45,701 nt of DNA, from assembly GCA_003567955.1 (NCBI GenBank), contig PWYF01000095.1, positions 1 through 45,701 on the forward strand. Reading direction: 5' to 3'. Numbering within the stretch: the stretch's first letter is position 1; every line of letters starts with the position of its first letter. The stretch is from Thiotrichales bacterium (lineage in GTDB: Bacteria; Pseudomonadota; Gammaproteobacteria; UBA5335; SLRW01). The notes under the pieces are model-generated. The model made no database searches. It saw only the letters and a program-made list of their open reading frames with translations, and was not told the origin of the DNA. Below are positions 1 through 45,701 of the stretch, piece after piece. A program made the position numbers and the translations under genes.

Positions 1-1701
1 ATGCAGAGTCATGAGCTGGACACAGTCATCCCATTCATCGCCCTGACCCTCGCCGGCTTCCAGCGCGGCATGGGCCAGAAATTGATCCAGCGGTGGCAAC
101 TCGGCCAGCACCTCATCTTCCTGGTCGCCTTCAAAGCCGCGCGCGGCGTTGACCAGCTCGCGCAGGTTTTCTACCCGGGCCTCGCCTTTCTCACCTTTTT
201 CCTTTTGCAGGTAATGATCCGTCAGGCCACTGCGTCGAATCGCCACATCCACCTGGGCATGTAGCGCCTGCTCGCCCATCTCCGTGCGCATGTCGCGAAT
301 CAACTCCATGAAGGCCGCCAGTGCGCTGGCGGCGCGGGAACTCAACATGGCGCCCTGAATCATCATGTCAGCGGCCTGCCAGAGGGAAAGATCCTGCTCG
401 CGTGCGCACAGGCGCAGCTGCTCCAGGGTGCGATTGCCCAGCCCCCGCGCCGGCAGGTTCACCACCCGCTCGAAGGAGGCGTCGTCATCCGGGTTGCGCG
501 TCAGACGCAGATAGGCCAGCACATCCTTGATCTCGGCGCGCTCGAAAAAGCGCAGGCCACCATAGACCCGGTAGGGGATATTGGCGCTGACCAGGCGTTC
601 CTCGAAGACCCGCGACTGGGCATTGGAGCGATAGAGAATCGCCATCTCGCGCCGGGCATGGCCATCCTGGCTGAAAGCGCGAATCCGCTCGATCACATAC
701 TCGGCTTCCTCGTATTCATTGTAGGCCGAGAACAGGCTGATGGGCGGCCCCTGCTCGCCCTCGGTCCAGAGGTTCTTGCCCATGCGCTCGCTGTTGTTCG
801 AGATCAGGGCGTTGGCAGCAGTGAGGATGGTCCCGGTGGAGCGATAATTCTGCTCCAGGCGCACAGTGACCGTCGCCGGAAAATCGCGGCCGAAACGCTG
901 CAGATTCTCGACCCGTGCGCCGCGCCAGCTGTAGATGGACTGATCATCATCACCGACGGCAAAAATGCGGCCGTGTTCGGCGGCCAGCAGCTTTAACCAG
1001 GCGTACTGCAGGGTATTGGTATCCTGGAATTCATCCACCAGCACATGCCGGAAGCGCTCACGATAATGTTTCAGCAGTGTGTCATTATCCCGCAGCAACT
1101 CGTGGGCACGCAGCAGCAGCTCGGAGAAGTCCACCAATCCGCCCCGGCGGCAGGTTTCCTCATAAGCACTGTAGATGCGCACCAGTTGGGCGCGGGTGGG
1201 ATCACCACCGTCCTCAAGATGCCGGGCGCGACGGCCTTCTTCCTTGCGGGCATTGATAAAGCCCTGAACCGGGCGCGGTTGCCAGCGATTTTCATCCAGT
1301 TCCAGGCTACGCAGCACCCGGCGCACCACCCGGCGCTGGTCCTCGGCGTCAATAATCTGGAAGCCCTGGGGCAGGCCGGCCTCCTGCCAGTGCTGGCGCA
1401 GCAGGCGGTGAGCCAGACCGTGGAAAGTCCCTACCCACATACCCCCCACCGGCGCCTGCAGCATCTGCTCAATGCGCGAACGCATCTCGCCGGCCGCCTT
1501 GTTGGTGAAGGTCACCGCGAGGATGCTCCAGGGAGACACCCCCTCGGCGGCCACCAGCCAGGCAATGCGGTGCACCAGCACCCGGGTCTTGCCGCTGCCG
1601 GCGCCGGCCAGCACCAGGGTAGCGCCTGGCGGCGCGGTCACGGCCTCACGCTGGCGTTCGTTCAGGGGATCAATAATCGGGGTGACATCCATGCGGCGCA
1701 T
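1..1701 (-). CDS. uvrD: DNA helicase II UvrD (SF1), N-terminal 567 codons; C-terminus lies beyond the left window edge
   Basis: Not in the supplied ORF track. The reverse complement of 1560-1701 reads MRRMDVTPIIDPLNERQREAVTAPPGATLVLAGAGSGKTRVLVHRIAW (Walker A). The reverse complement of 1440-1560 reads AWLVAAEGVSPWSILAVTFTNKAAGEMRSRIEQML. The reverse complement of 1012-1074 reads LKHYRERFRHVLVDEFQDTNT (motif III). The reverse complement of 1-21 reads VQLMTLH. All checked segments share one frame (1701 = 567 x 3). Confidence 0.85.
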   Translation of the reverse strand, partial: MRRMDVTPIIDPLNERQREAVTAPPGATLVLAGAGSGKTRVLVHRIAWLVAAEGVSPWSILAVTFTNKAAGEMRSRIEQMLQAPVGGMWVGTFHGLAHRLLRQHWQEAGLPQGFQIIDAEDQRRVVRRVLRSLELDENRWQPRPVQGFINARKEEGRRARHLEDGGDPTRAQLVRIYSAYEETCRRGGLVDFSELLLRAHELLRDNDTLLKHYRERFRHVLVDEFQDTNTLQYAWLKLLAAEHGRIFAVGDDDQSIYSWRGARVENLQRFGRDFPATVTVRLEQNYRSTGTILTAANALISNNSERMGKNLWTEGEQGPPISLFSAYNEYEEAEYVIERIRAFSQDGHARREMAILYRSNAQSRVFEERLVSANIPYRVYGGLRFFERAEIKDVLAYLRLTRNPDDDASFERVVNLPARGLGNRTLEQLRLCAREQDLSLWQAADMMIQGAMLSSRAASALAAFMELIRDMRTEMGEQALHAQVDVAIRRSGLTDHYLQKEKGEKGEARVENLRELVNAARGFEGDQEDEVLAELPPLDQFLAHAALEAGEGQGDEWDDCVQLMTLH

Positions 1702-1819
1702 TCTACCAACCCGGGAGCATTTGGGGGGCGAACCGGAACTTCATCGGGGTTTAGCACTCAAAGGGATAGAGTGCTAAAATGGCTTTAGTTGAAGAACACA
1801 GGACACAGGGGGTGCAGTG

Positions 1820-2692
1820 ATGAGCGAGATTGCACTGACCAATACTGATATGAGCCGGCTGCCCACACCGACCAGCAGCCTGGACGCCTATATTGCCCGG
1901 ATTTCGCAAATTCCGGTGCTTAGCGCGCCGGATGAACAAGCGCTGGCGCGCCGTCTGCGCGATGAAGGCGACCTGGCCGCCGCGCAGCAGCTGGTGCTGT
2001 CGAACCTGCGCTTTGTGGTGCATATTGCGCGCGGCTACAAAGGCTATGGCCTGGGGCTTGGCGACCTCATCCAGGAGGGCAACATCGGCCTGATGAAAGC
2101 CGTCAAACGCTTTGATCCCGAGCAGGGTGTACGGCTGGTGTCCTTTGCCGTGCACTGGATCCGCGCCGAAATTCACGAGTTCATCCTGCGCAACTGGCGC
2201 ATCGTCAAGGTGGCCACCACCAAGGCCCAGCGCAAGCTGTTCTTCCAGCTGCGCGGCGCCAAGAAGCGCCTGGGCTGGTTCAGCGACGAGGAAGTCAACC
2301 ATGTCGCCGAGGACCTGGGTGTGCCCGCGGCCACCGTACGCGAGATGGAATCCCGCCTCAGCGGGCATGACTGTGCCTGGGACGCCGACAGTGATGACGA
2401 TGAAGACGGTGTCTGGGCGCCGTCGCGGTACGTCAGCGCGCCGGAGGAAGCCGACCCCGCGCGCCAGCACGAGGCCTCGGACTGGCAGGATTACAGCCTG
2501 CGCCAGTTACGTCAGGCCATGGCCAGTCTGGACGAGCGCAGTCGTGACATCATCATGCGTCGCTGGATCAGTGAACCCAAGGCCACGCTGCAGGAAATGG
2601 CGGATGAATACGGGGTTTCAGCCGAGCGCATTCGCCAGATTGAGAACAATGCCGTGCGGCGCATGCGCGAGGCTATCACCCGGGCCGCCTGA
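1820..2692 (+). CDS. rpoH: RNA polymerase sigma-32 heat-shock factor RpoH
   Basis: Sigma-70 region 2 ([19 protein letters not shown]) plus the RpoH-box-like [15 protein letters not shown]. The ATG at 1820 is preceded by AGGGGG; the track start at 1817 is a GTG one codon upstream. Confidence 0.9.
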
Positions 2693-2729
2693 GCTATCAG
2701 CCTTGAATTACCCGTTCCGTTGCAGCCGG

Positions 2730-3617
2730 TCACACCAGACCGGCCAGTGGCGACAGGTAGTGGTCCACCAGCAAGAAGGTAAACAGGGCCAGCAGGTAGG
2801 TAATGGAGTAACCAAAGGTCTTCATCGCCAGCGCCGGCGTAGGCCGCAGCAGCAGCAAAATGGCATAGGCCAGGAACACCCCCCCCAGCAGCACCGCCCC
2901 GACCAGATAAAACAGCCCGCTCATCCCCATCACCCAGGGCAGCAATGTCACCGGTAGCAGCAGGATGGTGTAAAGCAGGATATGCAGGCGCGTGAAATCA
3001 TCCCCATGGGTCACGGGCAACATGGGAATATCGACCGCAGCATATTCATCCTTGCGGTAGATCGCCAGCGCCCAGAAATGCGGCGGCGTCCATACGAAGA
3101 TGATCAGAAACAGCAACAGGGCATGGGGATGCAACTCGCCGGTCACGGCCGCCCAGCCCAGTACCGGCGGCGCGGCGCCGGCAGCACCGCCGATGACAAT
3201 ATTCTGCGGCGTGGCGCGCTTGAGATAGACCGTATAGATGATGGCGTAGCCGATCAGCGATAGCAGCGTCAGCGCCGCTGTAAGCGGATTAACCAACCCC
3301 ACCAGCACAGCCATCGCCAACACGCCAAGCACCAGAGCAAAAACCAGGCTGCGCCCGGCCTGCAGACTGCCGGTAGGCAGTGGCCGCCCCTGAGTGCGGG
3401 CCATGCTGGCATCCTCACGGCGGTCAAGAATATGGTTGATGACCGCCGCTGATGCCGCCGCCAGACCAATACCCAGGGTGCCGAAAACCAGTGCATCCCA
3501 CGGCACCATGCCGGGGGTGGACAGAAACATGCCCACCACCGCGGTGAACACGATCAACGCCACCACCTTGGGCTTGGTTAGCTGGTAGTAGCTGTTCAGT
3601 TGCTCGCTGAGCGTCAT
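2730..3617 (-). CDS. cyoE: Protoheme IX farnesyltransferase (heme O synthase)
   Basis: Polytopic UbiA-family protein ([42 protein letters not shown]). It is the last gene of the cox cluster and overlaps the ctaA stop. Confidence 0.9.
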
Positions 3618-4651
3618 CCCTTCCCCGCGCCGGGTGCTGTCTTATCCGGATGGCCGGCATGCACCACATGGTTAGCCAGTAGCACGGCCAACAGTAACAA
3701 AGCAGCGCCGGCATTGTGCAGGGTCGCCAGCCACAGCGGCAGATGCCAGAGCACGGTGAAGATACCGATCAGCACCTGCGCAGTCAGGGCCATGGCCAGC
3801 AGGGCGCCAGCGGTACGTACTTCCGGCACCCGCCCGTAGCGCAGCAGTAACCACAGCGCCAGCAGACCCAACCAGACAGCCGTAACCACTGCACCGACGC
3901 GGTGAGTCATGTGAATGGCGACACGCGCGGGGCCGTCCAGAACGCCCCCTTCATAGTTCATACCCAGCTCCCGCCACAGCACAAAGCCCTCGGCATAATC
4001 CGCCTCTGGCCACCATTCGCCCTGACAGGTGGGAAAATCGGGACAGGCCAGCGCAGCGTAATTGGTACTGGTCCAGCCCCCCAGCAGAATCTGCGCCACC
4101 AGAATAATCAGCCCGACACCGGTAAACAGTTTCAGTCCGACCCCGCCCGGCTGGTGTACAGGCGCCAGATAATTACCATAGCGCAACACCAGCCAGCCCA
4201 GCAGCCCGAGTATGGTCATACCCCCGGCCAGGTGCGCCAGCACAATGGCCGGCTTGAGCAGCATGGTCACCGTCCACATCCCCAGCAGGGACTGGAAGAT
4301 CACCAGCGCCAGCAACAGCAGGGGTACTACTACCGGCTGGCCCGGATCGCGCCGGTAACGCACCGCCACAATGGCCAGGAACAGGATCAACAGTCCCAGT
4401 GTGCCGGCGGCATAGCGGTGGATCATCTCAATCCAGGCCTTGTCCGTTTCCACCGTCCAGCCGGGGAAGGCTTCCTCGGCCTGCTGGATCTGTTCCGGCG
4501 CCTGCGGCGCAGTCAAAAATCCATAGCAGCCCGGCCAGTCGGGGCAACCCAAACCGGCATCAGAGAGCCGCGTAAAGGCGCCCAACACCACCACAATAAA
4601 GGTGAGCACCAGGGCAAACAGGGAAACACGGTTGAACCAGCTTCTGCGCAT
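3614..4651 (-). CDS. ctaA: Heme A synthase (COX15/CtaA)
   Basis: 345-aa polytopic membrane protein with paired Cys ([18 protein letters not shown]) and conserved His residues. Position between the SCO gene and cyoE fits. Confidence 0.85.
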
Positions 4652-4655
4652 GGGG

Positions 4656-5276
4656 CTATCCTATTCTGGAAACACGTAACAGATGGTTAAGGTCGTCGCG
4701 AATATCCCGCGGATCCACTTCCGGTGAAAAGCTCATCACAATATTTCCCAGCGGATCGACAATATAGATCCGGTTGGCGCCCACCGGATGCTCGCCGTTC
4801 TCATGGCGAAACTGCTCCAGCCAGTCCCGCCGGGCTTGAGGTACAGCCGCCGTGATATCCGGGTGACCTTCCAGGCGCGCTTCCAGCGCCTCTCCCGATG
4901 GCCATTCCGGCAACAGATACAAACGTTGCACGCGATGGATTTCCCGCCCCATGGCGGTGCGGATCTGGCGCGTAAAGTACAGCCGATCCCGGCACAGTTC
5001 ATCACACTGACGTGAGCCGATATATACCAGAGTCCAGTGCCCCTGAAACAACGACCCGTCCAGCGCCTGACCGTAGGCATCTGTCAGCACGACATTTTCC
5101 AGCGGACGCGCCGGCTGAAACAGATCGCCATGACTGCCACTGCCGGCCCCGGCGGGACGCCAGTCATCCACATTGGCATACCATAGCCAGGCGATCACCA
5201 GTGGCCCCAGGAAGCACAGCGCCAGAATCACCAGCTTGAGGCGCGACAGCACCAGCTTGCGTTGCGGATCAGCCAT
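4656..5276 (-). CDS. SCO1/SenC-family copper chaperone / thioredoxin-fold protein
   Basis: N-terminal TM anchor, a CxxxC motif (CDELC) in a thioredoxin-like context (HWTLVYIGSRQCDELC), and cox-cluster context. Confidence 0.7.
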   Translation of the reverse strand: MADPQRKLVLSRLKLVILALCFLGPLVIAWLWYANVDDWRPAGAGSGSHGDLFQPARPLENVVLTDAYGQALDGSLFQGHWTLVYIGSRQCDELCRDRLYFTRQIRTAMGREIHRVQRLYLLPEWPSGEALEARLEGHPDITAAVPQARRDWLEQFRHENGEHPVGANRIYIVDPLGNIVMSFSPEVDPRDIRDDLNHLLRVSRIG

Positions 5277-6024
5277 TATCTCCAGACTCCCGTCCCCGGC
5301 GCATATTGATCACAAGGCAAATCACCAGCAGCGCCAGCGCCATGCCAAACCACTGCACCGCATAGCCATAGTGGCGCACCGGGCCCGACACCGCCGGTCG
5401 CCAGTCTCGCCGATACCCCTGCGGCTCTTCGGGCCCCAGTAACAACATCAACTGGGCCACCGGTTCATCCAGAACCGCGGCCAGATCCTCCGGCCTTGGA
5501 TAATTCACCCGCCGCGGCCAGCCTTGCTGTGCCGGCACAGATTCGCCCAGACGCAGCCCGGGACGCGGATACCGGCGAAGCAGCCCGCTGACATCCACCC
5601 GCCCGCCGTCCAGATCAATGTCCGGCAGGCGGTCACGGGTCCGGCCTCGCGGTACCCAACCGCGATTGACAATGACAATGGTGCCATCTGTCAACCGCAG
5701 GGGCGTCAGTATCTCATAGCCATCCTGGCCATCCCGGGGGCGATTTTCCATCACAAACTGCCGCCGACTGTCATATTGCCCCCGCAGCCTGGCCGGCTCA
5801 TACACCGGTCCTTCGGCCCCCTCCGCCAGTCGGCTGAGCTCCCTGCCGGAACGCAGCAGTTCGGGTTGCACGGTGAGGGCCTGTTCAAAACGCTCGAACA
5901 GCGCCTCCTTTTCCCCGGCCCGGTCGAGTTGCCAAAAACCCAGCCCGATCATCATGACCATCACCACCAGCGCGAGGAGGGTCATGGCCGGGGAAAGTCG
6001 CCATTTAAAAAGACCGTTCAGCAT
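5269..6024 (-). CDS. SURF1-family cytochrome oxidase assembly protein
   Basis: Two terminal TM helices flank a periplasmic domain (GFWQLDRAGEKEALF ... VNRGWVPR ... HYGYAVQWF), the typical SURF1/Shy1 signature. Cox-cluster context. Confidence 0.8.
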   Translation of the reverse strand: MLNGLFKWRLSPAMTLLALVVMVMMIGLGFWQLDRAGEKEALFERFEQALTVQPELLRSGRELSRLAEGAEGPVYEPARLRGQYDSRRQFVMENRPRDGQDGYEILTPLRLTDGTIVIVNRGWVPRGRTRDRLPDIDLDGGRVDVSGLLRRYPRPGLRLGESVPAQQGWPRRVNYPRPEDLAAVLDEPVAQLMLLLGPEEPQGYRRDWRPAVSGPVRHYGYAVQWFGMALALLVICLVINMRRGRESGDNG

Positions 6025-6108
6025 GCGTCGATCCCCGGCACCCCTGCCGTCAGTCCCGCAGCCACGTTATACTGGACAGTCTCACAGTCGCCGGACAGGA
6101 TTGCCCTG

Positions 6109-6333
6109 ATGCTGATCAAGCTTCTCATCGTTCTGACCCTGATCGCCATTGTCTTCAGCCTGGGGGCCGGTTTTTTCTCGCTGATGCGGGATAAAAGCGA
6201 CAGCCGGTCACGGGGCACTGTACGCGCGCTGAGCTGGCGCATTGGCCTGTCGATTTTCCTGTTCGTGCTTATCATACTGGGTATTCTCACCGGCGTGATT
6301 GAACCCAACCCCTCACCGCTGGCGACCAGTTAA
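6109..6333 (+). CDS. Twin-transmembrane-helix small protein (DUF2909-like), 74 aa
   Basis: Only the last 74 codons of track ORF 5524..6333 look real (MLIKLLIVLTLIAIVFSLGAGFF...LSIFLFVLIILGILTG). There are two hydrophobic helices and the ATG is at 6109. A gene of this type commonly sits between coxC and SURF1 in proteobacterial cox clusters. Confidence 0.6.
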   Translation: MLIKLLIVLTLIAIVFSLGAGFFSLMRDKSDSRSRGTVRALSWRIGLSIFLFVLIILGILTGVIEPNPSPLATS

Positions 6334-6350
6334 ATCCTGGTCAAAGCACA

Positions 6351-6374
6351 ACGGGCGCCCCTGGGGACGCCCGT
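6351..6374. terminator. Hairpin between the convergent DUF2909 gene and coxC (ACGGGCG-N10-CGCCCGT), no U-tract
   Basis: A 7-bp GC-rich inverted repeat read directly. It lies in the 69-bp gap between two convergent stop codons. Confidence 0.4.
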
Positions 6375-6402
6375 CTGAGTTCTCCAATCCCGCCGACGTC
6401 CG

Positions 6403-7278
6403 TCAAAGTATGTAGACGAAGATAAACACGCCTACCCAGACCACATCAACGAAGTGCCAGTACCAGGCGCCGGCCTCAAAGGCGAAGTGATTATCCGCCG
6501 ACATATGGCCCTTGATCAGGCGTATCAATATGACGGCCAGGATAATCGCGCCCAGAGTCACGTGCAGCCCATGGAAGCCGGTCAGCATGAAGAAGGTGGA
6601 GCCGTAGATGCCGCTTTCCAGCGTCAGGTTCAGGTCCTGATAGGCATGCACGTATTCGTAGCCCTGGATAAACAGGAAAATCACACCCAGCGCCACCGTG
6701 GCGGCCAGCCAGTTGATGACCTTCTGGCGGTTGTCTTCCTTGATCGCATGGTGGGCGATTGTCAGGGTCCAGCTACTGGTGAGCAGGATGGCGGTATTAA
6801 TCGCCGGCAGCCCCCAGGCCCCCATGGCAATAAACTCGCCACCCAATTCCAGTGGCCCGGCGGTGGGCCAGGTGGCGGCAAAATCAGGCCACAACAGGTT
6901 TCCGGTCAACCCTTTTTCGCCCTCGCCACCGAGCCAGGAAATGGCAAAAGTGCGGGCATAGAACAAGGCGCCAAAGAAAGCTCCGAAGAACATCCCCTCC
7001 GAGAAGATGAACCAGCCCATGGCCCAGCGGTAGGTGCGCTCGACCTGGGCATTGTACAAACCGGCAACGCTCTCGTTGATGACATCGCGGAACCAGCCGA
7101 ACACCATCACCAGCAATGTTGCGGCACCGGCAATGGACACCCAGCTGCCTACGCCGTGGCCATTGAGGGCCATGGCGAAGCCACCGGCCAGCAGGAACAG
7201 CCCCACCGACCCCACCATCGGCCAGTAACTGCCGTGGGGCACGTAATAGACATTCTTGTAGTCTGACGCATGCGCCAT
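6403..7278 (-). CDS. coxC: Cytochrome c oxidase subunit III
   Basis: 291-aa 7-TM protein ending FEAGAWYWHFVDVVWVGVFIFVYIL, the canonical subunit III C-terminus. Confidence 0.9.
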   Translation of the reverse strand: MAHASDYKNVYYVPHGSYWPMVGSVGLFLLAGGFAMALNGHGVGSWVSIAGAATLLVMVFGWFRDVINESVAGLYNAQVERTYRWAMGWFIFSEGMFFGAFFGALFYARTFAISWLGGEGEKGLTGNLLWPDFAATWPTAGPLELGGEFIAMGAWGLPAINTAILLTSSWTLTIAHHAIKEDNRQKVINWLAATVALGVIFLFIQGYEYVHAYQDLNLTLESGIYGSTFFMLTGFHGLHVTLGAIILAVILIRLIKGHMSADNHFAFEAGAWYWHFVDVVWVGVFIFVYIL

Positions 7279-7374
7279 GGATCTACCCCTTCATGGTCTT
7301 TAGGTCTTGTCTGCGGAGACGACTGCAGGCAGCCGGACCCCGAAGTCCCCTGTTTGCCCCCCGCGGGACATTGA

Positions 7375-7962
7375 TCACCAGGTTGTGCTATCCACATCCA
7401 CAGCCGCACTCGTGCCTGCAGGCGTGGCATCAAAAAAGGTGTAGGCCAGCGTCACCCGGTCGACATGCTCGGGCAGCCCGGGATCCACCACGAAGCGTAC
7501 CGGCATATAACGACCCTGACCGGCCTCAAAAAGCTGTTCCACAAAACAGAAGCATTCCAGCTTGTGCAAGTGAGACGACGCCCGGGTCGGCGTAATACTC
7601 GGAATCGCCTGACCGATCATATCCTGATCGCGCAGGTTGCGCGCATAATAGGTCATCACATGGGGCTCGCCCGGATGCACCTCTATGGTGCGGGTCTCGG
7701 CGCGAAACTCCCAGGGCATGCGCTGGTTCAGCGAGGCGGTGAACTCCACTGTCACCGTGCGTGATTCGTCCACCACCCAGTCCTGCTCCTCGGCGGCCAC
7801 CAGCTCCACGCTGCCGGGCCCGATGCCGGTAATCTCGCAGAACACGTCGTACAGAGGCACCAGCGCATAACCGAAACCAAACATGGCCACCACCAGCACC
7901 GACAACTTGCCGGCCAGGCGCAGATTACTCTTGCTGCGTTGCTGCTGCTGTTCCTCACTCAT
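7375..7962 (-). CDS. ctaG: Cytochrome c oxidase assembly protein CtaG/Cox11
   Basis: N-terminal TM helix followed by the YDVFCEITG motif and a CFCF copper-binding motif ([10 protein letters not shown]). Confidence 0.9.
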
Positions 7963-8096
7963 GCCCGCTGCCCCATCATGATGATAAAGACGACATAGAC
8001 ACTGACCGCAACCACCGCCAGCAATATCCCCGTCAACACGACCGACCGGCGTCGCCGACGCAGGCGTTCGGCTTCACTGACATTGTTTTCGTCCAT
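7959..8096 (-). CDS. Unlisted 45-aa single-TM micro-ORF between coxA and ctaG
   Basis: Hand translation gives [50 protein letters not shown] lies 4 nt upstream of the ATG. The stop TGA overlaps the ctaG ATG (ATGA coupling). It starts 24 nt after the coxA stop and is below the track size cut-off. Confidence 0.4.
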
Positions 8097-8120
8097 CCGG
8101 CCTCCGGCCTGCCCTGCTCG

Positions 8121-9710
8121 CTAGCGCACCGCAGGCGGTGTGGTAAAGGTATGGTAGGGCGCCGGTGAGGGCACCTCGAACTCCAGACCTTCGGACCCTT
8201 CCCAGACACGGTCACTGGCCTTTTCACCGGCCCGGCTCACGCTCCGGATCACGATATACAGGAAGATCAGCTGCGACAGGCCAAAGCCGATTGCACCCAC
8301 GGTCGCCATCTGGTTAAAGGTGGTGAACTGCAGGGCATAGTCCGGGATACGCCGCGGCATGCCTGCCAGGCCGATGAAGTGCATGGGGAAGAAGGTCAGG
8401 TTGACGAAAATGGTCGTCAGCCAGAAATGCAACTTGCCCAGCACCTCGCTGTACATCACCCCGGTCCACTTGGGCAGCCAGTAATACACGCCGGCCATAA
8501 TCGCAAACACCGAACCCGGTACCAGCACATAGTGGAAATGCGCCACCACAAAATAGGAGTCATGGTACTGGAAGTCAGCCGGGACAATGGCCAGCATCAG
8601 CCCGGACAACCCGCCAATGGTAAACATAAACACAAAGCCGAGCGCGAACAGCATGGGCGTTTCAAAAGTCATCGCGCTGCGCCACATGGTCGCCAGCCAG
8701 TTAAAGATTTTCACGCCCGTGGGCACGGCGATCAGCATGGTGGCAAACATGAAGAACAATGCGGCGGCCAGCGGCATGCCGACGGTGAACATGTGATGCG
8801 CCCAGACAATGAACGACAGGAAGGCAATCGCTGCCATGGCGTAGACCATCGAGGCCTTGCCAAACAACGGCTTGCGACAAAAGGCCGGGATAATATGCGA
8901 GATAATGCCAAAGGCCGGCAGGATCAGGATATACACTTCCGGGTGACCGAAGAACCAGAAGATATGCTGGAACAGGACCGGGTCACCGCCCCCGGCCGCG
9001 CTAAAGAAGGCAGTGCCGAAGAACTTGTCGGTGAACAGCATGGTTACTGCCCCGGCCAGCACCGGCATCACCGCGATCAGCAGATAGGCGGTAATCAACC
9101 AGGACCATACGAACAGCGGCATTTTCATCAGGGTCATGCCCGGTGCGCGCATATTCAGAATGGTGGCCACGATATTGATCGCACCCATGATGGAGGAAAT
9201 CCCCATCAGGTGAATGGACAGAATCAAAAACGGGAAGGCCTCACCGGTCTGCAACACCAGTGGCGGATACATGGTCCAGCCCAAAGCCGGCGCCCCGCCC
9301 GGCATGAACAACGTACTCAGCAGCAGGGTAAAGGCAAAGGGCAGAATCCAGAAACCCCAGTTATTGACTCGTGGCAGGGCCATATCCGGCGCGCCAATCA
9401 TCATCGGCAACAACCAGTTGGCCAGCCCCACAAAGGCCGGCATCACCGCCCCGAAAATCATGATCAGGGCGTGCATGGTGGTCATCTGGTTGAAAAACTC
9501 GGGCTGCACCAGACTCAATCCCGGCTGGAACAGCTCGGCGCGGATCACCAGCGCCATGGAACCACCCACGAAGAACATGATCAGGCTGAACCACAGGTAC
9601 AGCGTGCCCAGGTCCTTGTGGTTGGTGGTCGTCACCCACCGCATCAGGCCGGGCGCGGGGCCGTCGTGATGCGCGTCGTGATGTTCGTCAGCCGTTGCCG
9701 AATAAGCCAT
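8121..9710 (-). CDS. coxA: Cytochrome c oxidase subunit I (aa3-type)
   Basis: 529-aa, 12-TM heme-copper oxidase core ([33 protein letters not shown]). Confidence 0.95.
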
Positions 9711-9764
9711 CGCTTGTACTCTCCAGGAGCTTGATGATAATCAGCGCGCCGCGCGCGTCATCTA

Positions 9765-10577
9765 TTATTCCGTGTCCGTGCGTTCAGCCACCCAGGCCTC
9801 GAATTCGGCCGGTTCCTTGGCAATCACCACCACGGGCATGAAGGCGTGGCCGCGTCCGCACAATTCCGCGCACTGGCCACGGTAGATGCCGGGTTCCTCG
9901 ACATTGACCCACATTTCGTTGATGAAACCGGGGATCGCATCTTTCTTGAGCGCGAACTCGGGCACCCACCAGGCATGAATCACATCCCCGGCGGTCAGCA
10001 GCAGACGCACCCGGGTGTTGGTCGGAATCACCATGGGCTCATCCACATTGAGCAGATAGTACTCCACATCGAGCGGGCTCAGATCACTGCCAAGCTGATA
10101 GGCCCGGGTACTGTCGGCATCGAGGTTGCTGAAGAACTCAATGTCGTGATCAAGGTAGTCGTAGTGCCAGTTCCACTGATAGCCGGTGATCTTGACCGTC
10201 ATCTCAGCGCCACTGGTGTCTTCCATCTTGACCAGCGTGGCCGTGGCCGGAATCGCCACCGCCACCAGAATCATGAAGGGAATCACCGTCCAGATAATTT
10301 CCACGGAGGTGCTTTCATGCCATTTGGCCGGCTCTGCCCCGCGCGACTTGCGGTGCAGGATGATCGAGGCAAGCATAATGATGAACACCAGCGCGCCAAT
10401 CACTGCACAGATAATCAACATCATCATGTGCAGCCCGTACACCTCACGGCTGATCTCGGTCACGCCCTCCGGCATGTTCATGGGCGGCCATCCCGCCGCC
10501 ATGGCGCTGCTGCTCAGCAGCAATGCAAAAGCGGCCAGCAGGCCCGCCCCGGCGAACTTGAGTCGGTTCGTCGACAT
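9765..10577 (-). CDS. coxB: Cytochrome c oxidase subunit II (CuA), without a fused cytochrome c domain
   Basis: Signal peptide, two TM helices and a CuA site (HAWWVPEF ... CAELCGRGHAFM). The 270-aa length leaves no room for a C-terminal CxxCH domain. Confidence 0.9.
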   Translation of the reverse strand: MSTNRLKFAGAGLLAAFALLLSSSAMAAGWPPMNMPEGVTEISREVYGLHMMMLIICAVIGALVFIIMLASIILHRKSRGAEPAKWHESTSVEIIWTVIPFMILVAVAIPATATLVKMEDTSGAEMTVKITGYQWNWHYDYLDHDIEFFSNLDADSTRAYQLGSDLSPLDVEYYLLNVDEPMVIPTNTRVRLLLTAGDVIHAWWVPEFALKKDAIPGFINEMWVNVEEPGIYRGQCAELCGRGHAFMPVVVIAKEPAEFEAWVAERTDTE

Positions 10578-10848
10578 GCCTTGTGTACTCCTCAGGCCAT
10601 ACTCTGGTTAATCGGGCAGCTCAACAGACACTTGCAGGGGCAGTAACACCGCAGCCGCTGCATGATGCCGCACGACCGACCATAACCCCATACCAAAAAA
10701 CAAGAAGACTGATCTCCAGCCCTGCAAACGCCCCGAATTTACTGATGCATCCTGTTTCCGCAACGGCCGATAACGTGTTATCCACCAGCCGCCAGAAGCG
10801 GGAAAATGCTACTTCATGCGCGCCCCGGGCGCAACCTGCAGTGATTCA

Positions 10849-11832
10849 TCAAACGCTGATCGGGACGCCATGTGCAGCACTGTCGGTAAAGATTTCAAAG
10901 GCCGCGCCGTGGGCGCTGTTGAGCACCAGCGGCGGCTGCCCTGGACGCACAATACGCAAATCACAACGCGCAATCTTGCTGTTCAGGCAGGTCTTGCTGC
11001 CAGCCGGCGGATTATAATAGGTGAGCCCGGCAAAATGCCGGCGCGGCGCTTCAATGCGGGCCTCAATCGAGACCTCGCCACAACGACTCCTGAGGTCCCA
11101 CTCAAAAAAATCGTAACGGCCTTTTGCCCGCAAGGCATCCAGCGGCCGATTGAAATAATACTCCTGCCCGGCAAGGCGCAACATCGCCAGACTCATCCAG
11201 GGCGTATACACCGGCCCCAGACGCACCCGCGCGGTGGCGCACTCGAAAAACACCCCCGGCTCACCGTCAAACCCGACCACCTGCCCCCAGGCATACTGGT
11301 CGGTGTGGCGGCTGCCCCAGTTGTGGTTTTCACTGCCTCGCCACTGACGGATCGGCCAGGTTTCACCGTCGACGGTGAACTCGCCATTCAGGCGCAACTG
11401 CGGGCGCGAGGTGATGGACTTGGCACGCGGCAGGCGCTTGTCGTAGATCGACTCCGGCAACAACAGCATCGGCGCAGTACTGTCGGGGTCATATTCCAGC
11501 GCCCAGGCCAGGGTGTGCCCGGCATGCTGTACCTCACCCTGCAGTCGACCACTGACAAGGCTTGCCGCCGGCAACTCCACGCCCATGGCATCGCTGCCAA
11601 AACGGCACTGATCCAGGGGGAATTCCTGCTTGACGGCAGTGACCTGATCCTTTTCACCATCAAACCAGATCGCCCAGATCTCTCCCAGTGACGGCCGCTT
11701 ATCATCGGCAATGAATTGCGTATAGCGAATCCACAGCGCCAGCGGGCGCTCGGGATGATTGGCGCGCACAAACCAGCTCTCGTAATGCCCGCCCTGACCG
11801 GGGTACTGACTGGCATGCCGTGGCACATTCAC
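10849..11832 (-). CDS. Hypothetical protein, 327 aa (possibly a tocopherol-cyclase/AttH-like beta-barrel fold; weak)
   Basis: Long ORF with sensible composition and a 4-nt overlap with the upstream gene. The N-terminal GGHYESWFVRANHP resembles, from memory only, the opening motif of tocopherol-cyclase-like proteins. Confidence 0.55.
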   Translation of the reverse strand: MNVPRHASQYPGQGGHYESWFVRANHPERPLALWIRYTQFIADDKRPSLGEIWAIWFDGEKDQVTAVKQEFPLDQCRFGSDAMGVELPAASLVSGRLQGEVQHAGHTLAWALEYDPDSTAPMLLLPESIYDKRLPRAKSITSRPQLRLNGEFTVDGETWPIRQWRGSENHNWGSRHTDQYAWGQVVGFDGEPGVFFECATARVRLGPVYTPWMSLAMLRLAGQEYYFNRPLDALRAKGRYDFFEWDLRSRCGEVSIEARIEAPRRHFAGLTYYNPPAGSKTCLNSKIARCDLRIVRPGQPPLVLNSAHGAAFEIFTDSAAHGVPISV

Positions 11833-12287
11833 GATTGCGCTCCGTACTCACCAAAAGCCTCGCGCTGATCTGCCAAACGCAGGGCGGTAAAGGGAAATGC
11901 CAGCATGGAATCCCGGTAGGCCACTTCGGCGACACCGGCGAATTCATCATCCCGGTACACCTGCATGGGGCAGGTCACCAGCGAGTGCAGCAAGCCTTCC
12001 CCTTTGAAACCGTAGGCCTTGTTGCCTTCAACAAACAGCCGCCCGAGTTCCGGATGCTCGAACTCCAGCCAGTAATGCGGCCCTTTGAGCTGCAGGGTCA
12101 GCTCACCCCGACAGGGACACTCCGCCCCGTCCAGGGTCGCCATGCCGCGAAATTCACGTGGCGTACTGAAGCTCAAAATACGCGACGTAAAAGCGCGAAT
12201 AGCAAACGCAAAATCCCGTTCCTGCGCTTCCCCGTCAAGCTTCAGCCAGCCGCTCATTTTCTCCCGGATTACCAGTCCTTTAGCCAT
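11829..12287 (-). CDS. Hypothetical protein, 152 aa
   Basis: ORF tightly placed between the GMC oxidoreductase (33-nt gap) and the 327-aa ORF (4-nt overlap). No motif recognised. Confidence 0.5.
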   Translation of the reverse strand: MAKGLVIREKMSGWLKLDGEAQERDFAFAIRAFTSRILSFSTPREFRGMATLDGAECPCRGELTLQLKGPHYWLEFEHPELGRLFVEGNKAYGFKGEGLLHSLVTCPMQVYRDDEFAGVAEVAYRDSMLAFPFTALRLADQREAFGEYGAQS

Positions 12288-12320
12288 TAGCGTCTCCTCC
12301 TCCGGTCCATCATCCCTGTC

Positions 12321-14267
12321 TCAGCGCTTGCTGGCAATCTCGCCGGCAAGCCGCCGGGCCGCCCGCCCCACCACGGCCATAATCGTCACCTGCGGATTCA
12401 CCCCCAGACTGGAAGGCAGATTGCTGCCATCCATCACATACAGCCCCTGCCAGCCGTGCACGCGATGGCCCTGGTCACACACCCCGTCGGCCGCACTGGC
12501 AGCCAGACGCGCCGTGCCCAGGGGGTGATAGGCGGTCATCAGAAAATCCCGGGGTTTCGTGGCGCGCGCCATAAAGGCGTCAAGCTCGGCCTCACTGTGC
12601 AGGGTGGGCAGGCTTGAGGGCCCGGGAATGGTAATACTGGTCGCCCCCCCGCGCAGATACATGCGCGCCAGCGTTTCAATGCCGCGCCGGAACAGGGCAA
12701 AATCCTGCCGGTTCATACGATAGGTGAGCAGGGGAAAGTCACGGTGCAACCCGCGGCGCACCCGGCCTTCGCTGGTATCGCGAATCATGAAGCCAAAGTA
12801 GGCGGTCTGCTGGTAGCCTTCGCAGAAGCGCACGAACTCCTCGCCATAGAGGTTGTTCATCAGGCCATGGCCGGCAAAGGGGATGGTGCCGCCTTCAAAC
12901 ATCAGGCCTTCATCGGCCAGGTCGGCCACACCAAAACCCTGCGGAATGGACCGCGAATTACGAAAATTCCGGTCCGGAAACCAACCCTTCACCGCCCCGG
13001 CCGGATGAATGGTCAGATGCCGGCCCAGATGCGGGTTACGCACGCCATTGCTGCGCAGGAAAGGCGGCGTGAGAAACGTCCCCATGGCCACCACCACATG
13101 CGGGGCATGCACGGTCAGCTTGACCCGGCGTCCGCCAGCGCCCGCGCCGGTGGCCCTCACGCCGTGAACGGTGCGCCCGCGCCGCAACAGCCGTTGCACG
13201 CGCGCACCGGCATACAAGTGGGCACCCGCCTCCAGCGCGCGCGGGATATAACTGAGATTGGTGGATTGCTTGGCATCACTGGGGCAACCAAACTGGCACA
13301 ACCCCTGACCCTGACAACCGGGCGCATTGCGCCGCAACGGGTAGAATTTCCCGAAGCCCATGGCCCTGGCGCCTTCGGCAATCACATCGCCGATCGGGCC
13401 CACATGCTCACGAGGCGCCTCACATACTCCGAGGATCTCCTCCACCCGCTCATACCAGCCGGCCATTTCACCCGCATCATAATCAAGACCAAACCGCGCG
13501 CGCCATTGATCCAGCACGCTGTCCGGCAGGCGCATGCAGGTGCCGGAATTAATGGTGGTCGTCCCCCCCACGTTACGGCCAATGGGTACCGGGATGACCG
13601 CATTGCCAATAGTCGCAGTCGCGCCGGCGGCGCGATAAAGCTTCGGGATCACCCGCGTCAGGCGGCCGTCGAAATCACGCCGATCGTAATAACCCCCTTC
13701 TTCAAGGATCACCACCGACAACCCCTGCTCGGCAAATTCCAGTGCCGCCGCCGCCCCGCCCGCGCCGCTGCCGATCACGACCACATCCGCCTCGATCTCG
13801 TGATCGGAGGTGAATTCGTGCATGCGGTGGATACGTGTGTGCCAGTCAGCGGCGGGCAGTTCCTGCGGCACATCCACGGCCGGGCGACTGCCCGCCTCAT
13901 GCTGAATGCGCTCATCCATCAGCCAGGCCAGCTTGAAGGGACCACTCACCGCCCGCAGCAACGGGCCACTGAGCGGCGTGCGCGCCAGCCGTGTCACAAA
14001 GGCCTGGCGCCGGGGTAACGCGGCCGCATGCAAACGCCCACCATGACGCAGCAGGTAACGCAGTGCCAGCCATCCCAAACCAGTTGCCACGGCAAAGCGA
14101 AACAGCGGACGCCCGTCAACGTAACCCGCCACGGTATTGGCCACATTGACCGGATCGGCGGCCGGCATGCGTTCGCCCGCCGGAAACAGGGCCTCAGCAA
14201 GGGCCTCGGCCGTCCCCCGCCAGGGCAGCCGACCACTACGCTCGCTCATATCGTTTTCTCCCCTCAC
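12321..14267 (-). CDS. GMC-family FAD oxidoreductase with a ~150-aa N-terminal extension (long-chain alcohol-oxidase-like architecture)
   Basis: Rossmann FAD motif DVVVIGSGAGGAAAALEFAEQGLSVVILEEGG. C-terminal GMC signature region (HPLGTARL ... YVMDGSNLPSSLGVNPQVTIMAV). Confidence 0.8.
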   Translation of the reverse strand: MRGENDMSERSGRLPWRGTAEALAEALFPAGERMPAADPVNVANTVAGYVDGRPLFRFAVATGLGWLALRYLLRHGGRLHAAALPRRQAFVTRLARTPLSGPLLRAVSGPFKLAWLMDERIQHEAGSRPAVDVPQELPAADWHTRIHRMHEFTSDHEIEADVVVIGSGAGGAAAALEFAEQGLSVVILEEGGYYDRRDFDGRLTRVIPKLYRAAGATATIGNAVIPVPIGRNVGGTTTINSGTCMRLPDSVLDQWRARFGLDYDAGEMAGWYERVEEILGVCEAPREHVGPIGDVIAEGARAMGFGKFYPLRRNAPGCQGQGLCQFGCPSDAKQSTNLSYIPRALEAGAHLYAGARVQRLLRRGRTVHGVRATGAGAGGRRVKLTVHAPHVVVAMGTFLTPPFLRSNGVRNPHLGRHLTIHPAGAVKGWFPDRNFRNSRSIPQGFGVADLADEGLMFEGGTIPFAGHGLMNNLYGEEFVRFCEGYQQTAYFGFMIRDTSEGRVRRGLHRDFPLLTYRMNRQDFALFRRGIETLARMYLRGGATSITIPGPSSLPTLHSEAELDAFMARATKPRDFLMTAYHPLGTARLAASAADGVCDQGHRVHGWQGLYVMDGSNLPSSLGVNPQVTIMAVVGRAARRLAGEIASKR

Positions 14268-14371
14268 ACAACTGCCAGCCTGAGAACAGCAGCTGACAGC
14301 TTGTCAAGCCTGCATCCTGCAGCAAGCCCCGATACCCGCGCAAACCCGTCAACGCCAGAGCGCTGCCCGGT

Positions 14372-15307
14372 TCATCGTCGCCCCAGCCGCGAAATCGGAA
14401 AATGGACTTCGCCGTCGGCCGTATTGCGTGACAGCGGGGTGTCAGGCGCCCATGCATGGCCCTGAACCACTTCCATGGTGACCCGGCGACAGCCCGCCTC
14501 GGCCGGCCACAATCGGGCCAATTGTTGCAGTATACCGCTACCGCGCAACCCGGGTGGGCGCCCGTGATTGAGATTGCCGGCGCCGGCCACACGCAGATCA
14601 GCCCAAAGGCGTGACAATGAGGCGTATTCCAGCGTCAGCTGCTCCACATCCATCACCGGGTCCGCCAACCCCGCCCGGACCAGCGCATCACCCACATCAT
14701 GCATATCCATGAAGGGATTAATGTGGGTGTAGTCATCCATTTGCGCCCATGCGCGCTTGAGCTCAATCAGGCTATCCGGCCCCAGGCTGCTGAATATCAT
14801 CAGCCCACCCGGGCGCAACACCCGGGCACATTCCCGGAAAACACGCTCCGGCTCACACCAGGGCAACATCAGACTGGAAAACACCATATCCACGCTGGCA
14901 TCAGCCAGCGGCAACGCTGCGGCGTCGGCCGCCACTGGCCACGGCTGACGTCGCCACCAGCCACGCCGCCGACGCACCCCGGCCAGCATGGGCAACGCCA
15001 GGTCCACTGCCAGCACTTGTGCCCGCGGGTAATGGCGCATCAGCGTGGCCGCCCCCTTCCCGGGCCCGCAGCCCAGGTCCACGATACGTTCGGGCGCCAG
15101 CCGGATCAGCGCCAGGCGCTCAAGCATGCGCTCGCGCACCTCGTCGTAGAAAAACGGGTTGCGCGCATGCGCCCGGGCGCGGCGTGCAAATCCGGCTCGC
15201 ACCTGTCGCGGATCAAAGCCCGGCTGAAAATCATCTTCGCGATTCAATGCTGATGCTCTCGTCTGATGCGCAATCGATTCTCCGGGGGCATACTGGTGGT
15301 CTGCCAT
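14372..15307 (-). CDS. bioC: SAM-dependent methyltransferase, BioC-like (malonyl-ACP O-methyltransferase)
   Basis: Class I methyltransferase motif I (IVDLGCGPGKG) and the FSSLMLPWC motif typical of BioC. Divergent from comF, a position where biotin-pathway genes are often found. Confidence 0.7.
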   Translation of the reverse strand: MADHQYAPGESIAHQTRASALNREDDFQPGFDPRQVRAGFARRARAHARNPFFYDEVRERMLERLALIRLAPERIVDLGCGPGKGAATLMRHYPRAQVLAVDLALPMLAGVRRRRGWWRRQPWPVAADAAALPLADASVDMVFSSLMLPWCEPERVFRECARVLRPGGLMIFSSLGPDSLIELKRAWAQMDDYTHINPFMDMHDVGDALVRAGLADPVMDVEQLTLEYASLSRLWADLRVAGAGNLNHGRPPGLRGSGILQQLARLWPAEAGCRRVTMEVVQGHAWAPDTPLSRNTADGEVHFPISRLGRR

Positions 15308-15328
15308 GGATGGGCAGCAACGCCAGGG

Positions 15329-16066
15329 ATGGACACCATGTTATTCACAAGTCGACCCCCGAACCAGCTCACAGCACTGATACAACGCCTGTGGCCGGGT
15401 CGTTGCCTGCTGTGCGGCGAGGCTACAACTAACAAGCGCATTTGCGCAGCCTGCCAGCAAGATCTGCCGCGCAACCACTGTCCCTGCCCGCACTGTGCGC
15501 AACCCATGCCAGCCCCCGCCGCCACCGCGTGCGCGGCATGCCTGCATCGCACCCCGATATTTAGCCGGGTGATCGCGCCATGGATTTACGCCCTGCCCGT
15601 GGACCATTTGCTGCACCGTTTCAAATACCACGGGCAGCTTGGCTACGGTGATCTGCTTGGCTCACTGCTGGCCGAACATCTGTCGACAACCCTGACGGAA
15701 GCGCAACGGCCCGGTCTGATTCTGCCTGTCCCCTTGCATCCGGCACGTCAACGCCGGCGCGGATTCAACCAGGCCCTGGAACTGGCGCGACCGGTGGCAC
15801 AACGACTGAACGTGCCGCTGGAAAGCCGCCGCCTGCGCCGTATACGCGCCACGCCGGAGCAGGTCCAGCTCAATGCCCGGGCTCGTCGACGCAACCTGCG
15901 CGGCGCCTTCAGCTTCCGGGGCACATGCCCGGCACACGTCGCCATCATGGATGATGTTTTCACCACCGGCAGCACCGCCGCAGAAATCGCCCGGGTCCTG
16001 CGTCGCGCCGGTGCCGAGCGCATTGAGGTATGGTGCGTTGCCCGCGCTATCGCAAAAACGTTTTAG
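15329..16066 (+). CDS. comF: ComF-family protein (phosphoribosyltransferase domain, N-terminal Cys-rich zinc-finger-like region)
   Basis: CLLCGE...CAACQ...CPCPHC...CAAC cysteine clusters plus the PRTase motif VAIMDDVFTTGST. The start is moved to the ATG at 15329 (or 15338) because the track start at 15266 overlaps bioC. Confidence 0.8.
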   Translation: MDTMLFTSRPPNQLTALIQRLWPGRCLLCGEATTNKRICAACQQDLPRNHCPCPHCAQPMPAPAATACAACLHRTPIFSRVIAPWIYALPVDHLLHRFKYHGQLGYGDLLGSLLAEHLSTTLTEAQRPGLILPVPLHPARQRRRGFNQALELARPVAQRLNVPLESRRLRRIRATPEQVQLNARARRRNLRGAFSFRGTCPAHVAIMDDVFTTGSTAAEIARVLRRAGAERIEVWCVARAIAKTF

Positions 16067-16084
16067 GTGTTAGGTGTTAGGTTT
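16064..16084. repeat. 7-bp tandem repeat TAGGTGT x2 + TAGGTTT, overlapping the comF stop codon
   Basis: Read directly: TAGGTGT TAGGTGT TAGGTTT TAAG. It sits in an AT-rich island within otherwise GC-rich DNA. Confidence 0.8.
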
Positions 16085-16147
16085 TAAGACAAAGCGCTTG
16101 TGCGCTTCGCGCCCTCGCAATTTCTGAAAACTGAAAACTTCCGCGCG

Positions 16148-17290
16148 TCAGCGCGGAATGACTTCTTTCTGGAGCGTGAGTTTGCGGCTGTTGGCTTCGC
16201 CGCAGACGGCGAAACCGCGCAGCCGCCCCTCGGCATCAATGAAGCGGGCTTCGAGGTCGTCGCCCTCGCCCTCGACTCGCCACTCGCCATCTACGCCCTC
16301 AGCGGGCGGACACACGGTCAGGGGCAGGGCCGGCGTTTTAACCACCACCGGCATCACCGGATAGGTGAGCTCGCGCGACTCGCCGGCCAGCACTGCGGCC
16401 AGTGCCCGGGCCTCGTTCATCAGCGGCATCACATAGGGCAACACCTGGCCGTCCACTTCGGCGCAATCACCGATGGCGTGAATATGCGGATCACTGGTGG
16501 TCAGTTGTGCGTCCACCACAATGCCACGTTCACAGGCAAGGCCGACCTCCTCCGCCAGATACGTGCGGGGTCGCAGCCCCACGGCGGAAAGCACCACATC
16601 CCCGGACAGCGTGGTGCCATCCTCCAGGGTAACTATGTAGCCTTCATTGTCCCGGTCCACCGCCTGCGCCGGATTACCCAGATGCCAGCTCACCCCCAGC
16701 CCGTCCAGCCGCCGCTTGATGGCCTCGCCAATCTCCGGCGGCGCCAGCCGGGCCAGCGGCTGATCGGCCAGCTCCACCAGCGCCACCTCATAACCGGCCC
16801 CGCGCAGATCATTGGCGAACTCACAACCAATCAGCCCGGCACCCAGCACCACCACGCGCGCTGATTCGCCAATGGCTTCGCGAAAACGGGCGTAATCATT
16901 CAGGTCATTCACAGACAGCACTTCGTCGGCCGCATCACCCTTGAGTGGCAGACGGATGGGGTCGGCACCCAGCGCCAGCACCAGATGGCCGTAATCCAGC
17001 GTTTCGCCATTATCCAGGGTGAGCTGGCGGGCCTCGCGATCAACCCCGGTGATGCGGGTGCGCGTGAGAATGCGCGCGTCCAGTTGCTCACGCATGCCAT
17101 CGGCATCCCGATTGGGCAAGTCGGCAGCCATCTTGCCCTGGGCCAGGGCGTTGGAGAGCATGGGCTTGGAGTAGGATTCACCATTATCGGCGGTGATGAT
17201 GACGAGTTCACTGTCACTGTCGTGCTTGCGAAACTCCCTCGCCAGCGTGTAGCCCGCCAGACCCGACCCTGCAATCACAATACGACCCAT
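16148..17290 (-). CDS. FAD/NAD(P)-dependent oxidoreductase, rubredoxin-NAD+ reductase-like
   Basis: N-terminal IVIAGSGLAGYTLAREFRK and a second dinucleotide fold VVVLGAGLIGCEFANDL. Size (380 aa) and pattern match RubB/AlkT-type reductases. Confidence 0.7.
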   Translation of the reverse strand: MGRIVIAGSGLAGYTLAREFRKHDSDSELVIITADNGESYSKPMLSNALAQGKMAADLPNRDADGMREQLDARILTRTRITGVDREARQLTLDNGETLDYGHLVLALGADPIRLPLKGDAADEVLSVNDLNDYARFREAIGESARVVVLGAGLIGCEFANDLRGAGYEVALVELADQPLARLAPPEIGEAIKRRLDGLGVSWHLGNPAQAVDRDNEGYIVTLEDGTTLSGDVVLSAVGLRPRTYLAEEVGLACERGIVVDAQLTTSDPHIHAIGDCAEVDGQVLPYVMPLMNEARALAAVLAGESRELTYPVMPVVVKTPALPLTVCPPAEGVDGEWRVEGEGDDLEARFIDAEGRLRGFAVCGEANSRKLTLQKEVIPR

Positions 17291-17336
17291 GCGTTATAAC
17301 TCCCTGAATAAAAATGAATGTATGTTCAGCGATCTC

Positions 17337-19809
<2,473 letters not shown>

Positions 19810-19820
19810 GCGCCAGCACC

Positions 19821-22136
19821 TCAGCCGGAGCCGGTTTCGGCCTCCGGCGCCATTTCCGGAGCCGGCTCGGCAAAACCGCATTCCTTCTGCGGGCACACCC
19901 GCTCGGTACCGCGGCGCTTGGTGGTTTTCACTGTCAGGATGGGCCAGCCGCAATCCGGACAGGGCCCGGGCACGGGTTCGTTCCAGACCGCGTACTTGCA
20001 TTCCGGGTAAGTGCTGCAGGAAAAGAACACCTTGCCATAGCGGGATTTTTTCTCCAGCAAGCTGCCCTTGTGACATTCCGGGCACTCGATGCCGGTATCA
20101 CGCGGCTTTTCCAGCGGTTCGATATGGCGACACTTGGGATAGGCGCTACAGCCAATAAACTTGCCATAACGGCCGGTGCGAATGATCAAATCGGAATCGC
20201 ACTTGGGGCACTGGCGCCCTTCCACCACCTGTGGTTCGGTGCCGCCGGCATCCGCATCATCATTCAGATTGCGGGTGTAATCACACTCCGGAAAGCCGCT
20301 GCAACCGATAAAACGACCGCGACGGCCCAGACGGATGGTCAGCTGCTTGCCGCACTTGGGACAGTCCTCGTCGAGTTTCTCCTGGGTGACTTCCGAGCGC
20401 GAGACATTTTCCTGGGTATCGTCGACACGCGCCTTGAATGGCTCCCAGAATTCCCTGAGCAGGGGCTGCCAGTCCCGTTCACCGCGCGAGACCGCGTCGA
20501 GCTGGTCTTCCAGCCGGGCGGTGAACTGATAGTCCACATACTGGGGGAAGTAGCGGGTCAGGAAACGATTCACCACCTTGCCCACATCGGTGGGCACAAA
20601 GCGCTTGCGATCCATCTCCACATACTCACGATCCTGCAGGGTGGAGATGATCGAGGCGTAGGTGGAAGGCCGGCCGATGCCGTATTCCTCCAGCGCCTTG
20701 ACCAGCGTGGCCTCACTGTAGCGCGGCGGCGGCTCGGTGAAATGCTGCTCGGGGATGATGTCACGCAGGGCCAGGCGTTCGCCTTCCTCCACCCGCGGCA
20801 ACTCGCGGTCCTCATCCTCATCACCCTTGCTGTCATCGCGGCCCTCCTGATAGACCGCCATGAAACCGGGGCTGACCATGGTGGAACCGGTGGCGCGAAA
20901 GGTGTGGGCCTCACCCGCTTCCAGATGGATGGCCACAGTATCAAAGGTGGCGTGGATCATCTGGCAGGCCACGGTGCGCTTCCAGATCAGCTCATAAAGA
21001 CGGAACTGCTCTTCGCTGAGATGGGCACGGATGACCGCCGGCTCACGCATCACCGAGGTTGGCCGAATACCCTCGTGGGCTTCCTGGGCATTTTTGGCGC
21101 GCGTCTTGTAGGTACGCGGCTTGTCCGGCAGATTGTCCTCACCGAACTTGTCGGCCACCAGCTGACGAATCTCGGTAATCGCGTCATTGGCCAGTGTCAC
21201 CGAATCGGTACGCATGTAGGTAATCAGGCCGACGGTTTCGCCACCGAGCTCAATGCCTTCATAGAGTTGCTGTGCCACCCGCATGGTCCGGCGCGCGGTA
21301 AAGCCGATCTTGCGCGAGGCTTCCTGCTGCAGGGTGGAGGTGATGAAGGGTGCCGACGGATTGCGCCGGCGCTGTTTGCGCTCAACCTTGCTGACCAGCA
21401 GTTCGCCGCCGGCCGCCTCACCCAGGCGCTGGCAGGCGGCACTGGCCTCGGACTCGGCGGTAATCGTGAACTGCTCGAATTTTTCCCCGTCCAGGCGGGC
21501 CAGTTTGGCGCGGAAAGTAGCGTCCTCGCGCGCCACCTCGGCCTCGATCGACCAGTATTCTCGAGCCTGGAAGGCCTCGATTTCCTCTTCACGCTCGACA
21601 ATCAGCCGCAGCGCGGGGCTTTGTACACGTCCGGCAGACAACCCGCGGCGGATTTTCTTCCACAGCAGGGGGGAGAGATTAAAGCCCACCAGATAATCCA
21701 GGGCCCGACGCGCCTGCTGGGCATCCACCAGCTCGGGGGCTACATCGCGGGGTGCGGCGATGGCTTCCTGCACCGCATTTTTGGTGATCTCGTGGAACAC
21801 CACGCGATACACCGGCTTGTCCTTGAGCAAGCCCTTCTCGCGCAGCACTTCCAGCAAATGCCAGGAAATCGCCTCGCCTTCGCGATCCGGGTCAGTGGCC
21901 AGATACAGCGCATCGGCCTTTTTCAGCGCCTTGCCGATGGCCTGCACATGCTTCTCGTTACGCTCAATGACCTGATAGGTCATGGCGAAATCATGGGCCG
22001 TATCGACCGCACCCTCCTTGGGGATGAGATCACGGACATGCCCATAGGAGGCCATAACCTCGAAGTCCTTGCCCAGATACTTCTTGATGGTCTTGGACTT
22101 GGCCGGCGATTCGACAATAACGAGATTCTTGCTCAT
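19821..22136 (-). CDS. topA: DNA topoisomerase I
   Basis: MSKNLVIVESPAKSKTIKKYLG Toprim start, active-site region, and C-terminal Cys4 zinc ribbons (CPKCG...CSGFPEC, CPKC...CSAYPKC, CPEC...CSTYPEC). Confidence 0.95.
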   Translation of the reverse strand: MSKNLVIVESPAKSKTIKKYLGKDFEVMASYGHVRDLIPKEGAVDTAHDFAMTYQVIERNEKHVQAIGKALKKADALYLATDPDREGEAISWHLLEVLREKGLLKDKPVYRVVFHEITKNAVQEAIAAPRDVAPELVDAQQARRALDYLVGFNLSPLLWKKIRRGLSAGRVQSPALRLIVEREEEIEAFQAREYWSIEAEVAREDATFRAKLARLDGEKFEQFTITAESEASAACQRLGEAAGGELLVSKVERKQRRRNPSAPFITSTLQQEASRKIGFTARRTMRVAQQLYEGIELGGETVGLITYMRTDSVTLANDAITEIRQLVADKFGEDNLPDKPRTYKTRAKNAQEAHEGIRPTSVMREPAVIRAHLSEEQFRLYELIWKRTVACQMIHATFDTVAIHLEAGEAHTFRATGSTMVSPGFMAVYQEGRDDSKGDEDEDRELPRVEEGERLALRDIIPEQHFTEPPPRYSEATLVKALEEYGIGRPSTYASIISTLQDREYVEMDRKRFVPTDVGKVVNRFLTRYFPQYVDYQFTARLEDQLDAVSRGERDWQPLLREFWEPFKARVDDTQENVSRSEVTQEKLDEDCPKCGKQLTIRLGRRGRFIGCSGFPECDYTRNLNDDADAGGTEPQVVEGRQCPKCDSDLIIRTGRYGKFIGCSAYPKCRHIEPLEKPRDTGIECPECHKGSLLEKKSRYGKVFFSCSTYPECKYAVWNEPVPGPCPDCGWPILTVKTTKRRGTERVCPQKECGFAEPAPEMAPEAETGSG

Positions 22137-22256
22137 GCGTTCCAGTCAGCAAACGAGTCGGGGCTGGCGGACCAGCGCGGCAAATGCGGCATCCTGCAAG
22201 TCACGGCGCGACAGGACCCGGCAGCGGGCAAGGCACCATGTCGGGCAGAAACCGGC

Positions 22257-22742
22257 TCAGTGGACGGGGCCAAAAGCCTGATCAAAAACCAGGTCTTCTA
22301 CCCAGGCGTAAGCAGCCTCCTGTCCGGGTAAATTGAACAACACCATCAACACCACCCACTTGACCTGGTCAAGATCAATTTCGTCGCTCTCAAGCGCCAT
22401 GATGCGCTCAAGCACGATCTCGCGATGCGCCGGGCTGAGAACGCCGTTGTGTTCCAGAAACATAATAAAGCCAAGACATTCGGCATCCAGACGGGCCGCC
22501 TCGCGGCTGCTGAAGATACGCATGGCCGCCTCGGCGTGCAGCTGTTCCTGCTGGGGCGGGCGCTCACGGTGGGTGGCCAACCCCTCCAGCCAGGCAAAGG
22601 CTTTTTCAATTTCGCCGTCGCGGAAACCGGCCTGCTCGAGCTCCTCGGTCAAACTGGCACGGTCGGGCTGCTGGCGGGCGCGTTCGTCGTCCATGTAGTT
22701 GTCAAACAGATAGATCAGGACCTCGAGTACGTCCTCCTTCAT
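22257..22742 (-). CDS. smg: Smg protein (DUF494)
   Basis: MKEDVLEVLIYLFDNYMD N-terminus. Conserved dprA-smg-topA context. Confidence 0.85.
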   Translation of the reverse strand: MKEDVLEVLIYLFDNYMDDERARQQPDRASLTEELEQAGFRDGEIEKAFAWLEGLATHRERPPQQEQLHAEAAMRIFSSREAARLDAECLGFIMFLEHNGVLSPAHREIVLERIMALESDEIDLDQVKWVVLMVLFNLPGQEAAYAWVEDLVFDQAFGPVH

Positions 22743-22743
22743 C

Positions 22744-23895
22744 TCATGACCTCTTGATAACCTGCATGTACCGACCGCCCGGCAGTGACTCGACCTGCCC
22801 CCGGAGCTCCATGAGCAGCAGCATGGATGAAAGCTGTTCGGCCGTCAATCCGCTGCGCTGCACCAGCATATCCAGGCTGACCGGATCATGCCCCAGGGCC
22901 TCACGCAGCCTGGCGTAATCATCATCCTCACTATCATCATCACCTTCAGGAGTCTGGCCGAGCGTATCCGACACCCCGGCCGGAGCCCTCGTGGACAGGT
23001 GCGCGGCCATCTCCTCGAGGATGTCGTCCGCAGTTTCCACCAGCTTGGCGCCATCACGAATCAGACGATGGCACCCACGGGCCAGCGGATTATGAATGGA
23101 GCCAGGGACAGCAAACACTTCGCGACCCTGTTCCATTGCCAGGCGCGCGGTAATCAGTGATCCACTGCGGGGCGCCGCCTCCACCACCAGCACCCCCAGG
23201 GACAGGCCACTGATAATGCGATTGCGCCGGGGAAAATTGACCGCGCGAGGCGATGTCCCGGGCGGGAATTCGCTTACCAACGCCCCCTCATTAACAAGCT
23301 CACCGGCCAGATCACGATGGGTGGCAGGATAAACCCGATCGGGGCCGGTTCCGGCCACAGCCACGGACAGCCCGCCGGCCGCCAGCGCCCCGCGGTGCGC
23401 GGCAGCGTCAATGCCGGCCGCAAGCCCGCTGGTGATCACCAGCCCGCGCGTTGCCAGGTATTCGGCAAAGGCCCGTGCGTTTTCCAGCCCGCCCCGGGTC
23501 GCATTGCGGCTGCCAACAATAGCCAGTTGCGGCTGTGACAGCACTTCCGGGTCGCCCACCACAAACAGCACCGGCGGCGCATCGTTAATTTCACGCAGCC
23601 GATTGGGGTAGGCAGCATCCTCAGGCAACAACACATGGCGGGCGGGAATAGCCTGCGGCTGATTCAGCCATTGCAGATCTGCCCTGACGGCATCCCAGTC
23701 GGGTCGACGAAACGCCTGGCGCGTCTCAGCGCAGAGCCCGGAGTCATCGCCCGCCGACAGGGCCGCCCTGGCACTACCATGACGCTGCAGCAGGTGGTTG
23801 ATGGCCACACTGCCCAACCCCGGCATCCGGAGCAGAGCCAGCCGGCAGGGCAGATCACCCTCGGCAATATCTTCGGGGATAACAACAGCGGCCAA
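22744..23895 (-). CDS. dprA: DNA-processing protein DprA (Smf)
   Basis: LAIVGSRNATRGG ... ITSGLAAGIDAAAHRGAL ... FPRRNRIISGLSLGVLVVEAA, the Rossmann-like DprA core, with a C-terminal winged-helix tail. Confidence 0.9.
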   Translation of the reverse strand: MAAVVIPEDIAEGDLPCRLALLRMPGLGSVAINHLLQRHGSARAALSAGDDSGLCAETRQAFRRPDWDAVRADLQWLNQPQAIPARHVLLPEDAAYPNRLREINDAPPVLFVVGDPEVLSQPQLAIVGSRNATRGGLENARAFAEYLATRGLVITSGLAAGIDAAAHRGALAAGGLSVAVAGTGPDRVYPATHRDLAGELVNEGALVSEFPPGTSPRAVNFPRRNRIISGLSLGVLVVEAAPRSGSLITARLAMEQGREVFAVPGSIHNPLARGCHRLIRDGAKLVETADDILEEMAAHLSTRAPAGVSDTLGQTPEGDDDSEDDDYARLREALGHDPVSLDMLVQRSGLTAEQLSSMLLLMELRGQVESLPGGRYMQVIKRS

Positions 23896-23972
23896 CAGAC
23901 ACTCCTTGGCTTCCCTGCCAGGAAATCAACCACACCGGCATGCGCCGGCGGGGTCAGCACACCCTGCACAGG

Positions 23973-25226
23973 TCAGGGAGTGACGACCTTGTCCTGCAGA
24001 CGAATGCTGCGAGTAGCGCGCATCACAAGTGCGTAGCTGATCTTGTCATAAACGCGGAACACCATCAGCTCACCGGCACGCTGATCGGGCAGGGCGACGG
24101 GGCCACGGGCGCGTTCATCATGGAAAGTGCCCCCATCCTGCATGATGGTCAACACATGACCCACATCCATGCCATCCCGGCTGCCAAGATTGAGCATCAC
24201 GACCTGGTACTGGCCGATGTGACCGATGCTGTCGAATACAGAAATAATCCGCCCGGAAACATCCTGTTCCGGGGGCTGTGGCATGAAGTTTTCACGCAAC
24301 TCGTCCAGGGGAATCGGCAACAACAGATCGCCGCGACGGACTTCCTGGGCCACACGTTGCAACTGGGCAATCGCCGGATCACCAAACTCCTGCACCCGGA
24401 CCTCGCCAATGAAACGCGCCTCGCGGCCGAGCCGCTCACCCGTTTCGGGATCACGGAATTGTTCGCCCGGGCGCACCACGTGGAAACGCCGCTCGCCATT
24501 GTCGTCAAGGCCCCGCACGTAAATACGCTCCCCCGCAGCGGAGAGCAAACGGGTATCACTCACGCTGCGCAACACATAAGCGGCACCATCCAGGTCTTCC
24601 TGATCCACGACCCGGGTTTCATCCAGGAAACTGCGGATGGCCGACAGCGGGATCGTGGGCACGGCAGCCTCAATAGGCTCGGTGCGGATTCGCGGCTGCA
24701 TGCGAACAACAGGCTGGTCGGGATCATCCACAAACCGGTCATCCTCGCGTACACGCTCTTCCGCACGGCGGATTTCCTCAATCACCTCCGGATCACGAAT
24801 ATCGTCCTCGTCTACACGACGAACCACCGGCCGACCTTCATCGTAGCCCAGTACCAGCACGTCGCCCGGGTAGATCAGGTGCGGGTTTTCCAGCTCGGGA
24901 TTGATATGCCAGACCTCCGGCCACAGCCAGGGATCCCTGAGAAACTGCCCGGAAATATCCCACAGTGTGTCGCCACGCCTGACAACATAAGTACGGGGCG
25001 CGCGCTCGGCGACACGAACCTCGGGGGCTGGCCGGGGCTCGGGCTCCACGCGCGGCTCGGGCCGCGGCGCCGGCTCCGCAGCCTGGGGCGTGGCGGCCGG
25101 CTGCTCGTCGCGTGGCGGCTGTTCCGGGGAGGATGCGCAAGCGGCAAGCAGCGCCAGCACAGCCATATAAACAGGGATTCGACGCAGCGAAACTCGAACA
25201 AACACGTTATAATCAGGAGTCATCAA
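23973..25226 (-). CDS. LysM-domain peptidoglycan-binding (lipo)protein
   Basis: Lipobox-like LLAAC followed by a Pro/Glu-rich linker, then a LysM motif (YVVRRGDTLWDISGQFLRDPWLWPEVW). Standard position between dprA and def. The exact start is uncertain. Confidence 0.75.
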   Translation of the reverse strand: MMTPDYNVFVRVSLRRIPVYMAVLALLAACASSPEQPPRDEQPAATPQAAEPAPRPEPRVEPEPRPAPEVRVAERAPRTYVVRRGDTLWDISGQFLRDPWLWPEVWHINPELENPHLIYPGDVLVLGYDEGRPVVRRVDEDDIRDPEVIEEIRRAEERVREDDRFVDDPDQPVVRMQPRIRTEPIEAAVPTIPLSAIRSFLDETRVVDQEDLDGAAYVLRSVSDTRLLSAAGERIYVRGLDDNGERRFHVVRPGEQFRDPETGERLGREARFIGEVRVQEFGDPAIAQLQRVAQEVRRGDLLLPIPLDELRENFMPQPPEQDVSGRIISVFDSIGHIGQYQVVMLNLGSRDGMDVGHVLTIMQDGGTFHDERARGPVALPDQRAGELMVFRVYDKISYALVMRATRSIRLQDKVVTP

Positions 25227-25356
25227 TGGTTTGCCTCGGGCTGATCGGCGACTTCATTATGGCCCGGCGCACAAGACGCGAGCCCGGTTTTTTGACTAAG
25301 GTGAACAAAATCGGCGCAATTTGCAAGATTTTACTGCAAAAAGATTCACTGACCCT

Positions 25357-25866
25357 ATGGCCATACTCGATATTCTGCATTATCCAGACCCACGTTTGCG
25401 CAATCGCGCGAAACCCGTGGAACGGGTTGACGCGCACATACAGCGCACGCTTGATGACATGCTGGAGACCATGTACGACGCCCGTGGCATCGGCTTGTCG
25501 GCCACGCAGGTCGACTACCCCGGCCGGGTGGTGGTCATTGATGTCTCCGAAAACCGCGACGAACCGCGCTATCTGGTCAATCCGGAAATTATCCAGCGCG
25601 ACGGGCTGACCGAGTCGCAGGAAGGCTGCCTGTCCATTCCGGAATACTACGACACCATAGAGCGTGCCGAACATATCCGTTACCGTGCGCTGGACCGCGA
25701 CGGCAAAGCTTTCGAGGATGAAGCCGACGGGCTGCTCGCTATCTGCATCCAGCACGAAATAGACCACCTCGACGGCAAACTTTTTATTGATTATCTCTCG
25801 GCGCTGAAGCGCCAGCGCCTGCACAAGAAATACCTCAAGCTCAGTAAGCAGCGCGTAGCAGGGTAA
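25357..25866 (+). CDS. def: Peptide deformylase
   Basis: [30 protein letters not shown] and QHEIDHLDG metal-binding motifs. The ATG at 25357 gives 169 aa; the track start at 25321 is a TTG. Confidence 0.9.
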
Positions 25867-25917
25867 GCGTGCCGGCCAGTATTCATCTGAACCTGCCGCA
25901 CTGAACCGGAAGCCGCC

Positions 25918-26850
25918 ATGAGCCCTGCGCGTATTGTATTTGCCGGAACCCCCGACTTTGCCGTGCCGGCATTACAGCGCCTGATCGATAGCGGTTATGC
26001 GCCGGTGGCGGTATACACCCAGCCCGACCGCCCCGCCGGACGGGGCCGCAAACTGCAGCCCGGACCGGTCAAGCGCACCGCGCTGGCACATGGGTTGCCC
26101 GTGTATCAGCCGGTAACCCTGCGCGACGAAAGCGCGCAGACGGAACTCCAGGCCCTGCAGCCCGACCTGATGGTGGTGGTGGCCTATGGCCTGTTGTTGC
26201 CGCCCCGGGTCCTTGCCCTGCCCACACGAGGCTGCGTCAATCTGCATGCCTCGCTGCTGCCCCGCTGGCGCGGCGCGGCGCCCGTGCAGCACGCCATTCT
26301 TGCCGGCGACAGCGAATCCGGCGTCACCCTGATGCAAATGGAGGCCGGGCTCGATACCGGGCCCATACTGGCCATGACACATTGCGCCATCCAGCCGGAT
26401 GACACCGGTGGTAGCTTGCATGACCGGCTCGCAACACTTGGCGCCGAACTGCTCGGGGAACACATTGCAGCGGTACTGGCCGGCGATCTTGCCCCACGGC
26501 CGCAGCCGGCTGAAGGCATGACCTATGCCGCCAAAATCAACCGCCAGGAGGCCCGGATCGACTGGACACAACCGGCCAGCCGGATCGAGCGCCAGATCCG
26601 CGCCTTTAACCCCTGGCCAGTGGCCTTCAGCCAGCTCGAGGGGGACGCTCTGCGAATCTGGCAGGCCCGGGTCAGCGACGCCCGCCTGTCCGGCCCCCCT
26701 GGCCACCTTCACACGGACCGCGGGACCCTGAGCGTCGCCACCGGCGAGGGCGCACTGGAACTGCAGCAGGTGCAACTGCCGGGGCGCCAGCCGATCAGCG
26801 CCCGCGATCTGCTTAATGCCCGCCAGCTTGCCGGACTGCGCCTGACATGA
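25918..26850 (+). CDS. fmt: Methionyl-tRNA formyltransferase
   Basis: IVFAGTPDFAVPAL ... NLHASLLPRWRGAAPVQHAIL (SLLP motif). def-fmt synteny. Confidence 0.9.
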   Translation: MSPARIVFAGTPDFAVPALQRLIDSGYAPVAVYTQPDRPAGRGRKLQPGPVKRTALAHGLPVYQPVTLRDESAQTELQALQPDLMVVVAYGLLLPPRVLALPTRGCVNLHASLLPRWRGAAPVQHAILAGDSESGVTLMQMEAGLDTGPILAMTHCAIQPDDTGGSLHDRLATLGAELLGEHIAAVLAGDLAPRPQPAEGMTYAAKINRQEARIDWTQPASRIERQIRAFNPWPVAFSQLEGDALRIWQARVSDARLSGPPGHLHTDRGTLSVATGEGALELQQVQLPGRQPISARDLLNARQLAGLRLT

Positions 26851-28163
26851 CCCCGCCCCGCACCAGTGTCCGCGCGGAGGCCGCCCGCGCCCTGGCCCCG
26901 GTGTTGCAGGGCAAGGCCTCCCTGGATGCCACCCTGCCAACCGCGCTGGCGGCGCTGCCGGCGCGTGACCACAGCCTGCTACAGGCCCTGTGCTACGGCA
27001 CCCTGCGCCAGGGGCCACAACTGGAAACCGTGCTCGGGCAGCTACTCAGGAAACCGCTGCCGGCGCGTGAATCCCGGACCCGGGCCGCGCTGCTGCTGGG
27101 ACTTTACCAACTCAGCGAAATGCGCGTTCCCGACCATGCCGCCGTCACCGAGACGGTGCAAGCTGTCAGACTGCTGGGCCACTCGCGACTGACCGGCATG
27201 GTCAACGGCGTGCTGCGTAATTTCAGCCGTAACAGCCAGGCGCTGCTGGATGCGGCCAACCGTGACCCGGTCGGCCGCTATGCCCACCCCCGCTGGTTGA
27301 TTGATGCGATTCGGCAAGACTGGCCGCAAGCCCACACCGAAATACTGACCGCCAACAACCGGCCCGGCCCCATGACACTGCGTATCAACACGCGGCGCAG
27401 CCAGCGCGAAGCATGGCTAAAGCGAGCCGCTGAGGCGGACATTGAGGCGCTGCCGGCATCTACTCCGGACACGGCAGTCAACCTGACTTCGGCCATGGAT
27501 GTAAACGCCCTGCCAGGTTTTAGCGAGGGCGAGGTGTCGGTACAGGATGCCGCGGCGCAGTGGGCTGCCTGTCTGCTGGAGATTGAACCCGGCATGCGCG
27601 TACTGGATGCCTGCGCCGCCCCCGGCGGCAAAACCGGACATCTGCTGGAGCGCGCCCCCGATAACACGGAAGTGATCGCACTGGATGTCAACCAGGAACG
27701 CCTGGCCCGCGTGGACCAGAATCTGCGGCGACTGGGGCTCACGGCGCAACTCGTCTGCGGCGATATGAGCCGGCCCAGAGACTGGTGGGACGGCCGCCTC
27801 TTTGATCGCATTCTGCTCGATGCCCCCTGCTCCGGCAGCGGCGTGATCCGACGCCATCCGGATATCAAGTATCTGCGCCGCGCCAGTGACCTCCCGGCGC
27901 TGGCCACCCGTCAGGCCGAGCTGCTGGCCACTGCCTGGTCATTGCTGGCCCCCGGCGGCCAGTTGCTCTACGCCACCTGTTCCATTTTTCACGCCGAGAA
28001 CCGCGAGATCATCGAGGCCTTCCTTGCCGAGCACAGTGAGGCCAGCAGCCTGAACCTGCCCGAAACCCTCGGCCATCCCTGCGGCCCCGGCCGCCAGATC
28101 CTCCCCGGTGAACAGGATATGGATGGCTTCTTTTACACGCTGCTGCGGCGCAGCAGCGCGTAA
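26847..28163 (+). CDS. rsmB: 16S rRNA (cytosine967-C5)-methyltransferase RsmB/Sun
   Basis: NusB-like N-domain plus methyltransferase core (VLDACAAPGGKTGHL, ILLDAPCSGSGVIRRHPD, LYATCS). ATGA overlap with fmt. Confidence 0.9.
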   Translation: MTPPRTSVRAEAARALAPVLQGKASLDATLPTALAALPARDHSLLQALCYGTLRQGPQLETVLGQLLRKPLPARESRTRAALLLGLYQLSEMRVPDHAAVTETVQAVRLLGHSRLTGMVNGVLRNFSRNSQALLDAANRDPVGRYAHPRWLIDAIRQDWPQAHTEILTANNRPGPMTLRINTRRSQREAWLKRAAEADIEALPASTPDTAVNLTSAMDVNALPGFSEGEVSVQDAAAQWAACLLEIEPGMRVLDACAAPGGKTGHLLERAPDNTEVIALDVNQERLARVDQNLRRLGLTAQLVCGDMSRPRDWWDGRLFDRILLDAPCSGSGVIRRHPDIKYLRRASDLPALATRQAELLATAWSLLAPGGQLLYATCSIFHAENREIIEAFLAEHSEASSLNLPETLGHPCGPGRQILPGEQDMDGFFYTLLRRSSA

Positions 28164-28171
28164 AAGAAGCC

Positions 28172-28303
28172 GTGGTTACGTGATTAGGTGATTACGTTGT
28201 TAAGTGAATGAGCGCGGCTGCGCCGCGCAGTTCAATCTGATTCGTGCGGCGAAGCCGCACACCACCAACATAATCACTTAATCACCTAATCACGTAACCA
28301 CGC
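28172..28303. repeat. 132-bp composite palindrome with 24-bp perfect outer arms and two internal hairpins
   Basis: The left arm CGTGGTTACGTGATTAGGTGATTA (28172-28195) is the exact reverse complement of 28280-28303. The arms extend with AAGTGA after a 7-nt bulge. Inside are GCGCGG-CTGCG-CCGCGC and GTGCGGC-GAA-GCCGCAC. Confidence 0.85.
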
Positions 28304-28338
28304 CGGTCCGGGCGCTTGAATAAGCGCCCGGACCGGCG
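28303..28338. repeat. Perfect 16-bp-stem hairpin GCCGGTCCGGGCGCTT-GAAT-AAGCGCCCGGACCGGC, 15 nt upstream of the trkA ATG
   Basis: Read directly. There is no U-tract on either side. It could be an rsmB terminator or RNA-stability element, or a trkA leader structure. Confidence 0.8.
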
Positions 28339-28352
28339 TAAGTTCGCGCTTC

Positions 28353-29729
28353 ATGAAGATTATTATCCTCGGTGCCGGACGCGTCGGCTCCACGCTGGCC
28401 CAGCAACTGGCCGGCGAGGACAACGACATCACCCTGGTCGACATCCGTAGCGACAAGCTTGAGGAGCTCCAGGCCCGCCTGGACATCCGCACAGTCACCG
28501 GTCATGCCTCCCACCCCGACATTATCAAGCGCGCCGGCGGCGATGACGCCGACATGGTGATTGCTGTCACCGAGAGCGACGAAGTCAACATGGTCGCCTG
28601 CCAGCTCGCCTATACCCTGCATCACACCCCGACCAAGATCGCCCGCGTTCGAGCCTCCGAATACCTGGCGCTGGAGAAAAAAATCTTCAGCCAGGACGCC
28701 ATGCCGGTGGACATGATTATCAGTCCCGAGCAGCTGGTGACCGACTACATCCGGCGCCTGATCGAATACCCGGGCGCCCTGCAGGTGGTGAATTTCGCCG
28801 ACGGCAAGGCCCAGTTGGTGGGCGTTCGCGCCTACTATGGCGGCGCCCTGGTCGGCCAGCAGCTGCGCGCACTGCGCGAGCACATGCCCGGTGTGGAAAC
28901 CCGCGTCGCCGCCATCTATCGCCGTGGCGAACCCATCATCCCCAAGGGCGACACCGTGGTCGAGGTGGACGACGAGGTCTTTTTCATCGCCGCACGCAAG
29001 AATATCCGCTCGGTCATCGCCGAGCTGCGGCGCATGGATCAGCCGGTCAAGCGCGTAATCCTGGCCGGCGGCGGCAACATCGGCCTGCGCCTGGCGCGGG
29101 TGCTGGAGAAACAGTTCAACGTCAAGATTATCGAGCGCAATCCCGAGCGGGCACGGCTGATTTCCGAGCAGCTTGATCGCGCCATCGTGCTGGTCGGCGA
29201 CGTGGCTGACGAGGAATTGCTGATCGAGGAGAACATCGACCAGACCGATGTGTTCTGCGCCATCACCAACGACGACGAGGCCAATATTCTCTCGGCCATG
29301 CTCGCCAAGGGACTGGGGGCCCGCAAGGTGATGTCCCTGATCAACCGCGCGTCCTATGTGGACCTGGTGCAGGGCACGGTAATTGATGTGGCCATCTCGC
29401 CCCAGCAGGCCACCATTGGCGCCCTGCTTGCCCATGTGCGCCGGGGCGATGTGGTGGTGGTGCACTCACTGCGCCGGGGCGCGGCCGAGGCCATCGAGGC
29501 CGTGGCTCATGGTGATCGCAACTCCTCCCGGGTGGTCGGCCGGCGCATCGACGAGATAGACCTGCCCGAAGGCACCACCATTGGCGCCATTGTGCGGGGC
29601 GATGAAATGGTGGTGGCCCACCATGACACCGTGATCGAGGCCGATGACCACGTCATCCTGTTCCTGGTGGACAAGTCCCGCCTGCACGAAGTCGAACGGC
29701 TGTTCCAGGTCGGAGTGACCTTTTTGTGA
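28353..29729 (+). CDS. trkA: Trk potassium uptake protein TrkA (two tandem NAD-binding RCK units)
   Basis: [16 protein letters not shown] and a second [14 protein letters not shown] Rossmann motif. 458 aa. Confidence 0.9.
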
Positions 29730-29745
29730 GGGAGCTTGCGCGGTC

Positions 29746-31203
29746 ATGCATCTGACGGTGGCACAGCGTATCGTCGGCCTGCTGGCGATGGTTTTCAGTC
29801 TCGCCATGCTGCCGCCGCTGGCAGTATCTTTGATTTATGCCGACGGCGAGCATTTCACTTTCCTGATCAGTTTTGTTGCCGTCCTCGCCACCGGGCTGCT
29901 GCTGTGGTTGCCGGTGGCCCGCGACCGCAGGGAGATGCGACTGCGCGACGGGTTTGTGGTGGTGGCGTCGTTCTGGACGGTGCTCGGCCTGCTTGGCGCC
30001 CTGCCGCTGTATCTGTCGACCCAGACGCCGGTGGGCTTGACCGATGCGGTATTCGAATCTGTCTCCGGCCTGACCACCACCGGTTCGACCATCCTCACGG
30101 AGCTCGAAACCCTGCCCCACGCCATTCTTTTTTATCGCCAGCAACTGCAATGGATGGGCGGCATGGGGATTATCGTGCTGGCAGTGGCCGTACTGCCCAT
30201 GCTGGGTGTCGGTGGCATGCAGCTTTATCGCGCCGAAATGCCCGGCCCGCTCAAGGACACCAAGCTCACGCCGCGCATCGCCGAGACCGCCAAGGGCCTG
30301 TGGTACATCTACCTCGGCCTGACCATAGCCTGCGGCGTGGCTTACTGGGCCGCCGGCATGGCGGTGTTCGATGCTATCGGGCATGCCTTCAGCACCGTGG
30401 CGATTGGCGGCTTTTCGCATTATGACGCCAGCTTTGCGCATTTCGACAGCGCCGTCATCGAACTCATCGCCGTGGTTTTCATGCTGGTGGCAGGCATTAA
30501 CTTCGCCATTCACTTTGTGGCTTTCAGACCGGGCAACCCGAGCCCTGCAGCGTATTTAAAAGACCCTGAAACCCGCGCCTATATCACCTGGCTGCTGGCC
30601 CTGGCCTTTGTCGTGTGCGCCTGGCTGCTGATCACGGGGGTCTATGCCGCCACCGGCGAAGGCATCGTCAAGGGGCTGTTCCAGACCGTCTCCATTGCCA
30701 CCACCACCGGCTTTGCCAGCGCCGAGTTTTCCGCCTGGCCCGGGTTTCTCCCGGTGCTGCTGATTTTTGCCAGTTTTGTGGGCGCCTGCGGCGGGTCGAC
30801 CGGCGGCGGCATCAAGGTCATGCGCGTGATGCTGCTGATCCGCCAGGGCCAGCGTGAAATCCTGCGGCTGGTTCATCCCCATGCCCAGTTGCCGGTCAAA
30901 CTCGGCCACCGCGTCATCCCGCCGCGGGTGGTGGAAGCCGTGTGGGGGTTTTTCGCCGCCTATATCGCCGTTTTCGGCGTAATCATGCTGTTCCTGATGG
31001 CCACCGGGCTGGACCAGGTGACCGCTTTCTCGGCGGTGGCCGCAACACTCAACAATCTCGGCCCCGGCCTGGGTGAAGTCGCCGAAAACTACGGTAATAT
31101 AAATGATGCCGCCAAGTGGGCGCTGGTGGTGGCCATGATCATGGGCCGACTGGAAATCTTCACCGCCCTGGTGCTGCTCATGCCGGCCTTCTGGCGCCGC
31201 TAG
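29746..31203 (+). CDS. trkH: Trk potassium transporter membrane subunit TrkH
   Basis: 485-aa polytopic protein with repeated selectivity-filter-like GLTTTG, TTTGF and GGSTGGGIK motifs. Confidence 0.9.
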   Translation: MHLTVAQRIVGLLAMVFSLAMLPPLAVSLIYADGEHFTFLISFVAVLATGLLLWLPVARDRREMRLRDGFVVVASFWTVLGLLGALPLYLSTQTPVGLTDAVFESVSGLTTTGSTILTELETLPHAILFYRQQLQWMGGMGIIVLAVAVLPMLGVGGMQLYRAEMPGPLKDTKLTPRIAETAKGLWYIYLGLTIACGVAYWAAGMAVFDAIGHAFSTVAIGGFSHYDASFAHFDSAVIELIAVVFMLVAGINFAIHFVAFRPGNPSPAAYLKDPETRAYITWLLALAFVVCAWLLITGVYAATGEGIVKGLFQTVSIATTTGFASAEFSAWPGFLPVLLIFASFVGACGGSTGGGIKVMRVMLLIRQGQREILRLVHPHAQLPVKLGHRVIPPRVVEAVWGFFAAYIAVFGVIMLFLMATGLDQVTAFSAVAATLNNLGPGLGEVAENYGNINDAAKWALVVAMIMGRLEIFTALVLLMPAFWRR

Positions 31204-31460
31204 GCAGCAACAGCGAATGCTTGCGCCGACGATCGGAATCATCTAGCGTTAGGCTTCATTCCCGAGGGGGAAGCGGGCCGTTTGAGCCCCGAAAGCACAC
31301 TGACATTGCGTCGTGCGCCCTGTAAAACCGACATATTCCGGCCCGTCCGGTCAAACGCGTGCTTTAGCATTACATCGGAAAATGTCACATGAAACTGCGC
31401 ACGATCACCCATATTCTTACCCATCCACGCATGTATTACAGGATTGCCAGGAGAGTCCTC

Positions 31461-32588
31461 ATGAGCAATACATCCGGGGCATCGAAACTCCCTTTCGATC
31501 TCACCCCCAGCGAAGAACAGCAGATGATGCGCGAGAGCATGCAGCGTTTCGCGGCGGCCGAGTTGCTGCCCGCTGCAAGAGACGCTGATGCCGAGTCAAA
31601 AATCCCCGACGGGCTGCTGGATGCCGCGCACGAACTGGGTATTACCCTGCTGGCCGTACCGGAACAGTACGGCGGCGCCGGCACCGAGCGCTCCCCCATC
31701 GCCAACAGCCTGATTGCCGAGGATCTGGGCCAGGGCGACATGGCGCTGGCACTGGCCATTCTCTCCCCGCTGGGGGTGTTGAATACCATTCTCGACCAGG
31801 GCAGCGAGGCCCAGCGCGAGCACTACCTGCCGCGCTTCGCCGACGAAAAATTCCTGCCCGCCGCCACCGCCGTCATGGAATCCACCGCCCTGTTCGACCC
31901 TTCAAACCTGCAAACCACAGCGAAAGCTGACGGTGACGGCTGGGTGCTTAACGGCGAAAAACGCATGGTGCCCCTGAGCAGCCACCGGCCCCTGCTGCTG
32001 GTCCTGGCAAAGGTCGAGGGCGAGGACAGCCCGGCGGCGTTTATCGTCGAGGGCGACAATCCCGGCGTGAACTTCGAGGCTGAACCCCTGATGGGCTTGC
32101 GTGGCATGGAGCCGGGACAGGTCACCCTGAAGGACTGCCGCGTCGAAGGCAGTGCCCGGCTCGGCGGTGACGACGGCTTTGATGCCCGGCGCTTTCTCAA
32201 CCTCAGCAAGCTCGGGCTCGGCGCCACCGCCTGCGGTGTGGCCGCCGGCCTGCTCGAGCATGCGATTGAGTACACCAACGAGCGTGTGGCCTTCGGTGAG
32301 CCCATCAGCCACCGCCAGTCAGTCGCTTTCATGGTGGCCAATATCGGTATCGAGCTCGAGGGCATGCGCCTGATGGTCCAGCGGGCCGCTTCCCGCGCCG
32401 AACAGGGGCTGGACTTCGAGCGTGAGGCCACCCTGGCGGCGCGCTTCTGCGGCGACCACGGCATGGAGATCGGCACCAACGCCGTCCAGCTCCTCGGCGG
32501 CCACGGCTTTACCCAGGAGTACCTGGAAGAAATGTGCTATCGCCACCTGCGCGCCGTGGGCATTCTCGAGGGCTGCTTCAGCATCTGA
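31461..32588 (+). CDS. Acyl-CoA dehydrogenase family protein (375 aa), ending a few residues after the catalytic-base motif position
   Basis: ACAD N, middle and C regions are present. AGGAGAG lies 6 nt upstream of ATG 31461. The C-terminus is ...HLRAVGILEGCFSI-stop. Confidence 0.8.
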   Translation: MSNTSGASKLPFDLTPSEEQQMMRESMQRFAAAELLPAARDADAESKIPDGLLDAAHELGITLLAVPEQYGGAGTERSPIANSLIAEDLGQGDMALALAILSPLGVLNTILDQGSEAQREHYLPRFADEKFLPAATAVMESTALFDPSNLQTTAKADGDGWVLNGEKRMVPLSSHRPLLLVLAKVEGEDSPAAFIVEGDNPGVNFEAEPLMGLRGMEPGQVTLKDCRVEGSARLGGDDGFDARRFLNLSKLGLGATACGVAAGLLEHAIEYTNERVAFGEPISHRQSVAFMVANIGIELEGMRLMVQRAASRAEQGLDFEREATLAARFCGDHGMEIGTNAVQLLGGHGFTQEYLEEMCYRHLRAVGILEGCFSI

Positions 32589-32639
32589 AGCCGCTGGCAA
32601 ATCAATCACTGAATTCAAAACGTTCGAGGCAGACACACC

Positions 32640-33854
32640 ATGATCAACCTGGAACTTCCCAAATCCATGCAGGACATCGCCGAACTCGCCCATGGCGTGG
32701 GCGAAGGCATGTTCCGACCCATTTCACGCAAGTATGACCGCGCTGAACACGATTATCCGAAAGAAATTGACGCCCTGCGCGATCTCATGGGCAACACTGG
32801 CGACGCCACCAGCTCCAGCGGTGATGATAAGGACAAGCAAAAAAAGACAGACAAGCCAGCCGACGGCAGCAAGAACGGCGTCAACATGACCACCGTGGTC
32901 GGCATGATCGAAATGTGCTGGGGCGATGTCGGTCTGACACTGAGCATCCCCGGCCGCGGTCTTGGCAATGCCGCCATCCAGGCGGTGGGCAGTCCGGAGC
33001 AGAAAAAGAAATTCGGCGGCAAATGGGCGGCCATGGCGATTACCGAACCTGCCGCCGGCTCCGACTCCGGTGCGATCAAGACAACCGCGCGGCGCGACGG
33101 CGATGACTGGGTCATCAACGGCGAAAAAATCTACGTCACCGCCGGTGATCGCTGTGAAGCTGTTGTGGTGTGGGCCAACATCGACCCCGAAGCCGGCAAG
33201 GCCGGCATCAAGTCCTTCGTAGTCGAAAAAGGCACCCCGGGCATGGAGCTGGTGCGACTGGAGAAAAAACTCGGCATCCGCTCTTCCGACACCGCCGCTT
33301 TCAGTTTCAACGACTGCCGAATCCCGGGGGAAAACCTGCTTGGCTCGGCAGAAATCCTCGACAAGAAGAAAGGCTTTGGCGGGGTCATGCAGACCTTCGA
33401 CAATACCCGCCCGATGGTGGCCGCCATGGCCATTGGCGTGGGCAAGGCCGCGCTGGAAGTGGCCAACAAACTGCTCAGCGGCGAGGGCGTTCGCACCGAA
33501 GCCTGGGATCTGCCCCCTGCCCGGCGCACCGCGGTGGAAGACGAACTGATCCGGCTGGAGGCCGAATGGGAGGCCGCCCGGCTGCTCACCCTCAAGGCCG
33601 CCTGGATGGCCGATAACGGCAAGCGCAACTCGCTGGAAGCGGCCATGTGCAAGGCCAAGGCCGGACGCATGGGCAACGAGGTCACCCTGCGCTGTGTGGA
33701 GCTGTGCGGTGTGCTGGGCTACAGCGAAAACGAATTGCTGGAGAAATGGGCGCGGGATTCCAAGATCCTCGACATTTTCGAGGGCACCCAGCAAATTCAG
33801 CAGCTGATCATTGCCCGCCAGCTGCTGGGCAAGAGCTCACGCGAACTCAAATAA
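32640..33854 (+). CDS. Acyl-CoA dehydrogenase family protein (404 aa) with a charged low-complexity insert
   Basis: AMAITEPAAGSDSGAIKT, the C-terminal ILDIFEGTQQIQQLIIARQLL (catalytic Glu context), and an insert SSSGDDKDKQKKTDKPADGSKNG near residue 60. Confidence 0.85.
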   Translation: MINLELPKSMQDIAELAHGVGEGMFRPISRKYDRAEHDYPKEIDALRDLMGNTGDATSSSGDDKDKQKKTDKPADGSKNGVNMTTVVGMIEMCWGDVGLTLSIPGRGLGNAAIQAVGSPEQKKKFGGKWAAMAITEPAAGSDSGAIKTTARRDGDDWVINGEKIYVTAGDRCEAVVVWANIDPEAGKAGIKSFVVEKGTPGMELVRLEKKLGIRSSDTAAFSFNDCRIPGENLLGSAEILDKKKGFGGVMQTFDNTRPMVAAMAIGVGKAALEVANKLLSGEGVRTEAWDLPPARRTAVEDELIRLEAEWEAARLLTLKAAWMADNGKRNSLEAAMCKAKAGRMGNEVTLRCVELCGVLGYSENELLEKWARDSKILDIFEGTQQIQQLIIARQLLGKSSRELK

Positions 33855-33873
33855 GGGTATCGCGCGCCTGAGA

Positions 33874-33910
33874 CAACGCTGACACCCATTCGTCGCGGCT
33901 CAGCGGGTCC
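33874..33910 (+). repeat. REP-like hairpin motif, copy A-left
   Basis: CAACGCTGACACCCATTCGTCGCGGCTCAGCGGGTCC. CGCTGA/TCAGCG form a 6-bp stem around a loop with conserved ATTCGTC. It starts 20 nt after the ACAD stop. Confidence 0.7.
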
Positions 33911-34100
33911 TGTCGTGTTCAGCTGCAAGGCGCCGTGCGCAGGGAAGGCTGGTTGCCTTTCCAGGCGCGGCAACGCCGCAGATGGACGCGACAGGGTCTG
34001 TCCTCCGCGGCATTGCCAGTGCGCCAGCCCCGGCGTTGCGTCTTTTCACCGCACCGATATACGCATTCAATCTCGCGCTTTGATACTGACGCACTGGTCA

Positions 34101-34132
34101 TGCTGAGCCGTGACGAATAGGTCAGCGTTGCC
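34101..34132 (-). repeat. REP-like hairpin motif, copy A-right (inverted relative to A-left)
   Basis: The reverse complement reads GGCAACGCTGACCTATTCGTCACGGCTCAGCA. It lies immediately downstream of the tatC stop. Confidence 0.7.
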
Positions 34133-34136
34133 TCCA

Positions 34137-34910
34137 TCAGTCCGGCGGCCGCTCGCCGCGCTGGATTTCAACCTCGCGCGAGCCGGGCACCAGCCAGCGC
34201 GCCAGCACAATACCCGCCTCGTAAAGCAGATAGGCCGGCACCGCCAGCAGGGATTGCGAAAACACATCCGGCGGCGTCAGCAACATCCCCAGCACAAAAG
34301 CCCCCACCAGCACATAAGCGCGCTTGCCCGCCAGCGCCGCCGGCGTGGTCAGCCCCGCGCGCACCATCAGGATAGTGGCAACCGGAATCTGGAAAGCCGC
34401 ACCAAAGGCCAGGAACAGCGTCAGCACGAAATCCAGATAACGCGCGATATCGGTCATCACCGCCACGTCCTGTGGCGCCATGGCGACAAAAAAGCCCAGC
34501 ACCAACGGCAGCACCACAAAGTAGGCAAAAGCGACGCCCAGATAAAACAGCGCCGTACTCATCGCCATCAGGGGCATGACAAAGCGCCGTTCCTGCTGAT
34601 ACAGCCCGGGGGCCACGAAGGCCCACACATGCCACAACACCACCGGCATGGCCAGAATCAGGGCCGACACAGCGGCCAGCTTGAAAGGGGCAAGAAAGGG
34701 GGACGCCACCTCGGTGGCAATCATGCTGCTGCCTTCGGGCAGGTGTTGCAGCAGCGGGCCCGCCAGCAGGGTGTAGTACTCGCGGGCAAACAGCGCCAGC
34801 GGCACCAAAAGAATCACCACCGCCAGAACACTCCACAACAGGCGCCGGCGCAGCTCGGCCAGATGCGCTACCAGGGGCGCACCCTTGTGTTCATCCACCC
34901 CCGCGCTCAC
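34137..34910 (-). CDS. tatC: Twin-arginine translocase subunit TatC
   Basis: 257-aa, 6-TM protein ([45 protein letters not shown]). Confidence 0.9.
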
Positions 34911-35140
34911 GTGTCCGACTCCCGGGAGGCGCGATCTTCATCGGTCTCCTGCGAGGCGGGGGGTTTCGATTCCGCATCCATCTGCCGGTCCACCTCATCA
35001 CGTACCAGATTCACCAGCGCTCGCGCACGCCGCACCCACAGCCCGGCCGTGCGAGCCGCGCCGGGCAGGCGCTCGGGACCAATCACCAGCAGGGCTACCA
35101 GCAGGATTAACAGCAGTTCCCAGAAGCCGATATCAAACAT
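34907..35140 (-). CDS. tatB: Twin-arginine translocase subunit TatB (short, 77 aa)
   Basis: [27 protein letters not shown]-terminus followed by an amphipathic helix. Overlaps the tatC start. Confidence 0.8.
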
Positions 35141-35181
35141 CTGATTGCTCCGGGGGGCACCGCCACCGTATCAGGAGATAC

Positions 35182-35451
35182 TCAGGAGGATTTTTTGCGG
35201 CCGCCGGATTTCTTTCGCTTGTCGGTATCACTGGCGCTGTCAGACTCGGTGGTGGCGGTGGACTCAATCGCGCCGGATGCGGCTTCATCTTCGGACGTCT
35301 CTTCCTTGTCGCCCTCGCGCACCGCGCTGCGAAAACTCTTCAGCGCGGAGCCGAGATCCCCGCCCAGGCTGCGCAAACGGCTGGTGCCGAACAGCAGCAC
35401 CACAATGACCAGAATGATCAGCAACTGCCAGATACTGATGCCACTCAACAT
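35182..35451 (-). CDS. tatA: Twin-arginine translocase subunit TatA
   Basis: [37 protein letters not shown], the canonical TatA/E TM-hinge-amphipathic helix. Confidence 0.85.
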
Positions 35452-35493
35452 ATCCCTTCTCCATCGGTTACCGGCCCGGCATCCGGGCCCGGA

Positions 35494-35823
35494 TCAATCC
35501 CCGCCACGTGCGGCCTTCTCTTCCAGGCCGGAAACCCCGGTGCGTCGCTGTAGCTCGGCCAGCACATCCTCGGGCCGCAGGTCCTGCGAGGCAAGTAATA
35601 CCAGGGTATGGAACCACAAGTCGGCAAGCTCGTGCACCAGCGCCTGGCGATCACCGTCACGCGCGGCGAGCAGGGTTTCGGTCGCCTCCTCGGAAATCTT
35701 GCGCAGAATTCTGTCCAGCCCGCGCGCATACAGCGAGGCCACATAGGAACTCTCGGGGTCGGCCCCGCGGCGGGCTTCAAGCACATCAGCCAGTTCTCCC
35801 AGAATCCTGCGCTCGTCAGTCAT
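35494..35823 (-). CDS. hisE: Phosphoribosyl-ATP pyrophosphatase
   Basis: [19 protein letters not shown]...[28 protein letters not shown]...[13 protein letters not shown]. The start is set at ATG 35823, since the track ORF is over-extended. Confidence 0.85.
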
Positions 35824-36229
35824 GCCGGTTATCCGTTGAATAAAGTTTGCCGGGATCCTGCAGGACGTCCTCGTCCACCACCCAGCGCGACCCCTCCAGG
35901 CGGCGGAAAAAACAACGCCGGCGCCCGGTGTGACAGGCAACGCCACCGTGCTGGGTGACCTGCAACAGCACCGTATCACCGTCACAGTCCAGACGCACTT
36001 CATGCACCTGTTGCACATTGCCGGACTGCTCGCCCTTGTGCCACAGTCTTCCACGTGAGCGCGACCAGTACACGGCCTCGCCCCGGCGCAGGGTTTCCCC
36101 CAGGGATTCGCGGTTCATCCAGGCCATCATCAGCACCTGACCATCACTGGCATCCTGGGCAACCGCCGGCACCAGGCCGTCGGCGTTCCACTTGACCTCA
36201 TCCAGCCACTGCATGTCTTGCGCTGTCAT
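35816..36229 (-). CDS. hisI: Phosphoribosyl-AMP cyclohydrolase
   Basis: [25 protein letters not shown] ... [18 protein letters not shown] ... DCDGDTVLL ... [11 protein letters not shown]. Confidence 0.9.
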
Positions 36230-37002
36230 TATTCCCTGACCTCAATACCTTGCCCGGCCATGTAGGCCTTGGCCTCTGCCACGGTATGTTCGCCGAAATG
36301 AAAGATACTGGCGGCCAACACGGCATCCACCCCGCCCGCCTTCACCCCCTCGGCCAGGTGCGCCAATGTGCCCACACCGCCGGAAGCGATCACCGGCACC
36401 GCCACGGCGTCACCCACGGCGCGCAACAATTCGATATCAAAACCCTCGCGGGTGCCATCACGATCCATGCTGGTGAGCAAAATCTCACCGGCACCGCGCG
36501 CCACCATTTCGCGCGCCCAGGCCACAGCATCCAGGCCGGTTTCCCGTCGGCCGCCATGCGTGAAGACCTCCCAGCGCGGCGCCGCCTCACCACCGGTGAC
36601 ACGGCGGGCATCTATGGCCACCACAATACACTGCGAGCCAAACCGACGCGCCGCCTCACTGACAAAATCCGGATCATGCACCGCGGCAGTATTGATGGCC
36701 ACCTTGTCCGCCCCGGCCCGCAACAGGCGCCGGATATCATCGCAATTGCGCACCCCGCCCCCCACAGTGAGCGGGATAAAAACCTGGCCGGCGACGGCCT
36801 CCACCACGTGCACCAGCGTCTCGCGCTCATGGGCGCTGGCGGTGATATCCAGAAAACACAGCTCATCCGCGCCCTCGGCATCATAGCGGCGCGCAATCTC
36901 CACCGGGTCTCCGGCATCGCGTATATTCACGAACTGCACGCCCTTGACCACACGCCCGGCGTCCACGTCCAGACAGGGAATGATGCGGGTGGCCAGCGTC
37001 AC
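36229..37002 (-). CDS. hisF: Imidazole glycerol phosphate synthase cyclase subunit
   Basis: [19 protein letters not shown] ... [11 protein letters not shown] ... PLTVGGGV ... VIASGGVG. Confidence 0.95.
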
Positions 37003-37739
37003 CGGGCCGTCAACTCATCGGCCAGGCGTTGCGCCTCGGCGAGATCCAGGGTCTTTTCATACAGGGCCCGACCCACAATCGCACCATCAATCCCCTCCTC
37101 GGCCACTTCACACAGGCGTTTGACATCCTCGATTGAGGAGACGCCGCCGGAAGCGATCACCGGCACGCTCACATTACGCGCCAGCGCCACGGTCGAATCC
37201 ACGTTAAACCCCTGCATCATGCCGTCACGGCTGATGTCCGTGAACACGATCGCGCTCACACCATCATCCTCGAGCCGGCGGGCCATATCATCCACACTGT
37301 GGTTGGACATTTTGGACCAGCCGTCAATGGCCACCTTGCCGTCTCTGGCATCCAGTCCGACGATGATGCGGCCGGGAAATTCCACGCAGACATCATTGAC
37401 AAAATGCGGCGAACTCACCGCCCGGGTGCCGATAATGACCCAGGTCACGTCCGCATCCAGATAGGCCTGCACGGCATCCTCGTCGCGAATGCCGCCGCCG
37501 ACCTGCACGTCCATGTCCGGGAAACTGTGGGCAATCTCGCGGATAATCGCAGTATTGACCGGCTCACCACGAATGGCGCCATCCAGGTCCACCAGATGCA
37601 GCCGTCGTGCGCCCGCCTCAAACCATTGACCGGCGACCGCCACCGGGTCATCTGAAAACACTGTGACATCATCCATGCGGCCCTGCCGCAGACGCACACA
37701 CTGACCATCCTTGATATCAATTGCCGGTATTAAAAGCAT
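36999..37739 (-). CDS. hisA: ProFAR isomerase
   Basis: [20 protein letters not shown] ... LHLVDLDGA ... VQVGGGIR ... VIASGGVSS. The start is set at ATG 37739. Confidence 0.9.
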
Positions 37740-37782
37740 GCCTTGTTCTCCATCCCGCCACGGAACATCGATAGACGTCCTG

Positions 37783-38454
37783 TCATTGCGCGGCCGCCAC
37801 CCGTGGCATGGCGGCCCGCAACTCTCCGTCCCAGTCAACAAAATTACGCAACAGCGCTAACCCGGCCTGCTGGCTTTTTTCGGGGTGAAACTGCACCGCA
37901 AACAGATTCTCCGCCGCCAGCACACTGGCAAAACGAAGCCCGTGGTCGGTGGTCGCAGCCACGCCCTCACACTCGGCAGGCGCATAGTAACTGTGTACAA
38001 AATAAAACCGGCTGCCGGGCTCGATGCCACGCCACAATGGATGCTCGGCCACCGGCATAACCCGGTTCCAGCCCATATGCGGCACCCGCAGTCGGCGCCC
38101 GGCCGCATCCGCGCCGCCTTCAAAGCGCCGGATGTGACCACGCAGCAGGCCCAGGCAATCAACGCCATCATTTTCATCACTGCTTTCCAGCAGCGCCTGC
38201 ATACCCAGACAGATCCCCAGCACCGGCCGTGAACGCACCGCCTCGCGGATCACCGTGTCCAGCCCCAGTCGCTGCAACTCGCTCATGCAATCGGCAATCG
38301 CACCGACCCCGGGAAACACCAGCCGGTCCGCCCGACGCAATGCAACGGGATCGCCGCTGATAATCACCCGTTCGCGCGCACTGACATGCTCCAGCGCCTT
38401 GGCGATGGAGTGCAGGTTACCCATTCCATAATCAATAACGGCAATGCGGCTCAT
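37783..38454 (-). CDS. hisH: Imidazole glycerol phosphate synthase glutaminase subunit
   Basis: [27 protein letters not shown] (catalytic Cys), [10 protein letters not shown]. Confidence 0.9.
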
Positions 38455-38481
38455 GGCGGGATCGCGCTTCAGAATAACGGT

Positions 38482-39084
38482 CTAGAGACTGCCCTTGGTC
38501 GACGGTGTCACCCCGGGAATACGCGGGTCCGGCTCGGCGGCCATGCGCAGGGCCCGGCCGAAGGCCTTGAAAATGGTCTCGGCAATATGGTGCGCGTTGC
38601 TGCCCCGGAGATTATCCACGTGCAACGTCAGCCGGGCATGATTGACCAGGCCCTGGAAAAACTCCGCCACCAGATCCACATCGAAATCGCCAATGCGGGC
38701 CCGGGGGTAATCGGCCACGTAGGTGAGGCCAGGGCGCCCGGAGAAGTCCACCACCACGCGTGACAGGGCTTCATCCAGGGGCACGTAGGCGTGTCCGTAA
38801 CGGCGGATGCCCCGTTTTTCACCCAGCGCCTCACTCAGCGCCTGGCCCAGCGTGATGCCCACATCTTCAACCGTGTGGTGGGCATCCACCTCCAGATCGC
38901 CGCGCGCGTGAATGCTCAGATCCACCAGACCATGGCGCGCAATCTGCTCCAGCATGTGATCAAAAAAGGGCACGCCGGTATCGAGTTCGGCCTTGCCGCT
39001 GCCATCAAGATTGAGCTCGACCCGGACTTCGGTCTCCAGGGTCTTGCGTTCAATTTTCGCAGTGCGTTTTTCTGCTTTGCTCAT
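38482..39084 (-). CDS. hisB: Imidazoleglycerol-phosphate dehydratase
   Basis: [16 protein letters not shown] ... [13 protein letters not shown] ... [11 protein letters not shown] ... [18 protein letters not shown]. The start is set at ATG 39084 (200 aa). Confidence 0.9.
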
Positions 39085-39196
39085 GATCGTGTCCGAGGGG
39101 CGCTTCCGGGTGGCGTTCAATCAGGCCAAGCATAACCCGAACCGCCACCGGGGTCGAAGTATGTGTGACAGACACCACTGCAGGCCAGTAAACATC

Positions 39197-40054
39197 TCAA
39201 TAACCATTGCCGCCCTGATCCGGCACATGCACCCAGGCCCGGGGGGCGCCATAACGTTGCGCCAGCTGATTGCCCAGTTCCCGCGCATGCGTCTCGGTAG
39301 TGAAACCTGTCATTTGTACGCGGTGCCACAGTCGACCCTGCACCCGGGTTGGCGAGAGTCTTGCGGGATAACCCTCAGTAACCAGTTCTTCGACTATCGT
39401 GCGCGCCGCCGCCTGATCGCGCAGGGAAATCACATTGGCCACCCACGGCCCCTCCGTCTGCAGACTCTGAGGGCGCCTGTCCGTGCGCAGCGCCTCGACC
39501 CGCCGCGCCACTATTTCCGGTTCCAGACGTCCCTGCTCCAGCGCCCCGTTATCCAGGCGATACCAGCTGCGCGGTTCACTGTAGCGCGTCCATGGCAATT
39601 GGGCCTGTGGCGCGGATACCCGGGCCTCACCCGAAACCAGCAGAAGCTCGCCCGTGCCTGCGCGCACCCCCGCCAGCAATTCGCCGCTGTTGAGTTCCAC
39701 CTGCAGGCGTCCCGCTGTCAACTGCAGCGTCTCGGTGAAGCCGCCCACGGGGGCGGCATAACGCACCATGCCGTCTTCCACTGAAAAACGCACGGGATCA
39801 ACGGTGGTCATACCCAGGGCGCTCTCGGCGCCCAGATCCAGCGTGCTGCCATCGCCCGGCTCAACCCGGGCGGCGGCACCAGGTCCGGTCCGCAGGATGT
39901 CGCCCGGCTGCAGTGTGGCACCGGGCGCAATGGCCACGCTCTGCGCCTCGCGTTCCAGCCAGACTGGCGGCACCAACAGTGTGATTTTCGCCGCCTGCGC
40001 CAGCCCCGGCAGCAACAGCAACAATACGATTGCGCAAATCTGTCTCAAACCCAT
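39197..40054 (-). CDS. Secreted FecR-domain / C-terminal SPOR-domain protein
   Basis: Signal peptide (LLLLLPGLAQA). FecR-like segment (LQPGDILRTGPGAAARVEPGDGSTLDLGAES). C-terminal SPOR-like segment (WVANVISLRDQAAARTIVEELVTEGYPARL...LWHRVQMTGFTTETHAREL). Confidence 0.6.
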   Translation of the reverse strand: MGLRQICAIVLLLLLPGLAQAAKITLLVPPVWLEREAQSVAIAPGATLQPGDILRTGPGAAARVEPGDGSTLDLGAESALGMTTVDPVRFSVEDGMVRYAAPVGGFTETLQLTAGRLQVELNSGELLAGVRAGTGELLLVSGEARVSAPQAQLPWTRYSEPRSWYRLDNGALEQGRLEPEIVARRVEALRTDRRPQSLQTEGPWVANVISLRDQAAARTIVEELVTEGYPARLSPTRVQGRLWHRVQMTGFTTETHARELGNQLAQRYGAPRAWVHVPDQGGNGY

Positions 40055-40082
40055 GCCCTGTTCCCTTTTGAATCCCGGTTAC

Positions 40083-40547
40083 TCATCCACCGGCGGCCAC
40101 CGGCGGCGCCACCTGCAACCAGAAACTGACCGGCCCTTCATTGACCAGACTGACCTGCATGTCAGCACCGAACTGCCCCGCCTGCACCTCGCCACTATGC
40201 CGCGAGCGCGCCTGAGCCAGCATGAAATCCAGCAAGGCCCGGGCCTGCGCCGGCGGAGCAGCGCGGTCAAAACCGGGCCGATTACCCTTGCGGGTGGTGG
40301 CGGCAAGCGTGAACTGCGGCACCAGCAAAAGCCCGCCACCGGTGTCGGCGAGACTCAGGTTCATGCGGCCGTCCGTATCTCCGAATACACGGTAAGCCAG
40401 CAGCCGCTCGAGCAGGCGCGAGGCCGTCGCCTCGCTGTCACCCCGCTCCACCCCGACCAGCACCAACAAACCGGCGCCAATACTGGCGACAGGCTCACCA
40501 TCAACGCTGACCGAAGCCCGACTGACTCTTTGCAAAAACCCGATCAA
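40083..40547 (-). CDS. dtd: D-aminoacyl-tRNA deacylase
   Basis: MIGFLQRVSRASVSVDGEPVASIGAGLLVLVGVERGD ... LLLVPQFTLAA ... GNRPGF ... FGADMQVSLVNEGPVSFWL. Confidence 0.9.
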   Translation of the reverse strand: MIGFLQRVSRASVSVDGEPVASIGAGLLVLVGVERGDSEATASRLLERLLAYRVFGDTDGRMNLSLADTGGGLLLVPQFTLAATTRKGNRPGFDRAAPPAQARALLDFMLAQARSRHSGEVQAGQFGADMQVSLVNEGPVSFWLQVAPPVAAGG

Positions 40548-40642
40548 GACAACGCCTGCTCACTTGCAACCGACTGCAAGTGGCGAATCATGCCATGGCC
40601 CGGGAGCCCCCACAAACCACGGCTGAATGCAGGCGTTTATCG

Positions 40643-40660
40643 CGTAGGCATATGCTTACA
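40643..40660 (+). promoter_or_regulatory. GacA/UvrY-box-like upstream activating sequence
   Basis: CGTAGG-CATATG-CTTACA compared with the consensus TGTAAG-N6-CTTACA: right half 6/6, left half 4/6. It is centred about 69 nt upstream of the inferred start of the GGA-rich RNA. A TATAAA -10-like hexamer lies at 40708-40713. Confidence 0.45.
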
Positions 40661-40719
40661 CACACTGTAGCGACTCACCGACTGAGTCGACGACGCGGCT
40701 GGGGCATTATAAATCCTGA

Positions 40720-40987
40720 CGGAGCAAAACAATGCCGGGGAACAGGCCCGGGGAAGGAACCCCGGAGCGGACAGGGATTCGCCCGCATCAAAAGCACAGC
40801 CCCGTCTGCGGCAGGGAACGCCGCGACTCCCGCGACACAGCGCAAGGGAAGCCCCAAAAGGCATTACCTGTGGGCAGGAAGCCGAACGGAAGCGAACGTC
40901 AGCGGGGGCTGCATTCAGGGAGCAGAACACCTCCAGCCATTATGGCCAACGCAACCCCGGCTGCCACAGGCACCGGGGATTTTTTTG
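40720..40987 (+). ncRNA. Candidate CsrB/RsmY/RsmZ-type CsrA(RsmA)-sequestering sRNA (~270 nt)
   Basis: I counted 13 GGA triplets between 40721 and 40921. Several sit in predicted hairpin loops: CCGGGG-AAGGAA-CCCCGG, GCGGC-AGGGAAC-GCCGC, CTGC-ATTCAGGGA-GCAG. Upstream are a GacA-like box and a -10 hexamer. The RNA ends in a strong intrinsic terminator. No convincing ORF. The 5' end is inferred, not observed. Confidence 0.55.
40955..40987 (+). terminator. Rho-independent terminator of the GGA-rich RNA
   Basis: CCCCGG(C)TGCC-ACA-GGCA-CCGGGG (10 bp with one bulge), followed by A TTTTTTT. Confidence 0.75.
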
Positions 40988-41000
40988 TCCGGCCATCATC

Positions 41001-41039
41001 AAGGAAACGCTGATTTATTCGTCACGCCTCAGCGGGCCC
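41001..41039 (+). repeat. REP-like hairpin motif, copy B
   Basis: AAGGAAACGCTGATTTATTCGTCACGCCTCAGCGGGCCC. It shares the CGCTGA...ATTCGTC...TCAGCGGG(Y)CC core with copy A-left. Confidence 0.7.
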
Positions 41040-41057
41040 GGGGGTGAGAAATACATC

Positions 41058-41813
41058 CTAAAAATCGAAGCGACGCTCCAGGCCCAGCACCCACTTGACG
41101 CGGTCACCGGTCCCCTCACCATCCACGCTGCCACGGTCCGTTCCTTCCACCCCCATCGACCAGGTGAACTCGCGGGTAGCACGCGTCAGCGCCGCACCCC
41201 AGGTAAAATAGCTGCTGGTGACCCGTGCCCCTTCCTGACCGGCATACAACAGGCCGTTGGGCTCGCCCACCGGACGCGTCTCTTTGGCCAGGTCATAATA
41301 ATCCCCGGCGGCCACTCCAAGATTGAGCTCGAAACCAATCCCGGTGCGGCCGCGCCAGGTGTAATCCGCCTCCATATACCAGGCCGATTCGTCCGTGTTG
41401 AGCATATCCGGCGTGTACCAGGCCGACAGGTTGATCGGCCCCAGCGATAGCACACCGTACAATTCAGTGTAGTCGATATGACGCTCGTCGCTGAATTCGC
41501 CATGCTCGGAGAAGGTGTAGTACACCGCGCCAAGATCATAGCCCCAGTTCAGCGCCCGGCTGCCATAACCGGCCTGCACGGCCGCCCGGTTGCCTTGCTG
41601 CATATTCAGCGCCGACAGGCCCAGATGAAAGCCACTGATGTGCTCGTAATCAATGCCGCCATTCACACCCACACCCTGGCTGAGATCCAGGCCGCGATAC
41701 ATATTCGTACTGGTAATTTCAATATGACCCGAGGTGTGGGCCAGTACCGTCCCGGGCGCAAACCAGGCGACAGCCAGCATGACAACGAGCAGCAACGGGC
41801 TGAATCTTTTCAT
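41058..41813 (-). CDS. Outer-membrane beta-barrel protein, TorF-family putative porin
   Basis: Signal peptide MKRFSPLLLVVMLAVAWFAPGTVLA, alternating beta-strand pattern, and a C-terminal ...LGLERRFDF with terminal Phe. The start is set at ATG 41813. Confidence 0.65.
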   Translation of the reverse strand: MKRFSPLLLVVMLAVAWFAPGTVLAHTSGHIEITSTNMYRGLDLSQGVGVNGGIDYEHISGFHLGLSALNMQQGNRAAVQAGYGSRALNWGYDLGAVYYTFSEHGEFSDERHIDYTELYGVLSLGPINLSAWYTPDMLNTDESAWYMEADYTWRGRTGIGFELNLGVAAGDYYDLAKETRPVGEPNGLLYAGQEGARVTSSYFTWGAALTRATREFTWSMGVEGTDRGSVDGEGTGDRVKWVLGLERRFDF

Positions 41814-42074
41814 GGCTCTCTCTGAGTCGTGAATACCGGCGCACCACTGCGGCAACAACGGCATTTGCAAGCTGGCCACTCTACCCGCCGCCAGGGCCCG
41901 GCGTAAAGCACGTCACACCGGGCACCGGGGCTTTGGGCGGGCGCATGACAATTGATCGGCGCAGTGTACCCAAACACACCCGTGGCGACCAGCATTTGCC
42001 CGCGGGTACTTGCCCTTACCCCGAAGGCTGGCCGTACAATAGCGCGCTTTGCTTCCCCGCATCCCAGAGGCTCG

Positions 42075-44105
42075 ATGTCAGCTCCCGCAAACCAGGCACT
42101 TAACCGGCCCCAGCGCGAAGCCGTGGCCTATATCGATGGCCCTTTGCTGGTGCTGGCCGGCGCGGGCAGCGGCAAGACCCGCGTCATCACCCGCAAGATT
42201 GCCTGGCTGGTCAACGAATGCGGCTATGCCCCGGGCACGATCTGCGCGCTCACCTTCACCAACAAAAGCGCGCGGGAGATGAAATCCCGGGTTGGCGCGC
42301 TGCCTGGCACAGGCAAGGGACAACGGGGGCTGACGGTATCGACTTTTCACAGCCTGGGGCTGTCGCTGCTGCAACGCGAACATACCCGGCTTGACTACCG
42401 ACGCGGCTTTTCCATTTTTGATGCCGGCGACAGCCTGGGCCTGCTGCGGGAAATCAGCCGCCGTGAAGGCGATCTGGAGGACGCTGTACTGTCGCGACTG
42501 CAATGGCAAATCAGCGACTGGAAAGCCGCCCTGATCCCGCCAGAAACCGCCATGCAAGCTGCCACGGACGATATCGAACTGCGCCAGGCCCGTCTCTATG
42601 GTGAGTACCAGCGCCACCTCAAGGCCTGCAACGCCTTCGACTTTGACGATCTCATCGTCCGCCCGGTGGAATTGCTGCAACAGATTCCCGAGGTTCGCGA
42701 ATACTGGCAGAACCGGTTGCGCTATCTACTCGTGGATGAGTACCAGGACACCAATGGCGCGCAGTATGAATTACTGCGGCTACTGGCCGGCGCCCGGGCA
42801 CAATTCACCGTGGTCGGCGATGATGACCAGTCCATCTACGCCTGGCGCGGCGCGCGGCCGGAAAATATCGGCCAGCTGGGACAGGACTACCCGGGCCTGA
42901 AAGTCATCAAACTGGAACAAAACTATCGTTCCAGCGGCCGTATTCTGAGGGTAGCCAACCAGTTGATCGCCGGTAACCCCCACCTGTTTGAAAAACGGCT
43001 GTGGAGTCAGCTGGGCGAAGGTGATCCGATTCGGGTGCTGCAATGTCGTGACAGCGAGGCCGAAGCCCGGCGAATTGTCTCGGAAATCATCCAGCACCGC
43101 TTCCATCAACGCAGCGCCTTCAGCGATTTCGCCATACTGTATCGCGGCAACCATCAGGCCCGGGCTTTTGAACAGGCTCTTCGCGAGAACCAGATTCCCT
43201 ATCGCATCAGTGGCGGTCGGTCATTTTTTGACAAAGCCGAGGTCAAAGACCTCATGGCCTACCTCAAGCTGTTGGCCAATCCGGATGACAACAGCGCGTT
43301 TCTGCGCATCATCAACACCCCGCGGCGTGAAATCGGTGCGGCCACCCTGGAAAAACTGGCCGACTGGGCCGGCGGGCGAGGCGTCAGCCTGCTCGCCGCC
43401 TGTACCGACATGGGGCTGGCGCAAAAACTGCCCGAGCGCAATCTGCGCAAGGTGCGTGAATTCGCCGACTGGATGGCCGACCTCGCGCGGTTGGCCGAAC
43501 ACGAGGATACCGTCAGCCTGGCCCGGCGCATATTACGTGAAAGCGATTACGAAACCTGGCTGCTCGATACCCTGCGCGAACCCCGGCAGGTGGAAAAACG
43601 CATGGAAGCCCTGACCGAACTGCTGCAGTGGTTGCAGAAAGTCGGGGCCCGGGAAGGCTTTGAAGGACGTCTGGAACAGGTGCTGGCCCATATCAGCCTG
43701 CTGGGCATACTCGAACGCCAGGAGGAAGAAACCGAAATCGACGGGGTCCAGTTAATGACCCTGCATGCCGCCAAGGGGCTGGAATTCCCCCATGTCTTCA
43801 TGGTGGGCATGGAAGAAGGCCTGTTGCCCCATCACGCCAGCCTCGATGATGGCGCCCTGGCTGAGGAACGGCGCCTGTGCTACGTCGGGATCCCCCGGGC
43901 CCAGCGCTCACTGACGCTGAGCTGGGCCAGCCAGCGCCGGCGCGCGGGTGAACAGATGGACTGTGAGCCCAGCCGTTTTCTGGAAGAATTGCCCGCCGAC
44001 GACCTGGCATGGGAACGCCCCGGCAAACCACAGGACCCGGAGAAACGCCTGGCGACCGGCAAGGCGCACCTGGATGCTTTACGCAACATGCTGGCGGAAG
44101 AGTAA
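42075..44105 (+). CDS. rep: ATP-dependent DNA helicase Rep (SF1)
   Basis: LNRPQREAVAYIDGPLLVLAGAGSGKTRVITRKIAWLV, LLVDEYQDTN, VGDDDQSIYAWRGA, QNYRS, LMTLHAAKGLEFPHVF and RRLCYVGIPRAQ motifs. 676 aa from the ATG at 42075. Confidence 0.9.
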   Translation: MSAPANQALNRPQREAVAYIDGPLLVLAGAGSGKTRVITRKIAWLVNECGYAPGTICALTFTNKSAREMKSRVGALPGTGKGQRGLTVSTFHSLGLSLLQREHTRLDYRRGFSIFDAGDSLGLLREISRREGDLEDAVLSRLQWQISDWKAALIPPETAMQAATDDIELRQARLYGEYQRHLKACNAFDFDDLIVRPVELLQQIPEVREYWQNRLRYLLVDEYQDTNGAQYELLRLLAGARAQFTVVGDDDQSIYAWRGARPENIGQLGQDYPGLKVIKLEQNYRSSGRILRVANQLIAGNPHLFEKRLWSQLGEGDPIRVLQCRDSEAEARRIVSEIIQHRFHQRSAFSDFAILYRGNHQARAFEQALRENQIPYRISGGRSFFDKAEVKDLMAYLKLLANPDDNSAFLRIINTPRREIGAATLEKLADWAGGRGVSLLAACTDMGLAQKLPERNLRKVREFADWMADLARLAEHEDTVSLARRILRESDYETWLLDTLREPRQVEKRMEALTELLQWLQKVGAREGFEGRLEQVLAHISLLGILERQEEETEIDGVQLMTLHAAKGLEFPHVFMVGMEEGLLPHHASLDDGALAEERRLCYVGIPRAQRSLTLSWASQRRRAGEQMDCEPSRFLEELPADDLAWERPGKPQDPEKRLATGKAHLDALRNMLAEE

Positions 44106-44113
44106 GGGAAACG

Positions 44114-44140
44114 CCCCGACCATGGCATGCATGGTCGGGG
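44114..44140. terminator. 11-bp-stem hairpin between convergent rep and cytochrome c5 (no U-tract)
   Basis: CCCCGACCATG-GCATG-CATGGTCGGGG, read directly in the 42-bp convergent gap. Confidence 0.45.
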
Positions 44141-44147
44141 CCACACA

Positions 44148-44699
44148 TCAGTAGCCGAGCTGCTCCAGCATATAATCCACCGAAGCCTCAACTTCTTCAT
44201 CGCTGAGGTTGGGGTTACCCCCGCGCGCCGGCATCTGGCCTATACCCTCAATCGCATGACGCACCAGCGTCTCACGGTCCTGACCCAGACGGTCATTCCA
44301 GGTATCGGCATCACTGGTCAGCGGTGCCTGCATGGCCCCGGTATCGTGACAGGCGGCACAGTTATTGCGGTAAATCTGCTCACCGCTGAGCGGCTCGTCC
44401 GCAGCGGGGGCCTCGGCGGCCGCCGTCATGACCTGACCCGGTTCACCGGTATTAACCTGGCCCACGGGCGCCACCCGTTCAGCCAGCACCTGCCTTGAGA
44501 GGGGGTCAACTTCATCGTCAGAAGTCAATCCTGCCAGCAGCGCCGCCAACAGCACCAGCAATACGGCAAAAGCCACCATGCCGCCCATCAGCCAGCTGAG
44601 AATCTTCAGAAAACTGCCTTCATCGTGTTCGGTCACGAGCGAACCCCCGTCCTCGTCGTCTGCCCCCGGGGCAACCAGGCTGCCCCGCCAGAGGCGCAA
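44148..44699 (-). CDS. Membrane-anchored class I c-type cytochrome (cytochrome c5-like)
   Basis: TM anchor (MGGMVAFAVLLVLLAALLAGL), heme site CAACH, and distal Met region GIGQMPARGG. The track start at 44699 is a TTG. A GTG at 44636, preceded by GGGGG, is an equally plausible start. Confidence 0.8.
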   Translation of the reverse strand: MRLWRGSLVAPGADDEDGGSLVTEHDEGSFLKILSWLMGGMVAFAVLLVLLAALLAGLTSDDEVDPLSRQVLAERVAPVGQVNTGEPGQVMTAAAEAPAADEPLSGEQIYRNNCAACHDTGAMQAPLTSDADTWNDRLGQDRETLVRHAIEGIGQMPARGGNPNLSDEEVEASVDYMLEQLGY

Positions 44700-44776
44700 G
44701 TATACCGGGAATGCCGGGCCGGCAAAACACCAGGCACTCCGGTCTGCCTCCGAAGAGATCAGCGCTTTGCTTCACG

Positions 44777-44805
44777 TGGACGTCATGGCAGTAAAAAGTT
44801 ATGCT
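44777..44805 (+). promoter_or_regulatory. Possible sigma-70 promoter of the tRNA-Arg transcription unit
   Basis: TGGACG (-35, 4/6), a 17-bp spacer, TATGCT (-10, 4/6), then a GC-rich discriminator TTGCCGCCCG. It lies about 35 nt upstream of the first tRNA-derived sequence. Sequence match only. Confidence 0.3.
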
Positions 44806-44840
44806 TTGCCGCCCGTTCAGTCATGAACCGGAACAGCACA

Positions 44841-44859
44841 GCGCCCGTAGCTCAGCTGG
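44841..44859 (+). pseudogene. tRNA-Arg 5' fragment (nt 1-19 only)
   Basis: GCGCCCGTAGCTCAGCTGG is identical to the first 19 nt of the intact tRNA at 45165. The 7-nt 5' flank CAGCACA is also shared. Confidence 0.85.
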
Positions 44860-44988
44860 GTGAGTGGCGACCGAACAGCCGGTGGCTGTTCGCAGCGCCA
44901 CGAACGACCGGACAGGACGTCCGGGCCGGGACCACCGGAAGCCGGCATGCGCTGCGCCAGGGAGGGCAGGCACCAGACAATTTGTATA

Positions 44989-45133
44989 GCGCCCGTAGCT
45001 CAGCTGGATAGAGTGTCGGCCTCCGAAGCCGAAGGTCGCAGGTTCGACAAATCCGCCATGGACGAGCGGATTTGAACCGCCGAAGGCGGGCCCCGAAGGG
45101 GTGAGGCCCATGGATGGGCCGAATAATCCTGCC
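44989..45133 (+). pseudogene. tRNA-Arg(CCG)-derived copy: nt 1-58 intact, T-loop interrupted by a 77-nt element, 3' acceptor strand missing
   Basis: 44989-45047 is identical to the intact tRNA through GGTTCGA. Element copy E1 follows (45048-45124), then AATCCTGCC (T-loop end plus T-stem 3' strand). The acceptor CGGGCGCGCCA is replaced by CCGGCAGGAT, which forms a local hairpin ATCCTGC-CCCG-GCAGGAT. Confidence 0.8.
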
Positions 45134-45164
45134 CCGGCAGGATGAGAACAATCCGATCAGCACA

Positions 45165-45241
45165 GCGCCCGTAGCTCAGCTGGATAGAGTGTCGGCCTCC
45201 GAAGCCGAAGGTCGCAGGTTCGAATCCTGCCGGGCGCGCCA
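45165..45241 (+). tRNA. tRNA-Arg, anticodon CCG, 77 nt with encoded CCA
   Basis: Hand-folded cloverleaf: acceptor GCGCCCG/CGGGCGC, D-arm GCTC/GAGT, anticodon stem TCGGC/GCCGA with loop CTCCGAA, variable AGGTC, T-arm GCAGG-TTCGAAT-CCTGC, discriminator G, CCA. Confidence 0.95.
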
Positions 45242-45254
45242 AACACCAAGACGA

Positions 45255-45280
45255 AGCCCGCCAAGTCTGCGGGCTTTTTT
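45255..45280 (+). terminator. Rho-independent terminator after tRNA-Arg
   Basis: GCCCGC-CAAGTCT-GCGGGC followed by TTTTTT. Confidence 0.8.
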
Positions 45281-45297
45281 ATACCTGACAGGAGCCA

Positions 45298-45430
45298 CGA
45301 TTCGAACCTGCGACGTTTCAATCAATCCAGGTTCGACAAAATCGCAGGATAGCGATTTTGAACCGCCGACAGGCGGACCCCGAAGGGGCGAGGCACACGG
45401 ATGTGCCGAGTAATCCTGCCGGGCGCGCCA
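45298..45430 (+). other. Composite unit: inverted T-arm copy + AGGTTCGA + element copy E2 (45337-45411) + tRNA-Arg 3' end with CCA
   Basis: 45298-45314 (CGATTCGAACCTGCGAC) is the reverse complement of tRNA nt 46-62 with one mismatch. 45329-45336 is AGGTTCGA, followed by 75-nt E2. 45412-45430 (AATCCTGCCGGGCGCGCCA) is identical to the tRNA 3' end. Confidence 0.8.
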
Positions 45431-45442
45431 TATTTATTAATA

Positions 45443-45467
45443 AGCCCGCCAGCACAGCGGGCTTTTT
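45443..45467 (+). terminator. Second terminator, paralogous to the one at 45255
   Basis: GCCCGC-CAGCACA-GCGGGC followed by TTTTT. It has the same stem as the first terminator with a different loop. Confidence 0.75.
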
Positions 45468-45485
45468 CATGCTTGACGGGATCCA

Positions 45486-45595
45486 CGATTCGAAGCTGCG
45501 ACGTTTCAATCAAATCAGGTTCGACAAAATCGCAGGATAGCGATTTTGAACCGCCGACAGGCGGACCCCGAAGGGGCGAGGCCCATGGACGGGAC
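45486..45595 (+). other. Second composite unit (188-bp period): inverted T-arm copy + AGGTTCGA + element copy E3, diverging in the last hairpin
   Basis: 45486-45583 aligns almost base-for-base with 45298-45396. After GCGAGGC the sequence departs and runs into REP-like motif copy C. No tRNA 3' end is present. Confidence 0.75.
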
Positions 45596-45615
45596 CAGGG
45601 AAACGCTGGTAAAGC

Positions 45616-45647
45616 CTGAGGCGCGACGAATTAATCAGCGTTTCCTT
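45616..45647 (-). repeat. REP-like hairpin motif, copy C
   Basis: The reverse complement reads AAGGAAACGCTGATTAATTCGTCGCGCCTCAG, about 29/32 identical to copy B. Here it is embedded in a longer 10-bp stem, GGAAACGCTG...CAGCGTTTCC (45599-45645). Confidence 0.7.
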
Positions 45648-45701
45648 AAGAAAACAAGTTCAGTTTTTATTCGCGGGGATTTGCGCCATGAGCTGTTGCA
45701 G

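Follow-up and report, generated by a model that had tools for sequence, protein, structure and literature searches.

Downstream of the tRNA-Tyr genes of Escherichia coli lies rttR, with a repeat period of 178 bp. It is annotated as a non-coding RNA that starts 8 nt behind tyrV and ends with the CCA of the first repeat unit. Insertions of about 70 bp within ERIC/IRU repeats were reportedly described by Sharp in 1997 and by Cromie, Collins and Leach in the same year (Mol Microbiol 24), and the small RNA AaHKsRNA22 was presumably defined from Pasteurellaceae RNA-seq. RtT RNAs have been detected, and were found to be regulated, in K. pneumoniae by RNA-seq (PMC4147364), and a tandem G·A motif is present in the re-analysed Rfam RtT family (bioRxiv 10.1101/2020.02.04.933952). 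Our literature search brought up no paper in which these contexts are united or a mechanism is given; older work may exist. Here we describe three elements, E1, E2 and E3, that are best explained as copies of a conserved core module, approximately 76 nt long, which characterises the RtT-type repeats of stable-RNA genes and has rttR as its type example. The family is already known, long sequenced and widespread; what is added here is a variant linked to tRNA-Arg(CCG) and the link between the contexts.

The window, i.e. the whole stretch of DNA that was analysed (45,701 nt from a Thiotrichales bacterium), is a chromosome segment of 62% GC with rep helicase and cytochrome oxidase genes. The nearest genes to the left of the array are a rep helicase and a cytochrome c; its right-hand neighbours lie beyond the window. 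All coordinates refer to the window, and all features of the array lie on the plus strand. Module copies from relatives were gathered by a pattern scan of genome contigs, and counts of such copies are among the matches listed. For scoring we used the covariance model R1, made from 126 module copies, most of them ERIC-embedded, with no E. coli K-12 sequences in training.

The array begins with an orphan 5' fragment of tRNA-Arg (44826..44859), a duplicate of the 15-nt tRNA leader and the first 19 nt (repeat D5, 91% identical to 45150-45183). After it comes a GC-rich insert of 129 nt (44860..44988; fold z = -2.7) with a GUGAG[stem]CGAAC motif that resembles the closure of the fourth module hairpin, H4. 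The insert was not matched by R1 and no copy of it was present in any fetched locus. E1 is preceded on the left by 59 nt (44989..45047) that repeat tRNA-Arg(CCG) from nt 1 to A58, are identical to the intact gene (repeat D3) and give a partial tRNA match of 28.8 bits; the bases directly 5' of E1 read ...GCAGGTTCGA. E1 itself is a complete four-hairpin module (45048..45125; R1 82.8 bits, E 5.8e-21; fold -40.4 kcal/mol). On its 3' side, as on that of E2, we read A/ATCCTGCC. Behind E1 this ATCCTGCC (45126..45133) represents the remainder of the T-loop and the T-stem 3' strand, without the acceptor 3' strand. An RtT-type leader, CCGGCAGGATGAGAAC (45134..45149), follows 15 nt upstream of the intact tRNA; it repeats the T-loop, T-stem and acceptor 3' region in inverted and mutated form (inverted repeat I4: 17 nt, 88% complementary to 45218-45234). 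The leader sequence GGCAGGATGAGAACC was also present in the tRNA-Gln-linked units L009 and L046, and a close variant, GGCGGGATGAGAACC, in L118. The intact tRNA-Arg(CCG) gene (45165..45241), detected by ARAGORN and with 72 bits by the Rfam tRNA model, carries no module.

Directly 3' of the tRNA we found a terminator-like hairpin with a U-tract (45253..45283; fold -15 kcal/mol, z = -3.85), which was absent from the list given by a simple terminator scan. In the whole-unit fold, hairpin P2 of unit 1 has as its 5' strand an inverted copy of the tRNA T-arm (45296..45317; inverted repeat I1, 22 nt, 91% complementary to 45208-45229). The left flank of E2, CCAGGTTCGA (45327..45336), repeats the T-stem 5' strand and T-loop nt 54-58 in direct orientation. 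E2 is the second complete four-hairpin module (45337..45412; R1 81.7 bits, E 1.2e-20; fold -36.5 kcal/mol). The exact 19-nt 3' end of tRNA-Arg, AATCCTGCCGGGCGCGCCA (45412..45430; repeat D7, 100% identical to 45223-45241), has its first A in common with E2. Thereafter come a second terminator-like hairpin with a U-tract (45442..45469; fold -13.8 kcal/mol, z = -3.5), the inverted T-arm copy of unit 2 (45484..45505) and the direct T-arm 5' half CAGGTTCGA (45516..45524), which flanks E3 on the left; the bases directly 5' of the start of E3 (45525) are TCAGGTTCGA. The array ends with E3 (45525..~45598; R1 63.0 bits; fold MFE -34.4 kcal/mol; repeat D2, 72% identity), in which H4 contains non-standard pairs and has lost its 3' strand; the terminal CGARTA is missing as well, and behind E3 there is no tRNA 3' end.

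From left to right the array thus reads tRNA copy (nt 1-58), E1 and T-stem 3' strand, then the RtT-type leader and the intact tRNA, and finally two units of a 188-bp tandem repeat (D1; 45254-45410 and 45442-45598, 89% identical). Each unit comprises a terminator, an inverted T-arm copy, a T-arm 5' half and a module; unit 1 also has the 19-nt tRNA 3' end, and unit 2 is truncated. The locus is best read as a decaying tandem array in which tRNA-derived repeats were duplicated and recombined unequally with one another. For the E2 unit, the predicted fold contains P2 and a 9-bp P1 with mismatches, and the T-stem halves can close the domain. The clean leader CCGGCAGGAT is found upstream of the intact tRNA and not in the E2 unit (I4). 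A promoter scan found no sigma-70-like promoter. We detected no further module copy in the window; the next best R1 match, with 16.5 bits at 9765-9841 on the minus strand, falls where a long ORF has its 3' end and is probably noise. The leader motif GGAUGAG-[stem]-CGAC resembles the hammerhead ribozyme motif CUGAUGAG-[stem II]-CGAAAC; the essential C3, U4 and A14 are absent, and no ribozyme family of Rfam matched at E-values up to 10. A tRNA on the minus strand was also rejected: GCGGATTTGAACCGC reads as a reverse T-arm, but ARAGORN was negative, and the segment is H1 with its GAAC junction.

The preliminary description of this locus had reported a four-hairpin element in three copies that interrupts T-loop sequence. 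The interruption was confirmed and lies between nt 58 and 59 of the tRNA-Arg(CCG)-derived T-loop, and the intact tRNA-Arg (45165-45241) indeed lacks the element according to both ARAGORN and Rfam. All three copies fold alike into four hairpins (H1 to H4; z-scores of -4.2 for E1, -7.4 for E2 and -4.8 for E3), but E3 is truncated in H4, and E2 and E3 cannot be counted as independent because both lie within the 188-bp tandem repeat. The starts that it gave (45048, 45337 and 45525) stood, whereas the ends had to be extended to 45125 and 45412. Paired changes between E1 and E2 in H1 and H4 were as it had stated, and compensation was massively confirmed when we checked covariation on 126-139 copies.

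Comparison of filled and empty sites gave the extent of the element as C...GARTA, with an ambiguity of 1 nt (A). The consensus of the module is GA/C-H1-G AAC H2 G CCCC-GNA-GGGG Y-GA-G[H4]C-GA-R UA/A, where the slashes mark its borders. H4 continues into a tandem G·A motif, which is closed by a covarying Y-R pair (CG 66, UA 58, UG 2, unpaired 0); both positions of this pair were free in the search pattern. A G68-Y80 pair proposed by RNAalifold was dropped in favour of Y80-R106, which covaries perfectly. Pairing cells made up 95.1% in the MAFFT alignment and 97.0% in the model-fitted alignment, compared with 75.1% and 72.5% after shuffling. The covariation scores were 0.54 and 0.62 against 0.17-0.18 in the shuffled alignments, and none of 500 shuffles reached the observed values. 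On the forward strand, G·U pairs stood to A·C pairs as approx. 70 to 8. The four hairpins and five junction segments were conserved from Enterobacterales to Mariprofundaceae. Chance could be excluded for the window copies, because the 31-nt core pattern was expected 0.00 times in shuffles and E1, E2 and E3 scored 82.8, 81.7 and 63.0 bits with R1 (E-values of about 1e-20 to 1e-15). The covariation of the module is on a par with that of well-established functional RNAs, and its conservation is deep.

To Rfam the window copies were related below threshold. RtT (RF00391) matched at 45279-45430 with 17.7 bits and at 45300-45430 and 45121-45241 with 18 bits each, below the gathering threshold of 45, which was exceeded by tRNA-Gln-linked siblings (L046 with 55.8 and 55.7 bits, L013 with 48.1 bits); the K-12 rttR units reached 133-137 bits. 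AaHKsRNA22 (RF02902) matched all three copies over model positions 1-101 with 23.2 (E2), 22.3 (E1) and 15.3 bits (E3), below its threshold of 39.8, and a sibling from Yersinia aldovae (L034, 61-158) exceeded this value with 41.6 bits. In the opposite direction, R1 matched the four tyrT/tyrV/rttR units of E. coli K-12 over their full length (30.9-33.7 bits, E ~1e-7), the E. coli rrnB T1-T2 spacer (48.2 bits, E 2.4e-11) and the ERIC insert L001 (93.7 bits). The preliminary description had recognised no known family. As it had itself taken an Rfam family match to speak against novelty, and RF02902 aligned at full length with all three copies and RF00391 with the E2 unit, with siblings above the thresholds, its claim of novelty is largely refuted, while its structural claim is upheld. 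RtT, the rrnB inter-terminator spacer, the ERIC inserts, the Aggregatibacter sRNA and the window copies share one module and, apparently, one insertion rule.

The likeness to RtT/rttR extends to the whole architecture. In both systems a tRNA gene is followed directly, on its own strand, by tandem units. Each unit has the T-arm in inverted copy, the T-stem 5' strand with TTCGA in direct orientation, and the hairpin module. The unit closes with an exact repeat of the last 19 nt of the adjacent tRNA, CCA included (window unit 2 is without it), the insertion is at nt 58/59, and the tandem G·A motif is common to both. The host tRNA differs, being tRNA-Arg(CCG) in the window and tRNA-Tyr in E. coli, and the repeat period of the array in the window is 188 bp, against 178 bp. 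The window has a long CAAA...UUUG hairpin as H1 and CCCC/GGGG in H3, whereas E. coli has CCC/GGG there. Furthermore, a terminator-like hairpin with a U-tract is found in each window unit and in none of the E. coli units, and the window contains an extra upstream copy, E1, within a near full-length tRNA copy.

In the rrnB spacer, both stem strands of H1 (CAAATCCGC...GCGGATTTG) are the same as in E1, and the order of parts is comparable: a stable-RNA gene, a terminator, the module inside a copy of the RNA's 3' end, and a second terminator. The host is, however, the 3' end of 5S rRNA (GAGTAGGA/.../ACTGCCAGGCAT) and not a tRNA T-loop, and H4 is closed as GGCGGGC...GCCCGCC ATAA. The ERIC inserts carry a homologous module (L001), and filled and empty alleles differ exactly by it, but the host is a palindromic MITE instead of a tRNA copy, no CCA-bearing 3' end follows, and spread within a genome is by the module-carrying ERIC element. 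The window copies are flanked by tRNA sequence and do not occupy ERIC-internal sites. AaHKsRNA22 has the same order of hairpins and the same junctions (ACAAAAcgC..GcgUUUUGAAC..CCCCaaAGGGGCGAG..CGAGUA), although the window copies all scored below its threshold. The E. coli BoxC repeat, a purine/pyrimidine triplex-forming element (PMC4666352), is a different element from the module.

Judging from the matches in genome contigs, the module is widespread in Gammaproteobacteria. Among the matches listed, about 25 copies lay 75-120 nt downstream of tRNA genes on the same strand, and the hosts included seven further tRNA species: Gln(UUG), Gln(CUG), Thr, Glu, Ser, Arg(ACG) and Asn. The tRNA-Tyr context is that of E. 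coli. In most tRNA-linked copies (exceptions L013 and L086) the 3' flank was the cognate tRNA 3' end over 15-18 nt. A P1 helix of 8-15 bp between the leader and the 3' strand was present in the Gln and Ser types and absent from the Thr-type and Arg(ACG)-type units. Two fixed ERIC sites held 44 of the 130 scan matches listed; the other contexts were 5S-rRNA 3'-end copies, the rrnB T1-T2 spacer and unique intergenic sites. In Enterobacterales the module was also found antisense in tRNA-Phe copies, behind a terminator. By a rough count, the module was sense to co-directional flanking ORFs in 40 cases and antisense in 16. The T-loop context first proposed recurs at seven further tRNA species and tRNA-Tyr, but it is not exclusive, as the ERIC, 5S and antisense tRNA-Phe contexts demonstrate. 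Since it recurs on the same strand and mostly with cognate flanks, T-loop homing and co-transcription with the tRNA, both suggested earlier, are both live. The T-loop motif as sole target was rejected, the motif being missing from the ERIC and 5S contexts.

Filled and empty sites pointed to a precise insertion at 5'-NGA/AYS-3' (the slash marks the insertion point) without inverted repeats and without duplication, and the flank logo of 117 copies was NGA/AYS. Empty and filled ERIC sites within the same genomes differed exactly by the module, and the E. coli yeiS-preT site occurred in three states. At rrnB, the real 5S end adjoins its interrupted copy. Double occupancy was observed twice: an ERIC repeat (L008) and a 5S copy (L034) each had two filled sites.

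We consider it probable, if by no means certain, that the elements are a portable, strand-specific structured RNA module on tRNA-like scaffolds, here in a decaying tandem array. The module would act as RNA. Read-through transcripts from the tRNA promoter may fold into P1 (leader with tRNA-like 3' strand), P2 and the module. The tRNA-like end in ...CCA would supply tRNA 3'-maturation signals, so that a discrete stable RNA could be set free as a by-product, in line with the annotation of E. coli RttR. The module itself would be a portable recognition domain, with the invariant junction nucleotides as the likely contact surface and, in the window, the GGA loops on H1 and H4 as a further putative part of it. 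Because E2 has terminator-like hairpins on both sides, the first of them between it and the tRNA, co-transcription would need read-through, and where the module is antisense to tRNA-Phe behind a terminator, a simple model of a tRNA-transcript by-product falls short. Spread to new sites is presumably rare and by precise insertion at the NGA/AYS motif, either by an enzyme or by microhomology-driven conversion between near-universal T-loop sequences.

The strongest alternative is that the module is a miniature non-autonomous DNA transposon whose single-stranded hairpins are recognised in trans (e.g. by an HUH-type enzyme, as with IS200/IS605-derived elements or REP/RAYT) and whose RNA has no function. 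The tRNA, 5S and ERIC sequences would then be nothing but hairpin-rich GA/AY targets, and only insertions in dispensable pseudo-copies would survive. We regard this as unlikely, with a real chance of being correct all the same. The precise insertion without inverted repeats or target duplication, the oriented NGA/AYS target, the hairpins at both module ends, the variable presence within E. coli and the double occupancies (L008, L034) all agree with it, and the strand asymmetry and GNA triloops fit folded ssDNA. The covariation of the hairpins, the G·T wobble, the triloops and the Y-GA-R mismatches are also compatible with a folded single DNA strand. Under this alternative the antisense module in tRNA-Phe is explained as well, because the sense T-loop TTCGATT is without GA/A and the antisense strand offers GGA/ATC. 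IS200/IS605 and REP/RAYT elements resemble the module in having no terminal inverted repeats, no target duplication, insertion oriented by a short motif, and strand-specific hairpins that tolerate G·T. The module differs from them in its hairpin from the very first nucleotide, its four conserved hairpins and junctions and its low copy number. The ends of IS200/IS605 use guide sequences, and as H1 begins at the first nucleotide of the module there is no room for sequences of this type. The conservation of four hairpins and five junctions also exceeds the needs of transposon ends. No partner enzyme or autonomous element was noticed in approx. 1 Mb of fetched loci, and we know of no cognate transposase. 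Copy numbers per genome were low, and each context has its own module subfamily, so that movement of the module alone looks ancient and rare. The module was almost absent from plasmids and phages, and a rough count in a very small sample of complete genomes gave no obvious replication-strand bias.

A second alternative, which we find doubtful, concerns function: the module, or at least the window subfamily, could be a portable CsrA/RsmA binding unit, and the arrays downstream of tRNA genes small sponges. The H1 and H4 loops with GGA are about 45 nt apart, and one CsrA dimer could therefore bridge both. In E1 the H1 loop reads cAUGGAc and the H4 loop cAUGGAUg; E2 and E3 contain cAGGAUa, and E2 also contains ACACGGAUGU, which agrees at 9 of 10 positions with the CsrA SELEX consensus ACARGGAUGU. 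Across the family, 31% of the H1 loops and 42% of the H4 loops carried GGA (expected 9-10%), against only 1% of the H2 loops; the enrichment is inflated because the counted sequences are related. The expanded module of L071 (2633-2806) has gained extra hairpins, nearly all of them GGA-looped. GGA in both loops was found in E1, E2 and E3 and in 26% of family members, but most members, including the E. coli rttR, Thr and Arg(ACG) types, are without it in one or both loops, so that GGA is not family-defining. Judged by title and abstract, none of the papers naming both CsrA and rttR reports binding. With CsrB/RsmZ the window array has in common GGA in hairpin loops, two per module, and tandem units; it differs in that GGA is absent from most members of the family, in that there is no dedicated promoter and in its tRNA-derived scaffolds, and CsrA binding is putative.

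It is very improbable that the repeats are scars of integrative elements using the tRNA-Arg T-loop, with the module as a piece of an attachment arm, as had been considered in the preliminary description. The direct repeat of the tRNA 3' end 3' of the intact tRNA (D7) is the kind of footprint that such elements classically leave, the T-arm typically serves as a crossover site, and one viral-contig match (L124) was a T-loop-type unit near the contig end. The attachment-arm idea became unlikely because phage and plasmid collections are almost devoid of the module: they gave no meaningful matches, and 2.9 million viral contigs gave only 6, in ERIC, T-loop-type or host-like contexts, and for the same scarcity an origin from phages or plasmids was rejected. 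ERIC repeats, copies of the 5S 3' end, the rrnB T1-T2 spacer and unique intergenic sites harbour the identical module. The rep helicase and cytochrome c genes to the left of the array also stand against a scar, as do the position of the module within the T-loop identity segment, not beside it, and the covariation of its hairpins, unneeded for protein-binding arm sites. This reading is already largely refuted. The reading of the module as an intron, or intervening sequence, that a functional tRNA loses after transcription has next to no chance of being right and is already refuted at the array locus: the 58/59 position spares the 5-nt T-loop motif and the T-stem halves can close the domain, but no interrupted copy is complete (E1 is without the acceptor 3' strand, E2 and E3 without everything 5' of the T-stem), ARAGORN called only the uninterrupted gene, no Rfam intron family matched at E-values up to 10, and the module also occurs outside tRNA contexts.

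The structured RNA module on tRNA-like scaffolds, which remains our preferred reading, adjoins essential stable-RNA genes and, as shown in K-12, sits in the rrnB T1-T2 terminator cassette. This cassette is carried by very many cloning vectors. For annotation, the family accounts for the pseudo-fragments of tRNAs and the tandem repeats that follow tRNA genes in many Gammaproteobacteria. It gives a handle on old puzzles, namely the role of RtT RNA and the persistence of tRNA and 5S 3'-end fragments behind their genes, and it points to a possible new way for small structured elements to spread. Tentatively, and as a possibility that we hold to be less likely than not, it may represent an as yet unnamed class of portable elements that insert precisely, without repeats or duplication, at GA/AY in the apical regions of stable-RNA-like hairpins (T-loop 58/59, 5S 3' region, ERIC) and so make decoy tRNA and 5S 3' ends into stable, processed tRNA-like sRNAs with a recognition domain. 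Such insertion would follow a mechanism not yet described; candidate routes are an RNA-mediated one, an unrecognised single-strand DNA enzyme, or T-loop microhomology conversion. If this is true, RtT, the rrnB spacer, the ERIC inserts and AaHKsRNA22 would be one mobile structured-RNA superfamily that extends from Gammaproteobacteria to Zetaproteobacteria.

The three copies E1, E2 and E3 of the four-hairpin module (hairpins H1-H4) lie in a region whose preliminary description was borne out by reading of the sequence. It had listed three copies, and an element of ~76 nt starting at 45048, 45337 and 45525 and folding into four hairpins each time was indeed found, but E3 is incomplete and E2 and E3 are not independent of each other. 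Every copy was flanked on the left by ...(G/C/T)CAGGTTCGA with the element starting directly after it, and E1 and E2 were followed on the right by ATCCTGCC. Counted along the tRNA sequence the insertion point was located between A58 and A59, with an ambiguity of 1 nt, and the five-nt T-loop motif TTCGA was left intact. In E3 the 3' strand of H4 was truncated and the tRNA 3' flank was absent. The expected number of chance occurrences of the module core was 0.00, and E2 gave a fold of -36.5 kcal/mol (z = -7.4). When the whole E2 unit was folded as one RNA (-63.5 kcal/mol, z = -4.5), the predicted fold had the leader paired with the tRNA-like 3' strand in a closing helix, the two T-arm halves, one inverted and one direct, joined in a hairpin, all four hairpins of the module and a free ...CGCGCCA tail. 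A covariance model (R1), built from 126 module copies with no E. coli K-12 sequences in the training set, detected only E1-E3 in the window. A weak full-length R1 match on the minus strand at 9765-9841 (16.5 bits, E 0.006), at the 3' end of a 270-aa ORF, is probably noise.

The surrounding region is a tandem array in decay that stems from tRNA-Arg(CCG). It begins with a duplicate of the tRNA leader together with tRNA nt 1-19 (44826-44859), followed by a GC-rich insert of 129 nt and unassigned nature (44860-44988). The insert follows this orphan 19-nt tRNA 5' fragment, the D-loop of which is broken after GCTCAGCTGG. It showed moderate structure upon folding (z = -2.7) and contains GUGAG[UGGCG...CGCCA]CGAAC, which is the Y-GA-G[stem]C-GA-R motif also seen in the closure of module H4; R1 gave no match in it and no further copy was present among the fetched loci. 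Thereafter follow a tRNA copy from nt 1 to A58, identical to the intact gene (44989-45047), E1 (45048-45125), ATCCTGCC (45126-45133) and CCGGCAGGATGAGAAC (45134-45149, repeat I4), in which the T-loop, T-stem and acceptor 3' region of the tRNA itself are copied in inverted orientation. The sole intact tRNA-Arg(CCG) was located at 45165-45241 by ARAGORN and Rfam. Its 5' leader (45134-45149) bears CCCGGCAGGATGAGAAC, which over 17 nt is 88% complementary to 45218-45234, where the T-loop, T-stem and acceptor 3' strand of this tRNA lie, and in the tRNA precursor this leader could compete with cloverleaf folding. On the 3' side of the tRNA two repeat units were found, each composed of a hairpin of terminator type that bears a U-tract, then a T-arm copy in inverted orientation (I1), then the 5' half of the T-arm in direct orientation and finally the module. 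E2 and E3 are contained in a 188-bp tandem repeat with 89% identity, and 3' of E2 a complete 19-nt tRNA 3' end, AATCCTGCCGGGCGCGCCA (repeat D7), is present.

The module had not been assigned to any known family, which did not hold. With permissive thresholds E2, E1 and E3 matched RF02902 (AaHKsRNA22) over the full length at 23.2, 22.3 and 15.3 bits, below the gathering score of 39.8, and the E2 repeat unit (45279-45430) matched RF00391, the RtT repeat RNA of the E. coli tyrT operon, at 17.7-18 bits, below the gathering score of 45. Sibling units exceeded the two gathering scores: a Yersinia copy reached 41.6 bits for RF02902, and tRNA-Gln-linked units of uncultured Gammaproteobacteria reached 55.8, 55.7 and 48.1 bits for RF00391. 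The E. coli K-12 unit is laid out as in the window, with an inverted T-arm copy, then AAGGTTCGA, the hairpin module and AATCCTTCCCCCACCACCA. One such unit is located between tyrT and tyrV and three after tyrV, and the annotated ncRNA rttR begins 8 nt past tyrV and ends at the first unit's CCA. R1 recognised sequences on which it had not been trained, namely the four K-12 tyrT/rttR units (30.9-33.7 bits, E ~1e-7), an ERIC-internal copy in E. coli B18271 (L001; 93.7 bits, E 6.7e-24) and the rrnB T1-T2 spacer (L132 334-413; 48.2 bits, E 2.4e-11). In this spacer a full module splits a duplicated 5S rRNA 3' end, gagtagga|module|actgccaggcatcaaat, and the real 5S end lies 150 nt upstream as gagtaggga|actgccaggcatcaaat. 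The spacer module corresponds to about 4171833-4171912 of K-12 NC_000913.3, and about two places of this type per genome were found in 3,983 of 5,426 complete E. coli genomes. The rrnB T1-T2 cassette is present in many cloning vectors.

E1-E3 are divergent members of an RtT-type module family. The RtT repeats are homologous to the window locus, and we liken the two in their working as well. The window locus scores below the Rfam thresholds of both related families and differs from RtT in its host tRNA, which is Arg(CCG), in details of H1 and H3, in the terminator-like hairpins of each unit and in the extra copy within a nearly full-length tRNA copy. No paper uniting RtT, the rrnB T1-T2 spacer, the ERIC inserts and AaHKsRNA22 was found in a literature search that left most subscription journals outside reach.

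A pattern scan over 185,579 species-representative genomes gave at least 120 loci, and the copy numbers and taxonomic range that rest on this one scan are minimum values. Almost all listed loci belonged to Gammaproteobacteria (Enterobacterales, Thiotrichales, Chromatiales, Steroidobacteraceae, Salinisphaera, Alteromonas), besides one Mariprofundaceae locus (Zetaproteobacteria) and two probable chance matches. The 130 pattern matches listed comprised 25 at the ERIC repeat centre, 19 at a second fixed ERIC site, 25 in T-loop context oriented as in the window, 12 in tRNA-Phe 3'-end copies in the opposite orientation, 47 elsewhere (5S 3'-end copies, beside 5S genes, other repeat families, unique sites) and the 2 probable chance matches. 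Same-orientation T-loop copies among the matches listed were situated 75-120 nt downstream of a same-strand tRNA: Gln(UUG), Gln(CUG), Thr, Glu, Ser, Arg(ACG) or Asn. For most of them the 3' flank was the 3' end of their own tRNA, identical over 15-18 nt, with L013 (5 nt) and L086 (2 nt) as exceptions. On at least four contigs of one uncultured Thiotrichales genome (L005, L047, L059, L094) the module was found inside another dispersed repeat, gcagagcaaggcgc...|module|acaaccgcagtgtacaagggagtacatgagga, and therefore a host repeat other than ERIC also carries it.

Empty and filled ERIC copies from the same genomes differed by exactly C...GARTA. The yeiS-preT spacer (L129 2495-2577, L130, L131), one orthologous E. 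coli site, was found in three states, with no ERIC, with ERIC only and with ERIC plus module, the last in 643 of 5,426 E. coli genomes. The filled junction at this site has two C residues more than the empty ERIC. Over 117 copies the flank consensus was NGA|module|AYS (G 76%, A 75% | A 83%, Y 90%, S 88%), and at the module ends neither terminal inverted repeats nor a target duplication were found. The reversed orientation at tRNA-Phe is explained by its T-loop TTCGATT, which lacks a sense GA|A, so that the antisense GGA|ATC is the site used. In Enterobacterales, as in K. pneumoniae ATCC 13883 (L048 4879-4956), the module lies antisense to the upstream tRNA-Phe, behind its terminator, in a copy of the tRNA-Phe 3' end split at 59/60, and two other tRNA-Phe-type loci (L064, L110) carried three tandem units each. 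Genomic islands are known to insert preferentially at phe tRNA genes. Double occupancy was seen in Yersinia aldovae (L034 64-227), where a single 5S 3'-end copy is occupied at two GA|A sites by back-to-back modules, and in Brenneria populi (L008 3729-3939), with modules at both sites of one ERIC; L102, bordered by the left end of ERIC on one side and by ERIC centre-right sequence on the other, resembles the product of a deletion between two modules of this kind. Entry might not need a dedicated enzyme: a T-loop module flanked by the near-universal GGTTCGA and ATCC could be copied to another T-loop by short-patch conversion, which leaves the ERIC and 5S sites unexplained. In a mobilome-sequencing preprint the coverage of exonuclease-resistant DNA was raised over E. 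coli tyrT-rttR-tpr under several stresses (bioRxiv 10.1101/2024.07.17.603846); circles excised from tandem units would fit this.

The fold was evaluated in a MAFFT alignment of the 126 distinct copies. Standard pairs occupied 95.1% of cells against 75.1% after shuffling, the covariation score was 0.539 against 0.177, and the observed values were reached in none of 500 shuffles; slid registers gave at most 48.7% pairing. The folding program overlooked the pair that closes H4, in which the Y preceding GAG and the R following CGA face each other over a tandem G·A/A·G. The counts for this pair were CG 66, UA 58, UG 2 and unpaired 0, with neither position fixed by the search pattern. The Rfam RtT alignment has been reported to contain the same tandem G·A motif (bioRxiv 10.1101/2020.02.04.933952). 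The invariance of CCCC/GGGG in H3 of this alignment was imposed by the search pattern; in 139 model-found copies it was almost fully kept. In the alignment of these 139 copies 97.0% of cells paired and double changes were present in 17 of 19 pairs. On the given strand about 70 G·U pairs were counted against 8 A·C pairs, and therefore the given strand is the folding strand.

Several observations argue for a function as RNA. rttR is an annotated small RNA, and RtT RNAs were detected and found to be regulated in K. pneumoniae RNA-seq (PMC4147364). The module is sense in all 5S contexts and in all tRNA contexts but Phe, and among co-directional flanking ORFs it was sense 40 times and antisense 16 times (a rough count over loci that are not independent). 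In Gln- and Ser-type units 8-15 bp are formed between the leader and the tRNA-like 3' strand; the resulting helix resembles an acceptor/T-stem and leaves the CCA tail free. Five short junction segments are kept from Enterobacterales to a Zetaproteobacterium. Against this, or neutral, are the terminator-like hairpin between tRNA and unit in the window and at K. pneumoniae pheV, the antisense Phe copies and the absence of the closing helix from Thr- and Arg(ACG)-type units. Hairpins, G·T wobbles, C-GNA-G triloops and Y-GA-R tandem mismatches are, moreover, stable in single-stranded DNA too. That the module is a miniature transposon acting as single-stranded DNA, its RNA without function, is unlikely in our estimate.

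Binding of CsrA by the module was considered as well. GGA is present in the H1 and H4 loops of the window copies, H4 of E2 reads ACACGGAUGU, close to the CsrA selection consensus, GGA loops are three to four times as frequent across the module family as expected, and additional hairpins with GGA have been acquired by the expanded copy L071. Most family members, however, have no GGA loops, and for this reason CsrA binding is kept as a side hypothesis only, to which we give little probability. In L071 (2633-2806, uncultured gammaproteobacterium), which adjoins a normal-sized sister unit, the extra hairpins inside H1 and H3 are nearly all GGA-looped (ACGGAUGU, AAGGAUGG, CAUGGAUGU, GCAGGAGC), and the copy resembles a growing CsrA/RsmA-type sponge.

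A scar left by an integrative element is very improbable; the module was almost absent from viral contigs (6 matches), and a search of phage and plasmid collections gave no meaningful match. That the module, set between A58 and A59, is a tRNA intron can practically be dismissed.

We consider it rather probable that the module works as RNA, including its read-through fold, 3' maturation, stable by-product and recognition surface. In read-through transcripts the closing helix would form together with the hairpin derived from the T-arm and the module. By analogy with RttR, the tRNA-like 3' end may direct tRNA-type 3' maturation and stabilise a by-product RNA, on which the invariant module junctions would form a recognition surface.
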